Origin: an uncultured Candidatus Saccharibacteria bacterium | GTDB lineage: Bacteria; Patescibacteriota; Minisyncoccia; Phycocordibacterales; Phycocordibacteraceae | Length of the DNA: 64,000 nt | Reading direction: 5' to 3' | Assembly (NCBI GenBank): GCA_964446735.1 | Contig: CAYUQB010000001.1 | Location: 199,465-263,464 of the forward strand | Shown here: in pieces, positions 1-64,000 of the stretch | How positions within the stretch are numbered: the stretch's first letter is position 1 | Layout: every line of letters begins with the position of its first letter | Position numbers and translations under genes: made by a program | Notes under the pieces: generated by a model | Seen by the model: the letters and a program-made list of their open reading frames with translations, nothing else | Told to the model about the DNA's origin: nothing | The model's database searches: none

Positions 1-837
1 CACAAACAGGATGACCTTGCCCTGCGCGCGCTCCACTTCTTTCATGACCCCCTTCATTCGTTCCTCAAATTCTCCTCGATACTTAGTACCGGCAATCATG
101 AGACCCAGGTCAAGCGAGAGGAGCTCCTTTCCCTTAAGCGATTCAGGCACTTCTCCCGTTGCCATGCGTGCCGCAAGCCCTTCCGCGATCGCGGTCTTTC
201 CTACTCCCGCTTCACCGATGAGGACAGGGTTGTTCTTTGTACGACGCGAGAGGATCTGGATGACGCGGTTGATTTCCTGATCACGTCCAATGACGGGATC
301 GAGCGCATTGTCCGCCGCAAGTTTCGTGAGATTTCGGGTGTACTTGGCGAGTGCACGGAAACGTTTCTCTCCGGTGACTTGTCCATCCTTCGTAGATTTC
401 AACTCCTTAAGCACCGAGAGTACCGTTTCTTCATCTATCTTGAAGCGATGCACGATATCAGCTGCAGGTCCTGGATTCTCGAGGACTGCCACAAACAGGT
501 GCTCAGTGCCAATGAAGGAATCGTTCATGCGAGCGGCGATCTTCGCAGCGCTCTCAAGCGCTTGGGCAAGGTCGGGAGTGAGGTAGAGCTGGTAGGAAGG
601 AGAAAGGGTTGCGTTTGATTCGGGCGCTTCAAGCGTCTCAAGTACGGTGTCGGCAAGCAAGAGCGCATCGATGTCCATGCGATCCAGTACGGAAAAGACG
701 AGACTTTCCTCTTGGTGGATGAGGGCAGCCATGAGATGCAGCGGACTCACATGGTTCTGTCCGCGCTCGATGGCGAGCTCGTGAGCCTTTCTAATGGCTT
801 CTTTTGCTTTAGTGGTGAAGTTCTTGAAGGGAGGCAT
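1..837 (-). CDS. Clp-family AAA+ chaperone (ClpB/ClpC-type), N-terminal part; the C-terminus runs off the window start
   Basis: Reverse-strand translation from ATG (835-837) reads [26 protein letters not shown]... Two Clp_N repeats are followed by the Walker A motif [17 protein letters not shown]. There is no stop before position 1. The ORF track omits this open-ended frame. Confidence 0.85.
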
Positions 838-849
838 AGACAAATACTA

Positions 850-1608
850 TTACGGTTTTGCGGGCGTGGAGGTTGCGGATAGCAAGGTCTTGATCTTATC
901 GGTTGGTGCGAAGGTTCCTACAGAGTCCAGTGCAATACCGACAATATGACCGGAGCTATTCACTGCTGCAGAGCCTACGGCCACATTGCTGAGGCTCGTG
1001 TGAATGAGGTCATCGACCTTGGCGATGATGCCGGTGAGCGCACCGCCTCCGACACTAGCAGCAAGAACGGTCTGTCCCTGCTTCAGTTCACTCTTCGCGA
1101 CCAGGTTTGGTACCGCGACCTTGGGCAGCACTGCGGCGTCACCAAACCCGTAGATGGTCACGGTGGCACCTGCCTTGGAGAGTGAGGCGGGAGCGGCGGA
1201 ACCATCAGCAAATTCGATGAGTACCTCACGTGGAAGTCCTGGTGTCGATGCAGTTGCGATTGCCTTCGCACTTGGGAGGTACGTCCCTACCGCAATTGCC
1301 GGAGACGAGGTTGAACGGACGTGTATCGAGACTGATCTTGATACGTTTGCGGCGAGTGCTGCGGTGAGTAGATCTTCGTCATGGATGACCACGGTACGTG
1401 GAGGCGTCTGGATAATCCGCTCGATGGGCGTAGTTGAGGCAACCGCGTCCACCGTCCGCTCAACGATTTGATTCACCGTTTGAGTAATGGTGGGTGGTGC
1501 CTGATCCAGAAGCGACACCGTGAGTACCCCTACGGCAATCGAGGTCACGAAGTTCACCAACACCGTGAGCAGGAGAAGCTGGGTTTTTGTAAGATCCTCC
1601 AGGTTCAT
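850..1608 (-). CDS. Trypsin-like (S1/HtrA-type) serine protease domain protein with an N-terminal TM anchor; the active-site motif is divergent
   Basis: ORF 850..1737 (-). The start was moved to the internal ATG of MNLEDL, which has a GGAGA SD and sits 8 nt after the iscS-like stop. A TM helix is followed by an S1-like fold, with GSAAVNSSGHIVGIA in place of the GNSGGPLVN..GxVIGI motif. Confidence 0.5.
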   Translation of the reverse strand: MNLEDLTKTQLLLLTVLVNFVTSIAVGVLTVSLLDQAPPTITQTVNQIVERTVDAVASTTPIERIIQTPPRTVVIHDEDLLTAALAANVSRSVSIHVRSTSSPAIAVGTYLPSAKAIATASTPGLPREVLIEFADGSAAPASLSKAGATVTIYGFGDAAVLPKVAVPNLVAKSELKQGQTVLAASVGGGALTGIIAKVDDLIHTSLSNVAVGSAAVNSSGHIVGIALDSVGTFAPTDKIKTLLSATSTPAKP

Positions 1609-1615
1609 ATCTCCA

Positions 1616-2752
1616 TTATATAGCGTTCTCATCCAGGAATCGAACGGTGCGGACAAGTGCCTCACCAAAGCGCATAAGGTCACGGTGGTGAGTCGTCGGA
1701 CCCCACGAGATTCGGAGTGTTGATCGGGCACGTGCATCGTCCCCCGTCATCGCGAGCACTGAGCGAGATCCGGTATCTGAATCGGATTCACACGCGCTTT
1801 TGGTCGAGACTGCAAACCCCTCCGTATCAAGGAGCGCAACAAGATAGTCGGTATCACGCCCGATGCAGGAGACGTTCAGAATATGTGGGACTTTCTCCTC
1901 ACTCTCGTTCACGATTAGATTCGGAATTTCACGGATGCGAGTAATCAGGCTCTCGCGCAGCACACTCGCTCGTGTAGCAAACTTCTCTCGTCCCTCTTCG
2001 CATTCGGTAAGTGCAGTAGCAAATGCAGTAGCAAGTGCAGGGTTTTCGGTACCTGGTCGCAGTCCGCGTTCTTGACCACCTCCGCGCATGAGTGGCGCAA
2101 GGGATACGTGCGGACGAAGGAGGAGTACGCCGATACCACGTACGCCACCCACCTTTTGTGCATCAAGCGATACTGCATCCGCCCCAAGATGCGCGAGGGT
2201 GAAGGATTCTACAAGCGGCAGCTGGCTTGCGTCTACATGGAGTATGATCGGGGTGTCCTTCTGCGCATCGAGTGCTCTACGGACCGCACGAGTATCGAAT
2301 CGTTCGCCGGTCTCGCTGTTCACTGCGTCCATCGTGACCAGTACGGTGTCGTTGCGGAGCTTAGAAGTAAGGTCTGATGGGACGAAAGGTTCCACCTCTG
2401 CTCCTTCCGCCGTGAGCATATCGATGGCACCGATCACGGAGGCGTGCTGACTGGCCTGGTAGAGAACATGTGCCGCTTGTACTCCACGAGCACGCACCGC
2501 ACCTAGGATCGCAAGCGCGTTTGCTTCGGTTGCGCCTGAGGTAAAGATCACGCGTTCCGCTTTCACCTCTGCCATCCGGGCGATGCGCGTCCGAGCGTCC
2601 TCAAGTACCGCCTTAGCAGCTCGTGCTTCGCTGTAGGATGCGCCGGGATTCCCGTATGCAGTAAGCGCAGCACTAAATACTCCGCGTGCTCGCGAAGATA
2701 CGGGAGCGGCAGCCGCCCAATCGAGATACGTTCGTGATTCGCCAAATCTCAT
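1616..2752 (-). CDS. Cysteine desulfurase (class V aminotransferase, IscS/NifS-like)
   Basis: 378 aa. The PLP-fold motifs FTSGATEANA, HVDASQ and SLDAQKVGGVRGIGVL are present, and the C-terminus carries the active Cys (STKSACES). Confidence 0.8.
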   Translation of the reverse strand: MRFGESRTYLDWAAAAPVSSRARGVFSAALTAYGNPGASYSEARAAKAVLEDARTRIARMAEVKAERVIFTSGATEANALAILGAVRARGVQAAHVLYQASQHASVIGAIDMLTAEGAEVEPFVPSDLTSKLRNDTVLVTMDAVNSETGERFDTRAVRRALDAQKDTPIILHVDASQLPLVESFTLAHLGADAVSLDAQKVGGVRGIGVLLLRPHVSLAPLMRGGGQERGLRPGTENPALATAFATALTECEEGREKFATRASVLRESLITRIREIPNLIVNESEEKVPHILNVSCIGRDTDYLVALLDTEGFAVSTKSACESDSDTGSRSVLAMTGDDARARSTLRISWGPTTHHRDLMRFGEALVRTVRFLDENAI

Positions 2753-2818
2753 ATATGCACACTAGGGTACTGGATTGTTGCGTGCAACTGTCTGTGGTAC
2801 TGTCGCGGCAAGTGCACA

Positions 2819-3139
2819 TTGTCACGGGAGGAACGGATGCAGACCCATCTGTATCACCACACGCTACGGGAATACGTGCGGAGTGTGATGCTCTTCTTCT
2901 ACTTCATGCTCAAAACGTACTTCTATGACGAAGAGGCGAGCGAGCTGATGCGAGGCAGTGCGTTTCTCTGCTTCTGGATCGCAGTCCTTGCCGCCATAGG
3001 CGCGGCCTTCGCCACACAGACGATCGGATACGGTATCGGGGTGATGATCGGGGCCGGTGTGGCGAGCTACCTCGTCGCTGGATCCATCCTCACCGTCATC
3101 TGGAGACTCGCCACCGGCTATCTCCCCTCTGACGAATAG
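2819..3139 (+). CDS. Hypothetical small membrane protein
   Basis: 106 aa with two hydrophobic helices (FLCFWIAVLAAIGAAF, GVMIGAGVASYLVAGSIL). No recognisable domain. Confidence 0.35.
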   Translation: MSREERMQTHLYHHTLREYVRSVMLFFYFMLKTYFYDEEASELMRGSAFLCFWIAVLAAIGAAFATQTIGYGIGVMIGAGVASYLVAGSILTVIWRLATGYLPSDE

Positions 3140-3140
3140 C

Positions 3141-3180
3141 CGCCCGACGGATCGCCCGCATCCGTCGGGCGATCTCGTTT
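3141..3180 (+). terminator. Rho-independent terminator-like hairpin
   Basis: cccgacggat-cgcccgc-atccgtcggg forms a perfect 10-bp stem. It is followed by a T-rich tract, directly after the stop at 3137-3139. Confidence 0.5.
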
Positions 3181-3219
3181 ATTGAAAAACCAGCGTTTTT
3201 GTGGCAAAATCGCCTTATT

Positions 3220-4701
3220 ATGGCGTCGTCTCCCCGACCACCTATCGTGGCCGTCATGGGCCACATCGATCACGGGAAGTCCTCCCTGCTTGATTACATA
3301 CGCAAAAGCAATGTGACCGCTGGTGAAGCGGGTGGCATCACCCAGCACGTTTCTGCCTATGAAGCAGAGCATGAGCATGAAGGGGCGGTGCGCCGCATTA
3401 CGTTCCTCGACACCCCGGGCCATGAGGCGTTTCGAGCACTTCGAGCACGTGGTGCTGCAGTCGCCGATATTGCCATTCTCGTCATTGCCGCAGAAGAAGG
3501 CATTAAGCCACAGACTCTCGAAGCATTCAATGCAGCAAGTGAAGCGGGTACGCCAATCGTTGTTGCGTTTACGAAGATTGATAAGGCGGGTGCAGATGTG
3601 GAGCGTGCCAAAGTTTCAGCGCTTGAGCATGGCATCTATCTAGAAGGTCTTGGCGGCTCCATCGCATACACGGGTGTTTCCTCAAAATCAGGAGAAGGTG
3701 TTCCTGAGCTTCTTGACCTGGTACTGCTCACCGCTGACCTTGCGGAACTTACGGGAGATCCTCTCGCATCAGCAGAAGGATTTGTTCTTGAGTCTTCACA
3801 AGATCCGAAACAGGGACTCACCGCAACCCTCATCCTGAAGAACGGGACACTCGCAACTGGATCGTTTGTAGTTGCAGGAAGTGCGTACGCCCCGGTCCGC
3901 TTCATTGAAAACTTTGCAGGCAGTCGCATTCCTTCAGCCGGACCTTCCCAACCAGTACGCATTGCGGGGTGGAGTGAGCTTCCTTCCGCAGGCACACCGT
4001 TTACGGTTGTCGCAACGAAGAAGGACGCTGAGAAATTGGCGACCGAGGCGAATAAGTCAGTGCAGAAGCCGAACAGTGCCAGCATGACTGAAGATGGCAA
4101 AACGATGCTTCCGCTCATCGTAAAAGCTGATGTCTCTGGAAGTATCGAAGCGATCAAGCATGAGCTCGCAAAGATCGAGCATGAACGAGTCGCTATCCGC
4201 ATCATTTCAGAGGGCATCGGTGCGGTCTCCGAAGGAGATGTGAAGACCGCAGTCGCCGGAAATGGATTCATCATCGCGTTTAATGTCGGGACTGATGCAA
4301 CCGCACGTGATTTGGCGGAGCGTTCCGGTATCACGATTGATTCCTATACCATCATCTACGAGCTCAAGGAGCGCGTTGAGGAGTTGGTTACGCTTCGTGC
4401 TCCCAAGATCACGGTTGAAGAGACGCTCGGCGAGGCGAAGGTCCTCAAGACGTTCAATGCGTCTGGTGGTAAGGCGGTGTTGGGGGGTAAGTGGGTGTCG
4501 GGTCAGCTATCGGTAGGCGATCTGGTGAAGCTCGACCGCCGCGGGATTGATCTGGGGCGTGGCAGGATCACGAACATCCAGATGGCTCGTGCCGATGTGA
4601 AGGAACTGCATGTGGAAGGGGAATTCGGTATGCAGATTGAGACGAAAGCGGATATCGCGGGAGGCGACACCATCACAGCATTCCGCGTTATTGAAAATTA
4701 A
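3220..4701 (+). CDS. infB: Translation initiation factor IF-2 (minimal form, G-domain onward)
   Basis: MASSPRPPIVAVMGHIDHGKSSLLDYIRKS (G1), DTPGHEAF (G3) and TKIDK (G4) are present, followed by IF-2 C-domains. The track ORF begins at TTG 3199, and the first ATG is 3220. Confidence 0.85.
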   Translation: MASSPRPPIVAVMGHIDHGKSSLLDYIRKSNVTAGEAGGITQHVSAYEAEHEHEGAVRRITFLDTPGHEAFRALRARGAAVADIAILVIAAEEGIKPQTLEAFNAASEAGTPIVVAFTKIDKAGADVERAKVSALEHGIYLEGLGGSIAYTGVSSKSGEGVPELLDLVLLTADLAELTGDPLASAEGFVLESSQDPKQGLTATLILKNGTLATGSFVVAGSAYAPVRFIENFAGSRIPSAGPSQPVRIAGWSELPSAGTPFTVVATKKDAEKLATEANKSVQKPNSASMTEDGKTMLPLIVKADVSGSIEAIKHELAKIEHERVAIRIISEGIGAVSEGDVKTAVAGNGFIIAFNVGTDATARDLAERSGITIDSYTIIYELKERVEELVTLRAPKITVEETLGEAKVLKTFNASGGKAVLGGKWVSGQLSVGDLVKLDRRGIDLGRGRITNIQMARADVKELHVEGEFGMQIETKADIAGGDTITAFRVIEN

Positions 4702-4702
4702 C

Positions 4703-5026
4703 ATGAGTCTTCGCGACGAGAAGGCAGCATCTGAACTCCGCGATCTAGCCGGTGACTTTATCGCGCGTGAAGCAGGTCGTTCAACGCTGATCACCCCTAC
4801 CCGAGTCATGTATGGAAATGACCGCAAGCATGCAACGATCTATGTGTCCGTGTTCCCGATTGAACAGACCGAGCATGCACTTGCCTTTCTCGCACGCAAT
4901 GAACGGGAGTTCCGCGACTACCTCAAGAAGCATGGACGCTTCTCTGTTCTCCCGTTCGTGAAGTTCGTACAGGACTATGGCGAGCAAAATCGCCAACGGC
5001 TCGACGAACTTTCGAAGGACGTGTAG
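4703..5026 (+). CDS. rbfA: Ribosome-binding factor A
   Basis: About 107 aa. It starts 1 nt after the infB stop, which matches the conserved infB-rbfA linkage. The KH-like RbfA pattern (TLITPTRVMYGNDRKHATIYVS) is present. Confidence 0.7.
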   Translation: MSLRDEKAASELRDLAGDFIAREAGRSTLITPTRVMYGNDRKHATIYVSVFPIEQTEHALAFLARNEREFRDYLKKHGRFSVLPFVKFVQDYGEQNRQRLDELSKDV

Positions 5027-5046
5027 GCGCGTTATATTCAGTACAC

Positions 5047-5118
5047 GGCCCAGTGGCGAAGTAGAAACGCTCGAGTCTGCAAAACTCGCATGCGCGGGTG
5101 CGATTCCCGCCTGGGCCT
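5047..5118 (+). tRNA. tRNA-Cys (GCA)
   Basis: Acceptor ggcccag/ctgggcc. The anticodon stem is cgagt/actcg with loop ctGCAaa. The T-arm is gcgggtgcgattcccgc. CCA is not encoded. Confidence 0.75.
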
Positions 5119-5130
5119 CACATTAATTAG

Positions 5131-5213
5131 TACCGGGGGTGGGAGTCGAACCCACACGGCATTTCTGCCAGGGGATTTTAAGTCCCCGCTGTCTACCATT
5201 CCATCACCCCGGC
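5131..5213 (-). tRNA. tRNA-Leu (TAA), type II
   Basis: The reverse complement reads gccggggtgatggaatggtagacagcggggacttaaaatcccc...tgggttcgactcccaccccggta. The anticodon loop is ctTAAaa and the variable arm is long. Confidence 0.75.
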
Positions 5214-5258
5214 CTAGGGGGACGATACCATAGAGTCGCTGTGATAGTTTATATACTC

Positions 5259-6416
5259 ATGAGCCTCCGCACCTCCCTTCGAAAACTCCGCAGAAAACTG
5301 ACCGGCTACACTCCGCTCGTTGAGGTTGGTATCTCGAAGGAGAATCTAATTTATAACCTTCGAGCGTACCAAGAACGGTATCCCGAGCTCCAATTTGCTC
5401 CGGTACTGAAATCAAATGCGTACGGTCATGATCTTGCGACCGTCGCCCGTATTCTCGAACGAGAACGAGTCGCATTCTTCATGGTCGATTCCTATTACGA
5501 AGCACGTCGCCTGCGTCGTGCCGGCATTCGTTCACGCATCTTAGTCATGGGGTATGTGCGTCCTGAGGACATCGCCAAGTCACGACTCCCCCATGTTGAT
5601 TTTGGTATCACCGACCTTGAGCAGCTGCGTCGACTCGCTGAATTGATTCGTCATCCCGTCCGCATTCACCTCAAGATCGATACGGGGATGCATCGGCAAG
5701 GAATTCCGATCCCACACCTTGGGTATGCAGAAGACATCATCAAGGGTGAGCCGCACCTTGAACTGGTCGGTATCTGCTCCCACTTTGCGGATGCTGACAG
5801 CGAAGCGGAGGGATTCACTCAGGGGCAGGTTGAGAACTGGAAGACGGTTGCAAAGGAGTTGCTACTCACCTTCCCCTCAATCGAGTACCGCCACATCGCC
5901 GCAACCAAGGGTGTGCGCTTCGCTGACGACACTGGCACCAACGTGGTGCGACTTGGTATTGGGCTATATGGCTTCGATACCTCACCGAGTCATGAGACCC
6001 CGCTCCGTCCCGTACTTGAGCTTCGTGCCCTCATTGCTTCAATCCGTGACATTAGTGTGGGGGAGTCCGTGGGCTACAACGCAACCTTCACGGCCGATCG
6101 TCCCATGAGGATAGCCACCGTTCCGGTCGGCTACTACGAAGGGATCGATCGTAGACTTTCAGACAAAGGAGCAATGCTGGTGAACGGCAGCACGTGCCCC
6201 ATCGTCGGTCGCATATCAATGAACATGTGTTCTATCGATGTCACCCATGTTCCCGATGTTGCAGTTGGGGATGAAGTGGTCGCAATCAGCCGCGATCCGG
6301 TTCAGCCAAATTCCATAAGTAACATCGCACGCACCGTGAGTAGTTCTGACTACCGAGAAAGCGAATATGTGATGTTGGTCCACGTCGCACCACATCTGGT
6401 GCGGGTTGTGGAGTAA
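5259..6416 (+). CDS. alr: Alanine racemase
   Basis: The PLP-lysine motif PVLKSNAYGHD is present and the fold extends through the C-terminal β-domain. The start was set to ATG 5259, because the track ORF 5139 overlaps tRNA-Leu. Confidence 0.85.
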   Translation: MSLRTSLRKLRRKLTGYTPLVEVGISKENLIYNLRAYQERYPELQFAPVLKSNAYGHDLATVARILERERVAFFMVDSYYEARRLRRAGIRSRILVMGYVRPEDIAKSRLPHVDFGITDLEQLRRLAELIRHPVRIHLKIDTGMHRQGIPIPHLGYAEDIIKGEPHLELVGICSHFADADSEAEGFTQGQVENWKTVAKELLLTFPSIEYRHIAATKGVRFADDTGTNVVRLGIGLYGFDTSPSHETPLRPVLELRALIASIRDISVGESVGYNATFTADRPMRIATVPVGYYEGIDRRLSDKGAMLVNGSTCPIVGRISMNMCSIDVTHVPDVAVGDEVVAISRDPVQPNSISNIARTVSSSDYRESEYVMLVHVAPHLVRVVE

Positions 6417-6419
6417 TAG

Positions 6420-6492
6420 TCCGCCCACTAGGACTCGAACCTAGGACCCTTCGCTTAAGAGGCGAGTGCTCTACCAACTGAGCTATGGGCGG
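6420..6492 (-). tRNA. tRNA-Lys (CTT)
   Basis: The reverse complement reads ccgcccatagctcagttggtagagcactcgcctCTTaagcgaagggtcctaggttcgagtcctagtgggcgga. The first pair is an unusual C1:G72, and the anticodon stem has one C·A mismatch. Confidence 0.7.
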
Positions 6493-6543
6493 ATGGTTCG
6501 AATTCTAGCGTTTACGGCTTCAATAGTCCATATTGGGAATAAC

Positions 6544-6625
6544 GCCGAGGTGGCGAAATTGGTAGACGCGCCTGCCTTAGGAGCAGGTTCCGCAAGGAAT
6601 GGAGGTTCGAGTCCTCTCCTCGGCA
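6544..6625 (+). tRNA. tRNA-Leu (TAG), type II
   Basis: Acceptor gccgagg/cctcggc. The anticodon stem is cctgc/gcagg with loop ctTAGga. The variable arm is long and the T-loop is ggttcgagtcc. Confidence 0.8.
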
Positions 6626-6628
6626 CAC

Positions 6629-6679
6629 TTGACAAAGTGTAAATAATTGTGTAATGTCAATGTCGGAAGGACATTGACA
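6629..6679 (+). promoter_or_regulatory. σ70-like promoter with an overlapping perfect 10-bp inverted repeat (operator-like)
   Basis: TTGACA (6629-6634), a 17-nt spacer, then TAATGT (6652-6657). Immediately after comes TGTCAATGTC-ggaag-GACATTGACA (6655-6679). It lies upstream of an AAGGAGG SD and the ATG at 6717. Confidence 0.45.
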
Positions 6680-6716
6680 TGTCCTAGCAACAACATCAGC
6701 TGGCTCAAGGAGGGCC

Positions 6717-7973
6717 ATGTTCATGAGCGACACCACAGACACCGACGGTACGGTCCCTCCGACCGGTCCGCCGGAGAATGGGGCCCCTCATGTGGTGGCC
6801 CCCGAAGATCCGACTTCCGGTCCGACGCAAGTGCAGAAGACCATGGAAGCCATCCTCGACAGCCCGCATCTCTACCGCAGGGTCGTGATGTGGACGCTGA
6901 TCGTCTATGGCGTCCTCACCGTCCTCTCGCTCGCCACGTGGTGGGTGATCCTCTTTCGCGTCGGAGAGCTCAAGGGCAACCTCGGGTTCTGGTTCCTGCT
7001 TCCAGTGCTGGTCCATCTGGGCCTGTCGCTGAAGGTGGTTTCCACCTCCGTCGTCGCCTGGTACTACACCTTCGAGATTCCGATCAAGAAGGCGAAGACC
7101 GGTCTTCGATTCGTCCCGGCCGGCGTCATGAACCTCGTGAAGCTCCCTCGGAACATGCAGGAGATCAACATTCCTGCTCACCAGGACAAGATCTTCTGGG
7201 AGGACGAGAAGACGCCCCTACCTAAGGGCCTCACTCGCCCGATCTTCATGTTCACGAGCTCTGCGGTTCGTGGGCGCGGGGGCAAGGTCAAGGGCCAGGC
7301 GCAACAGAGCGTCGGCGTTGGCTGGTTCGTCCTGTGGGGCATCACCCATGTCCCCAACTTCGAGGCGAACTCCAGATCGATCCGGGAAACGAACAGCCAG
7401 CTTCGGAAGATCTCCACGGCCGTTGTCAGCGAGAATATCGCCGCCAACGACCTGGATGCCCTTCTGACCAACCTGGCCCCGTTCAACAGCCACCTGGACG
7501 ATCGTCTGCGCGAGCGGACAGTCAACTGGGGGATCGAGATCTTCGAGGTTGGTCTGTTCAAGATCAACCCGTCGCATGAGTACGCGACGGCCCAGCGCGA
7601 CGCCGCCAAGGCGCCGTTCGAAGCCGAAGCGCTCGCGACTGCGGCGCGCCAAAAGGCCCAAGAACGGGTCTGGCTCGGGGAGGCCGATGGTAAGGCTGAA
7701 CAGGCCCGCGCCCGCGGACCCCTGGTCGGTCGAGCTGAAGGTCTCGAACGCATCGTGAGCAGTCTCAAACTGCGAGACGGTCTACCCGTCCTTGCTGCTG
7801 AGACGGCCCGCGACGCTATGCTAAATGCGGAATGGGGCGTACTCGGCGCCGAGGGCGGTATGCGTGATCTGATGGGCATGGCGAAGGGCGCTCACGCGGC
7901 TCTCCAGCCGCGTGATCGCCAACGCCGTACCAACAACCGCCAGCGGCGTCCACAGCCGCAGACGCAGACATAG
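6717..7973 (+). CDS. SPFH/band-7 (stomatin/HflK/C-like) domain membrane protein with a Pro-rich N-terminus and a basic C-terminal tail
   Basis: A TM helix (VMWTLIVYGVLTVLSLATWWVILF) is followed by a band-7 core (WGIEIFEVGLFKINPSHEYATAQRDAAKA, then a coiled coil). GC is about 65% by eye, against 50-55% in the flanks. Confidence 0.7.
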   Translation: MFMSDTTDTDGTVPPTGPPENGAPHVVAPEDPTSGPTQVQKTMEAILDSPHLYRRVVMWTLIVYGVLTVLSLATWWVILFRVGELKGNLGFWFLLPVLVHLGLSLKVVSTSVVAWYYTFEIPIKKAKTGLRFVPAGVMNLVKLPRNMQEINIPAHQDKIFWEDEKTPLPKGLTRPIFMFTSSAVRGRGGKVKGQAQQSVGVGWFVLWGITHVPNFEANSRSIRETNSQLRKISTAVVSENIAANDLDALLTNLAPFNSHLDDRLRERTVNWGIEIFEVGLFKINPSHEYATAQRDAAKAPFEAEALATAARQKAQERVWLGEADGKAEQARARGPLVGRAEGLERIVSSLKLRDGLPVLAAETARDAMLNAEWGVLGAEGGMRDLMGMAKGAHAALQPRDRQRRTNNRQRRPQPQTQT

Positions 7974-7982
7974 GAGAGCGGG

Positions 7983-8630
7983 ATGAATCCCTTTGAAAAC
8001 ATCATCCTCTACCTGCCCATCCTCGCGGTGCTCGTCATCATCGTGGGCATCGTGCTCTGGCGATCTTCGGATCGCGAGAAGCCGAAGCACTCCGATGAGA
8101 ACGGAGCAGACGAACAAGAGTCGAACCTTGACGCTCCCGCTACGGAGCATCATGCACCGACTCCGCACGTCGCTCCGGCGGCAGCAAGCCACGAACACCA
8201 CGAGGGCGGGGGACATCACTCCCGCATCCTCGAGGCGTTCCTCTGGTTCGCGCTGATCGCAGTGATCTGCGCGGCCGGGATCGGGGGCTGGCGGTGGCTC
8301 AACGCCCCCACCAAGCCCTACCGGGCCACACAGATCGAGGCTCTGGCACAACCAGAGCAGACGATCTGCCCTACGCTCGATGACACCAGTGGGGAAACCT
8401 CCTGCGTCTTCGACAAGGGGTACCGCATTCCCGTGAGCCTGCAAGGCACACAGATCTGCGGCAGCGGCCTCCTGGCCACGCTCCGCTCCTACTACTACGT
8501 GGAGCGCGAGAATGGCCCGGTCCTTGGACCGGTGGCCTGGACCGGCAGCGATGAAGACCGTGGGCGTGATAAGACGTTGCTCATCGGCGAAGGTAGCGGA
8601 AGCGTTACCTATCGCCCCTGCAGCAGCTAA
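7983..8630 (+). CDS. Hypothetical membrane protein with a His-rich acidic linker and a Cys-containing C-terminal domain
   Basis: 215 aa. An AGGAGAG SD lies 5 nt upstream. There are two TM helices and the stretch HHAPTPHVAPAAASHEHHEGGGHH. It is co-directional with the SPFH gene and 9 nt downstream of it. Confidence 0.5.
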   Translation: MNPFENIILYLPILAVLVIIVGIVLWRSSDREKPKHSDENGADEQESNLDAPATEHHAPTPHVAPAAASHEHHEGGGHHSRILEAFLWFALIAVICAAGIGGWRWLNAPTKPYRATQIEALAQPEQTICPTLDDTSGETSCVFDKGYRIPVSLQGTQICGSGLLATLRSYYYVERENGPVLGPVAWTGSDEDRGRDKTLLIGEGSGSVTYRPCSS

Positions 8631-8662
8631 CGACTCGCCTGCTAGGACATGTGAACTTGAAC

Positions 8663-8698
8663 GACCCGGACGCTTCGTGCGCCCGGGTCTTTTCTTTA
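8663..8698. terminator. Bidirectional rho-independent terminator
   Basis: gacccggacgc-ttcgt-gcgcccgggtc followed by ttttcttt. It sits between the convergent gene ends at 8630 (+) and 8696 (-). Confidence 0.55.
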
Positions 8699-8962
8699 CT
8701 TAACCGAATCAGGCACGTCTACACCAAACGTACTCGCAAGAATAGCGACAATGGCTTTTGCTCCAAAGATAATGACCAGACCGATGAGACCCCAGATCAT
8801 ATGCTGCTGACCGGTAGTACGCTTTTCTTCGTTTGCTGCTCCCCCAATGAAGTCGACAACGCCCCACACGAAGACGATGAACGCTGCAAGCGCGATAAGG
8901 GTAATGAGCGGATTGATGATGGCAGTTTCTACCTTGCCGAGAAATTCATTGAATGCATTCAT
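8696..8962 (-). CDS. T4SS-pilin-like (VirB2/TrbC-like) small membrane protein, paralog 1
   Basis: 88 aa. It has two hydrophobic helices separated by the short polar loop GGAANEEKRTTGQQ. The architecture is shared with the next four genes. Confidence 0.55.
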   Translation of the reverse strand: MNAFNEFLGKVETAIINPLITLIALAAFIVFVWGVVDFIGGAANEEKRTTGQQHMIWGLIGLVIIFGAKAIVAILASTFGVDVPDSVK

Positions 8963-9026
8963 TGGACTTCATAATAGCAGAACCCGCGTCCAGGGACGCG
9001 GGTTCTGCGTGGAGAGTGGATCGCGA

Positions 9027-9386
9027 TTACCGGCCGCGAGTCGTGTACGGAGCGGTTGGGTACGTTGGGACCGAAGGATTGAGGCTGAAGGTGCCAATGA
9101 GAATGTGGACCAGACCCCAGACAGAGACCATCACAAAGAAGCCAATAAGGCCCCAAAGCATGAGGGACTTGCCTGCTTCACGCTTCTCTTCATCATGTCC
9201 TCCCTGGATGAAGTACTGGAAGATACCCCAGATGAAGACGATGAAGGCGAGTGCGAAGACGATGGGCACTGCCACGTTATTAATAAGGTCGATCACGATA
9301 CGACCTGCATCATTGATGCTGTTGACCTGTGCGAACGCAAGCGCCGGAAGGGCGAGTGCGGCACCGATAAAGCCGAGTTTCTTCAT
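9027..9386 (-). CDS. T4SS-pilin-like (VirB2/TrbC-like) small membrane protein with signal peptide, paralog 2
   Basis: Signal peptide MKKLGFIGAALALPALAFAQ, then PIVFALAFIVFIWGIF..QGGHDEEKREAGKS..LMLWGLIGFFVMVSVWGLV. Confidence 0.6.
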   Translation of the reverse strand: MKKLGFIGAALALPALAFAQVNSINDAGRIVIDLINNVAVPIVFALAFIVFIWGIFQYFIQGGHDEEKREAGKSLMLWGLIGFFVMVSVWGLVHILIGTFSLNPSVPTYPTAPYTTRGR

Positions 9387-9481
9387 GTAATGGATAGATT
9401 ATGTAACCGCGAAGGTTCTTCTATAGGATAGCGCGACGAAAGGGTCAGTCAATCAAGCCTGTACTTTCGTGTGGACAAGGC

Positions 9482-10177
9482 TTATTCGCGACACACGCCC
9501 GTCCCGTCGGCAATGAGATCGCACTTTACTCCCACCGGGCACTGACGATCATCGTAGCAAGGGGTGTACGTCTGACTACCTCCTCCAGAACTGGACGCTG
9601 GTTGTCCCGTCTTCGGATCAATACATTCCGGTGTGCTATTGAAGCCGTAGCTGGCTACATAGACCGTTCCTGGCGGGCAGTTGGCGTCACTTGGTCCTGA
9701 ACCACTGCCTGACCCCGAACCGCTACCCGATCCACTCCCTGACGGCACAAACGTATTGTTGTTATTCGTATTACTTCCCCCCGTCGGTGCTCCGAATATT
9801 GGAAGCGGTGGTCGTGTATCTCGATTGAATCCAAGGGTGCCGACTAAGAGATTGATGATTCCCCAGACTGAGAACATGAGGAAAAATCCGATGAGACCGT
9901 AGAGCACCAACTTCTGACCTTCTTGGCGCTTCTCTTCATTCGTTGCCCCTGCAATGAAGGTGACGAAGACGCCCCAAATGAAGACGATGAAGGCGAGTGC
10001 GAAGACGATGGGCACGACATACCGATCGATGAAGTAGATGATCGTGAGCAAGAAGGTGCCCAACGTGTCTGCGCTTCTGGTATCGGGTTCGGCGGCATAC
10101 GCAAGAGGCGCAAACGTTAGGAAACCAAGAGTAAGGACAACGCTTGCGCGAGCGAAGAATGAAGTAAGTCGGTGCAT
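9482..10177 (-). CDS. T4SS-pilin-like domain fused to a (SG)n linker and a C-terminal 7-Cys module
   Basis: The start was moved to MHRLTSFF, which begins a signal peptide; the track ORF runs to 10213. The pilin hairpin PIVFALAFIVFIWGVF..TNEEKRQEGQK..LVLYGLIGFFLMFSVWGI is followed by SGSGSGSGSGSGSGSG and a Cys-rich tail. Confidence 0.55.
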   Translation of the reverse strand: MHRLTSFFARASVVLTLGFLTFAPLAYAAEPDTRSADTLGTFLLTIIYFIDRYVVPIVFALAFIVFIWGVFVTFIAGATNEEKRQEGQKLVLYGLIGFFLMFSVWGIINLLVGTLGFNRDTRPPLPIFGAPTGGSNTNNNNTFVPSGSGSGSGSGSGSGSGPSDANCPPGTVYVASYGFNSTPECIDPKTGQPASSSGGGSQTYTPCYDDRQCPVGVKCDLIADGTGVCRE

Positions 10178-10213
10178 ATGCCTAAAGCGTAGCAGGCAGT
10201 GGCTAGGCAGCAA

Positions 10214-10525
10214 CTAGCCTACTGGGATAAAGGAGAGGAGGAGCCGAACGATACCCCAGACCCCAAAGAGAACGATCATGCCAATCAAGCTCCAAAGCAC
10301 GAATGCCCTTCCTTTCTGTCGATTCTCCTCACCACCGGTAAAGAAATAGCGAAAGATGCCAAACAGAAAGAACAGGAAGGCGATGATATAGAGGAGAGGA
10401 ATAACTGCCCCATCCACAAACGCGACGATCCCATTGGGTCCATTTACGATCTGTTCGAAGGTCGGAGCAGCGTACGCCGGAAGGGCAATGAGTAACGTGA
10501 GAAATAGGAAAGCGAGACGTATCAT
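10214..10525 (-). CDS. T4SS-pilin-like (VirB2/TrbC-like) small membrane protein with signal peptide, paralog 4
   Basis: Signal peptide MIRLAFLFLTLLIALPAYA, then IPLLYIIAFLFFLFGIF..TGGEENRQKGRA..FVLWSLIGMIVLFGVWGIV. It overlaps the upstream gene by 4 nt (ATGA). Confidence 0.6.
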   Translation of the reverse strand: MIRLAFLFLTLLIALPAYAAPTFEQIVNGPNGIVAFVDGAVIPLLYIIAFLFFLFGIFRYFFTGGEENRQKGRAFVLWSLIGMIVLFGVWGIVRLLLSFIPVG

Positions 10526-11538
10526 AGGGTTTGGACCGTGGCGGCAATAACTTCACTGATCGCTTTAGCACCAAGAAGAATAAGTCCACCGATCACCGTC
10601 CACATAAGCGCGCTGCGCGCGGTCGACACTTTCTCGGGATTACCCTGCGCCGTCACAAAGAGGAATCCGACCCATACCAGCATAAACACGAGGAGAATTG
10701 CACCGAGCTGCACTACCGCATCAAGAATGGCGTTCAAGAGCTCAGGAAGCGAATCGAACTTGAGAGGATTCTGAAGCGTCCCACCTCCTCCACCCTGAGC
10801 ACCACCACTGGTAGCAGGGCCCTTACCTCCGTCCCCCAGGTTCTCATCACCACCCTTGCCACCGCCCCCAAGGCTTTCTGAAAGACCGAGCGCACTGAGT
10901 GTTGAGGAGCATACTGGTGTTGGCAGTGTGTAGGAATAGGTGGTCTTCGTAATCTTCGTACAGGAGGCAATGATCTTTGAGCTGCGGAGTGCCTTGATTT
11001 GCTCGGTGTATCCTGCCACCTTGGCCTTACATGCAGCTTCGGTGTCGTAAAGTTGTGCACCAACGAGGTAACATTCTTTCCCATCCGACTGCTTCTGCCA
11101 TCCTCCCCCCTCCAAGCTGTACTTATTGATCGCAGACGAGGAGAGCGTGCGGGTATAGGTGGCAGTGCCTGATGTGGTTTGAGTTGTCGCCGTACCTGAA
11201 GAAGAAAGCTTGAGTCCGTAGGTGCTGATCGATCCACTACATGCTGGGCCAGGCAATGTATATGTGTAGGAGGTCTTGGTGATTTGCCCACACTTATCTA
11301 TGAGCACGTTTTCCTTGTTGGCCTGTATTTTTGCAAGATACTCAGTACACGCAGTCTGCTCCTTAAATACATTTACGGAGAGGTTGTAGCACTTCGCCTG
11401 CTCGTTTAGGGTGCGGTACTCGACTGCGTACTGGTTCTGGTCCGCAATCTGGACGGTACGGGTGTAGATCTCCGCCTGTGCAGACGAAGGCACGAGCACG
11501 ACTGCTGCGAGAACGAGGAGTAGGGGAAGCGTACGCAT
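10522..11538 (-). CDS. Secreted tandem 4-Cys-module protein fused to a C-terminal T4SS-pilin-like hairpin, paralog 5
   Basis: Signal peptide MRTLPLLLVLAAVVLVPSSAQA. Two roughly 95-aa internal repeats follow (CYNLSV..CTEY..CGQITKTSYTYTLPGPACS and CYLVGA..CKAK..CTKITKTTYSYTLPTPVCS). Then comes a Gly-rich linker and LLVFMLVWVGFLFVTAQGNPEKVSTARSALMWTVIGGLILLGA. Confidence 0.6.
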   Translation of the reverse strand: MRTLPLLLVLAAVVLVPSSAQAEIYTRTVQIADQNQYAVEYRTLNEQAKCYNLSVNVFKEQTACTEYLAKIQANKENVLIDKCGQITKTSYTYTLPGPACSGSISTYGLKLSSSGTATTQTTSGTATYTRTLSSSAINKYSLEGGGWQKQSDGKECYLVGAQLYDTEAACKAKVAGYTEQIKALRSSKIIASCTKITKTTYSYTLPTPVCSSTLSALGLSESLGGGGKGGDENLGDGGKGPATSGGAQGGGGGTLQNPLKFDSLPELLNAILDAVVQLGAILLVFMLVWVGFLFVTAQGNPEKVSTARSALMWTVIGGLILLGAKAISEVIAATVQTL

Positions 11539-11541
11539 GGA

Positions 11542-12843
11542 TTACGGGAGTGCTGCCGAAAGTGATCCGTCAGCGTCGGTGATCGCGTCATGCACGGTCG
11601 CCCGCCCGCCGATGATGCTATGTATCATACCAGCGAAGATACGGTCGGTTACTGCCGGTGCTGGGGAGAGCCAGCCTTTGGCGATGAGTGCCTGAGAATT
11701 CACAATCGGCGCATAGGGATCGTCTGAACGGCTTGCAAGTGCGCTGCGAGCTGCGGGTGCGACACCAATCGCTCGCACGATGAATCCTGCGAGATTCTTC
11801 TCTGCAAGGGCCGCTGCGGTCTGGTATGCGCCCTCTGCGTTGTCACTTGCTTTAGGAATAGCGAACGCGTATACGACCCCGTACCCCACGCGCTCACTTG
11901 CCGTTTCCGGCTGAGGAACTGACGTCATGTCAAAGTCGAGATTTGGGTTTGCTGATGCAATGAGCGAACGCTCGGACGCGAACCCGATATACAGTGCCGA
12001 ATCCCCGGCAATGAAGCTCTGTCGTGCGTCGGTGATGGAACGGTTCCAGGTGTAGACAATTTTCGCGGGGTCAGCGAACTGGGTGTAGAAGCCGATTGCA
12101 GAATCTACCGTCGTGCCCCCAGAAGCGTTCTCGGCACCTTTTGAGAGCGTGGCGCGACTTCCTGACGGCGTATTCTCAACAATGGGATTCCCTGCTTGTA
12201 GGAGAAGCAGCGACACAATGGCACGTGCATTTGGAATATTGTCATAGGTACCAAGCGCAATCGCACTTTTCTCCACCACGCCAAAGGTGATCTTCTCGGT
12301 AAGTGACGGCGTCATACCGACCACTCCCTCCCACGTTTTAGGTGGCTGTGGAATGTTGGCACTGGCTAACCGTGATCGGTTGTAGAACAGTACCAATGGA
12401 TCAACGGCAATCGGTATGCCGTAGGTGCCGGAAGACGTCAGGAATAAGTAGGAGAGTGGGACGTAGGTATCGCGGAACGAACGCTCCGATAGTGTCGAGA
12501 ACGGAATGACCGACAACTTACTACGCTCGGTCACCAAGCGTTCTTGCGTGGTGATGATGAGATCAGGTCCTGCGCCTGATGCAATGGCTTCCGCGAGATC
12601 ACCATCGAAGTTCACCGGATCATGCTCCTGATAGATAAGTGCATTGAATTCCTGGCGCGTACGACGGAGCTCATCAAGTGCTGGCTGCACCGCACTATCC
12701 GGAAGCGTTCCCCAGATCACCACTTCGCCGATTGGTTTTGCTTGGCCGAATCCCTTGAAGAGCGCGAACGCGAGGATGCCCCCTAAGGCAGCGACGCCAA
12801 AGATCGAGATCACGATGATTTGGAACGGGCGCATGGTGGTCAT
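11542..12843 (-). CDS. Extracellular solute-binding protein (ABC transporter substrate-binding, family-1-like) with an N-terminal TM anchor
   Basis: 433 aa. An N-terminal TM helix is followed by a periplasmic-binding-protein-like fold (PDLIITTQERL..., YIGFASERSL). The family assignment is by overall pattern only. Confidence 0.5.
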   Translation of the reverse strand: MTTMRPFQIIVISIFGVAALGGILAFALFKGFGQAKPIGEVVIWGTLPDSAVQPALDELRRTRQEFNALIYQEHDPVNFDGDLAEAIASGAGPDLIITTQERLVTERSKLSVIPFSTLSERSFRDTYVPLSYLFLTSSGTYGIPIAVDPLVLFYNRSRLASANIPQPPKTWEGVVGMTPSLTEKITFGVVEKSAIALGTYDNIPNARAIVSLLLLQAGNPIVENTPSGSRATLSKGAENASGGTTVDSAIGFYTQFADPAKIVYTWNRSITDARQSFIAGDSALYIGFASERSLIASANPNLDFDMTSVPQPETASERVGYGVVYAFAIPKASDNAEGAYQTAAALAEKNLAGFIVRAIGVAPAARSALASRSDDPYAPIVNSQALIAKGWLSPAPAVTDRIFAGMIHSIIGGRATVHDAITDADGSLSAALP

Positions 12844-13370
12844 GGAAGGGTAAAGAGTATTGAGTAATGATGGGGGCCTCCGGCAAATGACTTCATCTTA
12901 TGAAACCCAGCTCCGATAAAAAGCTCCTCGGCCTCACGTTCAGGAACGACGAGTGATTCAGCCGGACCCATACCGCCATGGCTTCCGGTCCAATCGACGA
13001 TGAGCAGCTTACCGCCAGGACGCAGGATACGCTTCGCCTCTTCAACGGCTTCGACTTTGCTTTCAAGTTGAAACAGTACGTTTGCAAGTATAAGTGCATC
13101 GAGAATGTTTTCACGAAGCCGTGTACCACCAGGGCGCTCGAGATCACCCCAGACCGTCTCCACATTTCTAAGTCCCCGTGCATGCGCGGCATCACGAACA
13201 TGCTTCAAGACATCTTCCTGTACATCCATGGCATATACCTGACCGGTCGGTCCAACCACACTTGCGGCTGCGAGTGCGTAGTGGCCGGTACCGCTTCCCA
13301 GGTCTCCCACCTTCATACCGTCAAAGAGTCCCATCTGCAGCACGTTGGCCCACGGATCCGAGAAGTGCAT
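12840..13370 (-). CDS. Class I SAM-dependent methyltransferase
   Basis: Motif I is VGDLGSGTGHYALAAA, motif II is VYAMDV, and LLIVDW follows later. The first ATG at 13397 is also possible; no SD precedes either start. Confidence 0.7.
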   Translation of the reverse strand: MHFSDPWANVLQMGLFDGMKVGDLGSGTGHYALAAASVVGPTGQVYAMDVQEDVLKHVRDAAHARGLRNVETVWGDLERPGGTRLRENILDALILANVLFQLESKVEAVEEAKRILRPGGKLLIVDWTGSHGGMGPAESLVVPEREAEELFIGAGFHKMKSFAGGPHHYSILFTLP

Positions 13371-13480
13371 GTATAAAAAATAGCATGCGAGATGCATGCA
13401 TGAGATTGAATCAACAGAAATAGGAAAGGGCGCGCCTTGTGAGCGCGCCCCGACCGTCTTTGCTGTAGAAGACCCGAGGC

Positions 13481-13669
13481 TTACCAGGGCCTGGGCATGA
13501 TGGTGGTGTCGTTGTTGCCGGCGAGGTAGAACCGGCCGGCGGGCGACTTGCGCCAGTCGGCGGCGGCGGGCGAAACACCGAGCGGGCCTTGGTTGAAGAG
13601 GCCGGGACTGGCGTCCCGATCCCTCGGATCGGCCGGGCGGTTCTGATCGCGTTCGCGGTCGTGGATCAT
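13481..13669 (-). CDS. Hypothetical 62-aa Arg/Asp-rich protein in a GC-rich islet
   Basis: AGGAGAGAG SD 7 nt upstream of ATG (MIHDRERDQNRPADPRDRDASPGLF...). The hairpin gggcgcgcc-ttgtga-gcgcgcccc lies downstream. GC is about 65-68% by eye. Confidence 0.35.
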   Translation of the reverse strand: MIHDRERDQNRPADPRDRDASPGLFNQGPLGVSPAAADWRKSPAGRFYLAGNNDTTIMPRPW

Positions 13670-13691
13670 AGTCTCTCTCCTGGTTGCAGAT

Positions 13692-13934
13692 TCAGTCGTC
13701 GATCGAGTGCTGAGTCGCGGGTTCAACGAACCCCCAACTGTACACCCTGGTCACCGGATGGTAGCGCACCGGGACCTTCGGTGGGCGGTATCCCTTCTCG
13801 GGCGAGACGGGAACCGGGCGAGCCTTGTACCGCACGATGGTGTATCTCCAGCCATCGCTGCGGAGTTCGGCCTTCCACGCATCACTACTGGGGGCGCTCA
13901 TTTCGGACACCCCACGCGTTTTTGAGAGTGCCAC
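13692..13934 (-). CDS. Hypothetical 80-aa protein (GTG start) in a GC-rich islet
   Basis: AAGGAG lies 6 nt upstream of GTG. The sequence (V/M)ALSKTRGVSEMSAPSSDAWKAELRSDGWRYTIVRYKARPVPVSPEKGYRPPKVPVRYHPV has no recognisable domain. Confidence 0.4.
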   Translation of the reverse strand: MALSKTRGVSEMSAPSSDAWKAELRSDGWRYTIVRYKARPVPVSPEKGYRPPKVPVRYHPVTRVYSWGFVEPATQHSIDD

Positions 13935-14036
13935 GAGTGGCTCCTTTCTGTAATTGGGCCGGATGGGTCTTCAATTTCAAAGACGCTGCATCCGCAGTGG
14001 ATAGTAAACTCAAATACGCAAAATGTCAATAGCAGC

Positions 14037-16505
14037 CTAGAGAGCCACCATTGAGGCGATGGAATCACCTTCGCGCATCTTCATGATGCGAACACCCTGG
14101 GTTGCGCGCGAAAGGGAAGGAATCTCTGCAGCGGAGGTGCGAATCACCTGACCCTTCTTTGAAATGACTACGATCTCTTCTTCCTTATCCTCCTCGCCCA
14201 CCAAGACCTTGGCACCGATAATTTCCCCAGTCTTTGCGGTCACTTCGGCGGTCTTGATACCTGATCCTCCTCGGCCCTGAATCTTGTATTCAGTCAGTTC
14301 GGTCTTCTTGCCGTATCCCTTGTCCATGATGACGAGCAGCGTTGCGTGGGTTGCGACTGCCGGAACGACTTCCGCAGACACTACCTTATCGCCCTTCTTC
14401 ACGCTCATGCCCCGCACGCCTGCAGCAGTGCGTCCCATCGCGCGTACGTCCGCTTCGTCAAAACGAATGGATTGGCCTTTGGAGGTAACGATGGAAATGG
14501 AATCACCATCTCCCGCAAGATGCGCAGACACGAGACGGTCGCTTCCCTTGAGGTTGATAGCGATAATGCCGGAGCGACGCACGTCGGCAAAACTCTTCGC
14601 CTCCACCTTCTTCACCACACCTTCTTCGGTAACGAAGAACACACTCATCGCCTCCTGTGCGGCACCCTTGGGAACGGGAAGTACACTCGTTACCTTCTCA
14701 TCACCAGCGAGCGGCAAGAAGTTCATGATCGACTTACCTTTCGTGGCTCGACGTCCTTCGGGGATGTCGTACATTTTGGTCTGGTACGCCTTTCCCTTAT
14801 CCGTGAAAAAGAGGAGATCGGCATGGGCTGACGCAACGAGGAAGTGGGTGACCACATCTTCCTCCTTGGTGGACATGTCGATGACACCAACGCCACCACG
14901 CTTCTGCGCCTTATACTCATTTGGATTGGTTCGCTTCACATAGCCACCAGCAGTGAGCACCAGTACTGATTCTTCGTCGGGTACGAGGTCCTCTACGGAA
15001 ATATTCTTCACGCCACCCTTTACGATCTTGGTGCGACGCTCATCCCCGAACCGTTCTACGAGTGCGAGTAGCTCCTCTTTCACTACTTCGAAAATATTCT
15101 TCTGTGAGGAGAGGATCTTCTTGAGCTTCTTAATGAGTTCCTGCACCTCGGTAAGTTCGTCTTCGATCTTCTTGCGCTCAAGACCCGCGAGTGTCTGCAG
15201 GCGCATGGCAAGAATGGCTGCCGTCTGACGATCGGAGAAGCCGAACTTCTTCATGAGGTTCACGCTTGCGGTAGGTACGTCTTTAGACTTCTTAATGGTC
15301 TCGATGACTTCATCGATATGGTCGAGCGCCTTGGCAAGTCCAAGGAGAATATGCTCGCGCTCTTCTGCTTTGCGCAGATCGTATTCAGTACGGCGCTTCA
15401 CCACGACCTCGCGGTGCTTCACGAACTCATCGAGCATGCCCTTCAACGACAGCGTCTGTGGTACGCCATCGACGAGCGCCAGCATGTTGTAGTGGAAGGT
15501 GCTTTCAAGCTCGGTGTGCTTATAGAGCGCATTCAGGACATTCTGCGGATGCGCCGTTCCCTTAAGTTCCACCACCACACGAATATCGGCAGCAGACTCA
15601 TCGCGCAGGTCCTTGATGCCCTCGATCTTCTTGTCACGCACGAGTTCTGCGATGCGTGTGATGAGATCCGCCTTGTTGACACGAAACGGAATGGAGGTGA
15701 TGACGATCTGGGTTCCCTTCTTATCCTCAACAATGTCCGCTTCACCTCGCACCACCACACCACCCTTACCTTGCGTGTACGCATGCTTGATGTCGCTCTG
15801 ATTGAAGGCGATCGCACCGAGAGGGAAGTCGGGGCCTTTCACAAACTGGAGCAGGTCCTCGGTGGTTGCTTCGGGGTTCTCAATGAGATGCACACAGGCA
15901 TCCACCACCTCTTTCAGGTTATGCGGTGGAATATTGGTGGCCATACCGACCGCAATGCCGAGAGTACCGTTTAGGAGCAGATTAGGGAGCGCCGCAGGAA
16001 GAACTGACGGCTCCTGATGGGTTCCGTCATAGTTCGGGAGCCAGCGAACCGTATCTTTCTCAAGGTCATCGAGCAAGGATGCACCGATGCGCGAAAGCTT
16101 TGCCTCGGTGTAACGCATCGCGGCAGGAGGATCACCGTCGATTGAGCCGAAGTTTCCCTGTCCAAGTACGAGCGGATAGCGCGTGGCAAAATCCTGCGCG
16201 AGTTTAGTCATTGCATCATATACCGATGCATCACCATGCGGGTGGTATTTACCGAGCACATCACCCACCACAGCAGCTGATTTTTTGGTTTTCGCCGTAG
16301 GACCAAGACCAATCTCACCCATGGCATAGAGGATGCGGCGATGTACTGGCTTAAGGCCGTCACGCACATCAGGAAGTGCACGCGAGGTGATGACCGACAT
16401 CGCATAGTCGAGGTACGACGAGCGCATCTCGTTTACGATGGACTGATCAATGATTGAAATGCGCGGCTCCGGCGCAGATTCCGGTACTGCTGCCTTCTTT
16501 GCCAT
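14037..16505 (-). CDS. gyrA: DNA gyrase subunit A
   Basis: 822 aa. The active-site region [11 protein letters not shown] is present, as are the QRDR context [21 protein letters not shown] and the C-terminal β-pinwheel repeats. Confidence 0.95.
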
Positions 16506-16506
16506 A

Positions 16507-16860
16507 TTAGAAATGAATCACCGTTGCGTCGGCAGTATCCTGTCGCTCGTCGAACGTTGAGTGTACCTGTGTATCGACGATCGTGATGCTGGCGGGAGTG
16601 TTGGTTGCTCCTATAGCTGCACCTGCGGCTCCGAGAAGCTCGCTGAAGTTGTTCTTACCGGTTGCGACCGCCTGAGCGACTTCGGGGTCGGTAGGGGAAG
16701 CGGGCGAGAGCGCGAATGTGCCACTCTGAGCTGTGGCAACCAGCCATCCGAGCGCGACCACGAGGGTCACCCCACCGGATACGCCGATAGCAAGGTTTTC
16801 CCGCACGTGCTGGGGCTTTTGGCGGAGCGTATGGACGACTTCGTGGACGCGGGGTGCCAT
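16507..16860 (-). CDS. Hypothetical membrane-anchored protein
   Basis: 117 aa with one TM helix ([19 protein letters not shown]). The stop is 1 nt before the gyrA start, so it is operonic. Confidence 0.45.
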
Positions 16861-16863
16861 AGG

Positions 16864-17505
16864 TTATGGGGTTACCACTATTATAGCGCCGTCCTTGGCA
16901 GCTGCATCCTTTTTCTTCAGCGTCAGCTTATCAACCTTCTCCACCCCGTTACCCTCCTCCTTTAAATAGGTATCGAGTGCTTTGGGCTCGCCCATGCCGC
17001 TCCAGTGCATCGGGATGATGATGCGAGGCTCAAGTGTGACGGCGAGCTTCGCGGCCTTAGCTGGATCAAGTACCCCATCACCACCGACTGGCAGAAAAAG
17101 AATATCGATATCATCGATTGCTTCGCGCGCCTCCTGGGAAAGCATGGGGTCGTTCATGGCACCGAGGTGCACCAGGGTCATGCCTTCGAGCGTGACTGCG
17201 TACACCGTGTTCATCGCTTCTTCCTCTCCTTTGTTGAGTCCGTATTCGCTCTTGGTGAGGAATCCCTGAACCGTGACACCCGAATGTTCGTATTCGCCCG
17301 GCCCGGTAATGACAAAAGGCTCCGAGTTTCCAAAAGATACTTCCTCGATCCCGTTCATGTCAGGGTGGTTACGAGACACCAGGGCAATGTCGGCACCGAA
17401 ACGTACCGCAGGGAGTGTGCCTTTCTTTGAGATGGGATCGAAGACAAGTGTCAGGTCACCGAAGGTGACCTTAAAACACTGCCCGCCGTGGTGGGTAATC
17501 ACCAT
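16864..17505 (-). CDS. Metallo-β-lactamase-fold hydrolase (UPF0173-like)
   Basis: The start is at MVITHHGGQCFKV. The HxHxDH-type context THHGG...DPIS is present, with HLGAMN, ILFLPVGG and IPMHW further on. Confidence 0.65.
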   Translation of the reverse strand: MVITHHGGQCFKVTFGDLTLVFDPISKKGTLPAVRFGADIALVSRNHPDMNGIEEVSFGNSEPFVITGPGEYEHSGVTVQGFLTKSEYGLNKGEEEAMNTVYAVTLEGMTLVHLGAMNDPMLSQEAREAIDDIDILFLPVGGDGVLDPAKAAKLAVTLEPRIIIPMHWSGMGEPKALDTYLKEEGNGVEKVDKLTLKKKDAAAKDGAIIVVTP

Positions 17506-17635
17506 ATATAGGCAGATTATAGCATGAAAACAGTGCATCTAGAAGCCCTGGACGTTATGCACTCACTCCTCTAGCGCTCCTTCATGAAGATGGTATGGTG
17601 AGGCGGTCTGCGACTCCGCGAGGATGGTCAACGAC

Positions 17636-17845
17636 ATGAACCGCTGGGCTCCCGCCTGGCACAAACGAAGGAACGCTGTGATGCACAAGCATCGTCTCCA
17701 GGGCTTCTCGCCCCAGACCGTCGCTCTGACCACGGAAGCCATCGGCAAGTACGCGACCGGCGTCGCGGCGAAGAGCGCTTCCAACCTCAACAACCATTCC
17801 TACGGCTTCAACAGCGACCTGCTCGGCCACCTGGGCGCCGGCTGA
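17636..17845 (+). CDS. Hypothetical small protein in a GC-rich islet (low confidence)
   Basis: MNRWAPAWHKRRNAVMHKHRLQGFSPQTVALTTEAIGKYATGVAAKSASNLNNHSYGFNSDLLGHLGAG. GAGGA lies upstream. GC3 is high. Confidence 0.25.
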   Translation: MNRWAPAWHKRRNAVMHKHRLQGFSPQTVALTTEAIGKYATGVAAKSASNLNNHSYGFNSDLLGHLGAG

Positions 17846-18666
17846 TCCACAGCCCGGGACGGAGGCACGCAATCGTGTGAGTCTCGACTCACACCCTTGT
17901 GGACTTCCGTCCCGACGAGCCCTTCTTTCGTTTGACCACCACGCATTCCCCGCGTGGTGTTCTTGTTTTTAATGGAACGTATAGGGAAGTCGTGCTACAA
18001 TTCTCGCAATCGCCCACCCGGGCGATATTCACGTTCTAGTCGGAGGGCACATGCCGCCGTTTCAACATCAGCAGCCCATGACGGGCGTCATCCCCAGGTA
18101 CTTGGGGCCAACCGCCCCGAAGTCCTGCGAACGCGACCCGAATCGTCCGCCCGTGCATACGACGCCTCGCGCGTCCAAGCGCTAACGGAGCAGATTCGAT
18201 GGCCGAGCCGCAGGAACACGAAAGCACCTGGTCGCCGCCTCATTGGCAGGATCAGCTCGACACTGGCACCAGCCACCCGACGGACAACAGCGCCGAACGG
18301 TCCTGGCTGGAGCGTCGTGAGGACGATCCGACCACGCACTAGGAACAGGCGAGCGATAGCAGGGAAGTCGAGTGCCAACACGCGTCGACTATGGAGGAAA
18401 CGTCCCATCAACGAACCCCGTGCACGCTCGTCGGGGTGGAGGGCGCGTCGCCCTCCACCCAGTTCCTGGTTAGTTCTTTGTCCGCAGGTGCGGACGTCCA
18501 TCAGAAGATGAAGAAGGTCTGCCAAACGGCAGGCTTTATTTATTTTGCGCACTTCCCTCTCTATCTCGTCTTGACGTTATCCACAGGTGCTGGTATGGTA
18601 TTGCCGCTGACCGGAGTGCATTTCCACTTCGTCGACGTCAGCGAAGTTCCAACCGGAGAGACTCTC

Positions 18667-18837
18667 ATGGCCAAAGCGCCCAAAGAAGGCAAGAAGAAGT
18701 TCCCCCTCGGCAAGGTCCTGTTCGGCATCGCCGGCCTGGGCACGCTCGTCTTCCTGAACCGCAACCGCATCCTGGACGCCGTCGACGGCGCCTTGACCCT
18801 GGCCTTCGGCCCCCCGCCCGAGGATCGGGCGGTCTGA
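18667..18837 (+). CDS. Hypothetical 56-aa membrane peptide in a GC-rich islet
   Basis: GGAGAG SD 7 nt upstream. MAKAPKEGKKKFPLGKVLFGIAGLGTLVFLNRNRILDAVDGALTLAFGPPPEDRAV has one TM helix. Confidence 0.3.
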   Translation: MAKAPKEGKKKFPLGKVLFGIAGLGTLVFLNRNRILDAVDGALTLAFGPPPEDRAV

Positions 18838-19029
18838 TCCACCATCCGGAAGTACTTACTTCCCCGCCCCGGCTGCGCTTGCAGCTGGGGCTTCGGATTT
18901 TAATAGGACACACTAGTTATCCCTTGACAAGAAATGGCGTGCCACGATACGGTGCAGGAGCACCGGTACCCGTAGGGACGACCACCGGTCGTTCCTTGGG
19001 AACCATCCTCAAGCGAAGGGTTCAACGCG

Positions 19030-19347
<318 letters not shown>

Positions 19348-19564
19348 CGTCCGCCGGGCCGGTCTCCCGACGCTCTTCCTCCGAACGTGAGGCCGGTCTC
19401 CTCGAGGGGCCCCTGGGTGTTTGCGCAAGCAAATGCCTGGGGGCTCTTTCCATTTATATAGATTATTGCTATATTCCCTTTCGTAGAGCGGGTAGCAGTA
19501 CGGATGAGCTAACCCTGAAGTCGCGAGGCTTTAGTACTCTCCGGAACGTGCTCGCATCATATTC

Positions 19565-20698
19565 ATGGAAGAAAAAGAGAAGGACTCTCGCAGTCCTATC
19601 GCCAGCACGATTGTAGTTGCACCTGACCATCCGATGGCCGGGCTCATTGACCGTATCCCTGCCCCTCCCCGCCCCGGTGATCTTGTCGAGGGCACCATAA
19701 TCGAGCTCGTGCGTGGACGTCTCTACGTTGATCTGCCTCCGTACGGCACCGGTATCATTTACGGCCGCGAATACCTCAATGCCGCCGATGTGCTTCGAAA
19801 AGCGAACCCAGGAGACACCATCACTGCGAAAGTGGTTGATGCTGCAGGTATCGAGGGATACATCGAGCTCTCCTTGAAGGAGGCTCGTCAGGCTGCTATC
19901 TGGAGCGAGGCCGAGCAGGCTATTGCCGGTCAGAGCGTGTACAACCTCACGGTTGAAGAAGCGAACAAGGGTGGACTCATTCTTTCCTGGCAGGGTATCC
20001 AGGGCTTCCTCCCTGCTTCCCAGCTCGCCAAGGAACACTACCCGCGCGTGCCCGAGGGTGATAAGGAGAAGATCTTCGGTGAGCTCGCCAAGCTCGTGGG
20101 TCACACGCTTGCCGTACGCATCATCACCGCGGACGCTAAGGAGGGTAAGCTCATTTTCTCTGAGCGTGCTGGCGACGAAGAGGAAGTGAAGGCAAATCTC
20201 ATCGATAAGTACCAGGTGGGCGATGTCGTTGAAGGTGAGGTCACCGGCGCAGTCGACTTCGGTGTCTTCGTGAAGCTCGAGCAGGGTCTTGAGGGATTGG
20301 TGCATATCAGCGAACTCGACTGGGGACTCGTGGAAGATCCTCGCGCGCTCTTTGCAGTTGGCGACACTGTTCGCGTGAAGGTTATCGAGATCAAGGACGG
20401 CAAGGTGTCGCTCTCGGTGAAGGCGCTTAAGGAAAATCCGTGGAAGACCGCAAGCGAACGCTACAAGAAGGGTATGGAAGTGTCAGGCGTCATCATCAAG
20501 TACAACAAGCATGGTGCCCTCGCTTCTATCGAAGAGGGCGTTGCGGGACTCGTGCACATCAGCGAGTTCGCCTCCCCCGCGGAGCTGCGTGAGACGCTTG
20601 AGCTTGGTAAGTCATACCCCTTCAGCATCACGCTCTTTGAGCCAAAGGATCAGCGTATGACGCTCGCGTACACCGGACCCACAAAAACAAAGAAGTAA
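19565..20698 (+). CDS. rpsA: 30S ribosomal protein S1 (short form with four S1 domains)
   Basis: Repeated S1 OB-fold signatures are present (GDLVEGTIIEL, GDVVEGEVTGAVDFGVFVKL..GLVHISEL, GMEVSGVIIKYNKHGALASI..GLVHISEF). Confidence 0.85.
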   Translation: MEEKEKDSRSPIASTIVVAPDHPMAGLIDRIPAPPRPGDLVEGTIIELVRGRLYVDLPPYGTGIIYGREYLNAADVLRKANPGDTITAKVVDAAGIEGYIELSLKEARQAAIWSEAEQAIAGQSVYNLTVEEANKGGLILSWQGIQGFLPASQLAKEHYPRVPEGDKEKIFGELAKLVGHTLAVRIITADAKEGKLIFSERAGDEEEVKANLIDKYQVGDVVEGEVTGAVDFGVFVKLEQGLEGLVHISELDWGLVEDPRALFAVGDTVRVKVIEIKDGKVSLSVKALKENPWKTASERYKKGMEVSGVIIKYNKHGALASIEEGVAGLVHISEFASPAELRETLELGKSYPFSITLFEPKDQRMTLAYTGPTKTKK

Positions 20699-20750
20699 AT
20701 CTGTATCTCAATGAACGAACCCGGCGACCATGTGATCGCCGGGTTCATTC

Positions 20751-22820
20751 ATGCTTCATTTTCGTGCTTGGTATACTCGCACCACACACATGACTCCTCC
20801 TTCCATTGGACCGGTTCGCCTGTATAGCCAGAGAGAATGGCAGGTGGGGTCGCTACTTTTCACTGGATTCCTTGCGGTCAGTCTCCTGCGCGCATCGATC
20901 ATCCCGACAGATACGTTCCTATTCCCTGCTGCGGCGGTTGCGATGGCCGGTCTCTTCTTTGGCGGTCTTCGGTTGTGGCCGTTTGTGCTTCTTGCGGCAG
21001 GTGCCAGTGCTGCGTTTGAAGGTCTTTCCCTCCCCCTGCTTGCGCTCCTGCCGATTGCGCACACGGTGCAGGCAGTAGCGGGAGCGTATTTCTTGCGATC
21101 AGCTCACGTTGATCCTCTATTCCGCCGCTACCGCGACACGTTTTACTTCATGCTCGTTGCCATATGCGTCGCGACGATCCTCCCTACCCTCGTTGTCACC
21201 AGTGAGTTATTTCTCGGCAGACCATTCTTGCTTGGAACATGGGGCCAGGCATACCTGTCGATGCTCACTTCGCTCCTTATCGTCAGTCCATTTCTTTTAC
21301 GCTGGATCGCAAAACCACGGTTCAGCCGTACCGCCCTGGAATGGGTGGAGCTCGTCTGTGTCTTTGGAGTCCTTATCCTTATTGGTGCTGCCCTTTTTAT
21401 CGTCGACGTTCAAACCATCTTCGGAATTGAGCTCGTGTACTTCCTTGCCATTCCTCTCTTTTGGACGGCGCTCCGACACCGACCACGCTGGGTCAGTCTT
21501 GCCATCTTAGTCACTGCGGTGCTTGCGATAGGAGGTGAGCTGCTGGATCCGGCCGTCGCAACCCTCCCTCAGCGTCTCTATGAGGTTGAAGCATTGCTTA
21601 TTCTCATTGCTCTCTCGTTCTTTACCATTGTCTCGCTTGAGGAGGATCGTCGAGTGAATACAAACCTCATGCGCTCACAGTTGGCGACACTCGAGAATGC
21701 ACTCGCACGCATCACTTCTGAATCGAATGCCAAGAACGACTTCATTGCCATCCTTGCGCATGAACTACGTAATCCCCTTGCACCGATTATGTCCGGTATC
21801 GATCTCATGAAACTCAAGGAAGACCGGGACCCGGATGAGCAAGCAACGCTTGTCATGATGGAAGATCGTATGGACATGATCCGGAGACTTCTTGATGATC
21901 TCCTTGATATCTCGCGGATCTCTGAGGGTAAGATCGCGCTCAAGCGAGAGCTACTCAATCTTGAGGATGTGATACGTCACTCTGTGCTCTCTACGACCCA
22001 TTACTTCAAGGAGCGACACCAAACGTTGGTGTTGAAGTTCCCACCGCGAAAGAAAACCGTACTAGGCGACCCAGTTCGTCTTGAGCAGGTGTTCTCAAAT
22101 CTCCTAACGAACGCTTCGAAATATTCAGACTCCGGAGGCACCGTACACCTCACCATGCAGCGCAGTGGCGACTATGTTGAAGTCATTATTACCGACCAAG
22201 GTATTGGTATTGATCCAGCACACGTTGAAGAGATATTCACGCCCTTTCACCAAGCAGGAGAAGTGGGAAGGACTAAGAAAGGTTTGGGTATCGGCCTTGC
22301 GCTCGTACGCAGTTTTGTCGAGATGCACTACGGCAGCGTGCGCGCCCGGAGCCGCGGTAAGGGACTTGGGAGTGAGTTCATCGTTCGACTCCCGCTTCAT
22401 GAGAGTGTTGAGCACTCTGCTGATGAGGAGCCGCCAGGTGAGGTGGCGGGGCCCGTACGCCGGTCCAGTTTTTCCGTGCTCGTGGTGGATGATAACGATG
22501 CCGCAGCAGCAGGGATTGGACGACTCCTTGAGTTGCGCGGCTGCCACGTCAGGTATGCATACGATGGAGCTCAAGCGATACGCGAAACGATGAACCATAC
22601 TCCTGACGCGGTGCTTCTTGATGTCGGACTTCCCGATCAGGATGGATACGAAGTTGCGCAAACGCTGCGTGCTCGGGGATACTCCGGCCGCCTCATTGCG
22701 CTTACCGGGTTCTCCACTGACGAAGCACGTGAACGTGGAAAAGAAGTTGGGTTCGATCACTATCTCGTGAAGCCCGCAGGACTTGCTGATCTCAGACGGG
22801 TTATCCCGGAATTGGGATAG
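20751..22820 (+). CDS. Hybrid sensor histidine kinase (multi-TM sensor, HisKA, HATPase_c and C-terminal REC)
   Basis: The H-box is FIAILAHELRNPLAPI. The N, G1 and G2 boxes are NLLTNASKYS, DQGIGID and GLGIGLALV. The receiver domain is VLVVDDN...LLDVGLPDQDG...LTGFS...KP. The start may be ATG 20790 instead. Confidence 0.8.
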   Translation: MLHFRAWYTRTTHMTPPSIGPVRLYSQREWQVGSLLFTGFLAVSLLRASIIPTDTFLFPAAAVAMAGLFFGGLRLWPFVLLAAGASAAFEGLSLPLLALLPIAHTVQAVAGAYFLRSAHVDPLFRRYRDTFYFMLVAICVATILPTLVVTSELFLGRPFLLGTWGQAYLSMLTSLLIVSPFLLRWIAKPRFSRTALEWVELVCVFGVLILIGAALFIVDVQTIFGIELVYFLAIPLFWTALRHRPRWVSLAILVTAVLAIGGELLDPAVATLPQRLYEVEALLILIALSFFTIVSLEEDRRVNTNLMRSQLATLENALARITSESNAKNDFIAILAHELRNPLAPIMSGIDLMKLKEDRDPDEQATLVMMEDRMDMIRRLLDDLLDISRISEGKIALKRELLNLEDVIRHSVLSTTHYFKERHQTLVLKFPPRKKTVLGDPVRLEQVFSNLLTNASKYSDSGGTVHLTMQRSGDYVEVIITDQGIGIDPAHVEEIFTPFHQAGEVGRTKKGLGIGLALVRSFVEMHYGSVRARSRGKGLGSEFIVRLPLHESVEHSADEEPPGEVAGPVRRSSFSVLVVDDNDAAAAGIGRLLELRGCHVRYAYDGAQAIRETMNHTPDAVLLDVGLPDQDGYEVAQTLRARGYSGRLIALTGFSTDEARERGKEVGFDHYLVKPAGLADLRRVIPELG

Positions 22821-22895
22821 ATGAAGCATTCATAGGTTGTCTTGTAATCCTCGATACAGGTAGTAGTGTTTTTGTGGGGGAAAGGAGCACCAACA

Positions 22896-23534
22896 ATGCA
22901 GATGATCTTGCGTCCGCGGATGCAGATGGCTGACTTGTTGATGACCCTCTCCTATCACAACGTAGACCCTAGTAAGTTCCATGGGCGACTCACTAAATTG
23001 CTCGAGGAATTCAACACCGGCGACACGCTGTTCTTTCAGACGTCTGACAACAGGCTCGGCAAGGGACGCTACAGCGCCAAGATTCATCTCGTGTGGAGAG
23101 GGCGTCAACTCTACGAAGTAAAACGGATCCACCCGGACGGCGAAGTAGTCGACGGTGAGAAACCCTGGTTTGTAAGCGGTACGATCAAGCGGCCGCACGG
23201 CCGCCGGATCAAAACCAATCGGCACGGGGAAAAACCCCTTCCCGCTGCGATCAGGGAGGTGGCGCAGGAGACGGGCGTGCAGCTCAGCCCGCGAGATCTC
23301 ACGCTCCTCCACGGAGGGCAAGGGATCGAAATGCCGCTCCGCGAATCGAGTGTCTGGATCGGCCTCCTTGCCTGGGAAATGCAATATCATTTCCTGTACG
23401 ACTGTTCTCACTTGGATGAGCAACCGTGGCCACTCGGCCTCACCATCAACGAGAGCGATGGGACCACGGTGGTCGACGAGTGGGGCGAACAAACTACATT
23501 TCCTGACGGCGTCTACCCGGGCGCACACAGGTAA
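22896..23534 (+). CDS. Hypothetical protein with a degenerate Nudix-like box
   Basis: AAGGAG SD 9 nt upstream of ATG (MQMILRP...). The motif HGEKPLPAAIREVAQETGV partially matches the Nudix consensus GX5EX7REUXEEXGU. It was preferred over the antisense ORF 22830..23528 because of the SD. Confidence 0.4.
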   Translation: MQMILRPRMQMADLLMTLSYHNVDPSKFHGRLTKLLEEFNTGDTLFFQTSDNRLGKGRYSAKIHLVWRGRQLYEVKRIHPDGEVVDGEKPWFVSGTIKRPHGRRIKTNRHGEKPLPAAIREVAQETGVQLSPRDLTLLHGGQGIEMPLRESSVWIGLLAWEMQYHFLYDCSHLDEQPWPLGLTINESDGTTVVDEWGEQTTFPDGVYPGAHR

Positions 23535-23581
23535 GCAGGCGGCAGTGGGATCCTCACGGACCCACTGCTCTCTTGTATGTG

Positions 23582-24205
23582 CTACCGAGTGTTCGCAATG
23601 AGCATCGCCTGCTCAACTCCTGTCTCCACAAATGCCCGTATCGCTTCGTTCGCTCTCGTAAGAGTTGTATTCAATACCTTCTCCTCGTCCGGTTTGAATG
23701 TACCAAGCACGTGCTTCACGACCTTATCTTCACCTACCGGTTTACGAAGTTTTCCTTTTGGTGTTGCACCTGAAATACCGACTTTGATTTGTGCGAAGTC
23801 CTTCGTCTTAAGTGCGCGCATGATGCTCTCAACTCCCTTATGCCCGCCGCTTCCCCGTCCGAAGGTCATCTTGAGTGTGCCAAGCGGCATATCAAGTTCA
23901 TCACGAATGATGATGAGTTTTTTAGCAGCCGGTTTGCTTTTGACGAAGCTTGGAATGATCTTCCCAGAAAGATTCATCGCGACCTCGGGAAGCACGAGAA
24001 CTACTTTTTCTCCGTCGATGGAACCCTCTGATACGAGTGCCTTGGCGGCCTTGCGGAGGGTGAACTCGGGGAACCCTTCCTGCTGTGCAAACCGCATGAG
24101 GGCGATGCGCCCTGCGTTATGCCGGGTCTTTTCATATGCCCCTTCAGGGTTTCCCAATCCTACGACGGTGTAAGCCACGCTCGGATTGTACCAACGACTT
24201 CCCAT
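23582..24205 (-). CDS. pth: Peptidyl-tRNA hydrolase
   Basis: The N-terminus AYTVVGLGNPEGAYEKTRHNAG contains the catalytic His and is followed by a Pth fold. The start is ambiguous between ATG 24205 and GTG 24178. Either overlaps the upstream gene. Confidence 0.8.
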   Translation of the reverse strand: MGSRWYNPSVAYTVVGLGNPEGAYEKTRHNAGRIALMRFAQQEGFPEFTLRKAAKALVSEGSIDGEKVVLVLPEVAMNLSGKIIPSFVKSKPAAKKLIIIRDELDMPLGTLKMTFGRGSGGHKGVESIMRALKTKDFAQIKVGISGATPKGKLRKPVGEDKVVKHVLGTFKPDEEKVLNTTLTRANEAIRAFVETGVEQAMLIANTR

Positions 24206-24921
24206 TCGCGCCCATCGAAGTCATGATCTGCTTTTTGGATTGTGATGTGTGAGGCATTGGGGAATTTGCGAGCAAAGCGCGCGTGTTCGCTCGGACGCGC
24301 AACCGTCTCATCACGATCAGCAGAGACGATGAGTGTCGGAATGGTGATGTAGGGTGCATCGCGATGCGCATCATAGCGGATGAAGTCACGTACCCAGGCT
24401 CGTCCAAGTTTTTCGTGGTTCTCGTCGATGCTTAACACTTTTTGAGAGCCAGTGATGAACCAAAGGAGGAGGATTGGAACCGCTGCGCCCCAAAGCGTCT
24501 TCCAGGACATGGCAGGCGCAAGAAGGATGAGACGTTGCACATCGTACGGATGATGACGTGCATGATGCACGGCTGAAAATCCTCCCATGGAGTGCCCCAG
24601 GAGGACGAGTGGTGGCGTGAACCACGGTTGCTGCTTTACGTAGGCGATGGCGTCCTCGGTATCGCGGATCGATTTGGTGGGAGTGGATTCGAAGAACCGT
24701 GCATCGAGGCTCTTAACTCCGTGTGAGTCATCAAATGCAAAGGTGTTGTATCCCGCAGTTGCGAGACCCTGCGCGACTTGGGTGATGAGCTGTTGATCGC
24801 GAAGTCCACCAAGTCCATGGAGAAGAATGACGGTGCCACACGGCTTCTGCTCCGGAGTGCGGAGTGTCGAAGGCATGCGTCGTCCGTCGCGATTGGTGAG
24901 TACGAGCTCCTCGCTGGCCAT
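24160..24921 (-). CDS. α/β-fold hydrolase (esterase/lipase family)
   Basis: The nucleophile elbow is LLGHSMGGF. HGLGG lies near the N-terminus and Asp/His residues sit in the C-terminal region. Confidence 0.75.
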   Translation of the reverse strand: MASEELVLTNRDGRRMPSTLRTPEQKPCGTVILLHGLGGLRDQQLITQVAQGLATAGYNTFAFDDSHGVKSLDARFFESTPTKSIRDTEDAIAYVKQQPWFTPPLVLLGHSMGGFSAVHHARHHPYDVQRLILLAPAMSWKTLWGAAVPILLLWFITGSQKVLSIDENHEKLGRAWVRDFIRYDAHRDAPYITIPTLIVSADRDETVARPSEHARFARKFPNASHITIQKADHDFDGREWEVVGTIRAWLTPS

Positions 24922-25162
24922 GTGCTTCTATCATACCAGTGGATAACTTTACGCTCTTGTAAAAACAACAGTACGCTTATGAGTAGGAAGTGACTGAAGA
25001 CGATGGCCAAGTCGATGACCCCGCTTAACGGAAGGACCGGGACCGGAAAACCGATTCCTTTGCAGAAGCGGCACCACCATCACTGCTGCCCGCGTACGTC
25101 TTCGGAGAGGCCGCCGCAGTTGATGCGACGGCCCTTTCCTGTCTAGGGCACACGGGCAAATA

Positions 25163-25190
25163 TTGACGGCACAGGATGCAGGCATACAAT
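25163..25190 (+). promoter_or_regulatory. σ70-like promoter for lepB (near-leaderless)
   Basis: TTGACG (25163-25168), a 16-nt spacer, then TACAAT (25185-25190). The lepB ATG is at 25199, so the predicted TSS lies within a few nt of the start codon. Confidence 0.4.
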
Positions 25191-25198
25191 ACCCGCAC

Positions 25199-25750
25199 AT
25201 GAAGTTCCTCGAGAGCGCGTTCAAGGAAATTCTCACCTTCATCGTTCTCGCTATCATCATCGTCGTTCCGATTCGCCTCTTCGTCGCCCAGCCATTTGTT
25301 GTTGAAGGCGAGTCGATGCACCCCACGTTCGCAAGCGGCGACTATCTCATTGTTGATGAGCTAACGTATCGTTTCAGTACGCCCAAGCGCGGTGATGCCG
25401 TCGTCTTCCGTTACCCGAATGATCCGAATGTCTTCTATGTGAAGCGCATCATTGGTCTGCCGGGTGAGACCGTACACATCGATCATGGCCAGACCACTAT
25501 TACGAAGGCTGACGGGACAACCCTTACCCTTGATGAAGGATACGTAGTCGAGGAAGACGCGACCTACACTCAGGACACCACCCTTGGTGCCGATCAGTAC
25601 TTCGTCATGGGAGATAACCGGCCACGAAGTTCCGATTCGCGCATCTGGGGTCCGCTTCCAAAAAAGAACATTATGGGTCGTGCGTATATTCGCCTGCTGC
25701 CTCCGAGTGAGTTTGGAGTACTGCCCGGGGCCGTAGCACTACCACAATGA
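25199..25750 (+). CDS. lepB: Signal peptidase I
   Basis: The TM helix is followed by the Ser box GESMHPTF and the Lys box YVKRIIGLPGE, then GDNRPRSSDSRIWG. Confidence 0.8.
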   Translation: MKFLESAFKEILTFIVLAIIIVVPIRLFVAQPFVVEGESMHPTFASGDYLIVDELTYRFSTPKRGDAVVFRYPNDPNVFYVKRIIGLPGETVHIDHGQTTITKADGTTLTLDEGYVVEEDATYTQDTTLGADQYFVMGDNRPRSSDSRIWGPLPKKNIMGRAYIRLLPPSEFGVLPGAVALPQ

Positions 25751-26892
25751 GCGCCCAGTTGACTCCGTCGGATGTTCTGCGCCGCGCACACGCGGTGGGG
25801 ACCTATTACGGATTCTCTTCTCTCTCCTCCCTTACGATGCGTAAACGTGGCAGTGGATCACGTGCTCCGTACCCTGAGCAGTGCAATCTCGATGCGCTCG
25901 ACTCCTCAGCAAAAGAAGTTGCGGGACTCTTAAAGCAGGTGCGTGACGCCGGACTTACTCCATCGAGCCTGCAGCCTTTGTTTGTGTGGCACACGAACGC
26001 TGCACCGGGTCGTCCAGCACCCCGTTCTATTGTGGTGCAGTTCCATGCACTTGGTGTTGAACATGCGATTGCGGACGCAGTGCTCATTCGTGCCGTGCGT
26101 TCATTCATGCAGGACCTGGTGAAGCATGAGCCACGCCTTCGTCTTAACTCTATGGGCGACAAAGAGACGAGGAGCCGATTTGCGCGTGAGCTCACTGGAT
26201 TCTTCCGGAAGAATGGCACGACCCTTCCTCCCGACTGTGTTGCGTGTGCACGTACCGACGTCTTTGAGGCGGCAGAGAAACTCATTGCATGCGAAGGCAC
26301 TGAGTGCGAGATCCCCTCGCCTACCGATCATCTTTCAGAAGCAAGCCGCAAGCACTTCGAAGCGGTGCTCGAATACCTGGAAGCGACTGATACTCCCTAT
26401 GAACTCGCTCCCGATATTCTCTCCCGTGGAAACTCCTGGGGTGAGACCTGCTTTGAGATACTTGCCGACGATCGCATCCACGCATGGGGATCACGGTATC
26501 AGGAGCTATCTAAACCGTTCTTCAAGGGAAACTTCTCTTCCATAGGAGCGGTGGTGCGCATTACGCTTCCGGACCGTTCGGAGATAGCGCCTCTCAAGGA
26601 GCGAAGCAACCCCCGATTCGTATTCGTCCACATCGGCGACGAAGCAAAGCGAGAGAGTATGAAGATGGCTGATACGCTCCGGCATGCTCGCATTCCACTT
26701 ACTCAAGCAATCGGTATCGCGTCTCTGACGGAACAGATGCGCTTTGCAGATACGATCAACGCGCCATACCTTCTCATCATGGGGCGCAAAGAGGCGCTTG
26801 AGCGCTCGGTGATCCTCCGAGAACGGGCGACCCACGCAGAAACATTCATTCCGCTTGATTCCCTGGTGGATCGGTTGCGGGCGGTTGCCTAG
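25747..26892 (+). CDS. Histidyl-tRNA synthetase-like class II aaRS paralog (HisRS/HisZ-like, possibly degenerate)
   Basis: IVVQFHALGVE, LRLNSMGD, LSRGNSWGETCFEI and WGSRYQEL...GAVVRITL align to the HisRS core. The C-terminus is an anticodon-binding-like α/β domain (FVFVHIGDEA...APYLLIMG). It overlaps the lepB stop by 4 nt. Confidence 0.5.
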   Translation: MSAQLTPSDVLRRAHAVGTYYGFSSLSSLTMRKRGSGSRAPYPEQCNLDALDSSAKEVAGLLKQVRDAGLTPSSLQPLFVWHTNAAPGRPAPRSIVVQFHALGVEHAIADAVLIRAVRSFMQDLVKHEPRLRLNSMGDKETRSRFARELTGFFRKNGTTLPPDCVACARTDVFEAAEKLIACEGTECEIPSPTDHLSEASRKHFEAVLEYLEATDTPYELAPDILSRGNSWGETCFEILADDRIHAWGSRYQELSKPFFKGNFSSIGAVVRITLPDRSEIAPLKERSNPRFVFVHIGDEAKRESMKMADTLRHARIPLTQAIGIASLTEQMRFADTINAPYLLIMGRKEALERSVILRERATHAETFIPLDSLVDRLRAVA

Positions 26893-26911
26893 AGTCCCGC
26901 TCGTGCGGGAC

Positions 26912-26941
26912 TTGACTTTTTATAGAAAAGGTGTATATAAT
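26912..26941 (+). promoter_or_regulatory. σ70-like promoter overlapping the upstream terminator hairpin
   Basis: TTGACT (26912-26917), an 18-nt spacer, then TATAAT (26936-26941). The hairpin agtcccgc-tcgt-gcgggact (26893-26912) immediately follows the hisS-like stop. Confidence 0.45.
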
Positions 26942-26974
26942 ACGACTTGCATCAACTTGTTCTGCGAGGACAAC

Positions 26975-27337
26975 ATGTCAGCGATCGTCTTTGAGCGCAC
27001 CTTCAAATCCCTGGGTCTGCTGTGTCTCCTGGGCGGCCTCACGTTCTGGCTGCTCGGGTGGTGGATCGACGACTGGATCGTCGCCGAACGCTACCAGCTC
27101 CTGGCCCTGGGCGCGGGCTACACCACCGTCGGCCTCTCGACCCTGCTCTTCGCCTTCACGTGCGAGCACGACAACCGGTTCCTGTTCTACCTGACCTGCG
27201 CGATCGTCGCGTTCGCCATCGGCGCGGTCCTCTTCCTGAGGCCGTACAGCTTCGTCGAGCTGTTCGAGAGCTGGACAGCCCTCGTGCTCGGTGGGGTGCT
27301 GGCCATCGGCGGGATCGTCGTGATCACCGTAAAATAG
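26975..27337 (+). CDS. Hypothetical 4-TM membrane protein in a GC-rich cassette
   Basis: GAGGA SD 5 nt upstream of ATG. The sequence MSAIVFERTFKSLGLLCLLGGLTFWLLGWW... is about 60-65% GC with high GC3. Confidence 0.55.
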   Translation: MSAIVFERTFKSLGLLCLLGGLTFWLLGWWIDDWIVAERYQLLALGAGYTTVGLSTLLFAFTCEHDNRFLFYLTCAIVAFAIGAVLFLRPYSFVELFESWTALVLGGVLAIGGIVVITVK

Positions 27338-27357
27338 GCCACGCACCCGACCCGTTC

Positions 27358-27393
27358 AACGCCGCCCAGCCGAAAGGAGGGGCGGCGTTTTGA
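27358..27393 (+). terminator. Rho-independent terminator
   Basis: gccgccc-agccgaaaggag-gggcggc followed by gtttt. Confidence 0.55.
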
Positions 27394-27492
27394 ATTCCTT
27401 GAGAAATACGTCTCTACGCGAAACTTGACTTTATGCATAGTTATATAGCATAGTGATGGCCGTTTGAACCTGGGTTAAGGGAGACCCGAACG

Positions 27493-27834
27493 ATGCAAAA
27501 GATGACCGCCCTCCTGCTTCTTGCGGGAGTCGGCCTTGGTGGGGCCGCCTTCTACACCGGGAGGCTGACCGCCCCCGACCCCTCGTACGCGCTGTGGATC
27601 TATTCCCAGGCCGCGTACGCTTCCCCCTTGGGCCTCCCTCACTTCCAGCCGGAGGTGGGGACGAAGGAGGAAACCACCCGGGCTGCGCGTGCGTATGCCG
27701 CGGCGGACCAGAAGGATCTGAACGTCGTCCTGGTCTGCAAGATGCAGCCGGGACCTCACCAGGAGCTTCTGGACGCCTCTCCGTACATGGCCACCGACGG
27801 AGACGAGCGGTCCAGGAACTGCCAGAAGTTCTGA
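27493..27834 (+). CDS. Hypothetical secreted protein in a GC-rich cassette
   Basis: The promoter TTGACT (27425-27430) has a TA-rich -10 region. AAGGGAG SD is present. The signal peptide is MQKMTALLLLAGVGLGGAAFYTG. Confidence 0.5.
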   Translation: MQKMTALLLLAGVGLGGAAFYTGRLTAPDPSYALWIYSQAAYASPLGLPHFQPEVGTKEETTRAARAYAAADQKDLNVVLVCKMQPGPHQELLDASPYMATDGDERSRNCQKF

Positions 27835-27856
27835 GTTCTTCACCAAACCGTACCGA

Positions 27857-27890
27857 GGCGCAGCGATCCGGCTGCGCCTTCGCCATTTCT
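27857..27890 (+). terminator. Terminator-like hairpin
   Basis: ggcgcagc-gatccg-gctgcgcc followed by ttcgccatttc. Confidence 0.45.
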
Positions 27891-27928
27891 AGACAAGAAA
27901 GAAGGTTTTATGCTATCCTCCCCCTACT

Positions 27929-28189
27929 ATGCAGAACGCAACACGCGTTGAGGTCCGACGCGGCAAGAATGAAAGTGCCGCTTCGCTGATCCGCCGTTTC
28001 TCCCGCCGCGCGCAGGGACTTAACCTCGTGCGCATGATGAGGAAGCGCCGGTACTATACGCGTCAGAAATCCAAGAATGTGGAGCACGCCCGCGCGCTCG
28101 TCTCGCTCGCACGCCGCACCGAGTACAACCAGCTCGTGAAGCTCGGAAAGATCGACCCGGCTGCCCGCCGCACCAAGGGGCGCAAGTAG
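27929..28189 (+). CDS. rpsU: 30S ribosomal protein S21
   Basis: 86 aa and basic. The S21-like motif is LIRRFSRRAQ...RKRRYYTRQKSKNVE. The hairpin aagcccc-gtag-ggggctctttt follows. Confidence 0.65.
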   Translation: MQNATRVEVRRGKNESAASLIRRFSRRAQGLNLVRMMRKRRYYTRQKSKNVEHARALVSLARRTEYNQLVKLGKIDPAARRTKGRK

Positions 28190-28250
28190 AAGAAAGCCCC
28201 GTAGGGGCTCTTTTACTATCTACAAAGATACTCCTGCTACAATTTCCAGA

Positions 28251-28673
28251 ATGAGCGAAATACCCAATTGCTTCTATCGCATCAGCGTAAAGGCGCTGGT
28301 GCTTAATGAAGCACGCGATAAGTTCCTTATCGTAAAAGAGGAGAATGGTAAATGGGAGCTTCCTGGTGGCGGACTTGATTGGTATGCAACGCCACAGGAA
28401 GATCTCGCGCGTGAAATACAAGAAGAGATGGGTCTTGAAATGACATGGGTGGCCTCACACCCGTCCTACTTCCTCACGGATATGAGTTACGCTCCTGCAA
28501 AGTCGAAAGCAAATGTTCTGTACGAAGCTACACTCGCGTCTCTCGACTTCACTCCTTCTGATGAATGCGTTGAGGTACGGTTTGTAAGCGCGGAGGAAGC
28601 GAAAGCACTCGACCTCTTCGGAAATCTTCGAATATTTTGTGACCTCTTTGATCCGGCACAGCACACGCCCTGA
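28251..28673 (+). CDS. NUDIX hydrolase
   Basis: Canonical Nudix box GGGLDWYATPQEDLAREIQEEMGL (GX5EX7REUXEEXGU). Confidence 0.8.
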   Translation: MSEIPNCFYRISVKALVLNEARDKFLIVKEENGKWELPGGGLDWYATPQEDLAREIQEEMGLEMTWVASHPSYFLTDMSYAPAKSKANVLYEATLASLDFTPSDECVEVRFVSAEEAKALDLFGNLRIFCDLFDPAQHTP

Positions 28674-28675
28674 CC

Positions 28676-29137
28676 ATGAGTACCCTAGACATTCGTAACT
28701 TCACTAGATCGAGAGCACCTGCCTTCCCCTTTGCTAAAGCTCTTGAAACTACCCTTCCTGGCTGGGAGATCTCACTCGTGTTTGCCGGAGAGCAACGTGC
28801 ACAGACACTCAACATCACGCTTCGGAATAAGGAGTATGTCCCGAATGTCTTGTCGTATGAGACCGGAAAGAAATCAGGTGAGATCATCATCTGCCCGTCA
28901 GTAGCGCGCAAACAAGCAGCATCGTATGACCTTTCGTATCGAAACATGGTCGGATTTCTTTTTATCCACGGACTACTGCATTTGAAGGGCATGCCGCACG
29001 GGGCTACAATGGAGCGACGTGAACGCGAGCTCCTCTCGCACTTTATGAGCATAACTTCATCTCGTGGCACGACGCATCGCGACCGGCATCGATATCGGAA
29101 CGCATCACACGAAAGTCGTCGTGGTAGAGGAGATTAG
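28676..29137 (+). CDS. ybeY: rRNA maturation endoribonuclease YbeY
   Basis: The zinc-binding motif HGLLHLKGMPHG (H3xH5xH) is present. The reading frame continues for 74 nt into ftsA. Confidence 0.75.
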   Translation: MSTLDIRNFTRSRAPAFPFAKALETTLPGWEISLVFAGEQRAQTLNITLRNKEYVPNVLSYETGKKSGEIIICPSVARKQAASYDLSYRNMVGFLFIHGLLHLKGMPHGATMERRERELLSHFMSITSSRGTTHRDRHRYRNASHESRRGRGD

Positions 29138-30230
29138 CGAACCCTCGGGTACCGGCATTCACATCATCGGCACAGGACTCGCCCAATCAGCGGGTATGCG
29201 GCATGGCTATGTCGTTGATGTCGAGGATGTTGCGGCAAGCGTGCGTGCAGCCAAACATCAGGCCGAGCAGATTGCACGTGTTCCCATCAAGAAAGGATTC
29301 CTCGCGATTGGAGGAGTATCGCTTGATGAAGCACGTGCATCAGGGACGACCATCATCTCGCGCGCCGATCAGGAGATCACTGGACTCGATGTTGACAAGA
29401 CGCTCGAGGCAGCACGGGAGGCAGCATCTCCGAATTTCCTCAATCGCAAAGTACTCCACGAGATACCACTCGAGTATCGAGTAGATGGTGCGAAATCTCT
29501 CGGTGAACCCTATGGACTCAAGGGAACGCGACTGGAAGCTGATTACCTTTTTGTCACCTGTCTTGAAAGTCACGAGTCGCTCCTTACTCAGGCAGCAGAG
29601 ATGGCCGACATCGAAGTAATCGATCGTATGGCTTCCCCGCTTGCTGGTTCCTACGTCACTCTCACCAAGGACCAAAAGATGAAAGGCTGTGTGCTCGCCA
29701 ACATTGGCGCTGAAACGGTCTCCATCGTCGTCTATGACGAGGGAGTCCCTATTTCCGTAAAAGTCTTCCCGGTTGGCTCAACAAACATTACCGACGATCT
29801 TGCACTCGGATTCAAGGTTTCTTTGGAGGATGCTGAGCGTCTGAAGATGGGACGACTGGGTGGTTCTATGTATCCGCGTAAACGAGTGGAGGAAGTTATC
29901 ACGACGCGCTTCCGTCACATGTTTGATTTGATTGATAAGCATTTGAAAGTTATCGGAAGAAAGGGAGCGCTTCCGGCTGGCATCATTATTTCTGGAGGAG
30001 GGAGCGGCCAGGGTTCCATTGTCGATATTGCTAAGGGCACCCTGGCACTTCCCTCTCGCATTGCGGATATGAAAGTGACTCCCGAGAGCAAAGTGCGTGA
30101 CGCGACCTGGGCGGTGGCGTATGGACTTGCACTGTGGGGACTCACGGGAGACACCGAAACACCGAAGAAGCCGCGGTTCACGAGTATGGGCGGATCTTTT
30201 ACTAACTTTTTGAAGCAATTTTTGCCATAA
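29064..30230 (+). CDS. ftsA: Cell division protein FtsA (actin-like ATPase)
   Basis: GTG start. The phosphate-1 motif IATGIDIGTHHTKVVVVE is present, and the actin-fold motifs run through to GGGSGQGSI. Confidence 0.85.
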   Translation: MARRIATGIDIGTHHTKVVVVEEISEPSGTGIHIIGTGLAQSAGMRHGYVVDVEDVAASVRAAKHQAEQIARVPIKKGFLAIGGVSLDEARASGTTIISRADQEITGLDVDKTLEAAREAASPNFLNRKVLHEIPLEYRVDGAKSLGEPYGLKGTRLEADYLFVTCLESHESLLTQAAEMADIEVIDRMASPLAGSYVTLTKDQKMKGCVLANIGAETVSIVVYDEGVPISVKVFPVGSTNITDDLALGFKVSLEDAERLKMGRLGGSMYPRKRVEEVITTRFRHMFDLIDKHLKVIGRKGALPAGIIISGGGSGQGSIVDIAKGTLALPSRIADMKVTPESKVRDATWAVAYGLALWGLTGDTETPKKPRFTSMGGSFTNFLKQFLP

Positions 30231-30321
30231 AGCGCGAAACGAATTGACAAGGTGTCAATATTTGCGTAATTGCTGACCCTGGTATCATGAAGCCACCATA
30301 TTTGGCGGCTAATATCAACGT

Positions 30322-31602
30322 ATGTCCAAGCGCGTAGAACCTGAAATCGAGACTTTTGCACGCATACGCGTGGTGGGCGTAGGCGGTTCCGGATGCAATG
30401 CAGTGAACCACATGGTGAATTCTAAGGTGAAGGGCGTTGAGTTTGTGGCCGTTAACTCTGACGCGCAGGACCTGCACCGCAGTCTCGCCAAGCGCAAAAT
30501 CCATATCGGCAAGAATCTCACTCGGGGACTCGGCACGGGTATGAACCCAGAACTCGGCAAGCGCGCTGCTGAAGAGACGCGTCAGGAAGTCCAGGAGGCA
30601 CTCCAGGGTTCCGACATGGTGTTCATCACCTGCGGCATGGGGGGAGGCACGGGTACCGGTGCGGCCCCCGTGGTCGCCCGCATCGCTAAAGAAATCGGTG
30701 CACTTACCATCGCAGTAGTCACGCGTCCGTTCTCGTTTGAAGGCGCACAGCGTCGCGAGATTGCCGAGCGCGGTCTTGCAGAACTCAAAAAGGAAGTCGA
30801 TGCGTTCATCGTCATTCCTAACGACAAGCTGCTCGCAATCGTTGAAGCACAGACAAGCGCCAAGTCTGCATTTGCGATGGCCGATGAAATCCTCCGCCAG
30901 GCAGTTGAAGGCGTGTCCGACATTATCACCACGCCCGGAGAGATCAACACCGACTTCAACGACATCAAAACCATCATGGAGGCAGCGGGTCCTGCACTCA
31001 TGGGTATCGGTATCGCTGAGGGTGATCGTCGCGCACAGGATGCAGCAGCGCAGGCAGTTAATTCTCCACTTCTTGATGTCTCCATTTCAGGTGCTAAGGG
31101 TGTCCTCTTTGTGGTCGCCGGTTCAGATGATCTAGGAATCCTCGAGGTGCAAGAGGCTGCCAAAGTCATTGGCGACTCTGTCGACAAGAGCGCGAAGGTT
31201 ATCTTCGGTATCATGCGCGACGAGAAGCTTAAGAAGGGCCAGATTCGCATCATTGTGATTGCGACTGGCTTCCCTGAATCTGAAGCTGCTGATACCGGCA
31301 GCCACACCGGTCTTGAGCGCTCCCTCTTTGCCATGCCGGCAAAGGAGCAGGAGGATACCCGGGGGAAGATTTTCAGTGATGTCATGCGCAGAGCGCCAGC
31401 TCCGGTAGAGGAACCGGCTCCGGTTATCGAAGAAGCTCCCCGCGAAGAGCGTCGCCCGGAACCTATCGTCACTGCAAAGCCGCAGCCGCGTGAGGATGCC
31501 CCTAAGACGGTTGTACCGCCTTCAGCACAGCGAGAGAGCGATACGGACGAAGATGAGGCCTGGGGCGCAATTCCAAGCTTCCTACGAAGGCATAAGAAAT
31601 AA
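30322..31602 (+). CDS. ftsZ: Cell division GTPase FtsZ
   Basis: GVGGSGCNAVNHM, the tubulin signature GGGTGTGAAPVVA and the T7 loop NTDFND are present. A Pro/Glu-rich C-terminal linker precedes the conserved tail. Confidence 0.95.
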   Translation: MSKRVEPEIETFARIRVVGVGGSGCNAVNHMVNSKVKGVEFVAVNSDAQDLHRSLAKRKIHIGKNLTRGLGTGMNPELGKRAAEETRQEVQEALQGSDMVFITCGMGGGTGTGAAPVVARIAKEIGALTIAVVTRPFSFEGAQRREIAERGLAELKKEVDAFIVIPNDKLLAIVEAQTSAKSAFAMADEILRQAVEGVSDIITTPGEINTDFNDIKTIMEAAGPALMGIGIAEGDRRAQDAAAQAVNSPLLDVSISGAKGVLFVVAGSDDLGILEVQEAAKVIGDSVDKSAKVIFGIMRDEKLKKGQIRIIVIATGFPESEAADTGSHTGLERSLFAMPAKEQEDTRGKIFSDVMRRAPAPVEEPAPVIEEAPREERRPEPIVTAKPQPREDAPKTVVPPSAQRESDTDEDEAWGAIPSFLRRHKK

Positions 31603-31613
31603 GAATGGATCTG

Positions 31614-31647
31614 AAAACGCCCGCCGATTTCCGGCGGGCGTTTCGGT
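31614..31647. terminator. Bidirectional rho-independent terminator
   Basis: aaacgcccgccg-atttc-cggcgggcgttt. It sits between the convergent genes ftsZ (+) and the GNAT gene (-). Confidence 0.6.
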
Positions 31648-31664
31648 GTTCCTCGATCACTTCC

Positions 31665-32114
31665 CTACCGCTCCACAGGACGTGACATGAGCAGGTAGTT
31701 GTCCGCGAGCTTCTGAAGCATCGCGAAGCCGAAATGGTGGCGGTAGTAGTCGGGCGAGTCCGTAGTAAGTAGGATGAGTCGTGCTTCCGCTTCGCGCGTA
31801 ATTGCCTCGATGACCGCCTGAACCAGATTCTTGCCGATTCCTTGCCGTTGGCGCGTAGCGGTGACGTTCACCCAGAAAATCTCAAAGATCCCGTAGTCCA
31901 TCGGAGCCTGGAGGTACCCGGCGAACCCTAGAAGATCTCCTCCGTCCCGTGCCGCGTAGTACGTTGGTCGAAACGGGACAGACCTGTTGAACATCAACAT
32001 CAGTTCTGAGATAGCACGCACGCCGTACGCTTGTCCGTAGTTGGCCGCAATGATCGCTGCTGCGGCTGGCACATCGTTCCGTTGTAGCAGCTCGATTTCC
32101 ATCTCATACCTCAC
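31665..32114 (-). CDS. GNAT family N-acetyltransferase
   Basis: The acetyl-CoA binding motif is RQRQGIGKNLVQAVIE (R/Q-x-x-G-x-G/A). Confidence 0.7.
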   Translation of the reverse strand: MRYEMEIELLQRNDVPAAAAIIAANYGQAYGVRAISELMLMFNRSVPFRPTYYAARDGGDLLGFAGYLQAPMDYGIFEIFWVNVTATRQRQGIGKNLVQAVIEAITREAEARLILLTTDSPDYYRHHFGFAMLQKLADNYLLMSRPVER

Positions 32115-32175
32115 TTCCAGCCGGAGCCTACGCGCACCCTAGCATCATTTACGAATTTGTTATACTGCCTCCACC

Positions 32176-33099
32176 ATGCACGATCTCATCATCATCGGCG
32201 GGGGGCCGGCAGGTGTTTCTGCTGGTGTCTACGCAGCCCGCAAGCGTTTGAAGTCAGTCCTTATTGCCGAAGAAATAGGGGGTCAGTCTACCGTATCTGA
32301 AGGCGTCGAAAACTGGATTGGAACCATAAAGATACCGGGAGCAGAGATGGCAAAGGCATTTCGAGCGCATTTAGATGCATATAAAGGTGATGTCGTAGAG
32401 GTTGTTGAAGGAGATCGTGTTCAGAAGCTCGAGAAAGTTCCTGGAGGGTTTTCGGTTGCAACACGAGACGGTAAATCATTCTCTGCTCGTGCGGTCCTTA
32501 TCGCCTCCGGTGCTGCCCGCAAGAAACTCCAGGTGCCCGGTGCTGATACATATGAAAATAAGGGAGTAACATACTGCGCATCGTGCGATGGTCCCCTATT
32601 TGCTGATCAGGACGTTGCCGTTGTGGGGGGTGGTAATGCTGGCCTTGAAACCACTGCCCAGCTGCTTGCGTACTGTAAGTCGGTAACGCTCATCCACCGA
32701 CACGACAAGCTCAAGGGTGATGAGATAACCGTTGAGAAGCTCCTCGCCAATCCGAAACTTACCGTCCTCTATAAAACTGAACCGACCGAGGTACTGGGCG
32801 AAAAGTTTGTGACCGGATTGAAAACTAAGCATCGTGATACCGGTGAAGAAAAGACCCTTCCCGTCACGGGCGTATTTGTAGAAATAGGTGTGATGCCTAA
32901 TACCGACTTTGCCGCAGGGGTAGTTGAAATGGATGAGGTGAAGCGCATCAAAGCGGACGCTCGCAATCAACATACGAACGTGGAGGGCATTTGGGCTGCA
33001 GGCGACTGTACCGACGAGCTCTACCACCAGAACAACATTGCCGCAGGTGACGCAGTGAAGGCGCTTGAAGATATCTACCAGTGGCTCATGGCCCATTAA
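32176..33099 (+). CDS. trxB: Thioredoxin-disulfide reductase
   Basis: The FAD motif is IIIGGGPAGVSAGVYAA, the redox-active site is CASCDG, and the NADPH motif is VAVVGGGNAGLE. Confidence 0.9.
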   Translation: MHDLIIIGGGPAGVSAGVYAARKRLKSVLIAEEIGGQSTVSEGVENWIGTIKIPGAEMAKAFRAHLDAYKGDVVEVVEGDRVQKLEKVPGGFSVATRDGKSFSARAVLIASGAARKKLQVPGADTYENKGVTYCASCDGPLFADQDVAVVGGGNAGLETTAQLLAYCKSVTLIHRHDKLKGDEITVEKLLANPKLTVLYKTEPTEVLGEKFVTGLKTKHRDTGEEKTLPVTGVFVEIGVMPNTDFAAGVVEMDEVKRIKADARNQHTNVEGIWAAGDCTDELYHQNNIAAGDAVKALEDIYQWLMAH

Positions 33100-33136
33100 G
33101 TGCTACAGCCGCCGAGTTGACTCGGCGGCCGTTGCG

Positions 33137-33604
33137 TCATCCCACATGGGGAAAGGGCATGAAGGTGCCCGGACAGAGCGCTTCGATCCGTTTCTGGTAG
33201 GGACCGAACGGGTGGGTCACGAGAACCCGAAGCGCCTGACCGTGGAGCCGTTCTAGCTCCTCGTCGGTGAAGAGGAACCGGTGCGTGATGACGATCACCA
33301 CCAACGCTCCGTACTGACGAGCCAACTCGATCCCGTCGATGAGGTAGGAGTTGGCCGAAACCATCCGGTCGACGAAGACCGTGTGCATGCCCGCGACGTC
33401 AGTCAGACGAACGGGCACGAGATGGTTTCCCTCACGCCGCCACCCCGGCGTCCGAAACCACTTGCGCCAGAAGACTGCAGGCACATCGAACGGTTGGACG
33501 ATGCGTTCGATGTCTGAATAGTGGTCCTCTGCATTTGTGTCCGAGGAACAGATCGCCCGCGCGAGCCGGTAGCTCGCAGCCATACTGTCGAGTGCTTGGT
33601 ACAT
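33137..33604 (-). CDS. Hypothetical protein (about 155 aa) in a moderately GC-rich patch
   Basis: GGGGGA SD 7 nt upstream of ATG (MYQALDSMAASYRLARAICSS...). I recognise no domain. Confidence 0.4.
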   Translation of the reverse strand: MYQALDSMAASYRLARAICSSDTNAEDHYSDIERIVQPFDVPAVFWRKWFRTPGWRREGNHLVPVRLTDVAGMHTVFVDRMVSANSYLIDGIELARQYGALVVIVITHRFLFTDEELERLHGQALRVLVTHPFGPYQKRIEALCPGTFMPFPHVG

Positions 33605-33979
33605 GGTATTCCCCCACAATGGTGAACCAACCTGAGGGAACCATACCGCGCAGATACGGTAATAGCAAAACCGCCCGAACGGGCGGTCGTGCATACTCGG
33701 AAATGTCGAGTGAGGTTATGCAACCTCTTCCTCGCCAGTCTCCTCTGCGGGCATTTCGGGAGCGACCTCGGTCGTCTCCTCTTCAGGCATGGGACCAACA
33801 GTCTCCTGCTCGTCACCCATGACTGGATCATTCTGCATATCGTCCATAAACATTGTTTGGAGAACGGCATATTCTTCGCCTGAGCAAAAAATAAAGCCGT
33901 CCAATTACATTATTGGCTGGCAATCGACCTACCCCAAAAGTGTATCGTTCCGGTTATGGAAAAGCAATGAAGTCTTCAC

Positions 33980-35197
33980 CTACCCCTTCTCCACCATATC
34001 CCATATGAGGGCTGCAACGTTCCGTGGCTTCCCCTCGAACGGCAAATGATGATTATCAAAGAACGGCATGGAATTACACTCGATGATGCCGCACCGCTCC
34101 TGATCCTTCCAGGAGCGGGTAATGTCACCGATGATGAAATCAATACCGACGATAGGTGCCTGGAGGACCCGAGCCACCTCCTCGAAGAGTTCCCTAGTAT
34201 CTGGGTGTACATCGTCGGAGACATCCGCGGTCGTACCCCCTACGCTCCAATTGATTTTCTGATGGAGGGTCACGCGCTGGCCGTTTTCAGGAATACTTGT
34301 TGGAGTTAGTTTCTGCCAAGCGAGTTCCTTTTCTGCTGCGCGGTCGATGTGCATCGTATGGAAGTAGGGGCCCTGGCGTGCAGGATGACGGTTCGCGTCT
34401 TCGACGAGTTCCGTAATGGTATGGACCCCATCGCCGATCACGTGGGGCTGATCGCGACGGAGCGTCGCAGCAAGCTTTCCATCCACTACGGTCGCGCGGT
34501 ACACGGGACCGGTAAGTTCTTCTTCGATGACTGCTGCGGGGCAGATTTGCGTGGCGACCATAAACGCTCGCTTGAGTTCATCGAGGGTATCGATGTGAAG
34601 AAGGGTATGGCGTGAACCGGAACCTGAGTACGGCTTCACAATGACTGGAGGAGTGAGTTTTTGGTACAGACGTTTTGCTTCCCACCAGTTCTTGGCCGAC
34701 CCGCCTTGGGCGATAGGAAGATTGAGCTTTCGGAAGCGTTTCTTTAACTCTGCTTTGTCGTCAAGCCACGGTGCACGTTCAAGGGTCCGTGGCGGAAGCG
34801 GGATACCTTCGTATGCAACCTTTCGCCCGCTCGGATACGTTGCGACGAAAAGATTGCGGGGCAGATTAAAGAGACGGAACTCGTAGACCCTGATATTGCG
34901 CACATCAGCTTCCTGCCAAAGCATGAGCGCCAGAAGTTGTGTTCCCTCGTCAGGACGCTCGATACGTTTCGCCCACCCGAGTCGCATAAGGAACTCAAAA
35001 ATGTGTGGAGTGATCCTGCGCTCTACGGAATCGAACGCTCTCCCGAACCAACGACCGACGAAGCCAGGATCGAAGAGCTTCCGCATCGAGTCATCGAGGA
35101 GGATGGTGTAGTACGTCATCCGGTGAAATACCGGATCGCTTCCGCATTCTTCGCAGACCCGAGCCTTTGGAATCGGCATGCTACCCCTGCCAGCCAC
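33980..35197 (-). CDS. Cyanophycin-synthetase-like ATP-grasp protein (CphA N-terminal half; no Mur-ligase domain)
   Basis: VIVKPYSGSGSRHT, VIGDGVHTITELVEDANRHPARQ, INWSVGGTTADVSDDVHPD and IVGIDFIIGDI align to the CphA ATP-grasp region. Confidence 0.6.
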   Translation of the reverse strand: MAGRGSMPIPKARVCEECGSDPVFHRMTYYTILLDDSMRKLFDPGFVGRWFGRAFDSVERRITPHIFEFLMRLGWAKRIERPDEGTQLLALMLWQEADVRNIRVYEFRLFNLPRNLFVATYPSGRKVAYEGIPLPPRTLERAPWLDDKAELKKRFRKLNLPIAQGGSAKNWWEAKRLYQKLTPPVIVKPYSGSGSRHTLLHIDTLDELKRAFMVATQICPAAVIEEELTGPVYRATVVDGKLAATLRRDQPHVIGDGVHTITELVEDANRHPARQGPYFHTMHIDRAAEKELAWQKLTPTSIPENGQRVTLHQKINWSVGGTTADVSDDVHPDTRELFEEVARVLQAPIVGIDFIIGDITRSWKDQERCGIIECNSMPFFDNHHLPFEGKPRNVAALIWDMVEKG

Positions 35198-35492
35198 TTG
35201 TGGCGAGATCTACCCTATCGCCCCTGAATGCGACACCTTCCTGTATAAGGAGGCGCTTTTTTGTTGCTATGCCCTTACCGAAAGCATAGCCGGTGAGTGC
35301 ACCGTTTGAAGCAACGACACGATGACAGGGCACCTTACTCCGACTGGGATTACGCCGCATGGCGTTACCGACTGCGCGTGCTGCTCCGGGTCGTCCGGCA
35401 AGTGCTGCAAGTTTTCCGTATGTGGTTACCTTCCCTTTGGGAATCTTGCCGGCGAGCAGATAGATACGTGAAGTGAAATCAGACCCATTCAT
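35181..35492 (-). CDS. Methylated-DNA-protein-cysteine methyltransferase family protein (MGMT C-terminal domain only)
   Basis: The active-site motif is VPCHRVV, and the helix-turn-helix is TTYGKLAALAG. The start was set to MNGSDF. The stop is 17 nt downstream of the ATP-grasp gene's start codon (overlapping gene ends). Confidence 0.7.
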   Translation of the reverse strand: MNGSDFTSRIYLLAGKIPKGKVTTYGKLAALAGRPGAARAVGNAMRRNPSRSKVPCHRVVASNGALTGYAFGKGIATKKRLLIQEGVAFRGDRVDLATSGWQG

Positions 35493-35799
35493 GATGATAT
35501 TGTATCGGGGATTCGATATACGTTCAAAGTGACGCAATCGTTCACATAGAATCGAGCAGGGTCGATTATCGCTACTGCGTTACTACGCAGTAGCGAGACG
35601 GAAGTTGTGAGGGTTAGCCGACGAGCGGAGTGAAGTACGCGCCGAGGTAGTAGGGCCAGATAATAATCGCCAAGACCCCTTCCCAGAACGTGAGTTTAAG
35701 AAACCCAATGGTGAATAGCCATGCTGCAATCCATGCGCCACCAGAAAGCGTATGGTGCTCGATCTTTATTTTTTCCATGCTGAAAGTATAGCAAGGCAA

Positions 35800-35890
<91 letters not shown>

Positions 35891-35904
35891 TGATAGAACG
35901 TTCG

Positions 35905-36261
35905 CTATCCTAGCATTTTTAGACCCTTGAGACCACGATACCAAAGCACTGCACCTGACAGCGACATGCCGACAAAAAAGAAGAGCGTACCGATAATCCA
36001 GTGAACTGATTGGTCTGCGTAGGCGAGCACTGACAACCCTACAAGAAACGGGACTGCTGAAACAACGTGAGTCCAGAATATCCAATCATGAGGGACTCTG
36101 CCCCCAGACTGCACACGTCCTTCCATTGAGCCGACAGTGACGAGTGCAAAAACCCACGCGGCGAAATAGTGGGCAAGAACGAGCGTTACAGCTAGGCACA
36201 GCCAGGATATAAGGCCAAGTATGCTCAGAAAGACGTACCGAGAGCGGGTGTACCTCATCAC
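35905..36261 (-). CDS. Hypothetical 4-TM membrane protein
   Basis: 118 aa, hydrophobic, no motif. Confidence 0.45.
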   Translation of the reverse strand: MMRYTRSRYVFLSILGLISWLCLAVTLVLAHYFAAWVFALVTVGSMEGRVQSGGRVPHDWIFWTHVVSAVPFLVGLSVLAYADQSVHWIIGTLFFFVGMSLSGAVLWYRGLKGLKMLG

Positions 36262-36302
36262 GTGGGCTTAGTATACTCTCGCCAGGACCCCCAGCTGAAG
36301 GA

Positions 36303-36716
36303 TTGGTCGGTATGATCTTCATTAAATTCGTCACCGCCGTGGCCGCACTTCTGCTGGTCTGGCGCCTCTTCGCACTCTGGCATGCAGGCCGGGAGCTCAA
36401 GCGGTGTCCCCGCTACTCCTTTTTCCTTGCCTATCACCGCCGGGTGCTCTGGCAAGTCGTGGGACTGACCCTGGGTGCAGTCGCCCTGATCGAGATCGCC
36501 ATCCAGGTGAGCGCGGACCCGTCCGTCGTGAATGGGTGGCTCCTCGCCTTCCATCTCTCGTTCGTCGGCCTACTGGTCATGGTCTTCTTCGCCGTGCTGC
36601 TGCGCTTCAACGGGCTCCGGAGCCCGGCGTGGCACGGGCGCTTCGCCTACTCGTTCCTGGCGCTCTACGGTGTCGTGATCGCGTCGGGACTGCCGCTCCT
36701 CTATCAGCTCCACTGA
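36303..36716 (+). CDS. Hypothetical membrane protein in a GC-rich islet
   Basis: 137 aa with four TM helices. GC is about 62% by eye. Confidence 0.4.
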   Translation: MVGMIFIKFVTAVAALLLVWRLFALWHAGRELKRCPRYSFFLAYHRRVLWQVVGLTLGAVALIEIAIQVSADPSVVNGWLLAFHLSFVGLLVMVFFAVLLRFNGLRSPAWHGRFAYSFLALYGVVIASGLPLLYQLH

Positions 36717-36827
36717 GCGGGAGACTGCCCGGTGACGGATACGGACCACCAGCCCTGCTGGTGGTCTTCCGTTTCTCCTCCCCATCCTCTATTGTGGCAG
36801 AGGGCCGAATATGGCTGGGAGGTTGAA

Positions 36828-37394
36828 ATGCAGGACGACCTGGTACTTCGAGTAACGTTCGCGGTGTCGGTGGCGACTGTGTGGGTGGCTCAGAGCCTAA
36901 TTCGGAGCGCCTACACCACCACGCACCGAGTCGAGCGCAGTGTAAAAGATCGCACGACGTTCGTGCTCCTGGTGTGGGTCGCGAGCATTAGTGCGTACGC
37001 GATCGGATTCAACGGATACGGCGTTCCACTCCCCCTCTGGGTGCGGTGGATCGGCATCGGCGCGATGCTTGCGTGCATCCCGCTATCCCTGTGGATCCAC
37101 CACGCACTCGGCGTGTTCTTTTCGCCGAAACTGCAGGTCGTCGCCGGACATGAGCTGGTGCAAACCGGTCCGTACCGACTGGTTCGTCATCCCATGTACG
37201 CGACGCTCTTCATCTGCATGCTCGGCACAAGCCTGGCATCTGCAGACCTCGTCATCGGGGGTGCTTCCCTCGCTGGCATCATCGCGATGCTCGTCAGGCT
37301 TCAGAAGGAGGAGCGGATGCTCGAGAATACGTTCGGTGAAGCATACCGGACGTATCAGAGGACGACGGGTGCAATCATCCCGCGCTTGGGGTAA
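36828..37394 (+). CDS. Isoprenylcysteine carboxyl methyltransferase / PEMT-family membrane methyltransferase
   Basis: GGGAGG SD 6 nt upstream of ATG. The ICMT signature GPYRLVRHPMY...EERMLENTFGEAYRTY is present. Confidence 0.65.
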   Translation: MQDDLVLRVTFAVSVATVWVAQSLIRSAYTTTHRVERSVKDRTTFVLLVWVASISAYAIGFNGYGVPLPLWVRWIGIGAMLACIPLSLWIHHALGVFFSPKLQVVAGHELVQTGPYRLVRHPMYATLFICMLGTSLASADLVIGGASLAGIIAMLVRLQKEERMLENTFGEAYRTYQRTTGAIIPRLG

Positions 37395-37450
37395 GGACTA
37401 TTGGGGTCCTGCCACGCGCGGGATTCCCTTTTGTCCAAGTACAATGAGAC

Positions 37451-38129
37451 TATGGAACCCTGGCTGCACATCACCTTTTTGATGCTGGTCTGCACTGCGA
37501 CGTTCGGGTTTTTCTTCATGGGGATGCACCGCAGAGGAGTGACCTATGGACGGCACTTTCTGTGGACCACTGCGTATTTCTTTTCGGTGGCCCTTTTCGT
37601 GGCGATACTCTACCGGGAACGACTCGGTACTCTGCTACAGGGAGATTTTCTTATACCCCTTAGTGTATTTATAGGAGGAATGACGGTACTGGGCGCACTA
37701 CACGTACTTACGCCACGGATTCTTGCACGACCTACTTCGTATCTGGCGCAGTACCCTGATCGGTACTATCTCGATATCGACTGGAAACGTTTTGTCTCTA
37801 AATCGATGGATATCCTTGCGCAGCAAGTGATTATTATTTTGCTCGTTCTGTTGCTTAGCGAATCTGGGCGATCCATGGGAGAGGTGATCCCCGTATTTAT
37901 GCTCCTCTTCTTCCTTTTGCACATTCCACTAATCGTGAGTGAGCGCGGGACGTGGCCTTCAGTACTTTTTGCTGCCATCGTATTCGTCTTTTCCATTACC
38001 TTCCCGGTATTGATACTCATGGTGCCGTATGGATTTGTATACACCTATCTCCTCCATTGGACGTTCTATATCGTTACCGCACTATCATTCTGGATATGGT
38101 ATGCGAGTCATACGCGCTCATACAGATAA
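37451..38129 (+). CDS. Hypothetical polytopic membrane protein
   Basis: About 226 aa with at least six TM helices and no catalytic motif recognised. Confidence 0.45.
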
Positions 38130-38200
38130 AGAAAAGTCGTCCAGTGTGCCGCAATGGCTCCTGGACGACTTCTCACTCGTCATTGGTCGGCTTATACGTG

Positions 38201-38725
38201 CTAGGCGATGCCGAGTTCCGGATGCCTCAGGTGTGCGGCCTCCTCATGCATGACCTCGAACTCCTCGACCTTGACGTCGTAGAGCGAGCCCAGGAGTGAG
38301 AAGACGGCGCGCATGCGGCGATTGCCATCGCCTCCGCCTCCACTGAAGTCGGTACAGTCACCACACAAGTAGACGCTGGAGGCGGCCCAGGCTTCGAAGT
38401 AGCAGTAGTGCTCCCGACGGCGATCGGGGTTGTGTTGGACGTTGAAGATGCGCAGACGCTTGAGGCATTCCTTGCTCGGGTCGGCTGTGAGTGCCCACCG
38501 CAGATGTGCGATCATCGCATCAACTGATTGAGCGGTGCTGTGCGTCAGAAACGCACAGTTGTCCCCGAAACGACTGTCGGATAGATCGAGACCGAAGGGG
38601 TGGGCCCTCATCGGCCTACGTTCTCCAATGAATCCGACAACATCGTTGTGCGTGCCGTTCTTCGAGTTCATGAGTTCGAAGAGGCCCGAAACCTGGTCGG
38701 TTTCAACAAACGTAAGGCTTCGCAT
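38201..38725 (-). CDS. Hypothetical protein
   Basis: 174 aa and soluble. It contains HYCYFEAWAASSVYLCGDCTDF. No family recognised. Confidence 0.4.
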   Translation of the reverse strand: MRSLTFVETDQVSGLFELMNSKNGTHNDVVGFIGERRPMRAHPFGLDLSDSRFGDNCAFLTHSTAQSVDAMIAHLRWALTADPSKECLKRLRIFNVQHNPDRRREHYCYFEAWAASSVYLCGDCTDFSGGGGDGNRRMRAVFSLLGSLYDVKVEEFEVMHEEAAHLRHPELGIA

Positions 38726-38804
38726 GTGATGCTCCCGTGCGAGTGAGATGGATGGTTCGAAAACCTGAGATTACAATAACACTATAGTATACAAAAGTCA
38801 ATTG

Positions 38805-38876
38805 TGACCCCACGGGGAATCGAACCCCGATTTCCTGCGTGAAAGGCGGGCGTCCTAACCGTTAGACGATGGGGCC
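38805..38876 (-). tRNA. tRNA-Glu (TTC)
   Basis: The reverse complement reads ggccccatcgtctaacggttaggacgcccgcctTTCacgcaggaaatcggggttcgattccccgtggggtca. It resembles bacterial tRNA-Glu. The anticodon stem has one C·A mismatch. Confidence 0.7.
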
Positions 38877-38925
38877 TTTCCATAGCCCATAGGGGCTATG
38901 ACGGTACACGATATCATTTGACGCC

Positions 38926-39546
38926 CTAGAATCCCAGTGCTTCGCGCGAGATCGCTCCTTCGCGTAAGACATACGGGATACCCTCTTTGAACATGACGAC
39001 GGTGGAGCCTATTTCACCTGCGCGTTCACCTGCGTCAATAACAAGATCAATATGTTCTACTTGCGGACCGAACTGTTCGATGATGAGCTCTGGAGTTGCG
39101 GGAGTAAGGAGTCCTGCCCGATTCGCAGATGTTGCGGTAATCGGGCGACCAAAGGTTTTGGCAAGACCACGCGCAAATGAATCATTGGGTACTCGAATCC
39201 CGATCTGACCGTTCAGCATCAACTCTTCTGGGATATGTGACTTACCGGTAAGCACCAGAGTAAGCGCACCTGGTAGGTGTGATTCAACCAGCGTACGCGC
39301 TTCCGGATGGAGTTCGGCATGCGTTTCGATATCCGATACGTCGGGTACCACAATAGAGATTGGTTTCTTACGTTCTCTTCCCTTCAACCCACGTAGGCGT
39401 TCAAGCGCAAGACGGTTTTGTGCGTCTACTGCCAGTCCATAGAGTGTGTCGGTGGGATACAGCACGATGCCGCCACGCGAAAGAATCTCGACGGAGCGTT
39501 TGAGTGCTCCGTCCTGATTTTTGTCGGTGAGGCGGATGATTTCCAT
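38926..39546 (-). CDS. tsaC: L-threonylcarbamoyladenylate synthase (YrdC/Sua5 family)
   Basis: The YrdC-domain motif is GGIVLYPTDTLYGLAVDA, followed by SAN(R)AG. Confidence 0.8.
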   Translation of the reverse strand: MEIIRLTDKNQDGALKRSVEILSRGGIVLYPTDTLYGLAVDAQNRLALERLRGLKGRERKKPISIVVPDVSDIETHAELHPEARTLVESHLPGALTLVLTGKSHIPEELMLNGQIGIRVPNDSFARGLAKTFGRPITATSANRAGLLTPATPELIIEQFGPQVEHIDLVIDAGERAGEIGSTVVMFKEGIPYVLREGAISREALGF

Positions 39547-39587
39547 ATATTGAATACTAGAGCAAGTCGAGGTATTGTGCGACGTAC

Positions 39588-39660
39588 GGACGATTAGCTC
39601 AGTTGGTAGAGCATTCCCTTGACGTGGGAAGGGTCAGAGGTTCGAGTCCTCTATCGTCCA
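39588..39660 (+). tRNA. tRNA-Val (GAC)
   Basis: ggacgattagctcagttggtagagcattcccttGACgtgggaagggtcagaggttcgagtcctctatcgtcca. Confidence 0.8.
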
Positions 39661-39895
39661 CTCGGTGCATAACTCCATTCAGGGAGTACAGAGGTGATAG
39701 CCTAAATCATCAGGAAGGAGTATGCGAGATGTCTTGGCACATCCCGGCTATTGGCGGATGTTTGGTTGTGGTTGCCCTTCTGCTTGGCTACCACAAGCTC
39801 TTCCCGCCAACGCGGCGATAACCCGTGCTTGCGCCGTCCTCTGGACGGCGTTCGCATTACTCGCACTCCGCTACTGGATGCGCTATAACGAACAC

Positions 39896-40762
39896 ATGGA
39901 TCGCACCATTATTCTGTATCACGCCAATTGCGCCGACGGCTTCAGCGGTGCATACGCTGCGTGGAAGAAGTTTGGAGACACCGCTGAATATATTGGGCTC
40001 TCTCATGGTAAGACGGCTCCAGAGAATCTTGCTGGTGCAACACTCTACTTCGTCGATTTCTGCTACCCGCAGCCCATCATGGATGAACTTGTTGCGGCTG
40101 CAAAACACGTAGTCGTCCTCGATCATCACCTTGGCATGAAGGAAGTGGTCGAGCGTATGCCCGAGTATGTATTCGATGAGAACCGTTCAGGCGCTACGAT
40201 CGCATGGACCTACTTCCACCCGAAGACTCCGATACCAACGTTCCTCACATATGTGGAGGATGACGATCTCTTCCGCTTCGCATTGCCTGAGACAAAAGCG
40301 GTGCTCGCATACATCTCAGTCCTCCCCTTTTCGTTTGAGACATGGGACACCTATGTAGCAACACTCGAGAACGAGACGGAACGTGAAGTATTTCTTTCAT
40401 CAGCTCGCTCGTATCGAGAATACTTCGATCTGTTGGCGGAACATGCGGTACGCCGCGCCAAGCTCGTTATGTTTGAGGGACATGAATGTCTTTTCGCGAA
40501 CGCGCATCCCTTCATGCCGATGCAATCGACGGTCGGCAACCTACTCGTCCAGCAGCTTCCACCTATAGGTATCGTCGCCAGTGCACATCCAGAGGGCATG
40601 GGCGTTTCTCTGCGAAGCGATGGGAGCATAGACGTTGCAGAGATTGCCCGAAAATATGGAGGAAACGGTCACCCACGCGCGGCAGGATTCCAACTTACCT
40701 GGGGAGCGTCACTTCCGTGGAGTATCGTTGAAAAAGATGAAACTGCTGGCAATAGAAACTAG
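39896..40762 (+). CDS. DHH/DHHA1 phosphoesterase (nanoRNase NrnA-like)
   Basis: The DHH motif is VVVLDHH and the DHHA1 motif is GGNGHPRAAG. The start was chosen at MDRTIILYHANCADG. Upstream in-frame codons are also possible. Confidence 0.7.
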   Translation: MDRTIILYHANCADGFSGAYAAWKKFGDTAEYIGLSHGKTAPENLAGATLYFVDFCYPQPIMDELVAAAKHVVVLDHHLGMKEVVERMPEYVFDENRSGATIAWTYFHPKTPIPTFLTYVEDDDLFRFALPETKAVLAYISVLPFSFETWDTYVATLENETEREVFLSSARSYREYFDLLAEHAVRRAKLVMFEGHECLFANAHPFMPMQSTVGNLLVQQLPPIGIVASAHPEGMGVSLRSDGSIDVAEIARKYGGNGHPRAAGFQLTWGASLPWSIVEKDETAGNRN

Positions 40763-41906
40763 CTGCGACGAAACAGCAATCGCCATCATTGAGGGTAGTG
40801 GTGATGAAAGAAATGCACACTTTAAAATACTGGGGAACGCCCTTCTCTCACAGATAGATATTCATCGAGAATACGGCGGGGTGTTTCCGGCACTCGCTAA
40901 ACGGGAACACGCTAGGAATCTGGTTCCGCTACTTGAGGCCGCACTGGCAGAAGCAGAACTCCTCCATGAGAGTACCCAGTCATTTCCAGAAGAACTTCGT
41001 ACGCGCATACGTACACTGCTTGAACGCGAGCCAGAGCTTGATGCAGCATTCTTTGCTGCGCTTTCTGAGATGGAACGGCCAGAACTGGATGCAATTGCAG
41101 TCACCGCAGGCCCCGGACTTGAACCGGCACTCTGGGTAGGTATCAATTTCGCCAAAGCGCTTTCATTGGTTTGGAATATTCCGGTTGTGTCGGTTAATCA
41201 CATGGAAGGTCATACCCTTTCTGCTCTCGCACGCAGCGAGGGAGACGAGCTGGTTATAGAAGGATACGAGCTTCCCATACTCGCGCTCCTTATATCAGGC
41301 GGGCACACGGAGCTGGTTCTTATGAAAGAGTGGCTCTCCTATGAGCTCATCGGACAAACGCGTGATGACGCCGTAGGTGAAGCGTTTGATAAAGTTGCGC
41401 GCATGCTGGATCTCCCCTATCCGGGTGGTCCTGAAATATCGAAGCTCGCTGAACGTGATCGGGAGGATTCCGCAACCAATCCCTTTTCACTTCCACGGCC
41501 GATGATTGCTGACGCAACCTGCGACTTTTCGTTCAGTGGCCTCAAGACCGCGGTCCTCTACCTACTAAAGGAACGAAAGAACCTCTCCGAAGCTGAGAAA
41601 GAACAGTTGGCGCGAGAATTTGAGGATGCCGTTACGGACGTACTTTGGGCGAAGACGTCACGTGCCCTCGAGCGCACCGGAGCCCGCACCCTCGTGCTTG
41701 GCGGTGGAGTTTCCGCAAACACTCACATCAAGCGGGTGTTCAATGAGAAGATCCAGGATCATCCGGTAGCACTTCGTATTCCGGAGGGAGAACTCACGAC
41801 TGATAACGCAGTGATGATTGGAATTGCCGGTTATTACCGCGCACTTCGAAAGGAATTCGCTGACCTGGAATCGCTTCGGGCAGACGGAAACCGTACACTC
41901 GCATAA
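40737..41906 (+). CDS. tsaD: tRNA N6-adenosine threonylcarbamoyltransferase
   Basis: MKLLAIETSCDETAIAI and the metal-binding HMEGH are present, followed by the Kae1/TsaD fold. It overlaps the DHH gene's end by 26 nt. Confidence 0.9.
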   Translation: MKLLAIETSCDETAIAIIEGSGDERNAHFKILGNALLSQIDIHREYGGVFPALAKREHARNLVPLLEAALAEAELLHESTQSFPEELRTRIRTLLEREPELDAAFFAALSEMERPELDAIAVTAGPGLEPALWVGINFAKALSLVWNIPVVSVNHMEGHTLSALARSEGDELVIEGYELPILALLISGGHTELVLMKEWLSYELIGQTRDDAVGEAFDKVARMLDLPYPGGPEISKLAERDREDSATNPFSLPRPMIADATCDFSFSGLKTAVLYLLKERKNLSEAEKEQLAREFEDAVTDVLWAKTSRALERTGARTLVLGGGVSANTHIKRVFNEKIQDHPVALRIPEGELTTDNAVMIGIAGYYRALRKEFADLESLRADGNRTLA

Positions 41907-41945
41907 CAAGGATCCGCGCCGGAGCGCGGATCAGGTCGAATGAAC

Positions 41946-42458
41946 TTATTCAGACTGTACGAGGAACACACGGTCCCTTTTCTTGAGTACGTTCTCGCGT
42001 CCTGCCAGATCGGCCGCGTGCCATTCTTTCTCCGGTGGATCGATGCTGTGCTGCAGGACGATGCTGTATCCATGAAATGGAAACAGGTTCCTTCGCTTGG
42101 CTGCGAGCAGCGGTCGTCTGTCGTAGAACCGCTTACGCCGTTCAATGAGTTCTAGAATGCGCGGCAAATGAATGTCTTCCATGCATTCGATGCGCTTCGG
42201 GTATCGATCGTGACGTACTCGATCGATAAGCTCTTCGGGTGTCATCATGTTTACCATGTCCACCGCGAGGAGCGACACTGGCGGAATCGCGAGGTACGCA
42301 AGTCGCCGTGTGAATAGCATTAGCTGCAGACTGTCCTCGATCGCAAGATCCTCGCGCGTGACGAATAGCTCATAGGGCGTCGTAGCCGGGAGTCGCGGGA
42401 GGGTGACTTCCGGCCCCGCGAGGTAGAGAGCGGCACTGCCAGAGGTCTGAGTACCCAT
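41946..42458 (-). CDS. Hypothetical protein
   Basis: 170 aa with no recognisable motif. Confidence 0.35.
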   Translation of the reverse strand: MGTQTSGSAALYLAGPEVTLPRLPATTPYELFVTREDLAIEDSLQLMLFTRRLAYLAIPPVSLLAVDMVNMMTPEELIDRVRHDRYPKRIECMEDIHLPRILELIERRKRFYDRRPLLAAKRRNLFPFHGYSIVLQHSIDPPEKEWHAADLAGRENVLKKRDRVFLVQSE

Positions 42459-42572
42459 TGCATTTCCCTTCGCACTAAAAACTTGAACGGTGGCCTATTA
42501 TGCCACACTCGCATGAAGAATCTGGAAACCGGGCAAGCAACTACAACACATTTCTGCTATAGTGCCTGAATA

Positions 42573-44744
42573 ATGAACGATAAGTTCAAGCAGCCCTATG
42601 ACTTCGCGGCTACCGAGCCGCGTATTTATGAAGCCTGGGAACAGAGCGGGTATTTCAACCCGGATAACCTCCCTGGGGACCGACCTGAATCATTCACAGT
42701 TACCCTTCCTCCGCCGAATGTAACGGGTGTGCTCCACCTCGGGCACGCATACGAAGACTCGCTCCAGGACACGGTGGTCCGCTACCAACGTATGCGCGGA
42801 AAGAAAACCCTTTGGGTTCCTGGGACGGACTCTGCAGCAATTGCGACCCAGTCACGAGTCGAGAAGAACATTCAGAGAGATGAGGGAAAGAGCCGTCACG
42901 ACTTGGGACGCGATGAACTCGTGGCTCGGGTGAAGGAATTCGCTCGGGCAAGCGAGAGCACGATTCTCTCGCAAGTACGACGTATGGGAGCCTCACTTGA
43001 CTGGTCACGCTACGCATACACGCTCGATGAGGAGCGCACGAATGCCGTGAAGACCGCATTCATTCGTATGTATGAAGCTGGTCTTATTTATCGAGGCAAT
43101 CGTATCGTGAACTGGGATCCAAAGGGACAAACAACCATTTCGGATGATGAAATTGTGCACGAGGAGCGGCAGGCGAAACTCTATACCTTCCGCTACAGCA
43201 AAGACTTCCCCATCTCCGTTGCCACCACGCGTCTTGAGACAAAAGTTGGTGACGTTGCCGTTGCCGTGCATCCTGACGATCCTCGCTACAAGGAATTCAT
43301 CGGCAAAGAATACGATGCGGTGTTCGTAGATGTACCCATCCACATACAAGTGGTCGCTGATAAAGAAGTGGATCCCGAGTTCGGTACAGGAGCACTCGGG
43401 GTAACACCCGCGCATAGCATGATCGACTGGGAGATTGCCGAGCGACACAACCTCCCGAAAGATAAAATCGTAATCAACACCTACGCAAAGATGAGCGTCG
43501 AGGGCTCGCTCGCAGGTCTGAAAGCAACAGATGCCCGCGAAGCCGTAGCCGCGTGGCTCCGTTCCGAGGGTCTTATGGAGAAGGAGGAAGATATCTCACA
43601 AAATGTTGCGACTGCAGAGCGTACGGGAGGCATTATTGAGCCGTTGCCTCTGCTCCAGTGGTTCGTTGCGGTAGAAAAACCATTTGTTCTTCCTCACTCT
43701 GAAATAACGGGTATTGAGTCTGGCGCAACAGTCACTCTGAAACACATCATGCGTGCTGCAGTTGAACGTGGCGATGTCTCTATGCCCCAGGAGAATTTCC
43801 GTAAGACCTATATGCACTGGATTGAGAACCTCCATGATTGGTGTATCAGCCGCCAGATCTGGTTTGGTCATCGCATTCCAGTTTGGTACCGAGGGAACGA
43901 GATCCACTGCGGCGAGAGCGCTCCGGAAGGTGACGGATGGGAGCAGGACCCAGACGTACTTGATACATGGTTCTCTTCTGCACTCTGGACGTTCTCCACG
44001 CTTGGCTGGCCAAGAAAGTCAGAAGACCTCGCATCGTTCCATCCCACATCCTTCATGTCACCTGCGTATGAGATTCTCTCGCTCTGGGTCTCGCGCATGA
44101 TTCTTATGAGCGGCTTCCATCTTGGTCAGGTTCCCTTCCGCACCGTCATGATTCACGGTCTCGTGCGTGACAAGAAGGGACAGAAGTTTAGTAAGTCGCT
44201 TGGCAATGGAGCTGACCCACTCGAGATGATAGATAAGTACGGTACCGATGCGCTTCGTATGGGTCTGTTAGTCGGTACCGCTATTGGAAACGATATCCGC
44301 TTCGACGAGGACAAAGTGAAGGGCTATAAGCACTTTGCGAACAAGCTCTGGAACATTACGCGCTTCGTGCTCGAAAACACGGAAGGTGCAGATCCCCATG
44401 CAACGCTCACCGACGCAGACCAAGCGCTCAGAGCTGAGCTTGATGCATTGGCGAAAGACGTGACGACGGATCTCGATGCATACCGCATTTACCTTGCTGC
44501 GGAAAAGCTCTACCACTACGCATGGGATCGACTTGCGGCAGAAATTCTCGAGGAGTCAAAGTCGATCTTCCAAGGAGCGGATGCAGCTGCTATTGCTTCG
44601 CGCCACGCACTCCTCTTGTCTCTTCTTTCAGATACCGTAAAGCTCCTCCACCCATTCATGCCGTTTGTCACCGAAGAGATTTATCAGTCTCTTCCCACGA
44701 AATCGACTGACCTTCTTATGGTAGAGGCCTGGCCTGTTGCATAG
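42573..44744 (+). CDS. valS: Valine-tRNA ligase (short form without the C-terminal coiled-coil)
   Basis: PPPNVTGVLHLGHA carries the HIGH motif and KFSKSLGN is the KMSKS motif. An editing domain is also present. Confidence 0.9.
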   Translation: MNDKFKQPYDFAATEPRIYEAWEQSGYFNPDNLPGDRPESFTVTLPPPNVTGVLHLGHAYEDSLQDTVVRYQRMRGKKTLWVPGTDSAAIATQSRVEKNIQRDEGKSRHDLGRDELVARVKEFARASESTILSQVRRMGASLDWSRYAYTLDEERTNAVKTAFIRMYEAGLIYRGNRIVNWDPKGQTTISDDEIVHEERQAKLYTFRYSKDFPISVATTRLETKVGDVAVAVHPDDPRYKEFIGKEYDAVFVDVPIHIQVVADKEVDPEFGTGALGVTPAHSMIDWEIAERHNLPKDKIVINTYAKMSVEGSLAGLKATDAREAVAAWLRSEGLMEKEEDISQNVATAERTGGIIEPLPLLQWFVAVEKPFVLPHSEITGIESGATVTLKHIMRAAVERGDVSMPQENFRKTYMHWIENLHDWCISRQIWFGHRIPVWYRGNEIHCGESAPEGDGWEQDPDVLDTWFSSALWTFSTLGWPRKSEDLASFHPTSFMSPAYEILSLWVSRMILMSGFHLGQVPFRTVMIHGLVRDKKGQKFSKSLGNGADPLEMIDKYGTDALRMGLLVGTAIGNDIRFDEDKVKGYKHFANKLWNITRFVLENTEGADPHATLTDADQALRAELDALAKDVTTDLDAYRIYLAAEKLYHYAWDRLAAEILEESKSIFQGADAAAIASRHALLLSLLSDTVKLLHPFMPFVTEEIYQSLPTKSTDLLMVEAWPVA

Positions 44745-44752
44745 GCTAGAAT

Positions 44753-45484
44753 ATGCTTATGGATGTCTCCTTGAGCACGCTTGGGTATGCCTTCTTAGGC
44801 GGTATCCTTCCGGCACTCATCTGGCTCTATTTCCTCCTCAAGGAAGACACGCGGTGTCCTGAACCCCGGCACATGATCATCATTGCGCTGGTGGCAGGTA
44901 TGATCGGCGTTCCGTTGGTGCTTCCGCTTGAACACCTCGCGGTAACAACACTTCCTCATGTCGATCCTCCTCCAGGGGGGTACGTGATTCTTGCCTGGGC
45001 AGCTATCGAAGAGGCGACGAAGTATGTACTTGCCGTGATGCTGGTGCTCTGGCGACGGTGGGTGAACGAGTCAGTTGACCTGGTGATCTACATGATCACG
45101 GTCGCGCTCGGCTTTGCTGCCATTGAAAATATGCTTTTCCTTATCCAGCCACTTGCACAAGGTGAACTTGCCGCTGGTATCGCAACGCAGAATCTGCGCT
45201 TTGTAGGATCAACGCTCGTGCATGTGGTCTCTTCGGCAGCAATCGGATTTGCGATGGCGTTTTCACTCAAGTTTAATCGAAAGGTGCGTACCGTCGCTGC
45301 AGCGGTCGGACTTATCCTTGCCATCGCATTGCACGCCATTTTCAACTTCCTTATAATTTCACAAGACGGATCCAGCACGCTCTCCGCATTCTTTATCGTG
45401 TGGACCGGTGCCGTCGTATTCCTCGCCTTGTTTGAACTCCTGAAATACATCCGCTATCGCCGATTACCAAAAAATACTTGCTAG
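44753..45484 (+). CDS. PrsW-family intramembrane metalloprotease
   Basis: The EExxK-type motif is EEATKY. FAAIEN and HAIFN follow, across multiple TM helices. Confidence 0.65.
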   Translation: MLMDVSLSTLGYAFLGGILPALIWLYFLLKEDTRCPEPRHMIIIALVAGMIGVPLVLPLEHLAVTTLPHVDPPPGGYVILAWAAIEEATKYVLAVMLVLWRRWVNESVDLVIYMITVALGFAAIENMLFLIQPLAQGELAAGIATQNLRFVGSTLVHVVSSAAIGFAMAFSLKFNRKVRTVAAAVGLILAIALHAIFNFLIISQDGSSTLSAFFIVWTGAVVFLALFELLKYIRYRRLPKNTC

Positions 45485-45487
45485 CCT

Positions 45488-46003
45488 ATGCCCCCTAAGA
45501 AACGCTCATTCTTCGATCGACTCGCCGGCGCACTTCCTGCTGACGACTACGATGCATTTGAAGACGATGTGCCCATGACGCAGTCACCGGTTCGTCGCCC
45601 ATCGCCCGGTGCGACCCCGTCCTCTGTTCCCGCTCCGGCGACACCTGCGTACGAACATCATGAAGAAGAGCCTGCTGGCCAGCTTCCGGTGGATGTGTAC
45701 CAAACTCCTAACGAGATTGTCATCCGTGCCTTTATTGCCGGAGTACGTCCGGATGAAATGAATGTTTCCATCAGTCGCGATATGGTGGAAATCGAAGGAT
45801 CACGCGAGGAACGCGAACACATTGCAAGTCCCGACTACTTCAGTCAGGAACTCTTCTGGGGCTCATTTTCTCGCACCATTCTCCTTCCCCAGGAAATAGA
45901 CGTCGACACGGCAACCGCAGGAGCTAAAGACGGTCTTCTTACCATCGTGCTACCGAAACTTGATAAGACACGTCAGACGAAGCTTCGAGTGAAGGCTGGT
46001 TAA
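45488..46003 (+). CDS. Hsp20/α-crystallin family small heat-shock protein
   Basis: The ACD region is VDVYQTPNEIVIRAFIAGV...VSISRDMVEIEGSREE...GAKDGLLTIVLPK. Confidence 0.8.
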   Translation: MPPKKRSFFDRLAGALPADDYDAFEDDVPMTQSPVRRPSPGATPSSVPAPATPAYEHHEEEPAGQLPVDVYQTPNEIVIRAFIAGVRPDEMNVSISRDMVEIEGSREEREHIASPDYFSQELFWGSFSRTILLPQEIDVDTATAGAKDGLLTIVLPKLDKTRQTKLRVKAG

Positions 46004-46006
46004 AGA

Positions 46007-47092
46007 TTAACGAATCTCCTCAACGCGTGGGGGTGGGACCGCCACCGTCTCAACCGTGAAATAAATACGACCGATGACTTGCCGGTTCGCTGCTTGGATG
46101 GTGACCCGCCACTTCCCCGCTTCTGGATTACTTGCGAGCGAATATCCACGATACCCAGCATCACGTCCACCGGATATCGGAAATGCAATCCGGTTGTAGG
46201 TAACCCATCTCGTATTTCGCTCGTCATATCGCTCCCATATATGGGTGACTGAGGTCCCAAACTGAATCGGTGCGGATACGGAGCTGAATGCGTAGAGCGG
46301 TGCACCGGGGGTGTGGTGAATCACCTGCGGCCGGATATCCCACCACGGGCGCACGGGCTCTGATGTGAGGTGATACTGACCGTTTCGATGCTCAACTGAG
46401 TGATAGATACCGGCATGCGGAAGGGTGAGCGGAATGGGTGGAATGAGGCCGGTAAAGTAACAAATATTCATGGCAAGCACGATACCCGCCGTGCCCATTA
46501 CCACATACCGCAGACTGCGAGTGAATCCAGGGCGATGAATGCGCGCAAGGAGCAGCAAGAACAGTGCGAATGCGAATAGACTCACTACCGTCGAGGTGAG
46601 AAATACTACGGGCCCCAGTTCACCAAACACGAGCGGTACGGCAAAGATGGCATAGGCATAGAGGGCAAAAAAGAAGAGTGTTGCCTGAAATGCCAGATGC
46701 TTGTGATAGGTACGGAAGTATTCATTACCGATAAACACGAGGGCCAGGATGAGGAGGAACGGCCAGGACACGAGCACGGTCGAGCTTTTGGTATAGAAGA
46801 TGAGGCACCCGGAGAGAAGACTACCAATCGCATACTGCGCCCCAAGGGGAAACACGACCGCGAGCGTGCGGCGCCACATGACCACATGAGTGCGCGCACC
46901 CGAGAAATAATGACTTCCGAGTGTGAAGGCACCCGCAAGGAAGAGGTAGCCGAGGAATGCAATATTTACCACCGCTACCGGCAGGAGCGTGAATGCGAAC
47001 AGATCCGTAACGAATCCGAATACGAAGACGACTGCACCCAGGTGCCGCTCGTTACGCTCTGCCCACTTGAGGAGGCGTGTAAGGGAGTTCAT
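46007..47092 (-). CDS. Hypothetical membrane protein (N-terminal poly-TM region and a C-terminal soluble domain)
   Basis: The start was set to MNSLTRLLKW because the track ORF 47155 overlaps tRNA-Phe. The ATG lies 5 nt from the tRNA 3' end. Confidence 0.5.
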   Translation of the reverse strand: MNSLTRLLKWAERNERHLGAVVFVFGFVTDLFAFTLLPVAVVNIAFLGYLFLAGAFTLGSHYFSGARTHVVMWRRTLAVVFPLGAQYAIGSLLSGCLIFYTKSSTVLVSWPFLLILALVFIGNEYFRTYHKHLAFQATLFFFALYAYAIFAVPLVFGELGPVVFLTSTVVSLFAFALFLLLLARIHRPGFTRSLRYVVMGTAGIVLAMNICYFTGLIPPIPLTLPHAGIYHSVEHRNGQYHLTSEPVRPWWDIRPQVIHHTPGAPLYAFSSVSAPIQFGTSVTHIWERYDERNTRWVTYNRIAFPISGGRDAGYRGYSLASNPEAGKWRVTIQAANRQVIGRIYFTVETVAVPPPRVEEIR

Positions 47093-47097
47093 GCGGG

Positions 47098-47170
47098 TGC
47101 TTGGGCCCGGGCTCGAACCGGGGACATCTTCCTCTTCAGGGAAGCGCTCTACCAACTGAGCTACCCAAGC
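47098..47170 (-). tRNA. tRNA-Phe (GAA)
   Basis: The reverse complement reads gcttgggtagctcagttggtagagcgcttccctGAAgaggaagatgtccccggttcgagcccgggcccaagca. Confidence 0.8.
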
Positions 47171-47185
47171 GTTTCGGCATAATAG

Positions 47186-47224
47186 CGCAAAATCCCGCCT
47201 CTTTCAAAGCGGGATTTTGCCTTT
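47186..47224. terminator. Bidirectional rho-independent terminator
   Basis: caaaatcccgc-ctctttcaaa-gcgggattttg. Confidence 0.55.
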
Positions 47225-47236
47225 TAAACCTAAGCA

Positions 47237-47545
47237 CTACTGTCCGTACAACTCTTTGAGCTCCCTGAGCTGTTCAGCCGATGGAAGCCCGAAGATTCCC
47301 GTGGGCGCAGCCTCAGCTCCGCCGGTAAGCGCTTCGATGACTGGTCCGATGTATGCACTGAGGAAGATGAGCGGGAGGCCAAGCAAGATCAACCAAATGA
47401 TGATCTTGGCGATAAAGGCAATGAGCGCATTACGCTCCATGCGCTTCAGGATCTTATTCGTTTCTGTTGCGACCTCAAGATTCTGCTTGAGCAGATCCTC
47501 GAGGTGTCCGTACGACATGCCACCCGGTCCGGTTGGTTCACTCAT
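47237..47545 (-). CDS. Hypothetical small membrane protein
   Basis: 102 aa with one TM helix (ALIAFIAKIIIWLILLGLPLIFL). Confidence 0.35.
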   Translation of the reverse strand: MSEPTGPGGMSYGHLEDLLKQNLEVATETNKILKRMERNALIAFIAKIIIWLILLGLPLIFLSAYIGPVIEALTGGAEAAPTGIFGLPSAEQLRELKELYGQ

Positions 47546-47556
47546 AGGTATGTTCT

Positions 47557-47736
47557 TCAGTTTTCTCGTTCTGCACGCTCGAGATCGCGTTGATATTGTT
47601 CGAGCTTACGCTTCTTTTCTGCTACATCGCGCGTCAATTCTTCAACCTTGCGCTTGCTTGTCTCAAGTTCGCGCTCGCGTGCTCGAACTTCATCCGTGTA
47701 CCAGCTTATCTCGCGCTTGAGTTGGCCCGTATCCAT
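47557..47736 (-). CDS. Hypothetical small coiled-coil protein
   Basis: MDTGQLKREISWYTDEVRARERELETSKRKVEELTRDVAEKKRKLEQYQRDLERAEREN. The start lies directly after the doxX stop. Confidence 0.3.
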   Translation of the reverse strand: MDTGQLKREISWYTDEVRARERELETSKRKVEELTRDVAEKKRKLEQYQRDLERAEREN

Positions 47737-47738
47737 GC

Positions 47739-48191
47739 TTACTTTGAGAGCACCGTGCACGTACCCGCTTCCCCATTACAGAGCATGCCACCACAGTGTT
47801 TGCATTCCATCTGCATGATTGAGTACTTACCGCTGCCGGCAAGTGCGATGCCAAACGATACGAGCGCAAGCACGAAGTCGAGTCCAAGCCCACGGCCGAA
47901 TCCTACGAGAAGAGTCGCGACGAGCATCTCGATACCGAAGATAAAGCCGAACAAACGAGTGGCGATACCCAGAATGAGCGCAAGACCACCGATTACCTCA
48001 AGCCACGCAATGAAGTAGACGACTGCCGGTGCGATACCGAAGTGTCCGAGCATGGCGATAGCGCCCTGCATGTTGGCTACCTTCATCCAGCCATGCGTAA
48101 GGAAGATGGTCCCGGCAGCAACTCGGATCAAGAGAAGACCGAATGCTGGTGTATAGAAATACCGACTGGTCTGGTTCACGATTTTCTTCAT
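47739..48191 (-). CDS. DoxX-family membrane protein with a C-terminal Cys-rich tail
   Basis: The DoxX-type helices are AAGTIFLTHGWMK and EVIGGLALILG. The tail is CKHCGGMLCNGEAGTC. Confidence 0.6.
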   Translation of the reverse strand: MKKIVNQTSRYFYTPAFGLLLIRVAAGTIFLTHGWMKVANMQGAIAMLGHFGIAPAVVYFIAWLEVIGGLALILGIATRLFGFIFGIEMLVATLLVGFGRGLGLDFVLALVSFGIALAGSGKYSIMQMECKHCGGMLCNGEAGTCTVLSK

Positions 48192-48276
48192 AGGTTCAGC
48201 TAGTTGATTATGAGTTCAGTATATCAGCACGAAACCGCGCAGTGGGCGCGGTTTCGTGCTAGTCTTCCCATGTTTA

Positions 48277-48348
48277 GCCCCTGTAGTTCAATGGATAGAA
48301 CACCTCACTCCTAACGAGGTAATGTAGGTTCGACTCCTACCGGGGGCA
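48277..48348 (+). tRNA. tRNA-Arg (CCT)
   Basis: gcccctgtagttcaatggatagaacacctcactCCTaacgaggtaatgtaggttcgactcctaccgggggca. There is one A·C mismatch in the anticodon stem. Confidence 0.7.
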
Positions 48349-48353
48349 CTACG

Positions 48354-48611
48354 CTACGCTTCTGGAGCGCCTCCAAGCCCGAGGGCCTCGTCGATGCGCC
48401 TCTTATCAAAGCCGACGATCAGGTCGTCTCCAATGAGAATGACGGGCACTCCCATCTGGCCGCTCTTCTCAATCATTTCCTGGCGCTTTTCCTGATCCGC
48501 CGCCACGTTGTATTCCGTGTACTGGATATTGTTTGCCTTGAAAAGCTCTTTGCTCATCTGGCAAAAATGACAGGTCGGGGTCGTATAAATAGTGACAGGC
48601 TTCTGGTCCAT
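48354..48611 (-). CDS. Glutaredoxin-like protein (NrdH/YruB-like)
   Basis: 85 aa. CxxC lies in TIYTTPTCHFCQMSKELF, followed by a thioredoxin fold. Confidence 0.7.
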   Translation of the reverse strand: MDQKPVTIYTTPTCHFCQMSKELFKANNIQYTEYNVAADQEKRQEMIEKSGQMGVPVILIGDDLIVGFDKRRIDEALGLGGAPEA

Positions 48612-48662
48612 AGATCTTGATTACTGGTAGGAGGATTGTATCACAAGGGCTCTGTGGATAAC

Positions 48663-49193
48663 CTAGTAGAGCTCCGGGTTCTTAAAGGGAATCAGCGCTA
48701 GAAGCGCTGCCTCAACGTAATAACTGGTTCGGGTTATGAGATCCCCGGTCAAAATACCTACCGAACCGTTCGATTGTTTAGAATTGGTGCGCCCAAACAC
48801 AATATCGTCTGCTTCTCCCAGCTCTTTTCCTTGTCGGACCAATTCCACAATTGCGTGCGGTAGGAAGAAGGTGGATGTACGTGCCTTACCGAATCTTCCC
48901 TCTCTCCCTTCAATAACCGCCCAGGCAAACACCTCCATTTCCCCTTCCTTTTCTTCAAGGCCACCTTCAAACGCGACCCAGAAATCTGCGTCGGGCTCTG
49001 CTTCTCGTGCTGCTCGAACCCGATTCATAGCTCCAGTAAACGTTTCCGCATCAGTACTCGGTTGGTCAGCAACCCCTGAAGGAACTGATACTCCTATGCA
49101 CTCGAATGTCTCATCGGGAAATACGCGTTCAAATGCCGTGCGAGCGGCATCGATCTTTACGATATTCTTTGATGCGATAACGATGTGCTTCAT
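48663..49193 (-). CDS. Inosine/xanthosine triphosphatase-like (YjjX/Maf-Ham1 superfamily) protein
   Basis: MKHIVIASKNIVKIDAARTAFERVFP resembles the YjjX N-terminus. The ATG abuts the tRNA-Gly 3' end. Confidence 0.55.
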   Translation of the reverse strand: MKHIVIASKNIVKIDAARTAFERVFPDETFECIGVSVPSGVADQPSTDAETFTGAMNRVRAAREAEPDADFWVAFEGGLEEKEGEMEVFAWAVIEGREGRFGKARTSTFFLPHAIVELVRQGKELGEADDIVFGRTNSKQSNGSVGILTGDLITRTSYYVEAALLALIPFKNPELY

Positions 49194-49194
49194 G

Positions 49195-49265
49195 TGCGGA
49201 ATACGGGAATCGAACCCGTGCCCCAACCTTGGGAAGGTCGTATTCTGCCACTAAACTAATTCCGC
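49195..49265 (-). tRNA. tRNA-Gly (CCC)
   Basis: The reverse complement reads gcggaattagtttagtggcagaatacgaccttCCCaaggttggggcacgggttcgattcccgtattccgca. Confidence 0.75.
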
Positions 49266-49621
49266 TAGAGCCCGAATCTACCGAGAAAGGCGCGCCACCA
49301 CGGGAGCTTCGGAGTGGTCGTCGCCTCTTTCGGAGGTACGACGATGATAACCCCTTCCCCGGGCTTGGCAACGCCATACGTCTGGCGGAGACTCGCTTCC
49401 TGGCCACGTTCCGTCGAGAGCTCGGCGATACTCTGCTTCAGCACCTCTTTACGCTCGTTGAGGCTGGCAAGTTCGGCCTTCGTATCTCTCACGGCATGAC
49501 GGGCAATCTCTTCCTTGCGTACGATTCCGAAGAAAAGCCACAGGAGCCACAGGACGAGCAGGGCCAGGAGACCCGCTACGACATATTCTCCGATATTCCG
49601 CTGACGCCTGCGACGGGGCAT
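49265..49621 (-). CDS. Septum formation initiator family protein (FtsB/DivIC-like)
   Basis: A basic N-terminus and a TM helix (VVAGLLALLVLWLLWLFF) are followed by a coiled coil and GEGVIIV. The stop codon overlaps the tRNA-Gly 5' end by 1 nt. Confidence 0.5.
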   Translation of the reverse strand: MPRRRRQRNIGEYVVAGLLALLVLWLLWLFFGIVRKEEIARHAVRDTKAELASLNERKEVLKQSIAELSTERGQEASLRQTYGVAKPGEGVIIVVPPKEATTTPKLPWWRAFLGRFGL

Positions 49622-49638
49622 GGCGAGAGTATAGCAAG

Positions 49639-51429
49639 CTAGCGCTCGCTATCCTGCACCATCTTCATAAAGACCTCCTGTGGAATCTCCATCGACGCAT
49701 GTTCACCACGACGTTTCTTTCCCTTCTTCTGCTTTTCTAGAAGTTTCTTTTTGCGGGTGATATCCCCGCCATACAGATACCCGGTGACATCCTTACGCAA
49801 CGCAGAAATGGAACGCGACGCAAGAATGCGTCCGAGCGCATGCGCCTGAATCTTCACTACGAACATCTGACGAGGAAGGATCCCGTGGAGTTTCTCAACC
49901 ATCCGTTCGCCCTCCTCCTGCACCCGACGACGAGAGACCACGCGCGCAAACGCCGGAACCGGTTCTTCTGCAACGAAAATCTCGAGCTTCACCACATCGG
50001 CGACGCGGTTTTCGAGAAACTCATACGAGAGTGAAGCGTATCCAGAAGAAATGTTCTTCACCTTATCAAAGAAGCCTCGCATAAGTTCCCGGAGCGGCAT
50101 CTCAACGGTAAGTTCAATGCGCCCATCGAGATGCGTCTCAGTTGCACGCACCGCACCTTCATGATCATGAAATGCTTGGAGAAGTCCCGAGAGCGATTCA
50201 GGAGGGGTCATGAGTATGACCGTTACCCAGGGCTCTTCGATCGTGGCGATATCGCCGAACGCAGGAAACTTCGATGCGGTGTAAATGGTTTCTCGCTTCC
50301 CTTTCGTATCAGTGACGATATACGCAATGGTGGGAATGGTAACGATAAGCGTAAGATCGAATTCACGTTTCAGACGCTCGGTAATGATCTCAAGATGAAG
50401 CATGCCGAGGAATCCGCAGCGGAATCCACGCCCGAGTACTCCCGATGATTCTTCTTCGAATGAGAGAGAAGAGTCTGAGAGACGAAGACGCTCAAGCGCC
50501 TGCCGGAGCTCCGTGAGATCATCCTGACTTTCGGGGTACACCGACGCCCATACGACTGGTCGCGGCCGCTCAAAGTCAGAGAGCGGTGGTAGCTTCGGAC
50601 GATCTGCCCCGACGGTATCGCCCACCGCAACCACACCCGCTTCTTTAATACCCGTGACAACATACCCGATCTCTCCTGCTGAAAGCGCTGCGGTAGGGGT
50701 TTCGTCCGGCATGAATACTCCCGTCTCAAGTGCAACGAATTTCTTCCCCGCTGAAGCAAACGCGAGTGTATCGCCCTTTTTGATGTGTCCATCAAACACT
50801 CGTACATACACCGCGATGCCTCGATGAGTGGAATACGAGAAATCGAAAATAAGTGCACGCGGTTCCGGAGCCTCACTTTCCCGAGCCTTTGGAACGCGGG
50901 TGACGATCGCCTCAAGCAGCTCCTCTACCCCGTCTCCAGTGCGTCCTGATACCGCGAGCACCGCGTCTTCTTCAACTGACAGAAGCATTGCCAGCTCGGT
51001 CTTCACTTCCTCAACACGTGCATACGGAGAGTCGATCTTAGAGAGCACCGGAATAATGACGCAGCCCGCAGCCTTAGCCATACCGAGGGTCGTCAGTGTT
51101 TGTGCCTGCACCCCTTGGGTAGAGTCCACCAGGAGAATGACGCCCTCAACTGCCGAAAGTGCGCGAGATACTTCATAGGCAAAGTCGATATGGCCGGGCG
51201 TGTCGATGAGATTGAGCACGTATGCTTGCCCATCCTTGGCCTTGTACTCCATCCGAGCAGGCTGCATCTTGATCGTGATGCCGCGCTCGCGTTCGAGATC
51301 CATCTTGTCGAGCACCTGGTCACGCATCTTTCGCGCCTCAATAGTACCGGTACGTTCAAGAAGCCGATCGGCAAGCGTGGACTTGCCGTGGTCGATGTGC
51401 GCGATTATGGAAAAGTTTCTGATATTCAT
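49639..51429 (-). CDS. lepA: Elongation factor 4
   Basis: The N-terminus is MNIRNFSIIAHIDHGKSTLADRLL. DTPGHIDF is followed by the LepA-specific C-terminal domain. Confidence 0.95.
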   Translation of the reverse strand: MNIRNFSIIAHIDHGKSTLADRLLERTGTIEARKMRDQVLDKMDLERERGITIKMQPARMEYKAKDGQAYVLNLIDTPGHIDFAYEVSRALSAVEGVILLVDSTQGVQAQTLTTLGMAKAAGCVIIPVLSKIDSPYARVEEVKTELAMLLSVEEDAVLAVSGRTGDGVEELLEAIVTRVPKARESEAPEPRALIFDFSYSTHRGIAVYVRVFDGHIKKGDTLAFASAGKKFVALETGVFMPDETPTAALSAGEIGYVVTGIKEAGVVAVGDTVGADRPKLPPLSDFERPRPVVWASVYPESQDDLTELRQALERLRLSDSSLSFEEESSGVLGRGFRCGFLGMLHLEIITERLKREFDLTLIVTIPTIAYIVTDTKGKRETIYTASKFPAFGDIATIEEPWVTVILMTPPESLSGLLQAFHDHEGAVRATETHLDGRIELTVEMPLRELMRGFFDKVKNISSGYASLSYEFLENRVADVVKLEIFVAEEPVPAFARVVSRRRVQEEGERMVEKLHGILPRQMFVVKIQAHALGRILASRSISALRKDVTGYLYGGDITRKKKLLEKQKKGKKRRGEHASMEIPQEVFMKMVQDSER

Positions 51430-51431
51430 TG

Positions 51432-53114
51432 CTAGGTGTCGGCACGATCTTCAAGCAGAGCTCCGTGCGGCTTGAGCGCCTTGGTTGAGGTGAGGCGTTT
51501 AAGCGCATCAACCAGGTCCTTGAACTCCTGGTTCTCAAGGAGTGCCAAGACTGCTGCGGCGACCGCCAGGCCCACCATACCAGCTAGTGCTCCTTCTATG
51601 AATACCGTCGGAAGGCTCGAGAGTGGTGCGAGTGTACCCATGATGGTGAGTACTGCGTAGCTGGCAGCGCCTCCAAGAATGGCTGCACCCAGTCCCTCAA
51701 ACAAGGGGCGCACGAGCGCACCGGCAACCCCGGGCGCCACCGTCCGCAGCGTAAGGAGGGCGACCATTCCCATGATGAGCTGGCCGATGGTCGCACCAAG
51801 CGCAATGAAGAGCACATTGGTACCCGGCACATCTACGACGCGAAACATCGCCTCAAAGAAGTACCGGAGCATTGGGTACGCATCTGCGAGACGGACCAGG
51901 GTCCAGGCCAATAGCACCGAAATACCACAGTCGGCAAGCTGCACGAGGAGCGGGTTCCATGATTTCTGAGCAGCGTAAAAGGCGCGAGCGGACAAAAGAA
52001 TAATTCCTTGAGCCATGAGGCCAGCAACCAGTATGGCGAGTACCGCGGCGGTGAGTCGTGTGTCGTTCCAGTCGAATGCACCCGTGCCAAGCACAATGCG
52101 CACGATGTACGCACGGAGCACAATGGCGAGTACTGCAGCGGTTGCTGACCAGAAGATAATGTGACGTGCGGCTGCGGTAAGCGTTGCCTTGAATTCATCA
52201 AAGCGTTTCGCATTCACATGTTCCGCAAGCACCGGAAAGGCCGCGGTCGCATAGGAAGCACCTATTAGGGAGAGCGGAACGGCTTCGAGATTCCCTGCAA
52301 GCGTATACACGGCCACTCCCCCGCTTGATGTTCGTGAAGCGAGCGAGATGAGAACCAGAGTAATGATTGAACTCATGCCAAGCGCAAGCGAGCGTGGCAC
52401 TGAATTTTTCATTATCGACCAGATGAGGGCGGGAGAAGGAATTGTGGGCCGTGGTAGCAATTTCGCCTCGAGCACAACAGGAATATGGACTGAGAGGTGG
52501 AAGAACGCACCCAACAGTACGCCAAGTCCGATACCTGGCAGGCCAAAGTGCGGATACAGCACCACCGTGCCAAAGATGATGCCCAGGTTATACAGCACCG
52601 GTGAAAGTGCGAAGAGCGCAAATCGTCGATGTACTTGGGTAACGCTGGTGAGAATTCCTGAAAGCCCGAGCAGAATTGGTTGAATGAGGAGCAAGCGGGC
52701 GAGCATCACGAATTCAGCTGCGTGTTCCGATCGAGCGAATGTCGGAAAGAGCACAAACAAAAAGTTCGGAGCGAAGATCGCAAGGAGGGTACAGATAACA
52801 CCTCCAGCGATCACGAGAAACGAAGCGGAATGTGAGAGCACTCGTCTGGTCTCCGCTTGATCCGTTTTCGCAATCAAGGGAATGAGTACGTACGCTGACA
52901 CCAAGGAGGCTACGAGCGCGAACACAACATCCGGCACCTTAAAGGCGGCGTAGTAGAGATCAAGAATCTCCCCTGCCCCAAATTGATGTGCGAACAAGCG
53001 ATCACGCAAAAGCGCAAGCGCCTGGCTGGCGAGTGTCAGGAACGCAAGCAAGTACGCGGCCTGGTGGAGGCCGCGTACCGGGGATACCAATGTCTTCAGT
53101 ATCCTGCTTACCAT
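51432..53114 (-). CDS. murJ: Lipid II flippase MurJ (MviN family)
   Basis: 560 aa with about 14 TM helices and MurJ-like N-terminal motifs (LSRxxGxxRD-like LLRDRLFAHQFGAG). Confidence 0.8.
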   Translation of the reverse strand: MVSRILKTLVSPVRGLHQAAYLLAFLTLASQALALLRDRLFAHQFGAGEILDLYYAAFKVPDVVFALVASLVSAYVLIPLIAKTDQAETRRVLSHSASFLVIAGGVICTLLAIFAPNFLFVLFPTFARSEHAAEFVMLARLLLIQPILLGLSGILTSVTQVHRRFALFALSPVLYNLGIIFGTVVLYPHFGLPGIGLGVLLGAFFHLSVHIPVVLEAKLLPRPTIPSPALIWSIMKNSVPRSLALGMSSIITLVLISLASRTSSGGVAVYTLAGNLEAVPLSLIGASYATAAFPVLAEHVNAKRFDEFKATLTAAARHIIFWSATAAVLAIVLRAYIVRIVLGTGAFDWNDTRLTAAVLAILVAGLMAQGIILLSARAFYAAQKSWNPLLVQLADCGISVLLAWTLVRLADAYPMLRYFFEAMFRVVDVPGTNVLFIALGATIGQLIMGMVALLTLRTVAPGVAGALVRPLFEGLGAAILGGAASYAVLTIMGTLAPLSSLPTVFIEGALAGMVGLAVAAAVLALLENQEFKDLVDALKRLTSTKALKPHGALLEDRADT

Positions 53115-53130
53115 TCCCTCTAGCTTACCA

Positions 53131-55557
53131 CTATTTCTGGGCCGCTGGGGTTGGTTCGTTTACGCCCGACTGAGGAATACCGAGTGCCCCAAGGCGCGAA
53201 GCGGGGAACGGATTACGCCCTGCCTGAAGCGCTGCGATATCATCTGCAACCGCCTTCGCATTGTCTTCGGAAAATGCAGCCACGGTGCTTAGTTCCGTCA
53301 GCGCCTTATCCAACTGCCCCTTCGTTGCGTACATGACGCCGAGGAAGAAGTGTGCGTTTGCGTACTGGGGATTCACCTGAACCGCTCGCGCAAGCGCATC
53401 GATGGCTCCATCGGTGTTGCCATTCGCCGAACGAAGGATACCGACTTGGAAGAGGACGGTCGGATCGCTTGGTGCGAAGTACGCTGCGGCTTCAGCTTCC
53501 TGAAGTGCTTCGCGTGCCCTCCCCTGCTGTGCTTGAAGCTGCGAGAGAAGGAAGATGGCTTGAGTGTAGTCACGCTTCAGACTCTTCGCTTTCACGAGCT
53601 GCTCTTCCGCTTGCTTGGCGTTGCCCTTCGCGATTTCAAGCTGCGCGATGATGAACGGGAGTGCTGGGTTGGTAGGAGCAAGCGATTCTGCCTTCTCAAA
53701 GGCGGTCTTGGCGTTCTCGTACGCACCTTCGATATTCAGCGGTACCACCGTCTGGTACACGTTGCCGAGCATCGCCCAGTTTTGGTAGTTCTTCGGCCAC
53801 AGACGGGTTGCCGTCGTACCTGCCTGAATGCCGCCCGTGAGTGCGGCCTGGAACTGCTGCTGTGCGTCTGCCGGCGTGAGCGTGGTGTCAGCTGCAATCT
53901 CGCGCATACGCGCAATACCAATGGCTGCGGCAAGCTGATACGCACGTTCGCTCGGAGCGAACAGGATCGAACGATTCACTGCGGTCGTGGCACCTCCAAG
54001 ATTTCCCTTGCCATAGTCGGCAGTTGCCTGCGCATACGAGACATTGGCGAGATATCGCTCAACGACGACGTACGCAGCAAAGACTGATGCCAACAGAAGG
54101 AGCGTGAGGCCGAACACAATCACAAATCCGACTCGTGGGCTCCTGGCAAAGATAACGCCGTACTCGCGACGTTCGCGCCCGTAGCGCAAGGACGAGACGA
54201 AGATACCGAGCATGAGTGCTCCAACCATGAGCACCATAGGACCAGGAACCGTTACGACCGACAGTACGAGCACGTAGAGCGCGCCAGTGAATGATGCGAG
54301 CGATACGTACCGCATGAACGAGTCAGACGGCGTGCGGAAGAGGAGCGCACGCAAGCCCACGAACAGGAAGATACCAATGAACGCGAGCCAGGCGAGTACT
54401 CCGATAACTCCCGTCGTCACGAAGGAAGTGGGAATGTAGCCGATGCCGCTCGTGAAGTCGACGTTCCAGAAGATCGTATCGTTGAGTGCACGATCACGGT
54501 ACTGAAGCCACTGGGCACCAAACGTACCCGGGCCAGACCCGAAGAGCGGCGATGTCGCGTACGTGTGGCTGCCCACATCAAAGGTGGACTGCCAACTTGG
54601 GCGCACATCAATAACACTCGCATTGAATGCGGTTACCAAGGCATTCCCAATGGTCGATCCTCCGATAAGGAAGAAGAGCGAGATGAGAAGCGTAATGAGA
54701 GGCGCAGCAAGCGATGAATGCTCACCGTCGCCAAAATCCATATCTCGTTCGCCCGAAATTACGGCGACGCCATCGAATTCCCCGTCATCACCCATAGGGC
54801 GTCGACGCATGATGGACTCGATAAAGAGCCCAAGCGCGACCAGCGCGACCATGCCCCAGACGAGCTGCGAGTTCACGAGCGCCAAGATGAGTAGCCCCAC
54901 CGCTCCTCCGATATAGAGGAGCGTACGAGCGCGGCCAACAATTGAGAGGAACCGCAGCGCAAGAAGCGAGAGGGTGAGTCCAAGACCAACCAGAATGCCC
55001 ACATCCCCGAAGGTCCCTATAAGATTCACCGTTGGTGTCACCAGCTTGGGCGCGATCTTACCCACAAGAACGAACACGACCTGCGCCGCAATAACCACGC
55101 CGAGCACAATCGCACCCCACTTGAAGAACGCCTTGTACTGCGGGCTTCTACGGAATGCGAGCGCAGTCAATGTCGAGAGTGCTGCAAGCAACACCACGAA
55201 CCCGAGCGTGTCGGACTCAAGATCGGTGCCAAAGAACGCACTCGCAAAGCTGGCGCCCGAGAAGAGCGCTGAGAGCAGGTACGCAATCGGCACAATCCAA
55301 AGCGCACCCAGAAGCGGGAGTGGCGGAACAATGACGTTGCCACGACGCAGGCGTGCGAGGATGAAGAATACGAGCGCGACCAGTGCACCTATCGCGAGGA
55401 TCGAGATCTTCGTGTAGATGAACGGTATGGTCTGCGAAGGAATAAAGGCGACCAGCGAGAGGCCGCTTGCAACGATGAGCGCCCATATCGCTGCAGTATC
55501 GAACGAGAAGCGTCGCGGGTAAGACGCTGTCGCCGATGTAGGTACATCAGGATGCAT
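53131..55557 (-). CDS. O-antigen-ligase-like polytopic membrane protein with C-terminal TPR repeats
   Basis: 808 aa. At least ten TM helices span the N-terminal 500 aa (Wzy_C-like). The C-terminal 250 aa hold tandem TPR-like repeats (AxxxLxxAxxLxP...). Confidence 0.5.
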   Translation of the reverse strand: MHPDVPTSATASYPRRFSFDTAAIWALIVASGLSLVAFIPSQTIPFIYTKISILAIGALVALVFFILARLRRGNVIVPPLPLLGALWIVPIAYLLSALFSGASFASAFFGTDLESDTLGFVVLLAALSTLTALAFRRSPQYKAFFKWGAIVLGVVIAAQVVFVLVGKIAPKLVTPTVNLIGTFGDVGILVGLGLTLSLLALRFLSIVGRARTLLYIGGAVGLLILALVNSQLVWGMVALVALGLFIESIMRRRPMGDDGEFDGVAVISGERDMDFGDGEHSSLAAPLITLLISLFFLIGGSTIGNALVTAFNASVIDVRPSWQSTFDVGSHTYATSPLFGSGPGTFGAQWLQYRDRALNDTIFWNVDFTSGIGYIPTSFVTTGVIGVLAWLAFIGIFLFVGLRALLFRTPSDSFMRYVSLASFTGALYVLVLSVVTVPGPMVLMVGALMLGIFVSSLRYGRERREYGVIFARSPRVGFVIVFGLTLLLLASVFAAYVVVERYLANVSYAQATADYGKGNLGGATTAVNRSILFAPSERAYQLAAAIGIARMREIAADTTLTPADAQQQFQAALTGGIQAGTTATRLWPKNYQNWAMLGNVYQTVVPLNIEGAYENAKTAFEKAESLAPTNPALPFIIAQLEIAKGNAKQAEEQLVKAKSLKRDYTQAIFLLSQLQAQQGRAREALQEAEAAAYFAPSDPTVLFQVGILRSANGNTDGAIDALARAVQVNPQYANAHFFLGVMYATKGQLDKALTELSTVAAFSEDNAKAVADDIAALQAGRNPFPASRLGALGIPQSGVNEPTPAAQK

Positions 55558-55669
55558 ATGTTTTTTGTTACTCCGTAATCACGGGATTAACCCTAGCCCA
55601 ATTAATAATGCCCTTTTAGTATAGCGCCCTTGCCAGGGCTCATAATGGCCGCTGGGGACGAGCAAAACA

Positions 55670-55700
55670 GCAAAAACCCGCCGTGAAGGCGGGTTTTTGC
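55670..55700. terminator. Rho-independent terminator (it serves rnpB on the minus strand)
   Basis: aaaaacccgcc-gtgaa-ggcgggttttt. Confidence 0.5.
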
Positions 55701-55705
55701 ATGTG

Positions 55706-56026
55706 TTGGATACCGGTTCGGTAAGCCGAATTCTGTGCCGCATACGCGGCGGCGACCATCTATCTAAGGCCCGTGGTTGCCCAGGGGCTCAAGCGGCGCT
55801 TCCACTCAAAGGTGGACACGGCCTTGCACCGAGGTAAGGATTTAGCCGTTTCAGTCCGAGATCGCTCTCGGCCCACTCTCAAGGAGAGTATCTATCCTTT
55901 CGGAATCGATCGTTTCTGTTCGCACCTCGCGCCTTTCGGCGGACGGGCGTTACCCGCTACCCTGCTGCAGTCAAAGACTGCCGGTGTTCGGACTTTCCTC
56001 TCGAGAGATCTCGAGCGGTCGCCTGA
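55706..56026 (-). ncRNA. rnpB: RNase P RNA (bacterial type A-like)
   Basis: The minus strand contains GAGAGGAAAGTCCGAACACCGGCAG (P4 5' strand), GGGTAACGCC, AACAGAAAC, GGTGCAAGGCC and GCTTGAGCC...CCTTAGATAGATGG...ACAGAATTCGGCTTACCG (P4 3' strand). The ends pair as P1 (ggaccggttc / gaaccggtatcc). Confidence 0.75.
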
Positions 56027-56060
56027 ACCGGTCCGTGAGCATTATACCACGGATGAATAG

Positions 56061-56520
56061 CTACCGATAGGGTGCCGGGAGCGCCACCTTCGTTCCCACC
56101 TCCCAGCCATGATCGAGTGCATATCCGGCGCGGGTCTCAAGTACGTAGGTAACCGGCACGGGAGGATAAAAGATCTCTGGATACGTTGATGGAGATACTG
56201 AGTGATTGATGAGGATAATGGAACCGTCGTCGTTGAGCCAGATGATATCGATCGGTTCCACCATATCCTTCATCCAGATGCCGTAGCGACCCTTCTCTGG
56301 AAAGACAAAGAGCATACCGTAGTCGTCGGGAATAGGAGTCCGTCCGCCAAGGCCCTTCCGCTGCGTTTGAGGAGTGTCGGCAATCTCAAAACGCATGGAG
56401 CCTTCGGTTAGTTCAGTGGGAGGAGTGAGAACCTCAGTACGAGGCTGCCCCACGAAGAGCCAGGTACTTACCCCCATCAGGGCGAGTCCGATAAGGACGA
56501 GAACGATGCGAACTAGCTTC
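56061..56520 (-). CDS. DUF192 family protein (COG1430-like)
   Basis: MLFVFP, GIWMKDM and PIDIIWL are present. The start is at MKLVRIVLVLIG, a signal-anchor. Confidence 0.55.
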
Positions 56521-56585
56521 ATGTCGCCATGATACCGCACACGCCCCGCATAGAGGGCGTGTACCGAGCTGAGCGTGTCTTCGAG

Positions 56586-58568
56586 CTATGGAAGTACGGG
56601 AGCAGTAAGTTCCATATCAGGGCACGCAATGCGGTTGATCTTGTAGCTGGTCGTCTTATAGACGTAGCCAGTTGGGGTCTGTGCGGTCGGAAGACCGAAC
56701 GGTACCCACGGGAGAAGTACATCTTCCCAGTACTTGAGCTGGAAGGCGTTCACCGCGAGCGTCGTGACGGTGTCGAAGAGTCCAGAGGTCGAGAGGTTCG
56801 TATCCATCTCATCATTGAGGAATTCTTGGAGTACGGTTACCTGACCCGAATCGTTTACTTGGCTCTCACGCATCCAGCTAGTAATGAGAGGACAGGAGGC
56901 GCCGAGCACTTCTCCGCCGCTACTGCTGCGGGAGCCGCCTCCACCACCACCTCCACCTCCTCCGCCCCCACCTCCGCCAGAGCTGGCAATAGTGGGTTCG
57001 AAGTCGAAGATAGTGGTCATGGTGCTGGTAGCAGTACTCGTTCCGGTAGTGGTTCCAGTGATGTCATTCATGCGCGTAATGCGCAGGTCATCGATCGCTG
57101 CGGATACCGTCGTTGAGCCGTTAGGACTTTGGAGACCCACACCCAAGAGCGGGCTGGTAGTTCCCACCGTCAGATTTGGGAATGCCGTGAGGAGGTTCGT
57201 CCAGCTCCGGAACTGGTTGGTGTTCCCATCAGGCCATTGATTGCCCGAGGTCGCATAGTTCGACCAGGTCCACATGCTGCTTGAGGTTGCGAGCTGCCAG
57301 GTTTGCCAGGTGCCGGTGGCAACGGTTCCTGAATGTTGTGGCATGAAGACCAGCTGACCATTCACCGATCCATTGCCACTAAAGAGCGGAGCGAAGGCGA
57401 TGAACGGAGCGACTACGGAAGTAGTTGCAGTGGTCGTACCGGATACGGTTCCGAAGTCGGAGAGATACGTAGCGAAGGAGAGTTCACTCACGTCAGAGAG
57501 CTCGGTACCGCCGAACTGATAGGTAGCGATAGCGGAGGTGCCGGTCGTGGTTGCTGTAAGTGAGACACTTCCAGAGCCAAGCGGTGCGGTACCCGGACCG
57601 GTCACGAAGGTACCGACTGACGGATCGATGTTCTGCGTTACGCCGTTCCAGAAGAACCACTTATTGGTCGAGCTTGCCTCTGCAAGGGTTGTGGCAAGGT
57701 CTGCTTCACGCACGACAATGGTCTCGGTCACCGGTGTCGTGGTCCCGTTTCCGCCACCACCACCGCCTCCCCCACCTCCTCCATTGGTAGGTGGCATGTT
57801 GTCGGTGAGGCAGTACTCATTTACTACCAGCACATACTTATTCGTCGTGAGGTTAGTGAAGGAAGGAGCACTCACGGTGAGCGTTGCTGTCTCAGCTCCC
57901 GCGAGGGTATCACCCGCTCGATATCCTACGGTGCGATAGTGGCCGGCAACGCAGGCACTACCGTTTGCAATCACTGCATCGGTTGACGACGCTGCGGGCG
58001 CATTCACTTCATGTGCGGTGTAGGAAGCGCCCGAGGCCATAAGCGATGTGCTCACCTGTGCGGTACCGAGAGTGAAGGTGCCGGTTGTGGTCGTACCGCC
58101 ATTAAGATTGGCTGCGGTCCATGTTGCTTCCATGGGGAAGAAGCGGAACGTGGTGGTTGCATCCGCGAATGACTGAGTCGTCGATGCATCCTGAATGTAT
58201 TTGACGAGATGCACCTGCACGAATGCAGGTGTGGTGGTCCCCCCACCTCCCCCACCACCATTTGTCGGACAGGTTGTGGTTGCAGTTGGATTCGTGGTTG
58301 TGCCCGTGGGGAGGGTCGGACAGGTTGGCTCCGTCGGAGCAGTTGGTTCTGCTGGAGACGTGGGTGAGGTCGGTTCGGTGGGTGCAGTCGGAGCAGTTGG
58401 TTCCGTCGGAGGAGTCGGGCTAACAACGATTGGGGGCGTAGTCGTGCTCGTCTGTGCGATGACGGCCTGCGGCATGCCTGACGTTATGAACGTCAGTGCA
58501 AGCAGCGCCACAAAAACACTGCCCGCCCCCTGCAGCGTCTTCGGGCGCAATCTGATTTTCTTCAACAT
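56586..58568 (-). CDS. Large secreted low-complexity surface protein (Pro/Thr repeats, poly-Gly tracts)
   Basis: The signal peptide is followed by PTEPTAPTAPTEPTSPTSPAEPTAPTEPT repeats. There are several G7-G15 runs and T/S/G-rich β-rich regions. Confidence 0.55.
   Translation of the reverse strand: MLKKIRLRPKTLQGAGSVFVALLALTFITSGMPQAVIAQTSTTTPPIVVSPTPPTEPTAPTAPTEPTSPTSPAEPTAPTEPTCPTLPTGTTTNPTATTTCPTNGGGGGGGTTTPAFVQVHLVKYIQDASTTQSFADATTTFRFFPMEATWTAANLNGGTTTTGTFTLGTAQVSTSLMASGASYTAHEVNAPAASSTDAVIANGSACVAGHYRTVGYRAGDTLAGAETATLTVSAPSFTNLTTNKYVLVVNEYCLTDNMPPTNGGGGGGGGGGGNGTTTPVTETIVVREADLATTLAEASSTNKWFFWNGVTQNIDPSVGTFVTGPGTAPLGSGSVSLTATTTGTSAIATYQFGGTELSDVSELSFATYLSDFGTVSGTTTATTSVVAPFIAFAPLFSGNGSVNGQLVFMPQHSGTVATGTWQTWQLATSSSMWTWSNYATSGNQWPDGNTNQFRSWTNLLTAFPNLTVGTTSPLLGVGLQSPNGSTTVSAAIDDLRITRMNDITGTTTGTSTATSTMTTIFDFEPTIASSGGGGGGGGGGGGGGGSRSSSGGEVLGASCPLITSWMRESQVNDSGQVTVLQEFLNDEMDTNLSTSGLFDTVTTLAVNAFQLKYWEDVLLPWVPFGLPTAQTPTGYVYKTTSYKINRIACPDMELTAPVLP
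58313..58436 (-). repeat. Tandem imperfect PT(E/A/S)P-coding repeats inside the surface-protein gene
   Basis: gtcggagcagttggttc recurs at about 58333 and 58393. It encodes a PTxPT periodicity. Confidence 0.5.
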
Positions 58569-58728
58569 ACGTGTACTCGTTAAGAATGATCTGGTAATGC
58601 GCCGTCCGAGGACGAGCTACCCAGACCTTTCTGAATAGCACCGATGCGGTGATAAAAAGATGAAGCGTTCATACGAACTACGCGCCCGGTTGGACGCGTA
58701 GTTCGTGAGAGTGCTTTGTCGAGAAGTG

Positions 58729-58813
58729 CGGAGACGGCGAGATTCGAACTCGCGAGACCTTTCGGCCTACTCGCTTTCCAAGCGAGCGCACTAGACCACT
58801 ATGCGACGTCTCC
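58729..58813 (-). tRNA. tRNA-Ser (GGA), type II
   Basis: The reverse complement reads ggagacgtcgcatagtggtctagtgcgctcgcttGGAaagcgagtaggccgaaaggtctcgcgagttcgaatctcgccgtctccg. Confidence 0.75.
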
Positions 58814-58838
58814 GTGCCGACTTGTTATAGCACAAACC

Positions 58839-59729
58839 CTACTTCCCGTCCGGCGTAAGAAGTTGCTTGATGCGATCGGCAGTAGGTGGGTGGGTAGCAA
58901 ACATACGATTAAGCCAATTCCCCTTCTGCTCGCCAAACGGGTTTTCTATAAACAAGTGGGCGGTTGCGTGATTCGCGCGCGCAAGTGGCCGACGGTCAGC
59001 ATCGATCTTGGCGAGCGCGGAGGCAAGGCCCTCTGGATATCGAGTAAGCAGCGCGCCTGAGGCATCAGCAAGATATTCACGCCTCCGAGAGATCGCAAGC
59101 TGGATGAGCTGTGCCGCAATCGGCGCAAGGATGATGCCGATGATCGCAAGGATCATAAAGAGTGCGGATCCCTTGCTGTCACGATCCCCTCCTCCGAACA
59201 TCGACATGCGCAGGAAGATATCGGCGATGATCGCGATGAATCCAGCGAGCACCACCGCGACGGTCATAAGAAGGATGTCCTTGTTCTTGATATGCGAGAG
59301 TTCATGCGCAATCACGCCTTCAAGTTCCGCACGATTGAGCATCGAAAGAAGCCCGGTAGTGGCTGCGACCACCGAGTGCTTCTCGTTACGCCCAGTCGCG
59401 AATGCGTTCGGTGCGGGATCCTCGATGACGTAGAGCTTTGGCATGGGCATGCCTGCGGTGATGGTGAGATTTTCGGTGACGGTATAGAAGTCAAAGAATT
59501 CCTCACGCGTTGCAAGGCGTGCACCGGTCATCGAAAGTACCTGCTTGTCGGAGAACCAGTAGCTGTACACATTCATCAAGAGCGCGAAGATAATCGCACC
59601 ATAGAGAATGGTGGGGCTCTGGTAGTACCAGGCTACGGCATAACCAATGCCGATCACTATGGCCAGGAAGGCCGCCATAAGAAAAGCGGTCTTCCACATA
59701 TTTGCACTGCGTTCTTGGTAGAGCGTCAT
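58839..59729 (-). CDS. htpX: Zinc metalloprotease HtpX (M48)
   Basis: HELSHIKNKD carries the HExxH motif. N-terminal TM helices and a downstream EYxAD-like motif are present. Confidence 0.85.
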   Translation of the reverse strand: MTLYQERSANMWKTAFLMAAFLAIVIGIGYAVAWYYQSPTILYGAIIFALLMNVYSYWFSDKQVLSMTGARLATREEFFDFYTVTENLTITAGMPMPKLYVIEDPAPNAFATGRNEKHSVVAATTGLLSMLNRAELEGVIAHELSHIKNKDILLMTVAVVLAGFIAIIADIFLRMSMFGGGDRDSKGSALFMILAIIGIILAPIAAQLIQLAISRRREYLADASGALLTRYPEGLASALAKIDADRRPLARANHATAHLFIENPFGEQKGNWLNRMFATHPPTADRIKQLLTPDGK

Positions 59730-59770
59730 AGATTGAGAGAGTCGGTATACCTACCGACGAATGAAAGGTC

Positions 59771-60331
59771 CTAGAATGACACCTTCACAGGTTCGCGAGC
59801 GGCTTCTTCACCAGCACCGAGCTGGAAGAGTTCCATCTCCTTGAAGTTGAACATGCCAGCAACGATGTTGCCCGGGAACGACTGGACCGAGGTGTTGAGG
59901 TCCTGGACGTTTGAGTTATAGAAGCGGCGAGCAGCCTGGATCTTGTCTTCTGTATCACCAAGCTCTTGCTGAAGCTGAAGGAAGTTCTGATTCGCTTTTA
60001 GATCCGGATAGGCTTCAGAAACGGCGAAGATGGACTTGAGCGCATCGGTGAGCATGTTCTCAGCTTTTGCGTGCTCCCCTACCGTCTGTGCACCCATGGC
60101 AGCAGCACGCGCCTTGGTGACGTTCTCAAATGCGGCAGCTTCATGTGCAGCATATCCTTTCACCGTATCAACCAGGTTGGGAATGAGATCGTAGCGACGC
60201 TTCAACTGTACGTCGATATCGGCCCACGCTTCTTTAGTGCGATTCACTTTGGAGACGAATCCGTTGAACGCGAAGATTGCCCAAAGGACAACGACCGCAA
60301 CAACAGCAAGAATGATATAGAGGATAGTCAT
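59771..60331 (-). CDS. lemA: LemA family protein
   Basis: The N-terminal TM helix is followed by the LemA core (FNGFVSKVNRTKEAWADIDVQLKRRYDLIPNLV). It pairs with htpX downstream. Confidence 0.8.
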   Translation of the reverse strand: MTILYIILAVVAVVVLWAIFAFNGFVSKVNRTKEAWADIDVQLKRRYDLIPNLVDTVKGYAAHEAAAFENVTKARAAAMGAQTVGEHAKAENMLTDALKSIFAVSEAYPDLKANQNFLQLQQELGDTEDKIQAARRFYNSNVQDLNTSVQSFPGNIVAGMFNFKEMELFQLGAGEEAAREPVKVSF

Positions 60332-60442
60332 GATTGAGATTAGCTTATGTTTCCATTATAGCGGGTTGCCAGAGACGCACAAGCGTTGTAGAACGAATGC
60401 AGGACGAAGAACTGACTCTTCGTTGCATACCGGGGGTACACC

Positions 60443-60559
60443 ATGCCCGTCTTGAGATTGCCGCGCCTGATGCGCATCTTCCTGGCAAGCCCTCTCGCGC
60501 TTGCCGGCGCCTACTTCTACGGGGCGTTCGATACCGTGCGAGAGTTCGTGACCGGATAG
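60443..60559 (+). CDS. Small peptide 1 (38 aa) of the GC-rich four-ORF cluster
   Basis: GGGGG lies 6 nt upstream of ATG. The sequence is MPVLRLPRLMRIFLASPLALAGAYFYGAFDTVREFVTG. Confidence 0.35.
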   Translation: MPVLRLPRLMRIFLASPLALAGAYFYGAFDTVREFVTG

Positions 60560-60567
60560 GAGGTGCC

Positions 60568-60687
60568 ATGGAGATCCTAAAATACCTCGCGCCAGCCGTT
60601 GGTCTGGTCGCCGTCATCGCCGTGTACGTGTGGTCGCAGGGCGGTCCTCGGACGTACTGGAGGAACATTACCTCCGGCACGCTTCGG
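60568..60687 (+). CDS. Small membrane peptide 2 (39 aa)
   Basis: AGGAGG lies 5 nt upstream of ATG. The sequence is MEILKYLAPAVGLVAVIAVYVWSQGGPRTYWRNITSGTLRDDT. Confidence 0.45.
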
Positions 60688-60710
60688 GACGACACCTAAA
60701 GGAGTGCGCG

Positions 60711-60860
60711 ATGGAAGAGTGGCTTGATTCCGTCCGTCCTGTGCTCCCTATCCTGCTTCCCTACGGAATAGCGCTGGGCGTCATGTTCTTCTGTGCGCTT
60801 GCTTCATCAAGCGGCGACACCGAACAACCGTTCTTCACTCCCGTCGACGACGATGAGTGA
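60711..60860 (+). CDS. Small membrane peptide 3 (49 aa)
   Basis: AAAGGAG lies 7 nt upstream of ATG. The sequence is MEEWLDSVRPVLPILLPYGIALGVMFFCALASSSGDTEQPFFTPVDDDE. Confidence 0.45.
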   Translation: MEEWLDSVRPVLPILLPYGIALGVMFFCALASSSGDTEQPFFTPVDDDE

Positions 60861-60973
60861 CAACGAAGGGCCGTGCGTCCCCTGTGGGACTCACGGCCTC
60901 GTCGTTTTACTATCCACTTCGACTTTAGGAGCATTGAGTTGAGCACGTATAGTGATCAGTAGGAGGACTCCAC

Positions 60974-61096
60974 ATGGGTATCCTAATCATCTACACCCCG
61001 GACTTTTGCGTCCGGATGGGTTTCGGCTTCTGGGAAGCCTGCTACCGCGACTGGCTGCGTCTGTGCGGCGCCACGCTGCCCCCAACGCAGTCCTAG
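60974..61096 (+). CDS. Small Cys-containing peptide 4 (40 aa)
   Basis: AGGAGG lies 6 nt upstream of ATG. The sequence is MGILIIYTPDFCVRMGFGFWEACYRDWLRLCGATLPPTQS. Confidence 0.4.
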   Translation: MGILIIYTPDFCVRMGFGFWEACYRDWLRLCGATLPPTQS

Positions 61097-61119
61097 CAGG
61101 AACGTCCCACTACCGACAC

Positions 61120-61160
61120 GAAAACGCGCCGCCGGCCTCACAGCCAGCGGCGCATTTCGT
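61120..61160. terminator. Bidirectional terminator hairpin downstream of groEL
   Basis: gcgccgc-cggcctcacagcca-gcggcgc, flanked by A/T runs (gaaaa on the plus strand and ttttc on the minus strand). Confidence 0.5.
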
Positions 61161-61169
61161 GATGAGAGG

Positions 61170-63124
<1,955 letters not shown>

Positions 63125-63277
63125 AGGAAACTAAACAGCGTTAGAAGCTGATAATTGGCTGCTTGATAAGCCATCGGTGACTCCACCGAGTTGCCTTCAG
63201 TATATGAATCGCTCATTCGCGGTCAAGGTTTGTCGCCTTGCTCGCCTACCGGGGCCATGCTACCCTACGGGCTACAG

Positions 63278-63508
63278 ATGGAGCTACTTCAGGCGATACT
63301 TCCATACGCGGAAATCGTACTCTCCCTTCTCCTCATCCTGGGTATCGTGCTTCAGCAGCGCGGTGCCAATCTCGGAGGAGCATTCGGGGGCGACAATTTC
63401 GCATCCACGTTCTATAAGCGCCGAGGCGCCGAGAAATTCCTTTTCCAAGCGACGATCGTGGTCGCGATCCTGTTCGTGGCGGTCTCAGTCCTCGGGTTCC
63501 TCATCTGA
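63278..63508 (+). CDS. secG: Preprotein translocase subunit SecG
   Basis: MELLQAILPYAEIVLSLLLILGIVLQQRGANLGGAFGG is the SecG signature (LQxxKGxGLGxAFGG), and a second TM helix follows. Confidence 0.7.
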   Translation: MELLQAILPYAEIVLSLLLILGIVLQQRGANLGGAFGGDNFASTFYKRRGAEKFLFQATIVVAILFVAVSVLGFLI

Positions 63509-63515
63509 TTAGCCC

Positions 63516-64000
63516 ATGAAGGGTCGCATCGACCACATGTGGCGTTCGCTCACTCGTCCTCGACGTGTGGGAGTGTTCGAAAAAATCAACGGGCTCGTAC
63601 GTACGCTTCCACCGGGGGACCGCCTCATAGCGTCGGTGCTCGCACTTGCCGTAGTGCTCTCGTCCCTTGCGGGACTGGTAGCGCTTGAGCGCACGATACT
63701 GGTGGAGGCGCCGGCGCGCGGCGGAACCCTCACCGAAGGTATTGTTGGTTCGCCTCGTTTCGTGAATCCTTTGCTTGCACTCTCGGACGCGGACCACGAC
63801 ATGGTGGCGCTCACGTACGCTGGGCTCATGGGTCAAGGTCCGGATGGTCTGCGACCGGTGCTTGCGGAAAGCTACACCGTGAGCGAGGACGGGAAGACAT
63901 ACACCTTCACGCTTCGAAACGGTATCGTCTTCACGGATGGTTCTCCCATCACCGCGGAAGATGTAGTGTTCACGGTCGAGAAGGCCCAAGACCCCACGCT
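63516..64000 (+). CDS. ABC transporter substrate-binding protein, family 5 (Opp/Dpp-like), N-terminal part; it continues beyond the window
   Basis: ATG is at 63516. The sequence is MKGRIDHMWRS...GGTLTEGIVGSPRFVNPLLALSDADHDMVALTYAGLM..YTFTLRNGIVFTDGSPITAEDVVFT. There is no stop before 64000. Confidence 0.6.
   Translation, partial: MKGRIDHMWRSLTRPRRVGVFEKINGLVRTLPPGDRLIASVLALAVVLSSLAGLVALERTILVEAPARGGTLTEGIVGSPRFVNPLLALSDADHDMVALTYAGLMGQGPDGLRPVLAESYTVSEDGKTYTFTLRNGIVFTDGSPITAEDVVFTVEKAQDPT

Follow-up and report, generated by a model that had tools for sequence, protein, structure and literature searches.

Patescibacteria account for much of bacterial diversity and grow on other cells. In one cultivated Saccharibacterium, a T4SS with its pilin array has been shown to be indispensable for this lifestyle, as have few other systems. 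An array of predicted pilins is essential in Southlakia epibionticum ML1 (Wang et al., 2023, Cell; PMC10633639), where it lies inside a T4SS cluster and is needed for growth on the host (PMC10633639; PMC12857230). Quinonero-Coronel et al. (2025) reported 441 arrays, comprising 2–11 VirB2-like genes each, in 383 assemblies (PMC12102498). VirB4 was found in 2,417 of 3,035 Patescibacteria assemblies, and a pilin gene lay near virB4 in just 1,135 of the 1,948 assemblies with both VirB4 and a VirB2-like pilin (PMC12102498). Pilin arrays of Patescibacteria have therefore already been published (PMC10633639, PMC12102498, PMC12857230), and the feature described here is not new in kind.

The stretch of DNA analysed here (64 kb in all, hereafter the window) contains a tandem array of five co-directional minus-strand genes at 8696–11538, each of them present where the original prediction had placed a set of divergent T4SS-pilin-like genes. 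All five encoded proteins score above the gathering cut-off of PF18895 (T4SS_pilin; 71 model positions, cut-off 26.6 bits) in hmmscan, at 30.4–47.3 bits (E 4e-7 to 2e-12), and their matches span model positions from about 3–15 to 70–71. The five genes thus encode VirB2-like pilin-family proteins of a patescibacterium of the class Paceibacteria. Because all five exceed the PF18895 cut-off, and because the array recurs in nearly all complete related loci, its occurrence lies far beyond chance. Published arrays are defined by at least two PF18895/VirB2-like genes in Patescibacteria, in tandem or one gene apart; here, five such genes are adjacent.

The array resembles its published counterparts in Pfam family, phylum, tandem co-directional paralogues, and Sec-type leaders. 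Pairwise identity to the 88-aa pilin is 30–40%, compared with a mean of 25% and a maximum of 54% in the published arrays. The latter are reported to be most abundant in Microgenomatia and Saccharimonadia, whereas the present array belongs to Paceibacteria. The S. epibionticum array is embedded in a T4SS cluster, whereas this one is far from virB4 and invariably follows a solute-binding-like orphan gene, beside gyrA. We found no mention of this linkage in PMC12102498. The locus brings no new principle; it presents the array in Paceibacteria as a stable clade-wide module of 5–7 genes, apart from T4SS genes and in every case coupled to a protein of the solute-binding-like type. Candidates emerge from it for the major subunit, for host-recognition domains, and for a partner protein.

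The first gene, pilin 1 (10522..11538, minus strand; 338 aa), encodes a signal peptide with predicted cleavage after AQA22, two repeats, a Gly-rich linker, and a C-terminal PF18895 hairpin at residues ~262–331 (47.3 bits, E 2.1e-12). The start of pilin 2 (10214..10525, minus strand; 103 aa) overlaps the pilin 1 stop by 4 nt, and its product consists of a signal peptide, the leader ending AYA19, and a hairpin (30.4 bits, E 4.3e-7). Pilin 3 (9482..10177, minus strand; 231 aa; 36.4 bits, E 5.7e-9) is given from the ATG at 10177, which was picked by analogy with the orthologues in related loci L002 and L004; its longest ORF begins at a TTG at 10213. Pilin 4 (9027..9386, minus strand; 119 aa; 45.5 bits, E 8.3e-12) has a signal peptide, a hairpin, and a Pro-rich tail, while pilin 5 (8696..8962, minus strand; 88 aa; 32.4 bits, E 9.8e-8) is a hairpin only.

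Simple hydropathy analysis recovers the proposed two-helix hairpin in all five proteins, as two hydrophobic stretches on either side of a charged loop. The expected motifs can also be located, namely the loop GG/TN-EEKR-x-G-K/Q and helix 2, LWGLIGFFVMVSVWG. The helix 1 sequence PIVFALAFIVFIWGIF occurs in the 119-aa protein, with a near-identical copy in the 231-aa protein. As anticipated, most members have a signal peptide: by hydropathy and the -3/-1 rule, four carry an N-terminal hydrophobic leader, ending in AQA, AYA, AYA, and AFA, and pilin 5 has none. An alignment-based AF2 model of pilin 4 contains helices at 24–61 and 66–99 (mean pLDDT 80.4, core 85–92), and a single-sequence AF2 model of pilin 1 contains long helices at 261–297 and 301–337 (pLDDT 74–85).

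Canonical VirB2/TrbC/TraA conjugative pilins of Gram-negative T4SSs (PF04956; e.g. Agrobacterium VirB2) are likewise small proteins in which a long leader precedes two hydrophobic helices and the short charged loop that joins them. The match to PF04956, a model suggested for searching alongside PF18895, is weak: four of the five proteins align over the same region at 13.6–19.2 bits (E 0.0014–0.08; pilin 5, E 0.0041), all below the cut-off of 27.9 bits, and the one remaining protein gives no match. The canonical proteins further differ from those of the array in that some array members carry large extra domains, the bacterium carrying the array is monoderm, and profile–profile comparison is non-significant. 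Using hhalign against seven plasmid VirB2/TrbC proteins, we obtained probabilities of 4.6% and 2.3%; the segments paired in these alignments are nonetheless topological counterparts. A Foldseek search of the PDB with the 119-aa model returned nothing at E ≤ 0.001, its top matches being unrelated helical membrane proteins, and the hairpin profile found only spurious transmembrane matches (NuoM, TRPC6) among PDB sequences; a two-helix hairpin is too simple for the hhalign or Foldseek comparison to discriminate. In all seven fetched plasmid loci virB2 sits between virB1 and virB3, whereas no VirB1, VirB3, or VirB4 gene adjoins the present array.

The best NCBIfam match for all five proteins is NF045849 (Mbov_0395/MMCAP2_0565, mycoplasma ICE pilin-like), another hairpin protein of a monoderm T4SS. 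Almost the whole 80-residue model is covered, at 23.0–36.0 bits (E 4e-9 to 5e-5; pilin 5, E 1.2e-6), which is below the 40-bit cut-off. The mycoplasma protein is encoded by a single gene in a mobile element, whereas the present array is chromosomal. Divergent pilin paralogues in a row are also known from the T4SS virB2 genes of Bartonella and Anaplasma, where they have been discussed as a way of adapting to the surfaces of hosts (PMC12102498). Those bacteria are diderm animal pathogens with antigenic variation as the proposed driver, whereas here the hairpin core of each orthologue is conserved among close relatives.

When the five window proteins were combined into a profile, 14,793 cluster representatives matched it at E ≤ 0.001. 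The homologues carry the NCBI name "pilin", while JGI labels the orthologues "NADH:ubiquinone oxidoreductase subunit 2 (subunit N)". The latter is a mis-annotation, probably explained by such spurious transmembrane matches. The homologues come from Patescibacteria, Paceibacterota, Parcubacteria, and Kaiserbacteria, in agreement with the earlier suggestion of a CPR-type organism, and the relatives belong to the class Paceibacteria (Parcubacteria/Kaiserbacteria) of Patescibacteria.

Pilin 4 is probably the major subunit: no other paralogue is as conserved, a promoter of its own may lie upstream, and a conserved stem-loop comes after it. Across 82 loci its median identity reaches 62%, above that of the other four. 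Identity to the orthologues in L002 and L004 is 84% and 67%, respectively (GyrA, 85% and 82%), and the best 120 of its 834 homologues are 63–91% identical. The promoter-like site TTGACT-16-TATCCT (9425..9452, minus strand) was located by consensus scan in the 95-nt gap upstream of the gene; it has 9 of 12 consensus matches, but the region contains no more sites of this type than shuffled sequences do, so the evidence is weak. Directly after the stop codon lies a GC-rich stem-loop of 14 bp (8977..9008, minus strand; MFE -29.3 kcal/mol, z = -5.3). Its position is kept in most related loci, where the median MFE for the 75 nt downstream of this stop is -24.9, and 10 of 11 pairs show compensatory changes in a 19-sequence alignment. 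On the 3′ side of this stem-loop we observed an extended -10-like sequence, TGCTATTAT, roughly 10–15 nt ahead of the pilin 5 start codon. A further stem-loop (8663..8689, minus strand) follows the pilin 5 stop, between convergent genes, and likely marks the end of the operon; the 65 nt after that stop have an MFE of -28.1 kcal/mol (z = -3.2). No Rfam family matched over the array region.

The cysteines of the array are confined to the extensions of pilins 1 and 3. In pilin 1, the N-terminal extension comprises two repeats of ~90 aa with four Cys each, which share 33% identity (E 2e-16). This repeat domain is rare, with two database matches in all, pilin 1 itself among them, and single-sequence AF2 gave it no confident model (pLDDT about 30). 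In pilin 3, the hairpin is followed by a Gly/Ser/Asn-rich linker and then a C-terminal domain with six Cys. It had been proposed that the paralogues are strongly diversified outside the hairpin, as expected of surface subunits. High variability is restricted to the N-terminal extension of pilin 1 and the C-terminal extension of pilin 3, and the hairpin cores are not fast-varying.

The T4SS machinery for such pilins would be encoded elsewhere in the genome. As originally stated, the window contains no VirB4, VirB6, VirD4, or other T4SS gene: a Pfam scan assigns its larger ORFs to housekeeping or other unrelated functions, the remainder were judged by eye only, and the syntenic gene tables agree. 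Among 80 related loci, none has a VirB4-like gene (an ORF of at least 450 aa that has a Walker A motif and is T4SS-like) within 10 kb of the array. The sole Walker-A ORF near a related array, in L079, has no Pfam match. Four genomes with an orthologous array (L019, L045, L054, and L072) are listed with "Presence of VirB4: Yes" (Table S1, PMC12102498). Proximity to virB4 is a frequent trait of pilin arrays and not a defining one, and the array studied here is away from it.

We consider it fairly probable that the five proteins are VirB2-like pilins assembled by a T4SS into a host-contacting filament or conduit, with pilin 4 as the major subunit. The hairpin proteins would span the cytoplasmic membrane twice, like VirB2/TraA propilins, so that both termini face outwards and the conserved EEKR loop faces inwards, and signal peptidase I would cut the leaders. 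The hairpins would then be extracted from the membrane and assembled by a monoderm-type VirB4-driven T4SS encoded elsewhere, of the kind expected in nearly all Patescibacteria, often near dnaA. The assembled product would be a filament or conduit touching the host cell, built mainly of the 119-aa pilin, its major subunit, with the other four as minor ones. Pilins 1 and 3 would present variable disulfide-bonded domains on the filament exterior, where they might be expected to recognise the host surface. To our knowledge, no pilus has yet been seen in any patescibacterium. The absence of virB4 beside the array across the clade suggests some caution, as it counts against the T4SS-pilus reading; the comparisons that gave no significant match to canonical VirB2 do so as well.

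The hairpin proteins could instead remain in the membrane, as subunits of a T4SS translocon or of a short wall-crossing stalk without a pilus, arranged as an ordered hetero-oligomer of five; we regard this as unlikely. In a scan of 80 independent related species representatives with a close subset of the pilin sequences, almost every complete locus keeps an array of 5–7 genes, and such a stable gene number would suit a fixed complex. So would the presence of a separate orthologue for each array position in close relatives, as in L002 and L004, where every position is matched by its own orthologue. Such position-by-position orthology appears to be limited to close relatives, because a best-hit test of one-to-one positional orthology holds in just 28 of 81 loci. 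Natural polypeptides with three, six, and seven fused hairpins also exist within the family, and suggest a better fit to a fixed membrane hetero-oligomer than to a filament of free subunits, unless they are processed. Pili are moreover generally missing from Gram-positive T4SSs (PMC10633639; PMC12102498). However, the family is closer to the pilus-forming VirB2/TrbC proteins than to any channel subunit, and the large outward extensions of pilins 1 and 3 suggest surface display.

The genes upstream of the array bear on a second alternative. A solute-binding-like gene (11542..12843, minus strand; 433 aa) encodes a protein with an N-terminal membrane anchor and matches to SBP_bac_1 (66.8 bits) and SBP_bac_8 (54.6 bits), and its stop lies 3 nt ahead of the pilin 1 start. 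Neither an ABC permease nor an ATPase was detected in the window. In all 80 loci with enough DNA the gene immediately precedes the first pilin in the same orientation, and the gap in relatives is mostly -4 to +10 nt. The start of this gene is overlapped by 4 nt by a gene for a SAM-dependent methyltransferase (12840..13397, minus strand; 185 aa), whose assignment to Methyltransf_11/25/31 comes from the identical gene in L001. The methyltransferase is present in 75 related loci and probably shares an operon with the solute-binding-like gene and the pilins. The conserved gene order is gyrA, methyltransferase (usually), solute-binding-like gene, and pilins, and the solute-binding-like gene is thus a conserved companion of the array.

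This strict, translationally coupled linkage would be accounted for if the five hairpin proteins, with their ten membrane helices, joined the solute-binding-like protein in a T4SS-independent envelope module for uptake or sensing. The 64-kb window showed no ABC permease that could serve the binding protein, and none of the related loci has a T4SS gene within 10 kb; both observations are in line with such a module. We nonetheless consider it improbable, as there is no linked ATPase or other energising component, the linkage may mean co-expression only, and members of this pilin family in other Patescibacteria sit within T4SS clusters and are essential with them (PMC12102498, PMC10633639, PMC12857230). 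A slightly more doubtful variant, which we put forward as speculation, is that the array and the orphan solute-binding-like protein form a separate module that captures and imports host-derived molecules with the help of a filament or conduit made of the five paralogues, with the paralogues and fusions acting as an ordered hetero-oligomeric repeat. If so, this large Paceibacteria clade would possess a T4SS-derived organelle for uptake rather than secretion, and the five paralogues and 3–7-hairpin fusions would not be interchangeable variants.

There is next to no likelihood that these are chance ORFs or genes for small membrane proteins of some other kind, for instance phage holins, since the two-helix architecture and a Phage_holin_3_6 match at E = 0.78 are the sole support for such an origin, which is ruled out by the PF18895 matches of all five proteins, the breadth of the profile matches, the lack of any PHROG match at E ≤ 0.01, the conservation of the array, and surroundings free of phage genes in which housekeeping synteny is kept.

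Long plus-strand ORFs over the array (e.g. 8847–9431, 194 aa) were rejected as antisense artefacts in a sequence of 55% GC. A search of the array for phase-variation repeats found none, the tandem-repeat matches being codon periodicity of the helix-1 region. Pilins 3 and 4 share a run of 12 identical codons (VPIVFALAFIVF), part of which is identical across genomes too, and gene conversion between the two genes may be one explanation for this shared run.

Five successive ORFs on the minus strand (8696–11538) encode proteins of 338, 103, 231, 119 and 88 aa in transcription order, here called pilins 1 to 5; pilin 3 has 243 aa if begun at an upstream TTG. There is a 4-nt overlap between pilins 1 and 2, and the following gaps measure 36 nt, 95 nt (the largest, between pilins 3 and 4) and 64 nt. 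Alignment of the five proteins gives a common core of ~75 residues, in which a hydrophobic helix is followed by a loop (G-G-x-x-E-E-K-R-x-x-G-K/Q) and a second hydrophobic helix that includes W-G-L-I-G. By simple hydropathy and -3/-1 analysis, the N-terminal leaders of pilins 1–4 end in AQA, AYA, AYA and AFA, respectively, and no leader was found in pilin 5. With the ORFs, the shared core and the leaders all located, the original prediction of a tandem array of hairpin genes, mostly with signal peptides, proved an accurate description. Antisense plus-strand ORFs of up to 194 aa (8847–9431, 8953–9390 and others) cover the pilin genes, and a longest-ORF gene caller chooses the 194-aa antisense ORF in place of pilins 4 and 5, an annotation trap in this 55% GC genome.

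Placement in a pilin family was borne out by profile searches. All five proteins exceed the curated cut-off of the Pfam T4SS_pilin model PF18895 (30.4–47.3 bits versus 26.6), and four of them match the canonical TrbC/VirB2 model PF04956 over the same region at sub-cut-off scores (E 0.0014–0.08). Among NCBIfam models, the best match for each of the five, though again below the model's own cut-off, is NF045849, the pilin-like conjugal transfer protein found in mycoplasma ICEs. A holin or phage family, the alternative named in the original prediction, was not seen, as the pilins matched no PHROG family and the sole holin match had an E of 0.78. A similarity to NuoM in a profile search of PDB sequences was dismissed as a spurious transmembrane match. 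AlphaFold2, run on a 49-sequence alignment, predicted for the 119-aa pilin 4 a leader helix and two long antiparallel helices (residues 24–61 and 66–99; mean pLDDT 80), and the hairpin of the 338-aa pilin 1 was likewise confidently predicted from its single sequence. Neither Foldseek against the PDB nor the pilin profile against PDB sequences gave a significant match to solved T4SS pilins, and hhalign against seven plasmid-derived VirB2/TrbC proteins was not significant. The five proteins thus belong to PF18895, and the proposed link from that family to VirB2 is drawn from weak sequence similarity, common architecture and the literature. Overall, the predicted array is confirmed and its interpretation as pilins is supported. 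The family is a large one, a profile of the five pilins matching 14,793 representatives of clusters built at 50% identity (E ≤ 0.001). Three database proteins, P0274 (606 aa), P0308 (555 aa) and P0244 (302 aa), carry 7, 6 and 3 tandem PF18895-like hairpins per polypeptide, respectively, in effect a whole array fused as one protein.

Immediately upstream of the array and co-directional with it are genes for a 433-aa solute-binding-like protein (11542–12843, minus strand), whose stop lies 3 nt ahead of the pilin 1 start, and a SAM-methyltransferase (12840–13397, minus strand), which shares 4 nt with the binding-protein gene. On the downstream side, a gene convergent with the array ends at 8630. 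A genome scan with one genome per species yielded 80 loci, which belong to Paceibacteria, Kaiserbacteria and Parcubacteria or come from mislabelled records, and an HMM built on the hairpin found 5–7 co-directional pilin genes in the same position in nearly every complete locus. The binding-protein gene lies directly upstream in the same direction in 80/80 loci with enough DNA, mostly at a gap of -4 to +10 nt; the methyltransferase is a neighbour in 75 loci and gyrA in 63. In two long contigs, the gene order S1, lactamase_B, GyrA, methyltransferase, binding protein, five pilins, unknown, Band_7, Alr, IF-2 and ClpB is identical to that of the window. The binding protein itself is a membrane-anchored orphan of the SBP_bac_1 family, with no ABC permease or ATPase gene found near it, and in 80/80 related loci its gene is translationally coupled to that of the first pilin.

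The window is chromosomal. It encodes ClpB, a cysteine desulfurase-type aminotransferase, IF-2, alanine racemase, GyrA, S1, a hybrid histidine kinase, FtsA, FtsZ, TsaD, ValRS, LepA, MurJ, HtpX, LemA and GroES/EL, together with eleven tRNAs and RNase P RNA, with some ORFs named by eye only. As originally predicted, VirB4, VirB6 and VirD4 are absent from these 64 kb, and so is a relaxase. Across the loci, no VirB4 candidate (an ORF of at least 450 aa) was found within 10 kb of the array; the single Walker-A ORF, in locus L079, has no Pfam match. Table S1 of a published survey (PMC12102498) records VirB4 in four genomes that carry the orthologous array, Parcubacteria bacterium C7867-001, C7867-007, C7867-008 and GW2011_GWA1_56_13. 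Most likely, the five pilins would be Sec-inserted hairpin subunits, which a VirB4-type T4SS encoded at a distance would assemble into a filament or conduit that contacts the host. The leading alternatives to this reading are a purely membrane-resident hetero-oligomer of hairpin proteins and a T4SS-independent module working with the binding protein.

Pilins 1 and 3 carry additional domains. In pilin 1, ~240 extra residues sit between the leader and the hairpin; the N-terminal extension (10587–11472, minus strand; residues 23–317 of 338) comprises a pair of four-Cys repeats of ~90 aa that share 33% identity (E 2e-16), plus a Gly-rich linker, and has no Pfam family match. Only two related loci (L042 and L026) also have the repeat, in their position-1 pilins; in a large protein database it matches itself and one other entry, the JGI protein P0122. 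The C-terminus of pilin 3 consists of a Gly/Ser linker and a 6-Cys domain. Among relatives, N-terminal extensions of position-1 pilins reach about 580 aa and C-terminal extensions of a mid-array pilin about 290 aa, and none of these has a Pfam domain match. Every cysteine of the five pilins falls within the extensions of pilins 1 and 3. Because VirB2 and TraA have both termini outside the membrane, these extensions would by analogy face outward, and they could form disulfides.

The paralogues are unequally conserved. Each pilin of the window scores highest with the same-position gene of the two syntenic genomes L002 and L004, at identities of 62%/56% for pilin 1 (hairpin part only), 63%/54% for pilin 2, 49%/43% for pilin 3, 84%/67% for pilin 4 and 75%/54% for pilin 5, against 85%/82% for GyrA and 56%/52% for the binding protein. 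Pilin 4 also has the highest median identity over 82 loci (62%). By a simple best-hit test only 28/81 loci have five distinct and collinear orthologues, so that one-to-one positional orthology is limited to close relatives.

Pilin 4 is also flanked by putative expression signals. A weak promoter-like site precedes it in the gap after pilin 3, and its stop is followed by a GC-rich 14-bp stem-loop (8977–9008, minus strand; -29.3 kcal/mol, z = -5.3), itself preceded by a TCTCCAC-like motif. The stem-loop recurs at the same position in most loci, following the 119-aa pilin gene in L002, L004–L009, L011, L013, L015, L016, L018–L021 and L028–L031, and shows compensatory changes in 10/11 pairs. After it comes a conserved, extended -10-like TGCTATNAT, in the window roughly 10–15 nt before the pilin 5 start; the two elements may form a terminator or attenuator and a promoter that yields a pilin 5 mRNA with a short leader. 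From the signals around pilin 4, we infer that a major subunit is differentially expressed. A run of 12 identical codons (VPIVFALAFIVF; 38/39 nt) is common to pilins 3 and 4, at 9972–10010 and 9226–9264, respectively, and L004 has a similar codon run in the second helix. The shared run may be a short gene-conversion tract; codon-level constraint is also possible, as part of the run is identical across genomes too.

Arrays of this type are already published, and the feature is not new in kind. An array of predicted pilins in S. epibionticum is essential for growth on its host (Wang et al. 2023; PMC10633639). Using the same Pfam models, Quinonero-Coronel et al. (2025; PMC12102498) found VirB2-like proteins in 1,948 VirB4-positive assemblies, of which 1,135 had the pilin gene close to virB4, and 441 arrays of 2–11 genes (mean identity 25%) in 383 assemblies. 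According to a 2025 review (PMC12857230), Gram-positive-type T4SSs lack VirB2 with the sole exception of these Patescibacteria pilins, and the review speculates that the pilus serves as a conduit, either for signals or for uptake. What is possibly new, if modest, for this clade is an array that stands alone, fixed beside gyrA, its invariable coupling to an orphan solute-binding-like gene, of which we found no mention in the survey of Patescibacteria T4SSs (PMC12102498), and the evidence for one conserved major subunit with domain-bearing minor subunits.

Homologues of the 119-aa pilin number 834; the best 120 listed are 63–91% identical to it, and nearly all the named ones among them are from Patescibacteria, Paceibacterota or Parcubacteria. 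NCBI names several of them 'pilin', and JGI names orthologues 'NADH:ubiquinone oxidoreductase subunit 2 (subunit N)', probably a mislabel. Paceibacteria-type loci such as L005, L008, L013 and L014 likewise bear public labels, 'uncultured Candidatus Saccharibacteria bacterium' or 'Bacillota bacterium', that are probably wrong. Elsewhere in the window, a 95-aa ORF (55773–56060, plus strand) is spurious, overlapping the bacterial class A RNase P RNA (55706–56034, minus strand; 118.5 bits). A 660-aa secreted protein (56586–58568, minus strand) without a Pfam match contains repeats rich in Pro and Thr as well as several poly-Gly stretches of up to ~16 Gly, and could be a surface protein. The hybrid histidine kinase (20751–22820, plus strand), with a MASE1 membrane sensor, HisKA, HATPase_c and a receiver domain, lies in a very small genome and was found in only one of the related loci.

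Follow-up and report, generated by a model that had tools for sequence, protein, structure and literature searches.

Cysteine-rich extensions on the first and third members of a tandem array of type IV secretion-kind pilins in Patescibacteria

Introduction

Patescibacteria are ultra-small and account for a large share of bacterial diversity, and those that have been cultivated live attached to other microbes. Arrays of VirB2-like pilin genes are widespread in this group (PMC12102498), and in Candidatus Southlakia epibionticum, the only species examined on this point, the pilin arrays are essential for epibiotic growth (PMC10633639). A survey of 1,948 assemblies placed pilins near virB4 in 1,135 of them (PMC12102498), so that many assemblies, though not all, have their pilins close to a type IV secretion gene cluster. 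According to a 2025 review (PMC12857230), the pilins have not been demonstrated as an extracellular filament in any of the Patescibacteria. The published Saccharibacteria arrays are described as small, structurally conserved pilins in or near the virB4 cluster. We analyzed a 64-kb stretch of DNA (the window) that contains an array of five pilin genes, the third of which (gene 3) encodes a pilin with a long C-terminal tail. The arrays of TM7x and Ca. Southlakia epibionticum ML1 resemble this array in belonging to the same family (PF18895), in their signal peptides, in their four to six diverged tandem paralogues and in occurring in a monoderm with a reduced genome. Unlike the published arrays, the one described here is situated in a housekeeping neighbourhood (gyrA, a methyltransferase gene) behind a solute-binding-protein gene, and carries large, variable Cys-rich extensions at two fixed positions. 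Although pilin arrays in Patescibacteria have already been published, their position-specific decoration with Cys modules was not found in the literature that we searched; the published accounts of these arrays made no mention that we could find of extensions, of Cys modules or of a link to a solute-binding protein.

Among the conjugative pilins, TraA of F, VirB2 of Ti and TrbC of RP4 are like gene 3 in having a signal peptide and a helical hairpin whose short loop is charged. Both pilin termini are outside in the F pilus, so that either end is suited to display. The canonical conjugative pilins are about 60-80 residues long when mature and are often cyclised or acetylated; to our knowledge they carry no appended domains, unlike gene 3. 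The pilin-like conjugal transfer protein Mbov_0395 of the Mycoplasma ICE is, like the members of this array, small and made of two helices, and it belongs to the conjugation system of a monoderm, but its family is encoded on mobile elements and is neither arrayed nor decorated. Tandem diverged copies of VirB2 occur in Bartonella and Anaplasma and, in the reports cited in PMC12102498, were read as a means of antigenic variation or of a wider host range. Variation in those bacteria lies within the pilin itself, whereas in the present array it is concentrated in modules appended at two array positions and leaves the cores conserved. Type IV pili offer a parallel in pilins such as PilB and PilC of Streptococcus sanguinis, in which a pilin module is fused to a functional, often adhesive, module and the product is displayed by the filament as a minor subunit. 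The concept is the same as the one developed below, but the pilin family and the assembly machine are unrelated to those of gene 3.

Results

The pilin array and its neighbourhood

The five tandem PF18895 genes of the array lie on one strand, and none was found elsewhere in the 64-kb window; every feature given by coordinates in this text is on the minus strand. Gene 1 (10522-11538, 338 aa) encodes a signal peptide, two tandem repeats of ~100 aa with four Cys each (internal repeat score of 156 vs 32 +/- 6 for shuffles), a G-rich linker and a C-terminal pilin core. The first-pass annotation of this DNA had called a pilin fusion here, and PF18895 indeed matched residues 262-331 (E=2e-12). Gene 2 (10214-10525, 103 aa; PF18895 E=4e-7), which overlaps gene 1 by 4 nt, and gene 5 (8696-8962, 88 aa; E=1e-7), which is up to 82% identical to its orthologues, are plain pilins. 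Gene 4 (9027-9386, 119 aa; E=8e-12) is the most conserved paralogue, with up to 91% identity to its orthologues (vs 87% for GyrA), and is a candidate for the major pilin. The spacer between genes 3 and 4 contains a promoter-like sequence, TTGACT-16 nt-TATCCT (9425-9452), located by a consensus scan. When this spacer was aligned with those of 45 other loci, the motif ATTGAC...TAT.CT and an upstream TTTTCCACACG element were both kept at a level of at least 70%.

Upstream of gene 1, at a distance of 3 nt, is a gene for a membrane-anchored solute-binding-protein-like product (11542-12843; PF01547 SBP_bac_1, E=4e-18), with which the operon is likely to begin. Beside it we saw no gene for an ABC permease or ATPase. 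The 38 larger ORFs of the window that we scanned were housekeeping genes or had no assignment, and neither VirB4, VirB6, virB3/prgI nor any other secretion-machinery gene was among them. The proximity to a secretion cluster that many assemblies display is therefore not seen in this window, and no TraF-like peptidase was seen in it.

Gene 3 and its pilin core

The ORF of gene 3 in the ORF list extends over 9482-10213 (243 codons, beginning with TTG), and both this ORF and the peptide that had been reported for it were correct as given. However, the N-termini of the homologues (MHRLTSFF / MNRF...) coincide with Met13 of this ORF, which makes the ATG at 10177 the likely start, giving a coding sequence of 231 aa (9485-10177) with the stop codon at 9482-9484. 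A look-up in public assemblies returned no record with the exact protein sequence. That the ORF might be two genes, a possibility raised when it was first described, is contradicted by the frames, as the tail frame is the sole open one in that region, and by the orthologues, in which core and tail form a single ORF.

The predicted protein begins with a Sec-type signal peptide, MHRLTSFFARASVVLTLGFLTFAPLAYA followed by A (10091-10177), identified from its sequence and hydropathy profile, with a basic n-region, a hydrophobic core (AlphaFold2 helix 3-25) and an AYA motif; the cleavage site is placed by the AYA-A junction alone. The pilin core (9824-10072) then follows as two hydrophobic helices, predicted by AlphaFold2 at residues 39-77 and 81-114 (pLDDT 82-89), that are separated by the short charged loop TNEEKRQEGQK (9911-9943). 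Sequence, hydropathy and model thus agree on a signal peptide followed by a two-helix core with a charged loop. The first-pass annotation had described an N-terminal pilin-like hairpin, and this was borne out by the helical hairpin of the model and by the match to Pfam PF18895 T4SS_pilin (residues 46-112, E=5e-9, 36.5 bits against a gathering cut-off of 26.6). PF18895 was also matched by all 24 aligned homologues and, above the gathering threshold, by all four array neighbours, and the core matched an iterated HMM of our own at E=1e-31.

Other families were matched less well. All five paralogues were hit by NCBIfam NF045849 (Mbov_0395) at E 4e-9 to 4e-5 and 23-36 bits, below the cut-off of 40 bits; gene 3 itself scored 23.1 bits (E=4e-5) and the other paralogues 28-36 bits, which we take as the signature of a related protein, not of a member. 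PF04956 (TrbC/VirB2) gave no match for gene 3 and only 13.6-19.2 bits for its paralogues, against a cut-off of 27.9. We also rejected the reading as a type IV pilus pilin, the N-terminus MHRLTSFFARASVVLTLGFLTFAPLAYAAEPD having neither a class III prepilin signal (G, then F/M-x-x-x-E) nor an N-methylation motif, with no match to the N_methyl or pilin families of Pfam. Gene 3 is best read as a VirB2-like pilin of the type IV secretion kind (PF18895), encoded on a Patescibacteria chromosome of the Paceibacteria type. Comparisons with solved structures were negative: the full AlphaFold2 model retrieved nothing from the PDB below E=2.4 in Foldseek and no solved conjugative pilin, and a profile of the alignment of the 24 homologues (A1) found no pilin among PDB sequences, its one chance match being in the linker region.

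Immediately after helix 2 is the heptapeptide RPPLPIF (9794-9814). The motif R-P-x-L-P-x-F is invariant among the gene-3 orthologues (columns P123, P126 and F128 of alignment A1) and is present in nearly all tails. We rejected a sortase signal as the explanation of LPTFG/LPIFG, as the sequence is not LPxTG and is placed after, not before, a membrane helix.

The cysteine-rich tail

A low-complexity N/S/G-rich linker of 48 aa (9680-9823; AlphaFold2 pLDDT <50 for residues 133-162) follows the core, and in it we located the poly-N stretch NTNNNNT (9752-9772) and the (SG)8 run (9695-9742) in the order in which they had been described. The tail beyond the linker has six Cys (residues 179, 197, 219, 225, 231 and 241 in the 243-codon numbering). 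Seven had originally been counted in this C-terminal module, but the remaining Cys of the ORF, residue 6, precedes the codon at which translation probably starts. This even number would permit three disulfides, and most likely the tail Cys are locked into three such putative bonds.

Two of these Cys are found in a loop, module A (CPPGTVYVASYGFNSTPEC, 9623-9679), that is predicted to be a beta-hairpin (strands 172-174 and 184-186 in the full-length model, block pLDDT 71-78). The homologue P0001 has two copies of it, with identities of 58% and 50% over 24 aa (pairwise E 3e-8 and 4e-7), and CPPG-type loops also occur in P0003, P0004, P0012 and P0017. The copies in P0001 run counter to the concern, voiced along with the original description, that the tail might not be conserved in any homologue. 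A spacer (IDPKTGQPASSSGGGSQTYTP, 9560-9622) of low pLDDT in both the full-length and the tail-only models separates module A from the four-Cys module B (CYDDRQCPVGVKCDLIADGTGVC, 9491-9559; spacing 5-5-9), which has a block pLDDT of 80-87 in the full-length and 70-81 in the tail-only AlphaFold2 model. Model confidence for the two modules is thus moderate to good. The Cys pattern of module B recurs in the extensions of other pilins, where we counted 62 instances of the module (consensus GAACTSSSDCPSGLTCSTSNGVCVP), and the module of the window aligned over all four Cys (10.8 bits). As far as similarity of sequence can be followed, the homology of this tail to other tails is one of short modules only.

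Searches with the tail as a whole were unproductive. No match was obtained when either the single tail or a tail alignment (A3) was compared with 5.8 billion proteins in a word-indexed search. An alignment of the tail with full-length homologues (A2) was left out, as it misplaced the tail onto the pilin core. The 11 phmmer matches among 1.84 billion representatives were all actinobacterial WD40-repeat proteins and were rejected as spurious, because only the word 'DPxTGQPA', summed over their repeats, accounted for them. Neither the tail nor module B alone matched a Pfam family, the tail yielding none up to E=10, and a Serglycin match of the tail was discarded as spurious since it fell on the SG run. 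In Foldseek the tail-only model had no significant match (best E=2.6), and its top, non-significant fold matches were knottin-type inhibitors, an ICK toxin, omwaprin and a defensin. The spacing C-x5-C-x2-G-x2-C-x(n)-C of the EB module (PF01683), Dickkopf_N (PF04706), DUF7107 and knottin/ICK domains is like that of the tail, and multi-module tails of homologues exceeded the Pfam cut-offs for EB (33.3 bits, cut-off 24.3), DUF7107 (27.6, 24.6) and Dickkopf_N (26.7, 25) and, marginally, those for Toxin_12 and WAP, whereas the window's own tail reached no Pfam threshold, those for EGF-like and chitin-binding domains included. The likeness to disulfide-rich mini-domains is at the level of the Cys pattern and may be due to convergence.

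The array in other Patescibacteria

We compared the array across 160 sources: besides the window these were 79 loci from species-representative genomes and 80 from metagenomes. Across the 79 species loci a recurring order was seen: an N-extended pilin, a short one, a C-tailed one, one of about 119 aa and one of about 85 aa. The number of pilin ORFs was five in 46 and six in 20 of 80 genome-scan sources. GyrA, the methyltransferase, the solute-binding-protein-like gene and the array were found in this order in 59 to 72 of the 80 sources, and a homologue of the solute-binding protein adjoined the array in 72.

Variable extensions occurred at two fixed array positions in the 160 sources, N-terminally on gene 1 and C-terminally on gene 3. 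The core of gene 3 was 72-76% identical to its orthologues, while the tail had 14-28 identical positions out of 101, and tail length in the homologues ranged from 14 to 309 aa. Among the 88 distinct C-tails of at least 20 aa, 63 contained Cys, always in an even number (2, 4, 6, 8, 10, 18, 20 or 28), and these 63 fell into 37 clusters at 40% identity. Cys made up 4.8% of tail residues, compared with 0.52% in other long ORFs. The remaining 25 long tails (about 28%) were without Cys, so that gene 3, whatever its role, can do without Cys modules.

A four-Cys module of the form C-x3-7-C-x4-5-C-x4-10-C was detected in 24 of the 87 tails of gene 3 and, among 51 long N-terminal extensions, most of them on gene 1, in 18, but in only 7 of 1489 other ORFs. 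The first-pass annotation had proposed a modular system, a common pilin scaffold to which small extracellular domains rich in Cys can be added at one end or the other, and the occurrence of the same module at both termini, in fixed positions, supports and sharpens that proposal. The description of genes 1 and 3 as having opposite topologies holds for the order of their parts in the sequence; as regards the membrane, however, both ends would face the outside, as the signal peptide would be cleaved and the core would cross the membrane twice.

Discussion

We consider it moderately probable that gene 3 encodes a decorated minor pilin of a conserved five-pilin operon, which shows hypervariable disulfide modules outside the cell. 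According to this model, the protein would be exported by the Sec pathway and its signal peptide cleaved, after which the two hydrophobic helices would enter the membrane as a hairpin, leaving the charged loop on the side of the cytoplasm and the C-terminus outside. The flexible N/S/G-rich linker (about 50 residues) would then hold out the two-Cys loop and the four-Cys module. Genes 4 and 5 are proposed to supply the bulk subunits, because they are plain, highly conserved and behind a conserved promoter of their own. Gene 1 with its N-terminal ectodomain and gene 3 with its C-terminal tail would be subunits of low abundance; for gene 3 this minor role was assigned on the assumption that a tail of ~100 residues on every subunit might hinder filament packing. 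The function of the decorated pilins is probably host or surface recognition, which would set what the cell sticks to.

It is possible, though unlikely, that the proteins display their extensions at the membrane and form no filament at all, the hairpin being an anchor, the linker spanning the wall, the Cys modules acting as receptor or adhesin and the paralogues composing a membrane complex. No secretion machinery was found in the window, type IV secretion systems of the Gram-positive type are normally without pili (PMC12102498; PMC12857230), and a flexible linker of 48 residues is long enough for a thin wall, all of which would suit such an arrangement. However, PF18895 is related to the conjugative pilins, and in Saccharibacteria the PF18895 pilins are located within an essential secretion-system gene cluster (PMC10633639). 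Five diverged paralogues together with a very conserved plain subunit also fit a polymer of major and minor pilins better.

A bolder form of the minor-pilin model, which we regard as quite doubtful, is that a conjugation-type pilus was turned into a modular display scaffold and joined by an orphan solute-binding protein that captures host-derived nutrients, to yield a new organelle of host contact and uptake, not a pilus for secretion of DNA or effectors. In such an organelle the plain major subunits would form the filament and two dedicated minor subunits would decorate it, with knottin-like modules shuffled between the N- and C-terminal display positions and thereby setting host range, in a manner that can be likened to phage tail-fibre tips.

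The tail could instead be a propeptide that is removed during pilin maturation, with RPxLPxF as the processing site, but we give this only a small chance. In RP4 TrbC, C-terminal residues are cut off before cyclisation, and among the solved conjugative pili that our sources cover, cyclic or processed pilins are common. The invariant motif lies exactly at the boundary of core and tail in all orthologues, whichever tail they have, and tail length is free to vary over the range given above. On the other hand, strictly even Cys counts over 37 clusters would be unexpected in a discarded piece, as would a folded module shared with the N-terminal extensions of another paralogue, and the window contained no TraF-like peptidase that we could see.

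It is likewise improbable that the array serves substrate capture or uptake, as the membrane-bound portion of a device working with the co-transcribed solute-binding protein, the tails being accessory ligand-binding elements. Such a device would account for an orphan, membrane-anchored SBP_bac_1 gene directly upstream of gene 1 with no permease or ATPase seen beside it, for the frequency with which its homologues adjoin the array, and for weak, sub-threshold matches to transporter families, of gene 1 to DctQ (E=0.015) and of gene 5 to others. These matches are far under their thresholds, though, and typical of any pair of hydrophobic helices, whereas the pilin-family matches agree across two libraries; moreover, co-transcription is no proof of physical interaction. 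Release of the tail as a small disulfide-rich peptide, carried by the pilin core and directed at the host bacterium as a toxin or signal, is very improbable, even though the non-significant fold matches of the tail include knottin-type inhibitors, the ICK toxin, omwaprin and the defensin, and multi-module tails of homologues marginally exceed the Toxin_12 and WAP thresholds.

If gene 3 is a decorated minor pilin, the array supplies a concrete structure-function hypothesis for host recognition and attachment by Patescibacteria. As hypervariable, outward-directed modules would be confined to two fixed positions while the other pilins are conserved, the gene-3 tails and gene-1 ectodomains are candidate determinants of host specificity. 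Both lend themselves to comparison between metagenomes, to correlation with the hosts found alongside and, as small folded peptides, to expression for binding assays. F-pilin has been engineered to carry epitope fusions, and in this array a conjugation-type pilin would display added domains in nature.

The (SG)8 run had been put forward at the outset as a DNA repeat that might vary in length. We found no perfect or near-perfect tandem DNA repeat at this site, and a simple-sequence contingency locus was rejected as an interpretation. A scan of metagenomes for same-species contigs, including tail-specific peptide patterns, returned no relative above 56% identity. Tandem Repeats Finder reported no repeat at (SG)8, and no two of its eight SG units have the same hexamer as their code, so that the run is not a slippage-prone repeat and variation of its length by that route is unlikely.

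Architecture of the gene 3 protein

Gene 3 lies in an open reading frame of 243 codons from a TTG on the minus strand (9482..10213). Because its homologues begin at the position of Met13 (MHRLTSFF, compared with MNRF... or MIRT...), the ATG at 10177 is the likely start, which would give a product of 231 amino acids. The peptide quoted in the first-pass annotation matched the translation of this frame exactly, and both the poly-N stretch (NTNNNNT, 9752-9772, minus strand) and the (SG)8 run (9695-9742, minus strand) that it described were present in the linker. That annotation had counted seven cysteines in the C-terminal module; we counted six, as the seventh of the frame, residue 6, precedes the probable start. 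It had also supposed a DNA repeat beneath the Ser-Gly run. Tandem Repeats Finder reported none there, and no two of the eight Ser-Gly units share a coding hexamer, so that the repeat exists at the protein level only. Across the tail region the only stop-free frame was the tail's own, and this check gave no sign of the two separate genes that had been considered as an alternative.

Residues 46-112 matched Pfam PF18895 (T4SS_pilin) at 36.5 bits, against a cut-off of 26.6 bits. An AlphaFold2 model built with 24 homologues contained a signal-peptide helix (3-25), a helical hairpin (39-77 and 81-114, pLDDT 82-89), a disordered stretch (133-162) and two small beta-hairpin modules (block pLDDT 71-78 and 80-87), in agreement with the N-terminal placement of the pilin-like hairpin originally claimed. 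The order read from the sequence was a Sec signal peptide ending AYA↓A, two hydrophobic helices with TNEEKRQEGQK between them, the motif RPPLPIF (9794-9814, minus strand), an N/S/G-rich linker of 48 residues, module A (a two-Cys loop, CPPGTVYVASYGFNSTPEC), a spacer of 21 residues, and module B (four Cys, CYDDRQCPVGVKCDLIADGTGVC). As a cleaved signal peptide is followed by two membrane helices, the C-terminal tail would lie outside the cytoplasm. The motif directly after the second helix, R-P-x-L-P-x-F, was invariant among gene 3 orthologues (L008, L013, L017 and L020, loci of other species, and others). In one orthologue subgroup the motif itself includes a pair of Cys (RPCLPTFSGxC).

Organization and conservation of the pilin array

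An iterated profile found exactly five pilin genes in the 64-kb window, array genes 1-5; besides gene 3, these are gene 1 (10522-11538), gene 2 (10214-10525), gene 4 (9027-9386) and gene 5 (8696-8962), all on the minus strand and above the PF18895 threshold. All five products gave sub-cut-off matches to the NCBIfam Mycoplasma ICE 'pilin-like conjugal transfer protein', and some matched PF04956 (TrbC/VirB2) below threshold. The surroundings are housekeeping in nature (GyrA, a methyltransferase, IF-2, alanine racemase, FtsA/FtsZ, MurJ, LepA and GroEL), and no type IV secretion machinery genes were found within the window. Published work already describes, for Saccharibacteria, arrays of 4-6 small VirB2-like proteins with signal peptides; 441 arrays of 2-11 genes each have been reported in Patescibacteria (PMC12102498), and the pilin array of Ca. 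Southlakia epibionticum is essential (PMC10633639). The gene 3 feature is real and well-supported, and it is a case of an established type, the VirB2-like pilin array of Patescibacteria. The literature searched made no mention of the extensions, the Cys modules, the fixed gene order or the link to a solute-binding protein; the decoration pattern of the array was likewise not found there, and it supplies testable candidate determinants of host specificity.

A search of 5.8 billion proteins yielded 25 homologues of gene 3, all but the weakest containing PF18895; the few with source names were called pilin or assigned to Parcubacteria or Paceibacterota. Scans of species-representative genomes added 79 loci, labelled nearly all as Patescibacteria, Paceibacterota, Parcubacteria or Kaiserbacteria, and scans of metagenomes a further 80, with no sequence from the same species found among the latter. 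Over the whole gene 3 protein, the closest relative was about 58% identical. Among the 80 genome-scan sources (the 79 loci and the window), 46 had five pilin ORFs and 20 had six, and the gene order was the same across species. In gene 1 a variable N-terminal extension (45-260 aa, 0-13 Cys) precedes the pilin core. Gene 2 is a short gene that in most cases shares a 4-nt overlap with gene 1. In gene 3 the core leads into a C-terminal tail that varies from 14 to 309 aa, and genes 4 and 5 encode about 116-125 and 80-90 aa, respectively. A solute-binding-protein-like homologue adjoined the array in 72 of these 80 sources, with a methyltransferase nearby in 61 and GyrA in 59. In the window this gene (11542-12843, minus strand; PF01547, E=4e-18) encodes a protein with an N-terminal membrane anchor and ends 3 nt before gene 1; it is an orphan, flanked by neither an ABC permease nor an ATPase.

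Conservation across the array was very uneven. For gene 4, identity to orthologues rose as high as 91% in genomes where that of GyrA was only 83-87%, which places gene 4 above GyrA (87% to the nearest genome) and among the most constrained proteins of the region. Gene 5 reached 82% with its nearest relatives. The gene 3 core was 72-76% identical to its nearest relatives, versus only 14-28 identical positions of 101 in the tail. The gene 1 N-terminal ectodomain consists of two tandem copies of a repeat of about 100 aa, each with four Cys (local alignment score 156, versus 32 +/- 6 for shuffles); it had homologues, at 38-41%, only in loci L054 and L032, different modules occupying this place in other species.

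Cysteine modules of the variable tails

We collected 88 distinct gene 3-type C-terminal tails of at least 20 aa from all 160 sources (genome loci, metagenome loci and the window). Cysteine was absent from 25; the other 63 contained 2, 4, 6, 8, 10, 18, 20 or 28, and none of the 88 had an odd number. As the Cys-containing tails fell into 37 clusters at 40% identity, this parity is not due to a few shared ancestors. Cysteine made up 4.8% of tail residues, compared with 0.52% in the remaining long ORFs at these loci. Full disulfide pairing would lead one to expect such strictly even counts.

Two module types recurred. The first is a two-Cys loop, often starting CPPG or CPxG, and the homologue P0001 has two copies with which module A of the window shares 58% and 50% identity over 24 residues. 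The second has four Cys (C-x3-7-C-x4-5-C-x4-10-C, consensus GAACTSSSDCPSGLTCSTSNGVCVP), and module B aligned to its profile at all four Cys with a modest 10.8 bits. The A-then-B order is common to the window and homologue P0003, while the arrangement in other homologues is B+B, B+A+A or as many as three repeats of B+A. Of 51 long N-terminal extensions from other species, most of them in gene 1, 18 also contained the four-Cys module, which was rare in unrelated ORFs (7 of 1489); this indicates that both termini of the scaffold employ the same module. The original proposal that Cys-rich domains are appended to a pilin scaffold at either end was thus borne out in a stronger form.

The window tail matched no Pfam family and had no genuine match in two very large protein collections; its only matches, WD40 proteins, were rejected as relatives, having aligned via a repeated short word. 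Fold searches with the gene 3 models gave nothing significant, the weak Foldseek matches being to knottin-type inhibitors, omwaprin, an ICK toxin and a defensin (all E > 2). Longer multi-module tails of homologues did pass Pfam thresholds (EB module, DUF7107, Dickkopf_N, Toxin_12, WAP). We therefore describe the modules by their Cys pattern, as predicted small disulfide-stapled hairpins with an EB/Dickkopf-like spacing, and place them in no family.

In some species the gene 3 tail is very long, with 222-309 aa and 18-28 Cys (loci L078, 8722-9654; L041, 8624-9742; L048, 8638-9822), and is composed of repeated four-Cys and two-Cys units; that of L078 exceeded the Pfam EB-module threshold. Many tails end in a similar motif (...NGLY, ...GLH, ...GIY or ...NPF; proteins P0005, P0008, P0010, P0011 and P0017, loci L002, L017, L025, L075 and L097, and others), which the window protein lacks and which might act as a signal for sorting or processing.

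A putative internal promoter and a model for the array

Across loci the spacer between genes 3 and 4 (9387-9481, minus strand, in the window) keeps to a length of about 80-110 nt. In an alignment of the window with 45 loci, ATTGAC-N17-TAT.CT and an upstream TTTTCCACACG element were at least 70% conserved; the window version of the core element (9425-9452) is TTGACT-16 nt-TATCCT, read 9452..9425. This element is likely an internal promoter for the two plain, most conserved pilins, genes 4 and 5, which would make gene 4 the likely major subunit, while genes 1-3 would presumably share a less abundant transcript with the solute-binding-protein gene.

Together, hypervariable exposed modules, conserved cores, position-specific decoration and a separate promoter for the plain pilins suggest, as the most likely reading, a filament or surface assembly that plain subunits would build and that two minor subunits (genes 1 and 3) would decorate with modules binding host or surface ligands. 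The literature treats pilus formation by a monoderm secretion system as an open question (PMC12857230). Both termini of the F pilin point outward in the pilus, whose lumen is lined by the loop joining the two long helices (PMC5018250). If the array pilins polymerised likewise, the gene 1 ectodomain and the gene 3 tail would both be on the filament surface, and two fusions opposite in sequence order would be equivalent in space. A membrane-anchored display protein is an alternative that we consider unlikely. More doubtful still, and to the same degree, are a tail that is a cleaved propeptide and a device linked to the solute-binding protein; a released peptide seems very improbable.

Other reading frames in the window

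At the thresholds used, no Pfam match was found for the ORFs at 56586-58568 (minus strand, 660 aa), 850-1737 (minus strand, 295 aa) and 17954-18511 (plus strand, 185 aa). Opposite the pilin genes the window has long antisense ORFs (8847-9431 and 9923-10120, plus strand), and many other loci show the like; these are most likely a by-product of pilin codon composition and not genes.

What the first reader, a model, noticed from the sequence alone, without database searches (positions are those of the whole stretch)
10522..11538. Pilin-hairpin fused to a secreted tandem 4-Cys module: a possible tip-adhesin-like pilin
After a signal peptide the protein has two internally duplicated modules of about 95 aa. 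The first is CYNLSVNVFKEQTACTEYLAKIQANKENVLIDKCGQITKTSYTYTLPGPACS...STYGLKLSSSG. The second is CYLVGAQLYDTEAACKAKVAGYTEQIKALRSSKIIASCTKITKTTYSYTLPTPVCS...SALGLSESLG. Each carries four conserved Cys, so disulfide-stabilised extracellular domains are likely. A Gly-rich linker (GGGGKGGDENLGDGGKGPATSGGAQGGGGG) follows, then the C-terminal pilin-like hairpin. Fusing a globular duplicated domain to a pilin anchor would display that domain on or along the filament. I do not recognise the 4-Cys module as a known domain.
Basis: seen in the sequence. Interest (0 to 1): 0.7.

Follow-up and report, generated by a model that had tools for sequence, protein, structure and literature searches.

The report
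Pilin-family protein carrying a variable disulfide head
A tiny-genome (Patescibacteria-type) bacterium encodes a secretion-system "pilin" whose membrane/filament anchor is conserved, but which carries two copies of a previously undescribed four-cysteine domain on a flexible tether. It is one rare version of a fast-changing outward-facing "head" that may decide what these host-dependent bacteria stick to.

Summary
The ORF at 10522-11538 (minus strand, 338 aa) has these parts:
- a signal peptide
- two homologous ~95-aa modules with four invariant Cys each (33% identity, z=23 against shuffles)
- a 30-residue Gly-rich linker
- a C-terminal two-helix hairpin that scores above the Pfam threshold for PF18895 T4SS_pilin

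It is the first of five tandem PF18895 genes. They sit in a housekeeping operon (methyltransferase, solute-binding protein, pilins) that is syntenic in 60-77 of 80 related species. No VirB4/VirD4 gene was recognised in the window.

The module is a real and very rare domain. About 10 cluster representatives exist among 1.84 billion proteins, and all are fused to a PF18895-type pilin hairpin. AlphaFold gives pLDDT 93, and nothing in Pfam, NCBIfam or the PDB matches by sequence or fold.

Across 80 species-representative loci the anchor is conserved (about 50-80% identical to this one). The N-terminal "head" is hypervariable: 57 unrelated types, often with an even number of Cys. Strains with 94-100% identical anchors can carry heads only 27-60% identical.

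Best reading: an outward-displayed, swappable recognition or adhesion head on a VirB2-like pilin anchor. Tip location is unsupported, and filament formation and binding are untested.

This is a new variant of a known kind and of moderate interest.

The parts
10522..11538 (-). Whole CDS of the head-bearing pilin ('pil1'), 338 aa plus stop codon
   Evidence: ORF list and translation. An identical protein, P0001, is in public collections.
11473..11538 (-). Signal peptide, residues 1-22 (predicted SPase I cleavage after AQA)
   Evidence: Hydrophobic stretch at residues 1-25. AXA motif read from the sequence. Disordered in the model.
11194..11472 (-). 4-Cys module 1, residues 23-115 (Cys 50, 64, 83, 100)
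   Evidence: Module HMM domain at 23-115. Self-alignment. Same strand/helix order as module 2 in the AF2 model, pLDDT about 75-86.
11164..11193 (-). Thr-rich inter-module linker, residues 116-125
   Evidence: pLDDT below 50 for residues 102-122. Composition read from the sequence.
10870..11163 (-). 4-Cys module 2, residues 126-223 (Cys 156, 170, 193, 210)
   Evidence: HMM domain at 126-225. AF2 pLDDT 93.1, pTM 0.79. The four Cys are invariant in all 13 modules aligned.
10780..10869 (-). Gly-rich flexible linker, residues 224-253
   Evidence: Read from the sequence. pLDDT below 50 for residues 223-260. Equivalent low-complexity G/P/T/S linkers occur in the homologues.
10762..10776 (-). Conserved L-x-N-P-L motif, residues 255-259, at the linker/anchor junction
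   Evidence: L255, N257 and P258 are nearly invariant in the family. The motif is present in nearly all pil1 orthologues and absent from the other four paralogues.
10525..10755 (-). Pilin-family helical hairpin, residues 262-338, with polar loop GNPEKVSTARS (invariant E302, K303, A307, R308)
   Evidence: PF18895 at 47.3 bits against a cut-off of 26.6. Helices 264-296 and 301-337. Invariant columns.
10214..10525 (-). pil2, 103-aa PF18895 pilin; its start overlaps the pil1 stop by 4 nt
   Evidence: PF18895 at 30.4 bits. An orthologous type sits at the same position in other loci.
9482..10213 (-). pil3, 243 aa: PF18895 hairpin first, then a (GS)n linker and a C-terminal 6-Cys tail
   Evidence: PF18895 at 36.4 bits for residues 57-123. 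The tail has no homologue in 80 loci.
9027..9386 (-). pil4, 119-aa PF18895 pilin (a type present in 1-4 copies per locus)
   Evidence: PF18895 at 45.5 bits. Paralogue typing.
8696..8962 (-). pil5, 88-aa PF18895 pilin without a signal peptide, last gene of the array
   Evidence: PF18895 at 32.4 bits. Paralogue typing.
11542..12843 (-). Membrane-anchored solute-binding-protein homologue, immediately upstream (stop codon 3 nt before the pil1 ATG)
   Evidence: SBP_bac_1 at 66.8 bits. Adjacent to pil1 in 77 of 80 loci.
12840..13397 (-). Class I SAM methyltransferase; overlaps the SBP gene start by 4 nt
   Evidence: Methyltransf_31/11/25 hits. Present in 67 of 80 loci at the same position.

Best explanation
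The gene encodes the head-bearing first subunit ('pil1') of a conserved five-type array of VirB2-like PF18895 pilin-family proteins in a Paceibacteria-type Patescibacterium.

Shown:
- A Sec-type signal peptide.
- Two homologous ~95-aa alpha/beta modules, each with four invariant Cys.
- Disordered Thr- and Gly-rich linkers.
- A C-terminal two-helix hydrophobic hairpin of the PF18895 family, with an invariant E-K...A-R loop.

Inferred:
- After export and signal-peptide cleavage the hairpin sits in the membrane, with the basic loop inside and both termini outside.
- If it polymerises like VirB2, the hairpin is built into a filament with its termini on the outer face.
- Either way, the disulfide-stabilised tandem head is held outside the cell on a roughly 30-40-residue flexible tether.
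- The head is a swappable recognition or adhesion module for a partner or host surface. Its diversity between species and strains reflects diversifying or balancing selection and allele replacement.
- The hairpin provides the conserved assembly function.
For: Architecture:
- establish the parts listed above.

The module is a genuine constrained domain:
- A profile search of 1.84 billion representatives finds 11 hits, one of them spurious. All real hits are signal peptide + 1-2 modules + linker + pilin hairpin.
- The four Cys and one Tyr are invariant in 13 modules.
- AF2 gives pLDDT 93.1 with only 13 sequences.

Topology:
- In the solved T-pilus, the VirB2 termini are on the outward side and the loop with its basic residue faces the lumen.
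- The sister gene pil3 carries its Cys-rich extension at the C-terminus instead. P0012 carries one at both ends. This fits both termini being on the same outer side.

Disulfides outside the cell are plausible:
- CPR genomes are enriched in MdbA-like oxidoreductase and VKOR.
- 34 of the 40 heads with 2 or more Cys have an even number.

Variable head on a conserved anchor:
- There is about one pil1 per locus, always first in the array, in 80 species loci.
- The 72 heads of 40 aa or more fall into 57 unrelated clusters.
- Within the 4-Cys family, heads are 23-60% identical while anchors are 54-100% identical.
- P0002 and P0009 come from one metagenome. Their linker and anchor differ at 2 positions, but their heads are 39% identical.
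- Other pairs with 94-100% identical anchors have heads 27-60% identical, while the upstream SBP C-terminus is 84-100% identical.
- In the DNA comparison of L024 and L025, the flanks are about 72-97% identical and the anchor and downstream genes about 83-97%, while the head drops to 30-67%.
- Head dN is about 2-40 times anchor dN in 11 of 12 pairs; in the twelfth the anchor dN is zero. Head dS is clearly elevated or saturated in several pairs.

Literature:
- No PrgB-type adhesin was found in 3,035 Patescibacteria genomes, while VirB2-like arrays are common and essential in one cultivated species.
Against: - No PF18895 protein has been shown to form a pilus. Reviews call it a possibility.
- No VirB4, VirD4 or VirB6 was recognised in the 64-kb window or within +/-10 kb in the related loci inspected.
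- The hairpin misses the TrbC/VirB2 Pfam cut-off (19.2 against 27.9).
- An anchor profile hits no solved pilin sequence, and Foldseek of the full model finds no pilin.
- Many orthologues have no folded head, or not even a signal peptide. The head is therefore not needed for the core function.
- Head dN/dS stays below 1 as an average (about 0.08-0.6). Relaxed constraint on the linker part contributes to the variability.
- A roughly 200-residue head on every subunit of a tightly packed filament would be crowded. My rough estimate from the T-pilus parameters is about 640 square angstroms of outer surface per subunit.
- No binding partner is known.
Confidence: 0.5

Rival explanations
1. The PF18895 hairpin here is only a membrane anchor, and no filament forms. 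The head and linker make a cell-surface coat or spacer. Their variability is driven by evasion (phage, predators, host defences) or by relaxed constraint, not by adhesion.
For: - No T4SS ATPase or channel genes lie near the array in this lineage.
- The operon partners are an SBP and a methyltransferase, which are housekeeping-type genes.
- 32 of 80 orthologues have only a low-complexity G/P/T/S stretch with no Cys.
- Head dN/dS is below 1.
- Pili are not demonstrated for any Patescibacteria T4SS.
Against: - Five distinct, individually conserved hairpin paralogue types in a fixed order look like subunits of an assembly rather than five separate anchors.
- An invariant E-K/A-R loop parallels the lipid-binding luminal loop of VirB2.
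- Elevated head dS and mosaic alleles point to maintained old alleles rather than mere drift.
Confidence: 0.22
2. The head is a pro-region or separately released secreted protein. Cleavage at or near the strictly conserved L-x-N-P-L junction frees the 4-Cys tandem domain and leaves a short mature pilin, as long leaders are removed from TraA/TrbC propilins.
For: - The LxNPL motif is nearly invariant exactly at the boundary between the hypervariable region and the anchor, and is specific to pil1.
- Some orthologues start only 10-20 residues before it, with no leader. An anchor starting near NPL is therefore a viable form.
- Conjugative propilins are known to be processed (established knowledge of TraA/TrbC maturation; not tested here).
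Against: - No protease is linked to the locus.
- The motif may equally be an N-cap or inter-subunit contact of helix 1.
- A discarded pro-region would not need a folded domain with invariant Cys that is maintained as old alleles.
- A signal peptide is already present for export.
Confidence: 0.12
3. One reading: pil1 is a tip-located adhesin pilin, one or a few copies capping a filament built from the short pilins.
For: - There is about one pil1 gene per locus against 1-4 copies of the pil4 type, and pil1 is always first in the operon.
- A bulky head is easier to fit at a tip than along the shaft (inference from the geometry).
- No VirB5 or PrgB-like adhesin is known in Patescibacteria.
Against: - No data on stoichiometry or location.
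- The head is absent in many species.
- The long flexible linker would also allow lateral display.
- Gene order is not evidence of position in a filament.
Confidence: 0.12
4. Not a real gene or feature: a chance ORF, or a repeat produced by misassembly.
For: None found.
Against: - The identical protein is found on an independent Logan assembly contig.
- Orthologues occur in conserved synteny in 80 species.
- The repeat copies are only 33% identical and unrelated at DNA level.
- The Pfam hit is above threshold.
Confidence: 0.01

Closest known systems
VirB2-like pilin arrays of Patescibacteria (Pfam PF18895 T4SS_pilin), e.g. the essential six-pilin cluster of Ca. Southlakia epibionticum ML1 and the 441 arrays catalogued in PMC12102498
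   Same: - Same Pfam family, above threshold.
- Tandem array of sequence-divergent hairpin proteins.
- Patescibacterial, chromosomal.
- NCBI names relatives 'pilin'.
   Different: - Here the array is not next to virB4/virB6. It sits in a methyltransferase-SBP operon between gyrA and infB.
- The papers read do not describe a pilin with a folded N-terminal ectodomain or a hypervariable head.
- The tandem 4-Cys domain is new.
VirB2/TrbC/TraA conjugative pilins of Gram-negative T4SS (T-pilus, F-pilus)
   Same: - Signal peptide plus a two-helix hydrophobic hairpin with a short loop carrying a basic residue.
- Weak TrbC PF04956 hits for all five paralogues (E 0.0014-0.08).
- About a third of close anchor relatives carry a precomputed PF04956 hit.
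- Termini face outward in solved filaments, which would put the head outside.
   Different: - Below the PF04956 cut-off.
- No sequence hit to solved pilins.
- Known VirB2/TraA pilins are about 65-75-residue mature proteins without globular domains.
- The organism is a monoderm.
- No cognate machinery is seen nearby.
T4SS adhesins: VirB5 at pilus tips (Gram-negative) and PrgB (Gram-positive)
   Same: Proposed role only: target-cell contact for a T4SS-related surface structure.
   Different: - No sequence or fold similarity; no Pfam hit at E up to 1.
- Those adhesins are separate proteins, not fused to the pilin.
- PrgB-like adhesins were not detected in Patescibacteria.
Multi-copy variable VirB2 paralogues of Bartonella (Trw) and Anaplasma
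   Same: Tandem pilin paralogues, with variation thought to serve host-surface recognition or immune evasion (as cited).
   Different: There the variation is in the pilin itself. Here the hairpin is the conserved part, and the variation is confined to an appended N-terminal head.
Type IV pilus / T2SS minor pilins with appended globular domains (my own knowledge; not tested)
   Same: Design principle: a conserved polymerisation helix plus a variable outward domain, with one special subunit per operon.
   Different: - Unrelated family.
- No class III (prepilin peptidase) signal or conserved Glu5.
- The anchor here is a C-terminal hairpin, not an N-terminal single helix.

Membership tests
Pfam PF18895 T4SS_pilin (Patescibacteria VirB2-like pilin) | Match to the family HMM at or above the gathering score | tested here: met
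   47.3 bits against a cut-off of 26.6, residues 262-331, model positions 3-71 of 71. The precomputed annotation of P0001 also gives PF18895.
Pfam PF18895 T4SS_pilin (Patescibacteria VirB2-like pilin) | Two hydrophobic helices joined by a short polar loop (hairpin) | tested here: met
   Hydropathy peaks at 266-298 and 309-334. AF2 helices 264-296 and 301-337, pLDDT about 84-90.
Pfam PF18895 T4SS_pilin (Patescibacteria VirB2-like pilin) | Occurs in tandem arrays of divergent paralogues | tested here: met
   Five adjacent PF18895 genes at 8696-11538, all above the cut-off. The paralogue order is conserved in 80 loci.
Pfam PF18895 T4SS_pilin (Patescibacteria VirB2-like pilin) | Encoded near virB4 or other T4SS genes (true for 1135 of 1948 assemblies, so typical rather than defining) | tested here: not met
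   None of the 26 window ORFs scanned against Pfam is VirB4-, VirD4- or VirB6-like, including nearly all ORFs of 300 aa or more; the remaining ORFs were only listed. Conserved neighbours in related loci are GyrA, ClpB, IF2, an SBP and similar. The rest of the genome could not be searched.
Pfam PF18895 T4SS_pilin (Patescibacteria VirB2-like pilin) | Polymerises into an extracellular filament | not testable with these tools
   Not shown for any family member, according to the literature read.
TrbC/VirB2 pilin (Pfam PF04956) | Match to the family HMM at or above the gathering score | tested here: not met
   19.2 bits against a cut-off of 27.9, E 0.0014. About a third of close anchor relatives carry a precomputed PF04956 hit.
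TrbC/VirB2 pilin (Pfam PF04956) | Detectable similarity to solved VirB2/TraA/TrbC pilins | tested here: not met
   A profile of 27 anchors against all PDB sequences gave only chance membrane-protein hits, E 0.055 or worse. Foldseek of the full model found no pilin. Short helical hairpins are hard for both methods.
Known domain families, for the 4-Cys module | Sequence or fold match to any described domain | tested here: not met
   [not shown]
VirB5 / PrgB-type T4SS adhesins | Homology to VirB5/TrbJ or PrgB families | tested here: not met
   No such Pfam family appears at E up to 1.
Type IV (T4P/T2SS) pilins | Class III signal peptide (G|F/M...E5) followed by a single N-terminal hydrophobic helix | tested here: not met
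   The sequence has a classical AXA signal peptide, and the hydrophobic anchor is a C-terminal hairpin. No T4P pilin Pfam hit.
Disulfide-bonded extracellular domain | Cys pairs within bonding distance, and oxidising machinery present | not testable with these tools
   The four Cys are invariant and even Cys counts prevail among heads. MdbA/VKOR were not looked for outside the window. The CPR-wide enrichment comes from the literature.

The most novel reading that the evidence does not exclude
The N-terminal heads of pil1 are the missing host-specificity determinants of Patescibacteria. They are cassette-like, strain-variable adhesins displayed on a VirB2-like filament. In Paceibacteria this filament is encoded with an orphan solute-binding protein and a methyltransferase, away from any T4SS locus, and so may be a distinct attachment or uptake organelle. 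The tandem 4-Cys domain would then be a new ligand-binding fold.
Probability: 0.2. Interest if true: 0.8.

Novelty: new variant of a known kind. Interest (0 to 1): 0.55.

Why it matters
Patescibacteria depend on attaching to other cells. Their VirB2-like pilin arrays are essential in the one species tested, yet the role of these arrays is unknown, and no adhesin has been linked to their T4SS.

A single conserved pilin-family subunit that carries a folded, disulfide-rich, rapidly replaced outward head is a concrete candidate for the part that touches the partner cell. It yields testable reagents (recombinant heads, head-swap alleles) and a sequence marker for strain-level host specificity in metagenomes.

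The 4-Cys module itself is a confidently predicted domain without a known sequence or fold relative.

Tried and rejected
- Word-index protein search with the module alignment A2 returned nothing, although P0001 must match. This is a tool limitation, not evidence. The exhaustive profile search was used instead.
- The anchor query in the same index returned only proteins of 148 aa or less and missed P0001 and P0002. It cannot be used to count long head-bearing forms.
- The AlphaFold-database fold libraries (afdb50, afdb_sample) were not available. 'No known fold' therefore rests on the PDB only.
- Foldseek of the full-length model against the PDB, meant to confirm pilin-like structure, gave only non-significant eL20 ribosomal protein hits. 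The test was inconclusive.
- The profile of anchors against PDB sequences gave no pilin hit.
- DNA for the two informative alleles P0002 and P0009 could not be fetched because the sample file is too large. The mosaic pattern within the 4-Cys family is therefore shown only at protein level.
- The metagenome scan added no new 4-Cys module beyond a duplicate of L003.
- Cluster 4 of the neighbourhood clustering is an antisense-ORF artefact of the pilin genes.
- I considered a mobile-element or phage origin and rejected it. The flanks are housekeeping genes in conserved synteny.
- I considered a type IV pilin and rejected it on signal type and anchor position.
- I considered a link to diversity-generating retroelements, but no reverse transcriptase turned up in the Pfam scans of the window. 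This was not tested formally.
Full report
**The observation**

The ORF lies exactly at 10522..11538 on the minus strand and encodes 338 residues. Reading from the N-terminus:
- a classical signal peptide (residues 1-22...SSAQA|E; hydropathy)
- module 1 (23-115)
- a Thr-rich spacer (116-125)
- module 2 (126-223)
- a conserved L-Q-N-P-L motif (255-259)
- two long hydrophobic helices (about 264-296 and 301-337) joined by the loop GNPEKVSTARS

The two modules align at 33% identity over 88 residues (54 bits, E 5e-16). Their Smith-Waterman score of 156 compares with 29 +/- 5.5 for 2000 shuffles (z = 23). DNA similarity between them is gone, so the duplication is old. Each module has four Cys, at 50/64/83/100 and 156/170/193/210. 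The C-terminal region matches Pfam PF18895 T4SS_pilin at 47.3 bits against a gathering score of 26.6. The only correction is that each module starts about 25 residues before its first Cys, with a conserved (T)YTRT strand.

**The gene's setting**

It is the first of five consecutive PF18895 genes on the same strand:
- 10522-11538 (338 aa)
- 10214-10525 (103 aa)
- 9482-10213 (243 aa)
- 9027-9386 (119 aa)
- 8696-8962 (88 aa)

All five score above the Pfam cut-off. The first three are contiguous: the pil1 stop overlaps the pil2 start by 4 nt and pil3 starts directly after pil2. pil4 and pil5 follow after gaps of about 95 and 64 nt. Directly upstream are a membrane-anchored SBP_bac_1 homologue (11542-12843) and a SAM methyltransferase (12840-13397), also tightly coupled.

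The rest of the window is housekeeping:
- GyrA, IF2, RbfA, alanine racemase
- FtsA/FtsZ, MurJ, LepA, GroEL/ES
- an aminoacyl-tRNA synthetase, tRNAs and RNase P RNA

I found no VirB4-, VirD4- or VirB6-like gene in the 64 kb. The protein occurs on a 516-kb NCBI contig and on an independent Logan assembly. The nearest relatives carry titles such as Paceibacterota, Parcubacteria and Kaiserbacteria, so the organism is a Paceibacteria-type Patescibacterium.

**The 4-Cys module is a real, rare, unclassified domain**

- The word-index search with residues 23-224 found only the protein itself and one relative, P0002: 60% identity, a single module, PF18895.
- An exhaustive profile search of 1.84 billion cluster representatives found 11 proteins at E up to 0.001, one of them a spurious low-complexity repeat.
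- Every real hit has the same plan: signal peptide, one or two modules, a G/S/T/P-rich linker, then a PF18895-type pilin hairpin. P0012 carries a more divergent hairpin.
- P0003 also has two modules, and P0012 adds a C-terminal Cys-rich tail.
- In an alignment of 13 modules, the four Cys and one Tyr are invariant.
- With only those 13 sequences, AlphaFold2 gives a confident alpha/beta model: pLDDT 93.1, pTM 0.79, element order b-b-b-a-b-b-a-b.
- The full-length model shows the same fold twice, disordered linkers (102-122, 223-260) and a helical hairpin, with low pTM (0.34). It is a beads-on-a-string protein.
- Among 160 related loci from species representatives and metagenomes, only the window, L002 and L003 (= L082) contain the module.
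- P0003's two modules resemble each other (47%) more than they resemble either module of this protein (35-39%). The tandem state therefore probably arose more than once. This is an inference.

**The wider pattern: a conserved anchor with a hypervariable head**

- The anchor of this protein has at least 115 relatives among species-representative genomes; the 80 retained have best-segment identities of 38-78%.
- In these loci the gene order S1 - MBL - GyrA - methyltransferase - SBP - pilin array - ... - IF2 is conserved (SBP in 77, methyltransferase in 67, GyrA in 60 of 80).
- The array has a fixed order of paralogue types. There is about one pil1 per locus (82 best matches in 80 loci), first in the array in every locus inspected. 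It is followed by pil2, sometimes pil3, one to four pil4-type genes, and pil5.
- Only pil1 carries the LxNPL motif.
- N-terminal to that motif, the orthologues are unalignable. The 72 heads of 40 residues or more fall into 57 BLAST clusters.
- Half of the heads have two or more Cys, and 34 of those 40 have an even number. 32 have no Cys (low-complexity G/P/T/S repeats in those inspected). A few genes start just before LxNPL with no signal peptide.
- Within the 4-Cys family, heads are 23-60% identical while anchors are 54-100% identical.
- P0002 and P0009 come from the same metagenome, on two short contigs. Their linker and anchor differ at two positions and their upstream 15 residues are identical, but their heads are only 39% identical.
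- Other pairs repeat this. Anchors at 94-100% identity and SBP C-termini at 84-100% go with heads at 27-60%.
- In a sliding-window DNA comparison of L024 and L025, the flanks are about 72-97% identical and the anchor and downstream genes about 83-97%, while the head drops to 30-67%.
- Head dN is about 2-40 times anchor dN in 11 of 12 pairs; in the twelfth the anchor dN is zero. In several pairs head dS is clearly higher or saturated while anchor and SBP dS are 0.4-0.9. Average head dN/dS stays below 1.
- Together this indicates a bounded hypervariable region that is maintained as old alleles and exchanged between close strains. It is not simply decaying sequence.

**How it most likely works**

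Shown: the domain architecture, the family assignment of the hairpin, the constraint on the module, and the head/anchor contrast.

Inferred:
- Sec export and signal-peptidase cleavage after A22.
- Insertion of the hairpin with the basic loop (invariant E302, K303, A307, R308) on the cytoplasmic side and both termini outside.
- Oxidation of the Cys pairs outside the cell, plausible because CPR genomes are enriched in MdbA-like oxidoreductases and VKOR.

In the solved T-pilus, the VirB2 termini are on the outward side and the loop with Arg91 faces the lumen, where it binds lipid. If PF18895 proteins assemble similarly, the head would sit on the outer surface on a tether of about 30-40 residues. 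The sister gene pil3 carries its Cys-rich extension at the C-terminus, and P0012 carries extensions at both ends. That fits both termini facing the same side.

From the T-pilus parameters (76 angstrom diameter, five subunits per 13.4 angstrom rise) I estimate about 640 square angstroms of outer surface per subunit. This is tight for a 200-residue head at the shaft surface, but it is relieved by the long linker. Sparse or terminal incorporation is plausible, but nothing tests it.

The head's variability, together with the reported absence of PrgB-type adhesins in Patescibacteria, makes partner-surface recognition the most economical function. I give this overall reading about 0.5.

**Rivals**

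1. The hairpin is only a membrane anchor, and the head and linker form a variable surface coat shaped by evasion or relaxed constraint (0.22). This is favoured by the lack of nearby T4SS genes, the many headless or linker-only orthologues and dN/dS below 1. It is disfavoured by the five individually conserved paralogue types and by the old-allele signal.
2. The head is cleaved off at the conserved LxNPL junction (0.12). The motif's position and the headless orthologues fit. A folded domain with invariant Cys maintained as old alleles does not look like a discarded pro-region, and no protease is linked.
4. An artefact is excluded.

**Comparison with what is known**

VirB2-like pilin arrays in Patescibacteria are already described: 441 arrays of 2-11 genes in 383 assemblies, and an essential array in Ca. 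Southlakia epibionticum. The array as such is therefore known. Whether these proteins form pili is still called a possibility.

In the papers I could search, I found no description of a pilin-family member with a folded N-terminal ectodomain, of a hypervariable head on a conserved anchor, or of the methyltransferase-SBP-pilin operon.

Membership in PF18895 is met. Membership in TrbC/VirB2 (PF04956) is not met by score (19.2 against 27.9), although about a third of close anchor relatives carry that annotation. No similarity to solved pilins could be shown.

I therefore file this as a new variant of a known kind. It is a PF18895 pilin-family subunit with an appended tandem domain that is itself a new, rare family.

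**Verdict**

Interest is moderate (0.55). The finding is worth following because it singles out a concrete, testable candidate for host contact in a group where that is an open question. All functional steps remain inferences.

Noticed in passing
window 8696-13397 (minus strand); loci L002-L081: The pilin array is tightly coupled to an orphan membrane-anchored solute-binding-protein homologue and a SAM methyltransferase. The order GyrA - MTase - SBP - pilins recurs in 60-77 of 80 related species loci, with no ABC permease or T4SS gene adjacent. I could not separate functional linkage from general synteny.
   Followed up: partly
window 9485-9808 (minus strand; residues 136-243 of the 243-aa pilin at 9482-10213): This paralogue has the reverse layout. 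The PF18895 hairpin comes first, then a (GS)n repeat and a C-terminal tail with 6 Cys. The tail has no homologue in the 80 related loci, so it is a second variable Cys-rich appendage, at the other terminus.
   Followed up: partly
window 10762-10776 (residues 255-259) and the equivalent position in L002-L161: A nearly invariant L-x-N-P-L motif marks the exact boundary between the hypervariable N-terminal region and the conserved anchor. It is specific to the first pilin of the array. Its role is unexplained: cleavage site, helix cap or subunit contact.
   Followed up: partly
P0002 and P0009 (JGI metagenome 3300071358, contigs of 1237 and 1910 bp): Two alleles from one community have virtually identical linker, anchor and upstream sequence, but 4-Cys heads only 39% identical. 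Both sit on short contigs, as expected where strain variation breaks assemblies. DNA was not retrievable.
   Followed up: partly
L024 vs L025, about 1157-1240 nt downstream of the pil1 start: A second local drop in DNA identity (to about 52-72%) occurs further down the array, suggesting another variable segment in a downstream pilin gene.
   Followed up: no
L002 2105-3124: A 339-aa ORF inside that array has a pil4-type hairpin (45% identity to the window's 119-aa pilin) plus a large extension. Other paralogue types can therefore also acquire big appendages.
   Followed up: no
window 9425-9452 (minus strand): A sigma-70-like promoter match (TTGACT / 16 nt / TATCCT, 9 of 12) lies in the 95-nt gap before the 119-aa pilin gene. 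This is the paralogue type that is multi-copy in other species. It is a consensus match only.
   Followed up: no
window 13398-14036: An approximately 640-nt stretch between gyrA and the methyltransferase gene has no convincing ORF and no Rfam family. It carries a strong promoter-like site (14029-14001, 10 of 12) and a GC-rich terminator-like hairpin (13451-13427), both on the minus strand.
   Followed up: no
window 56586-58568 (minus strand): A 660-aa protein with an N-terminal signal/anchor sequence has no Pfam match.
   Followed up: no
[not shown]
   Followed up: no
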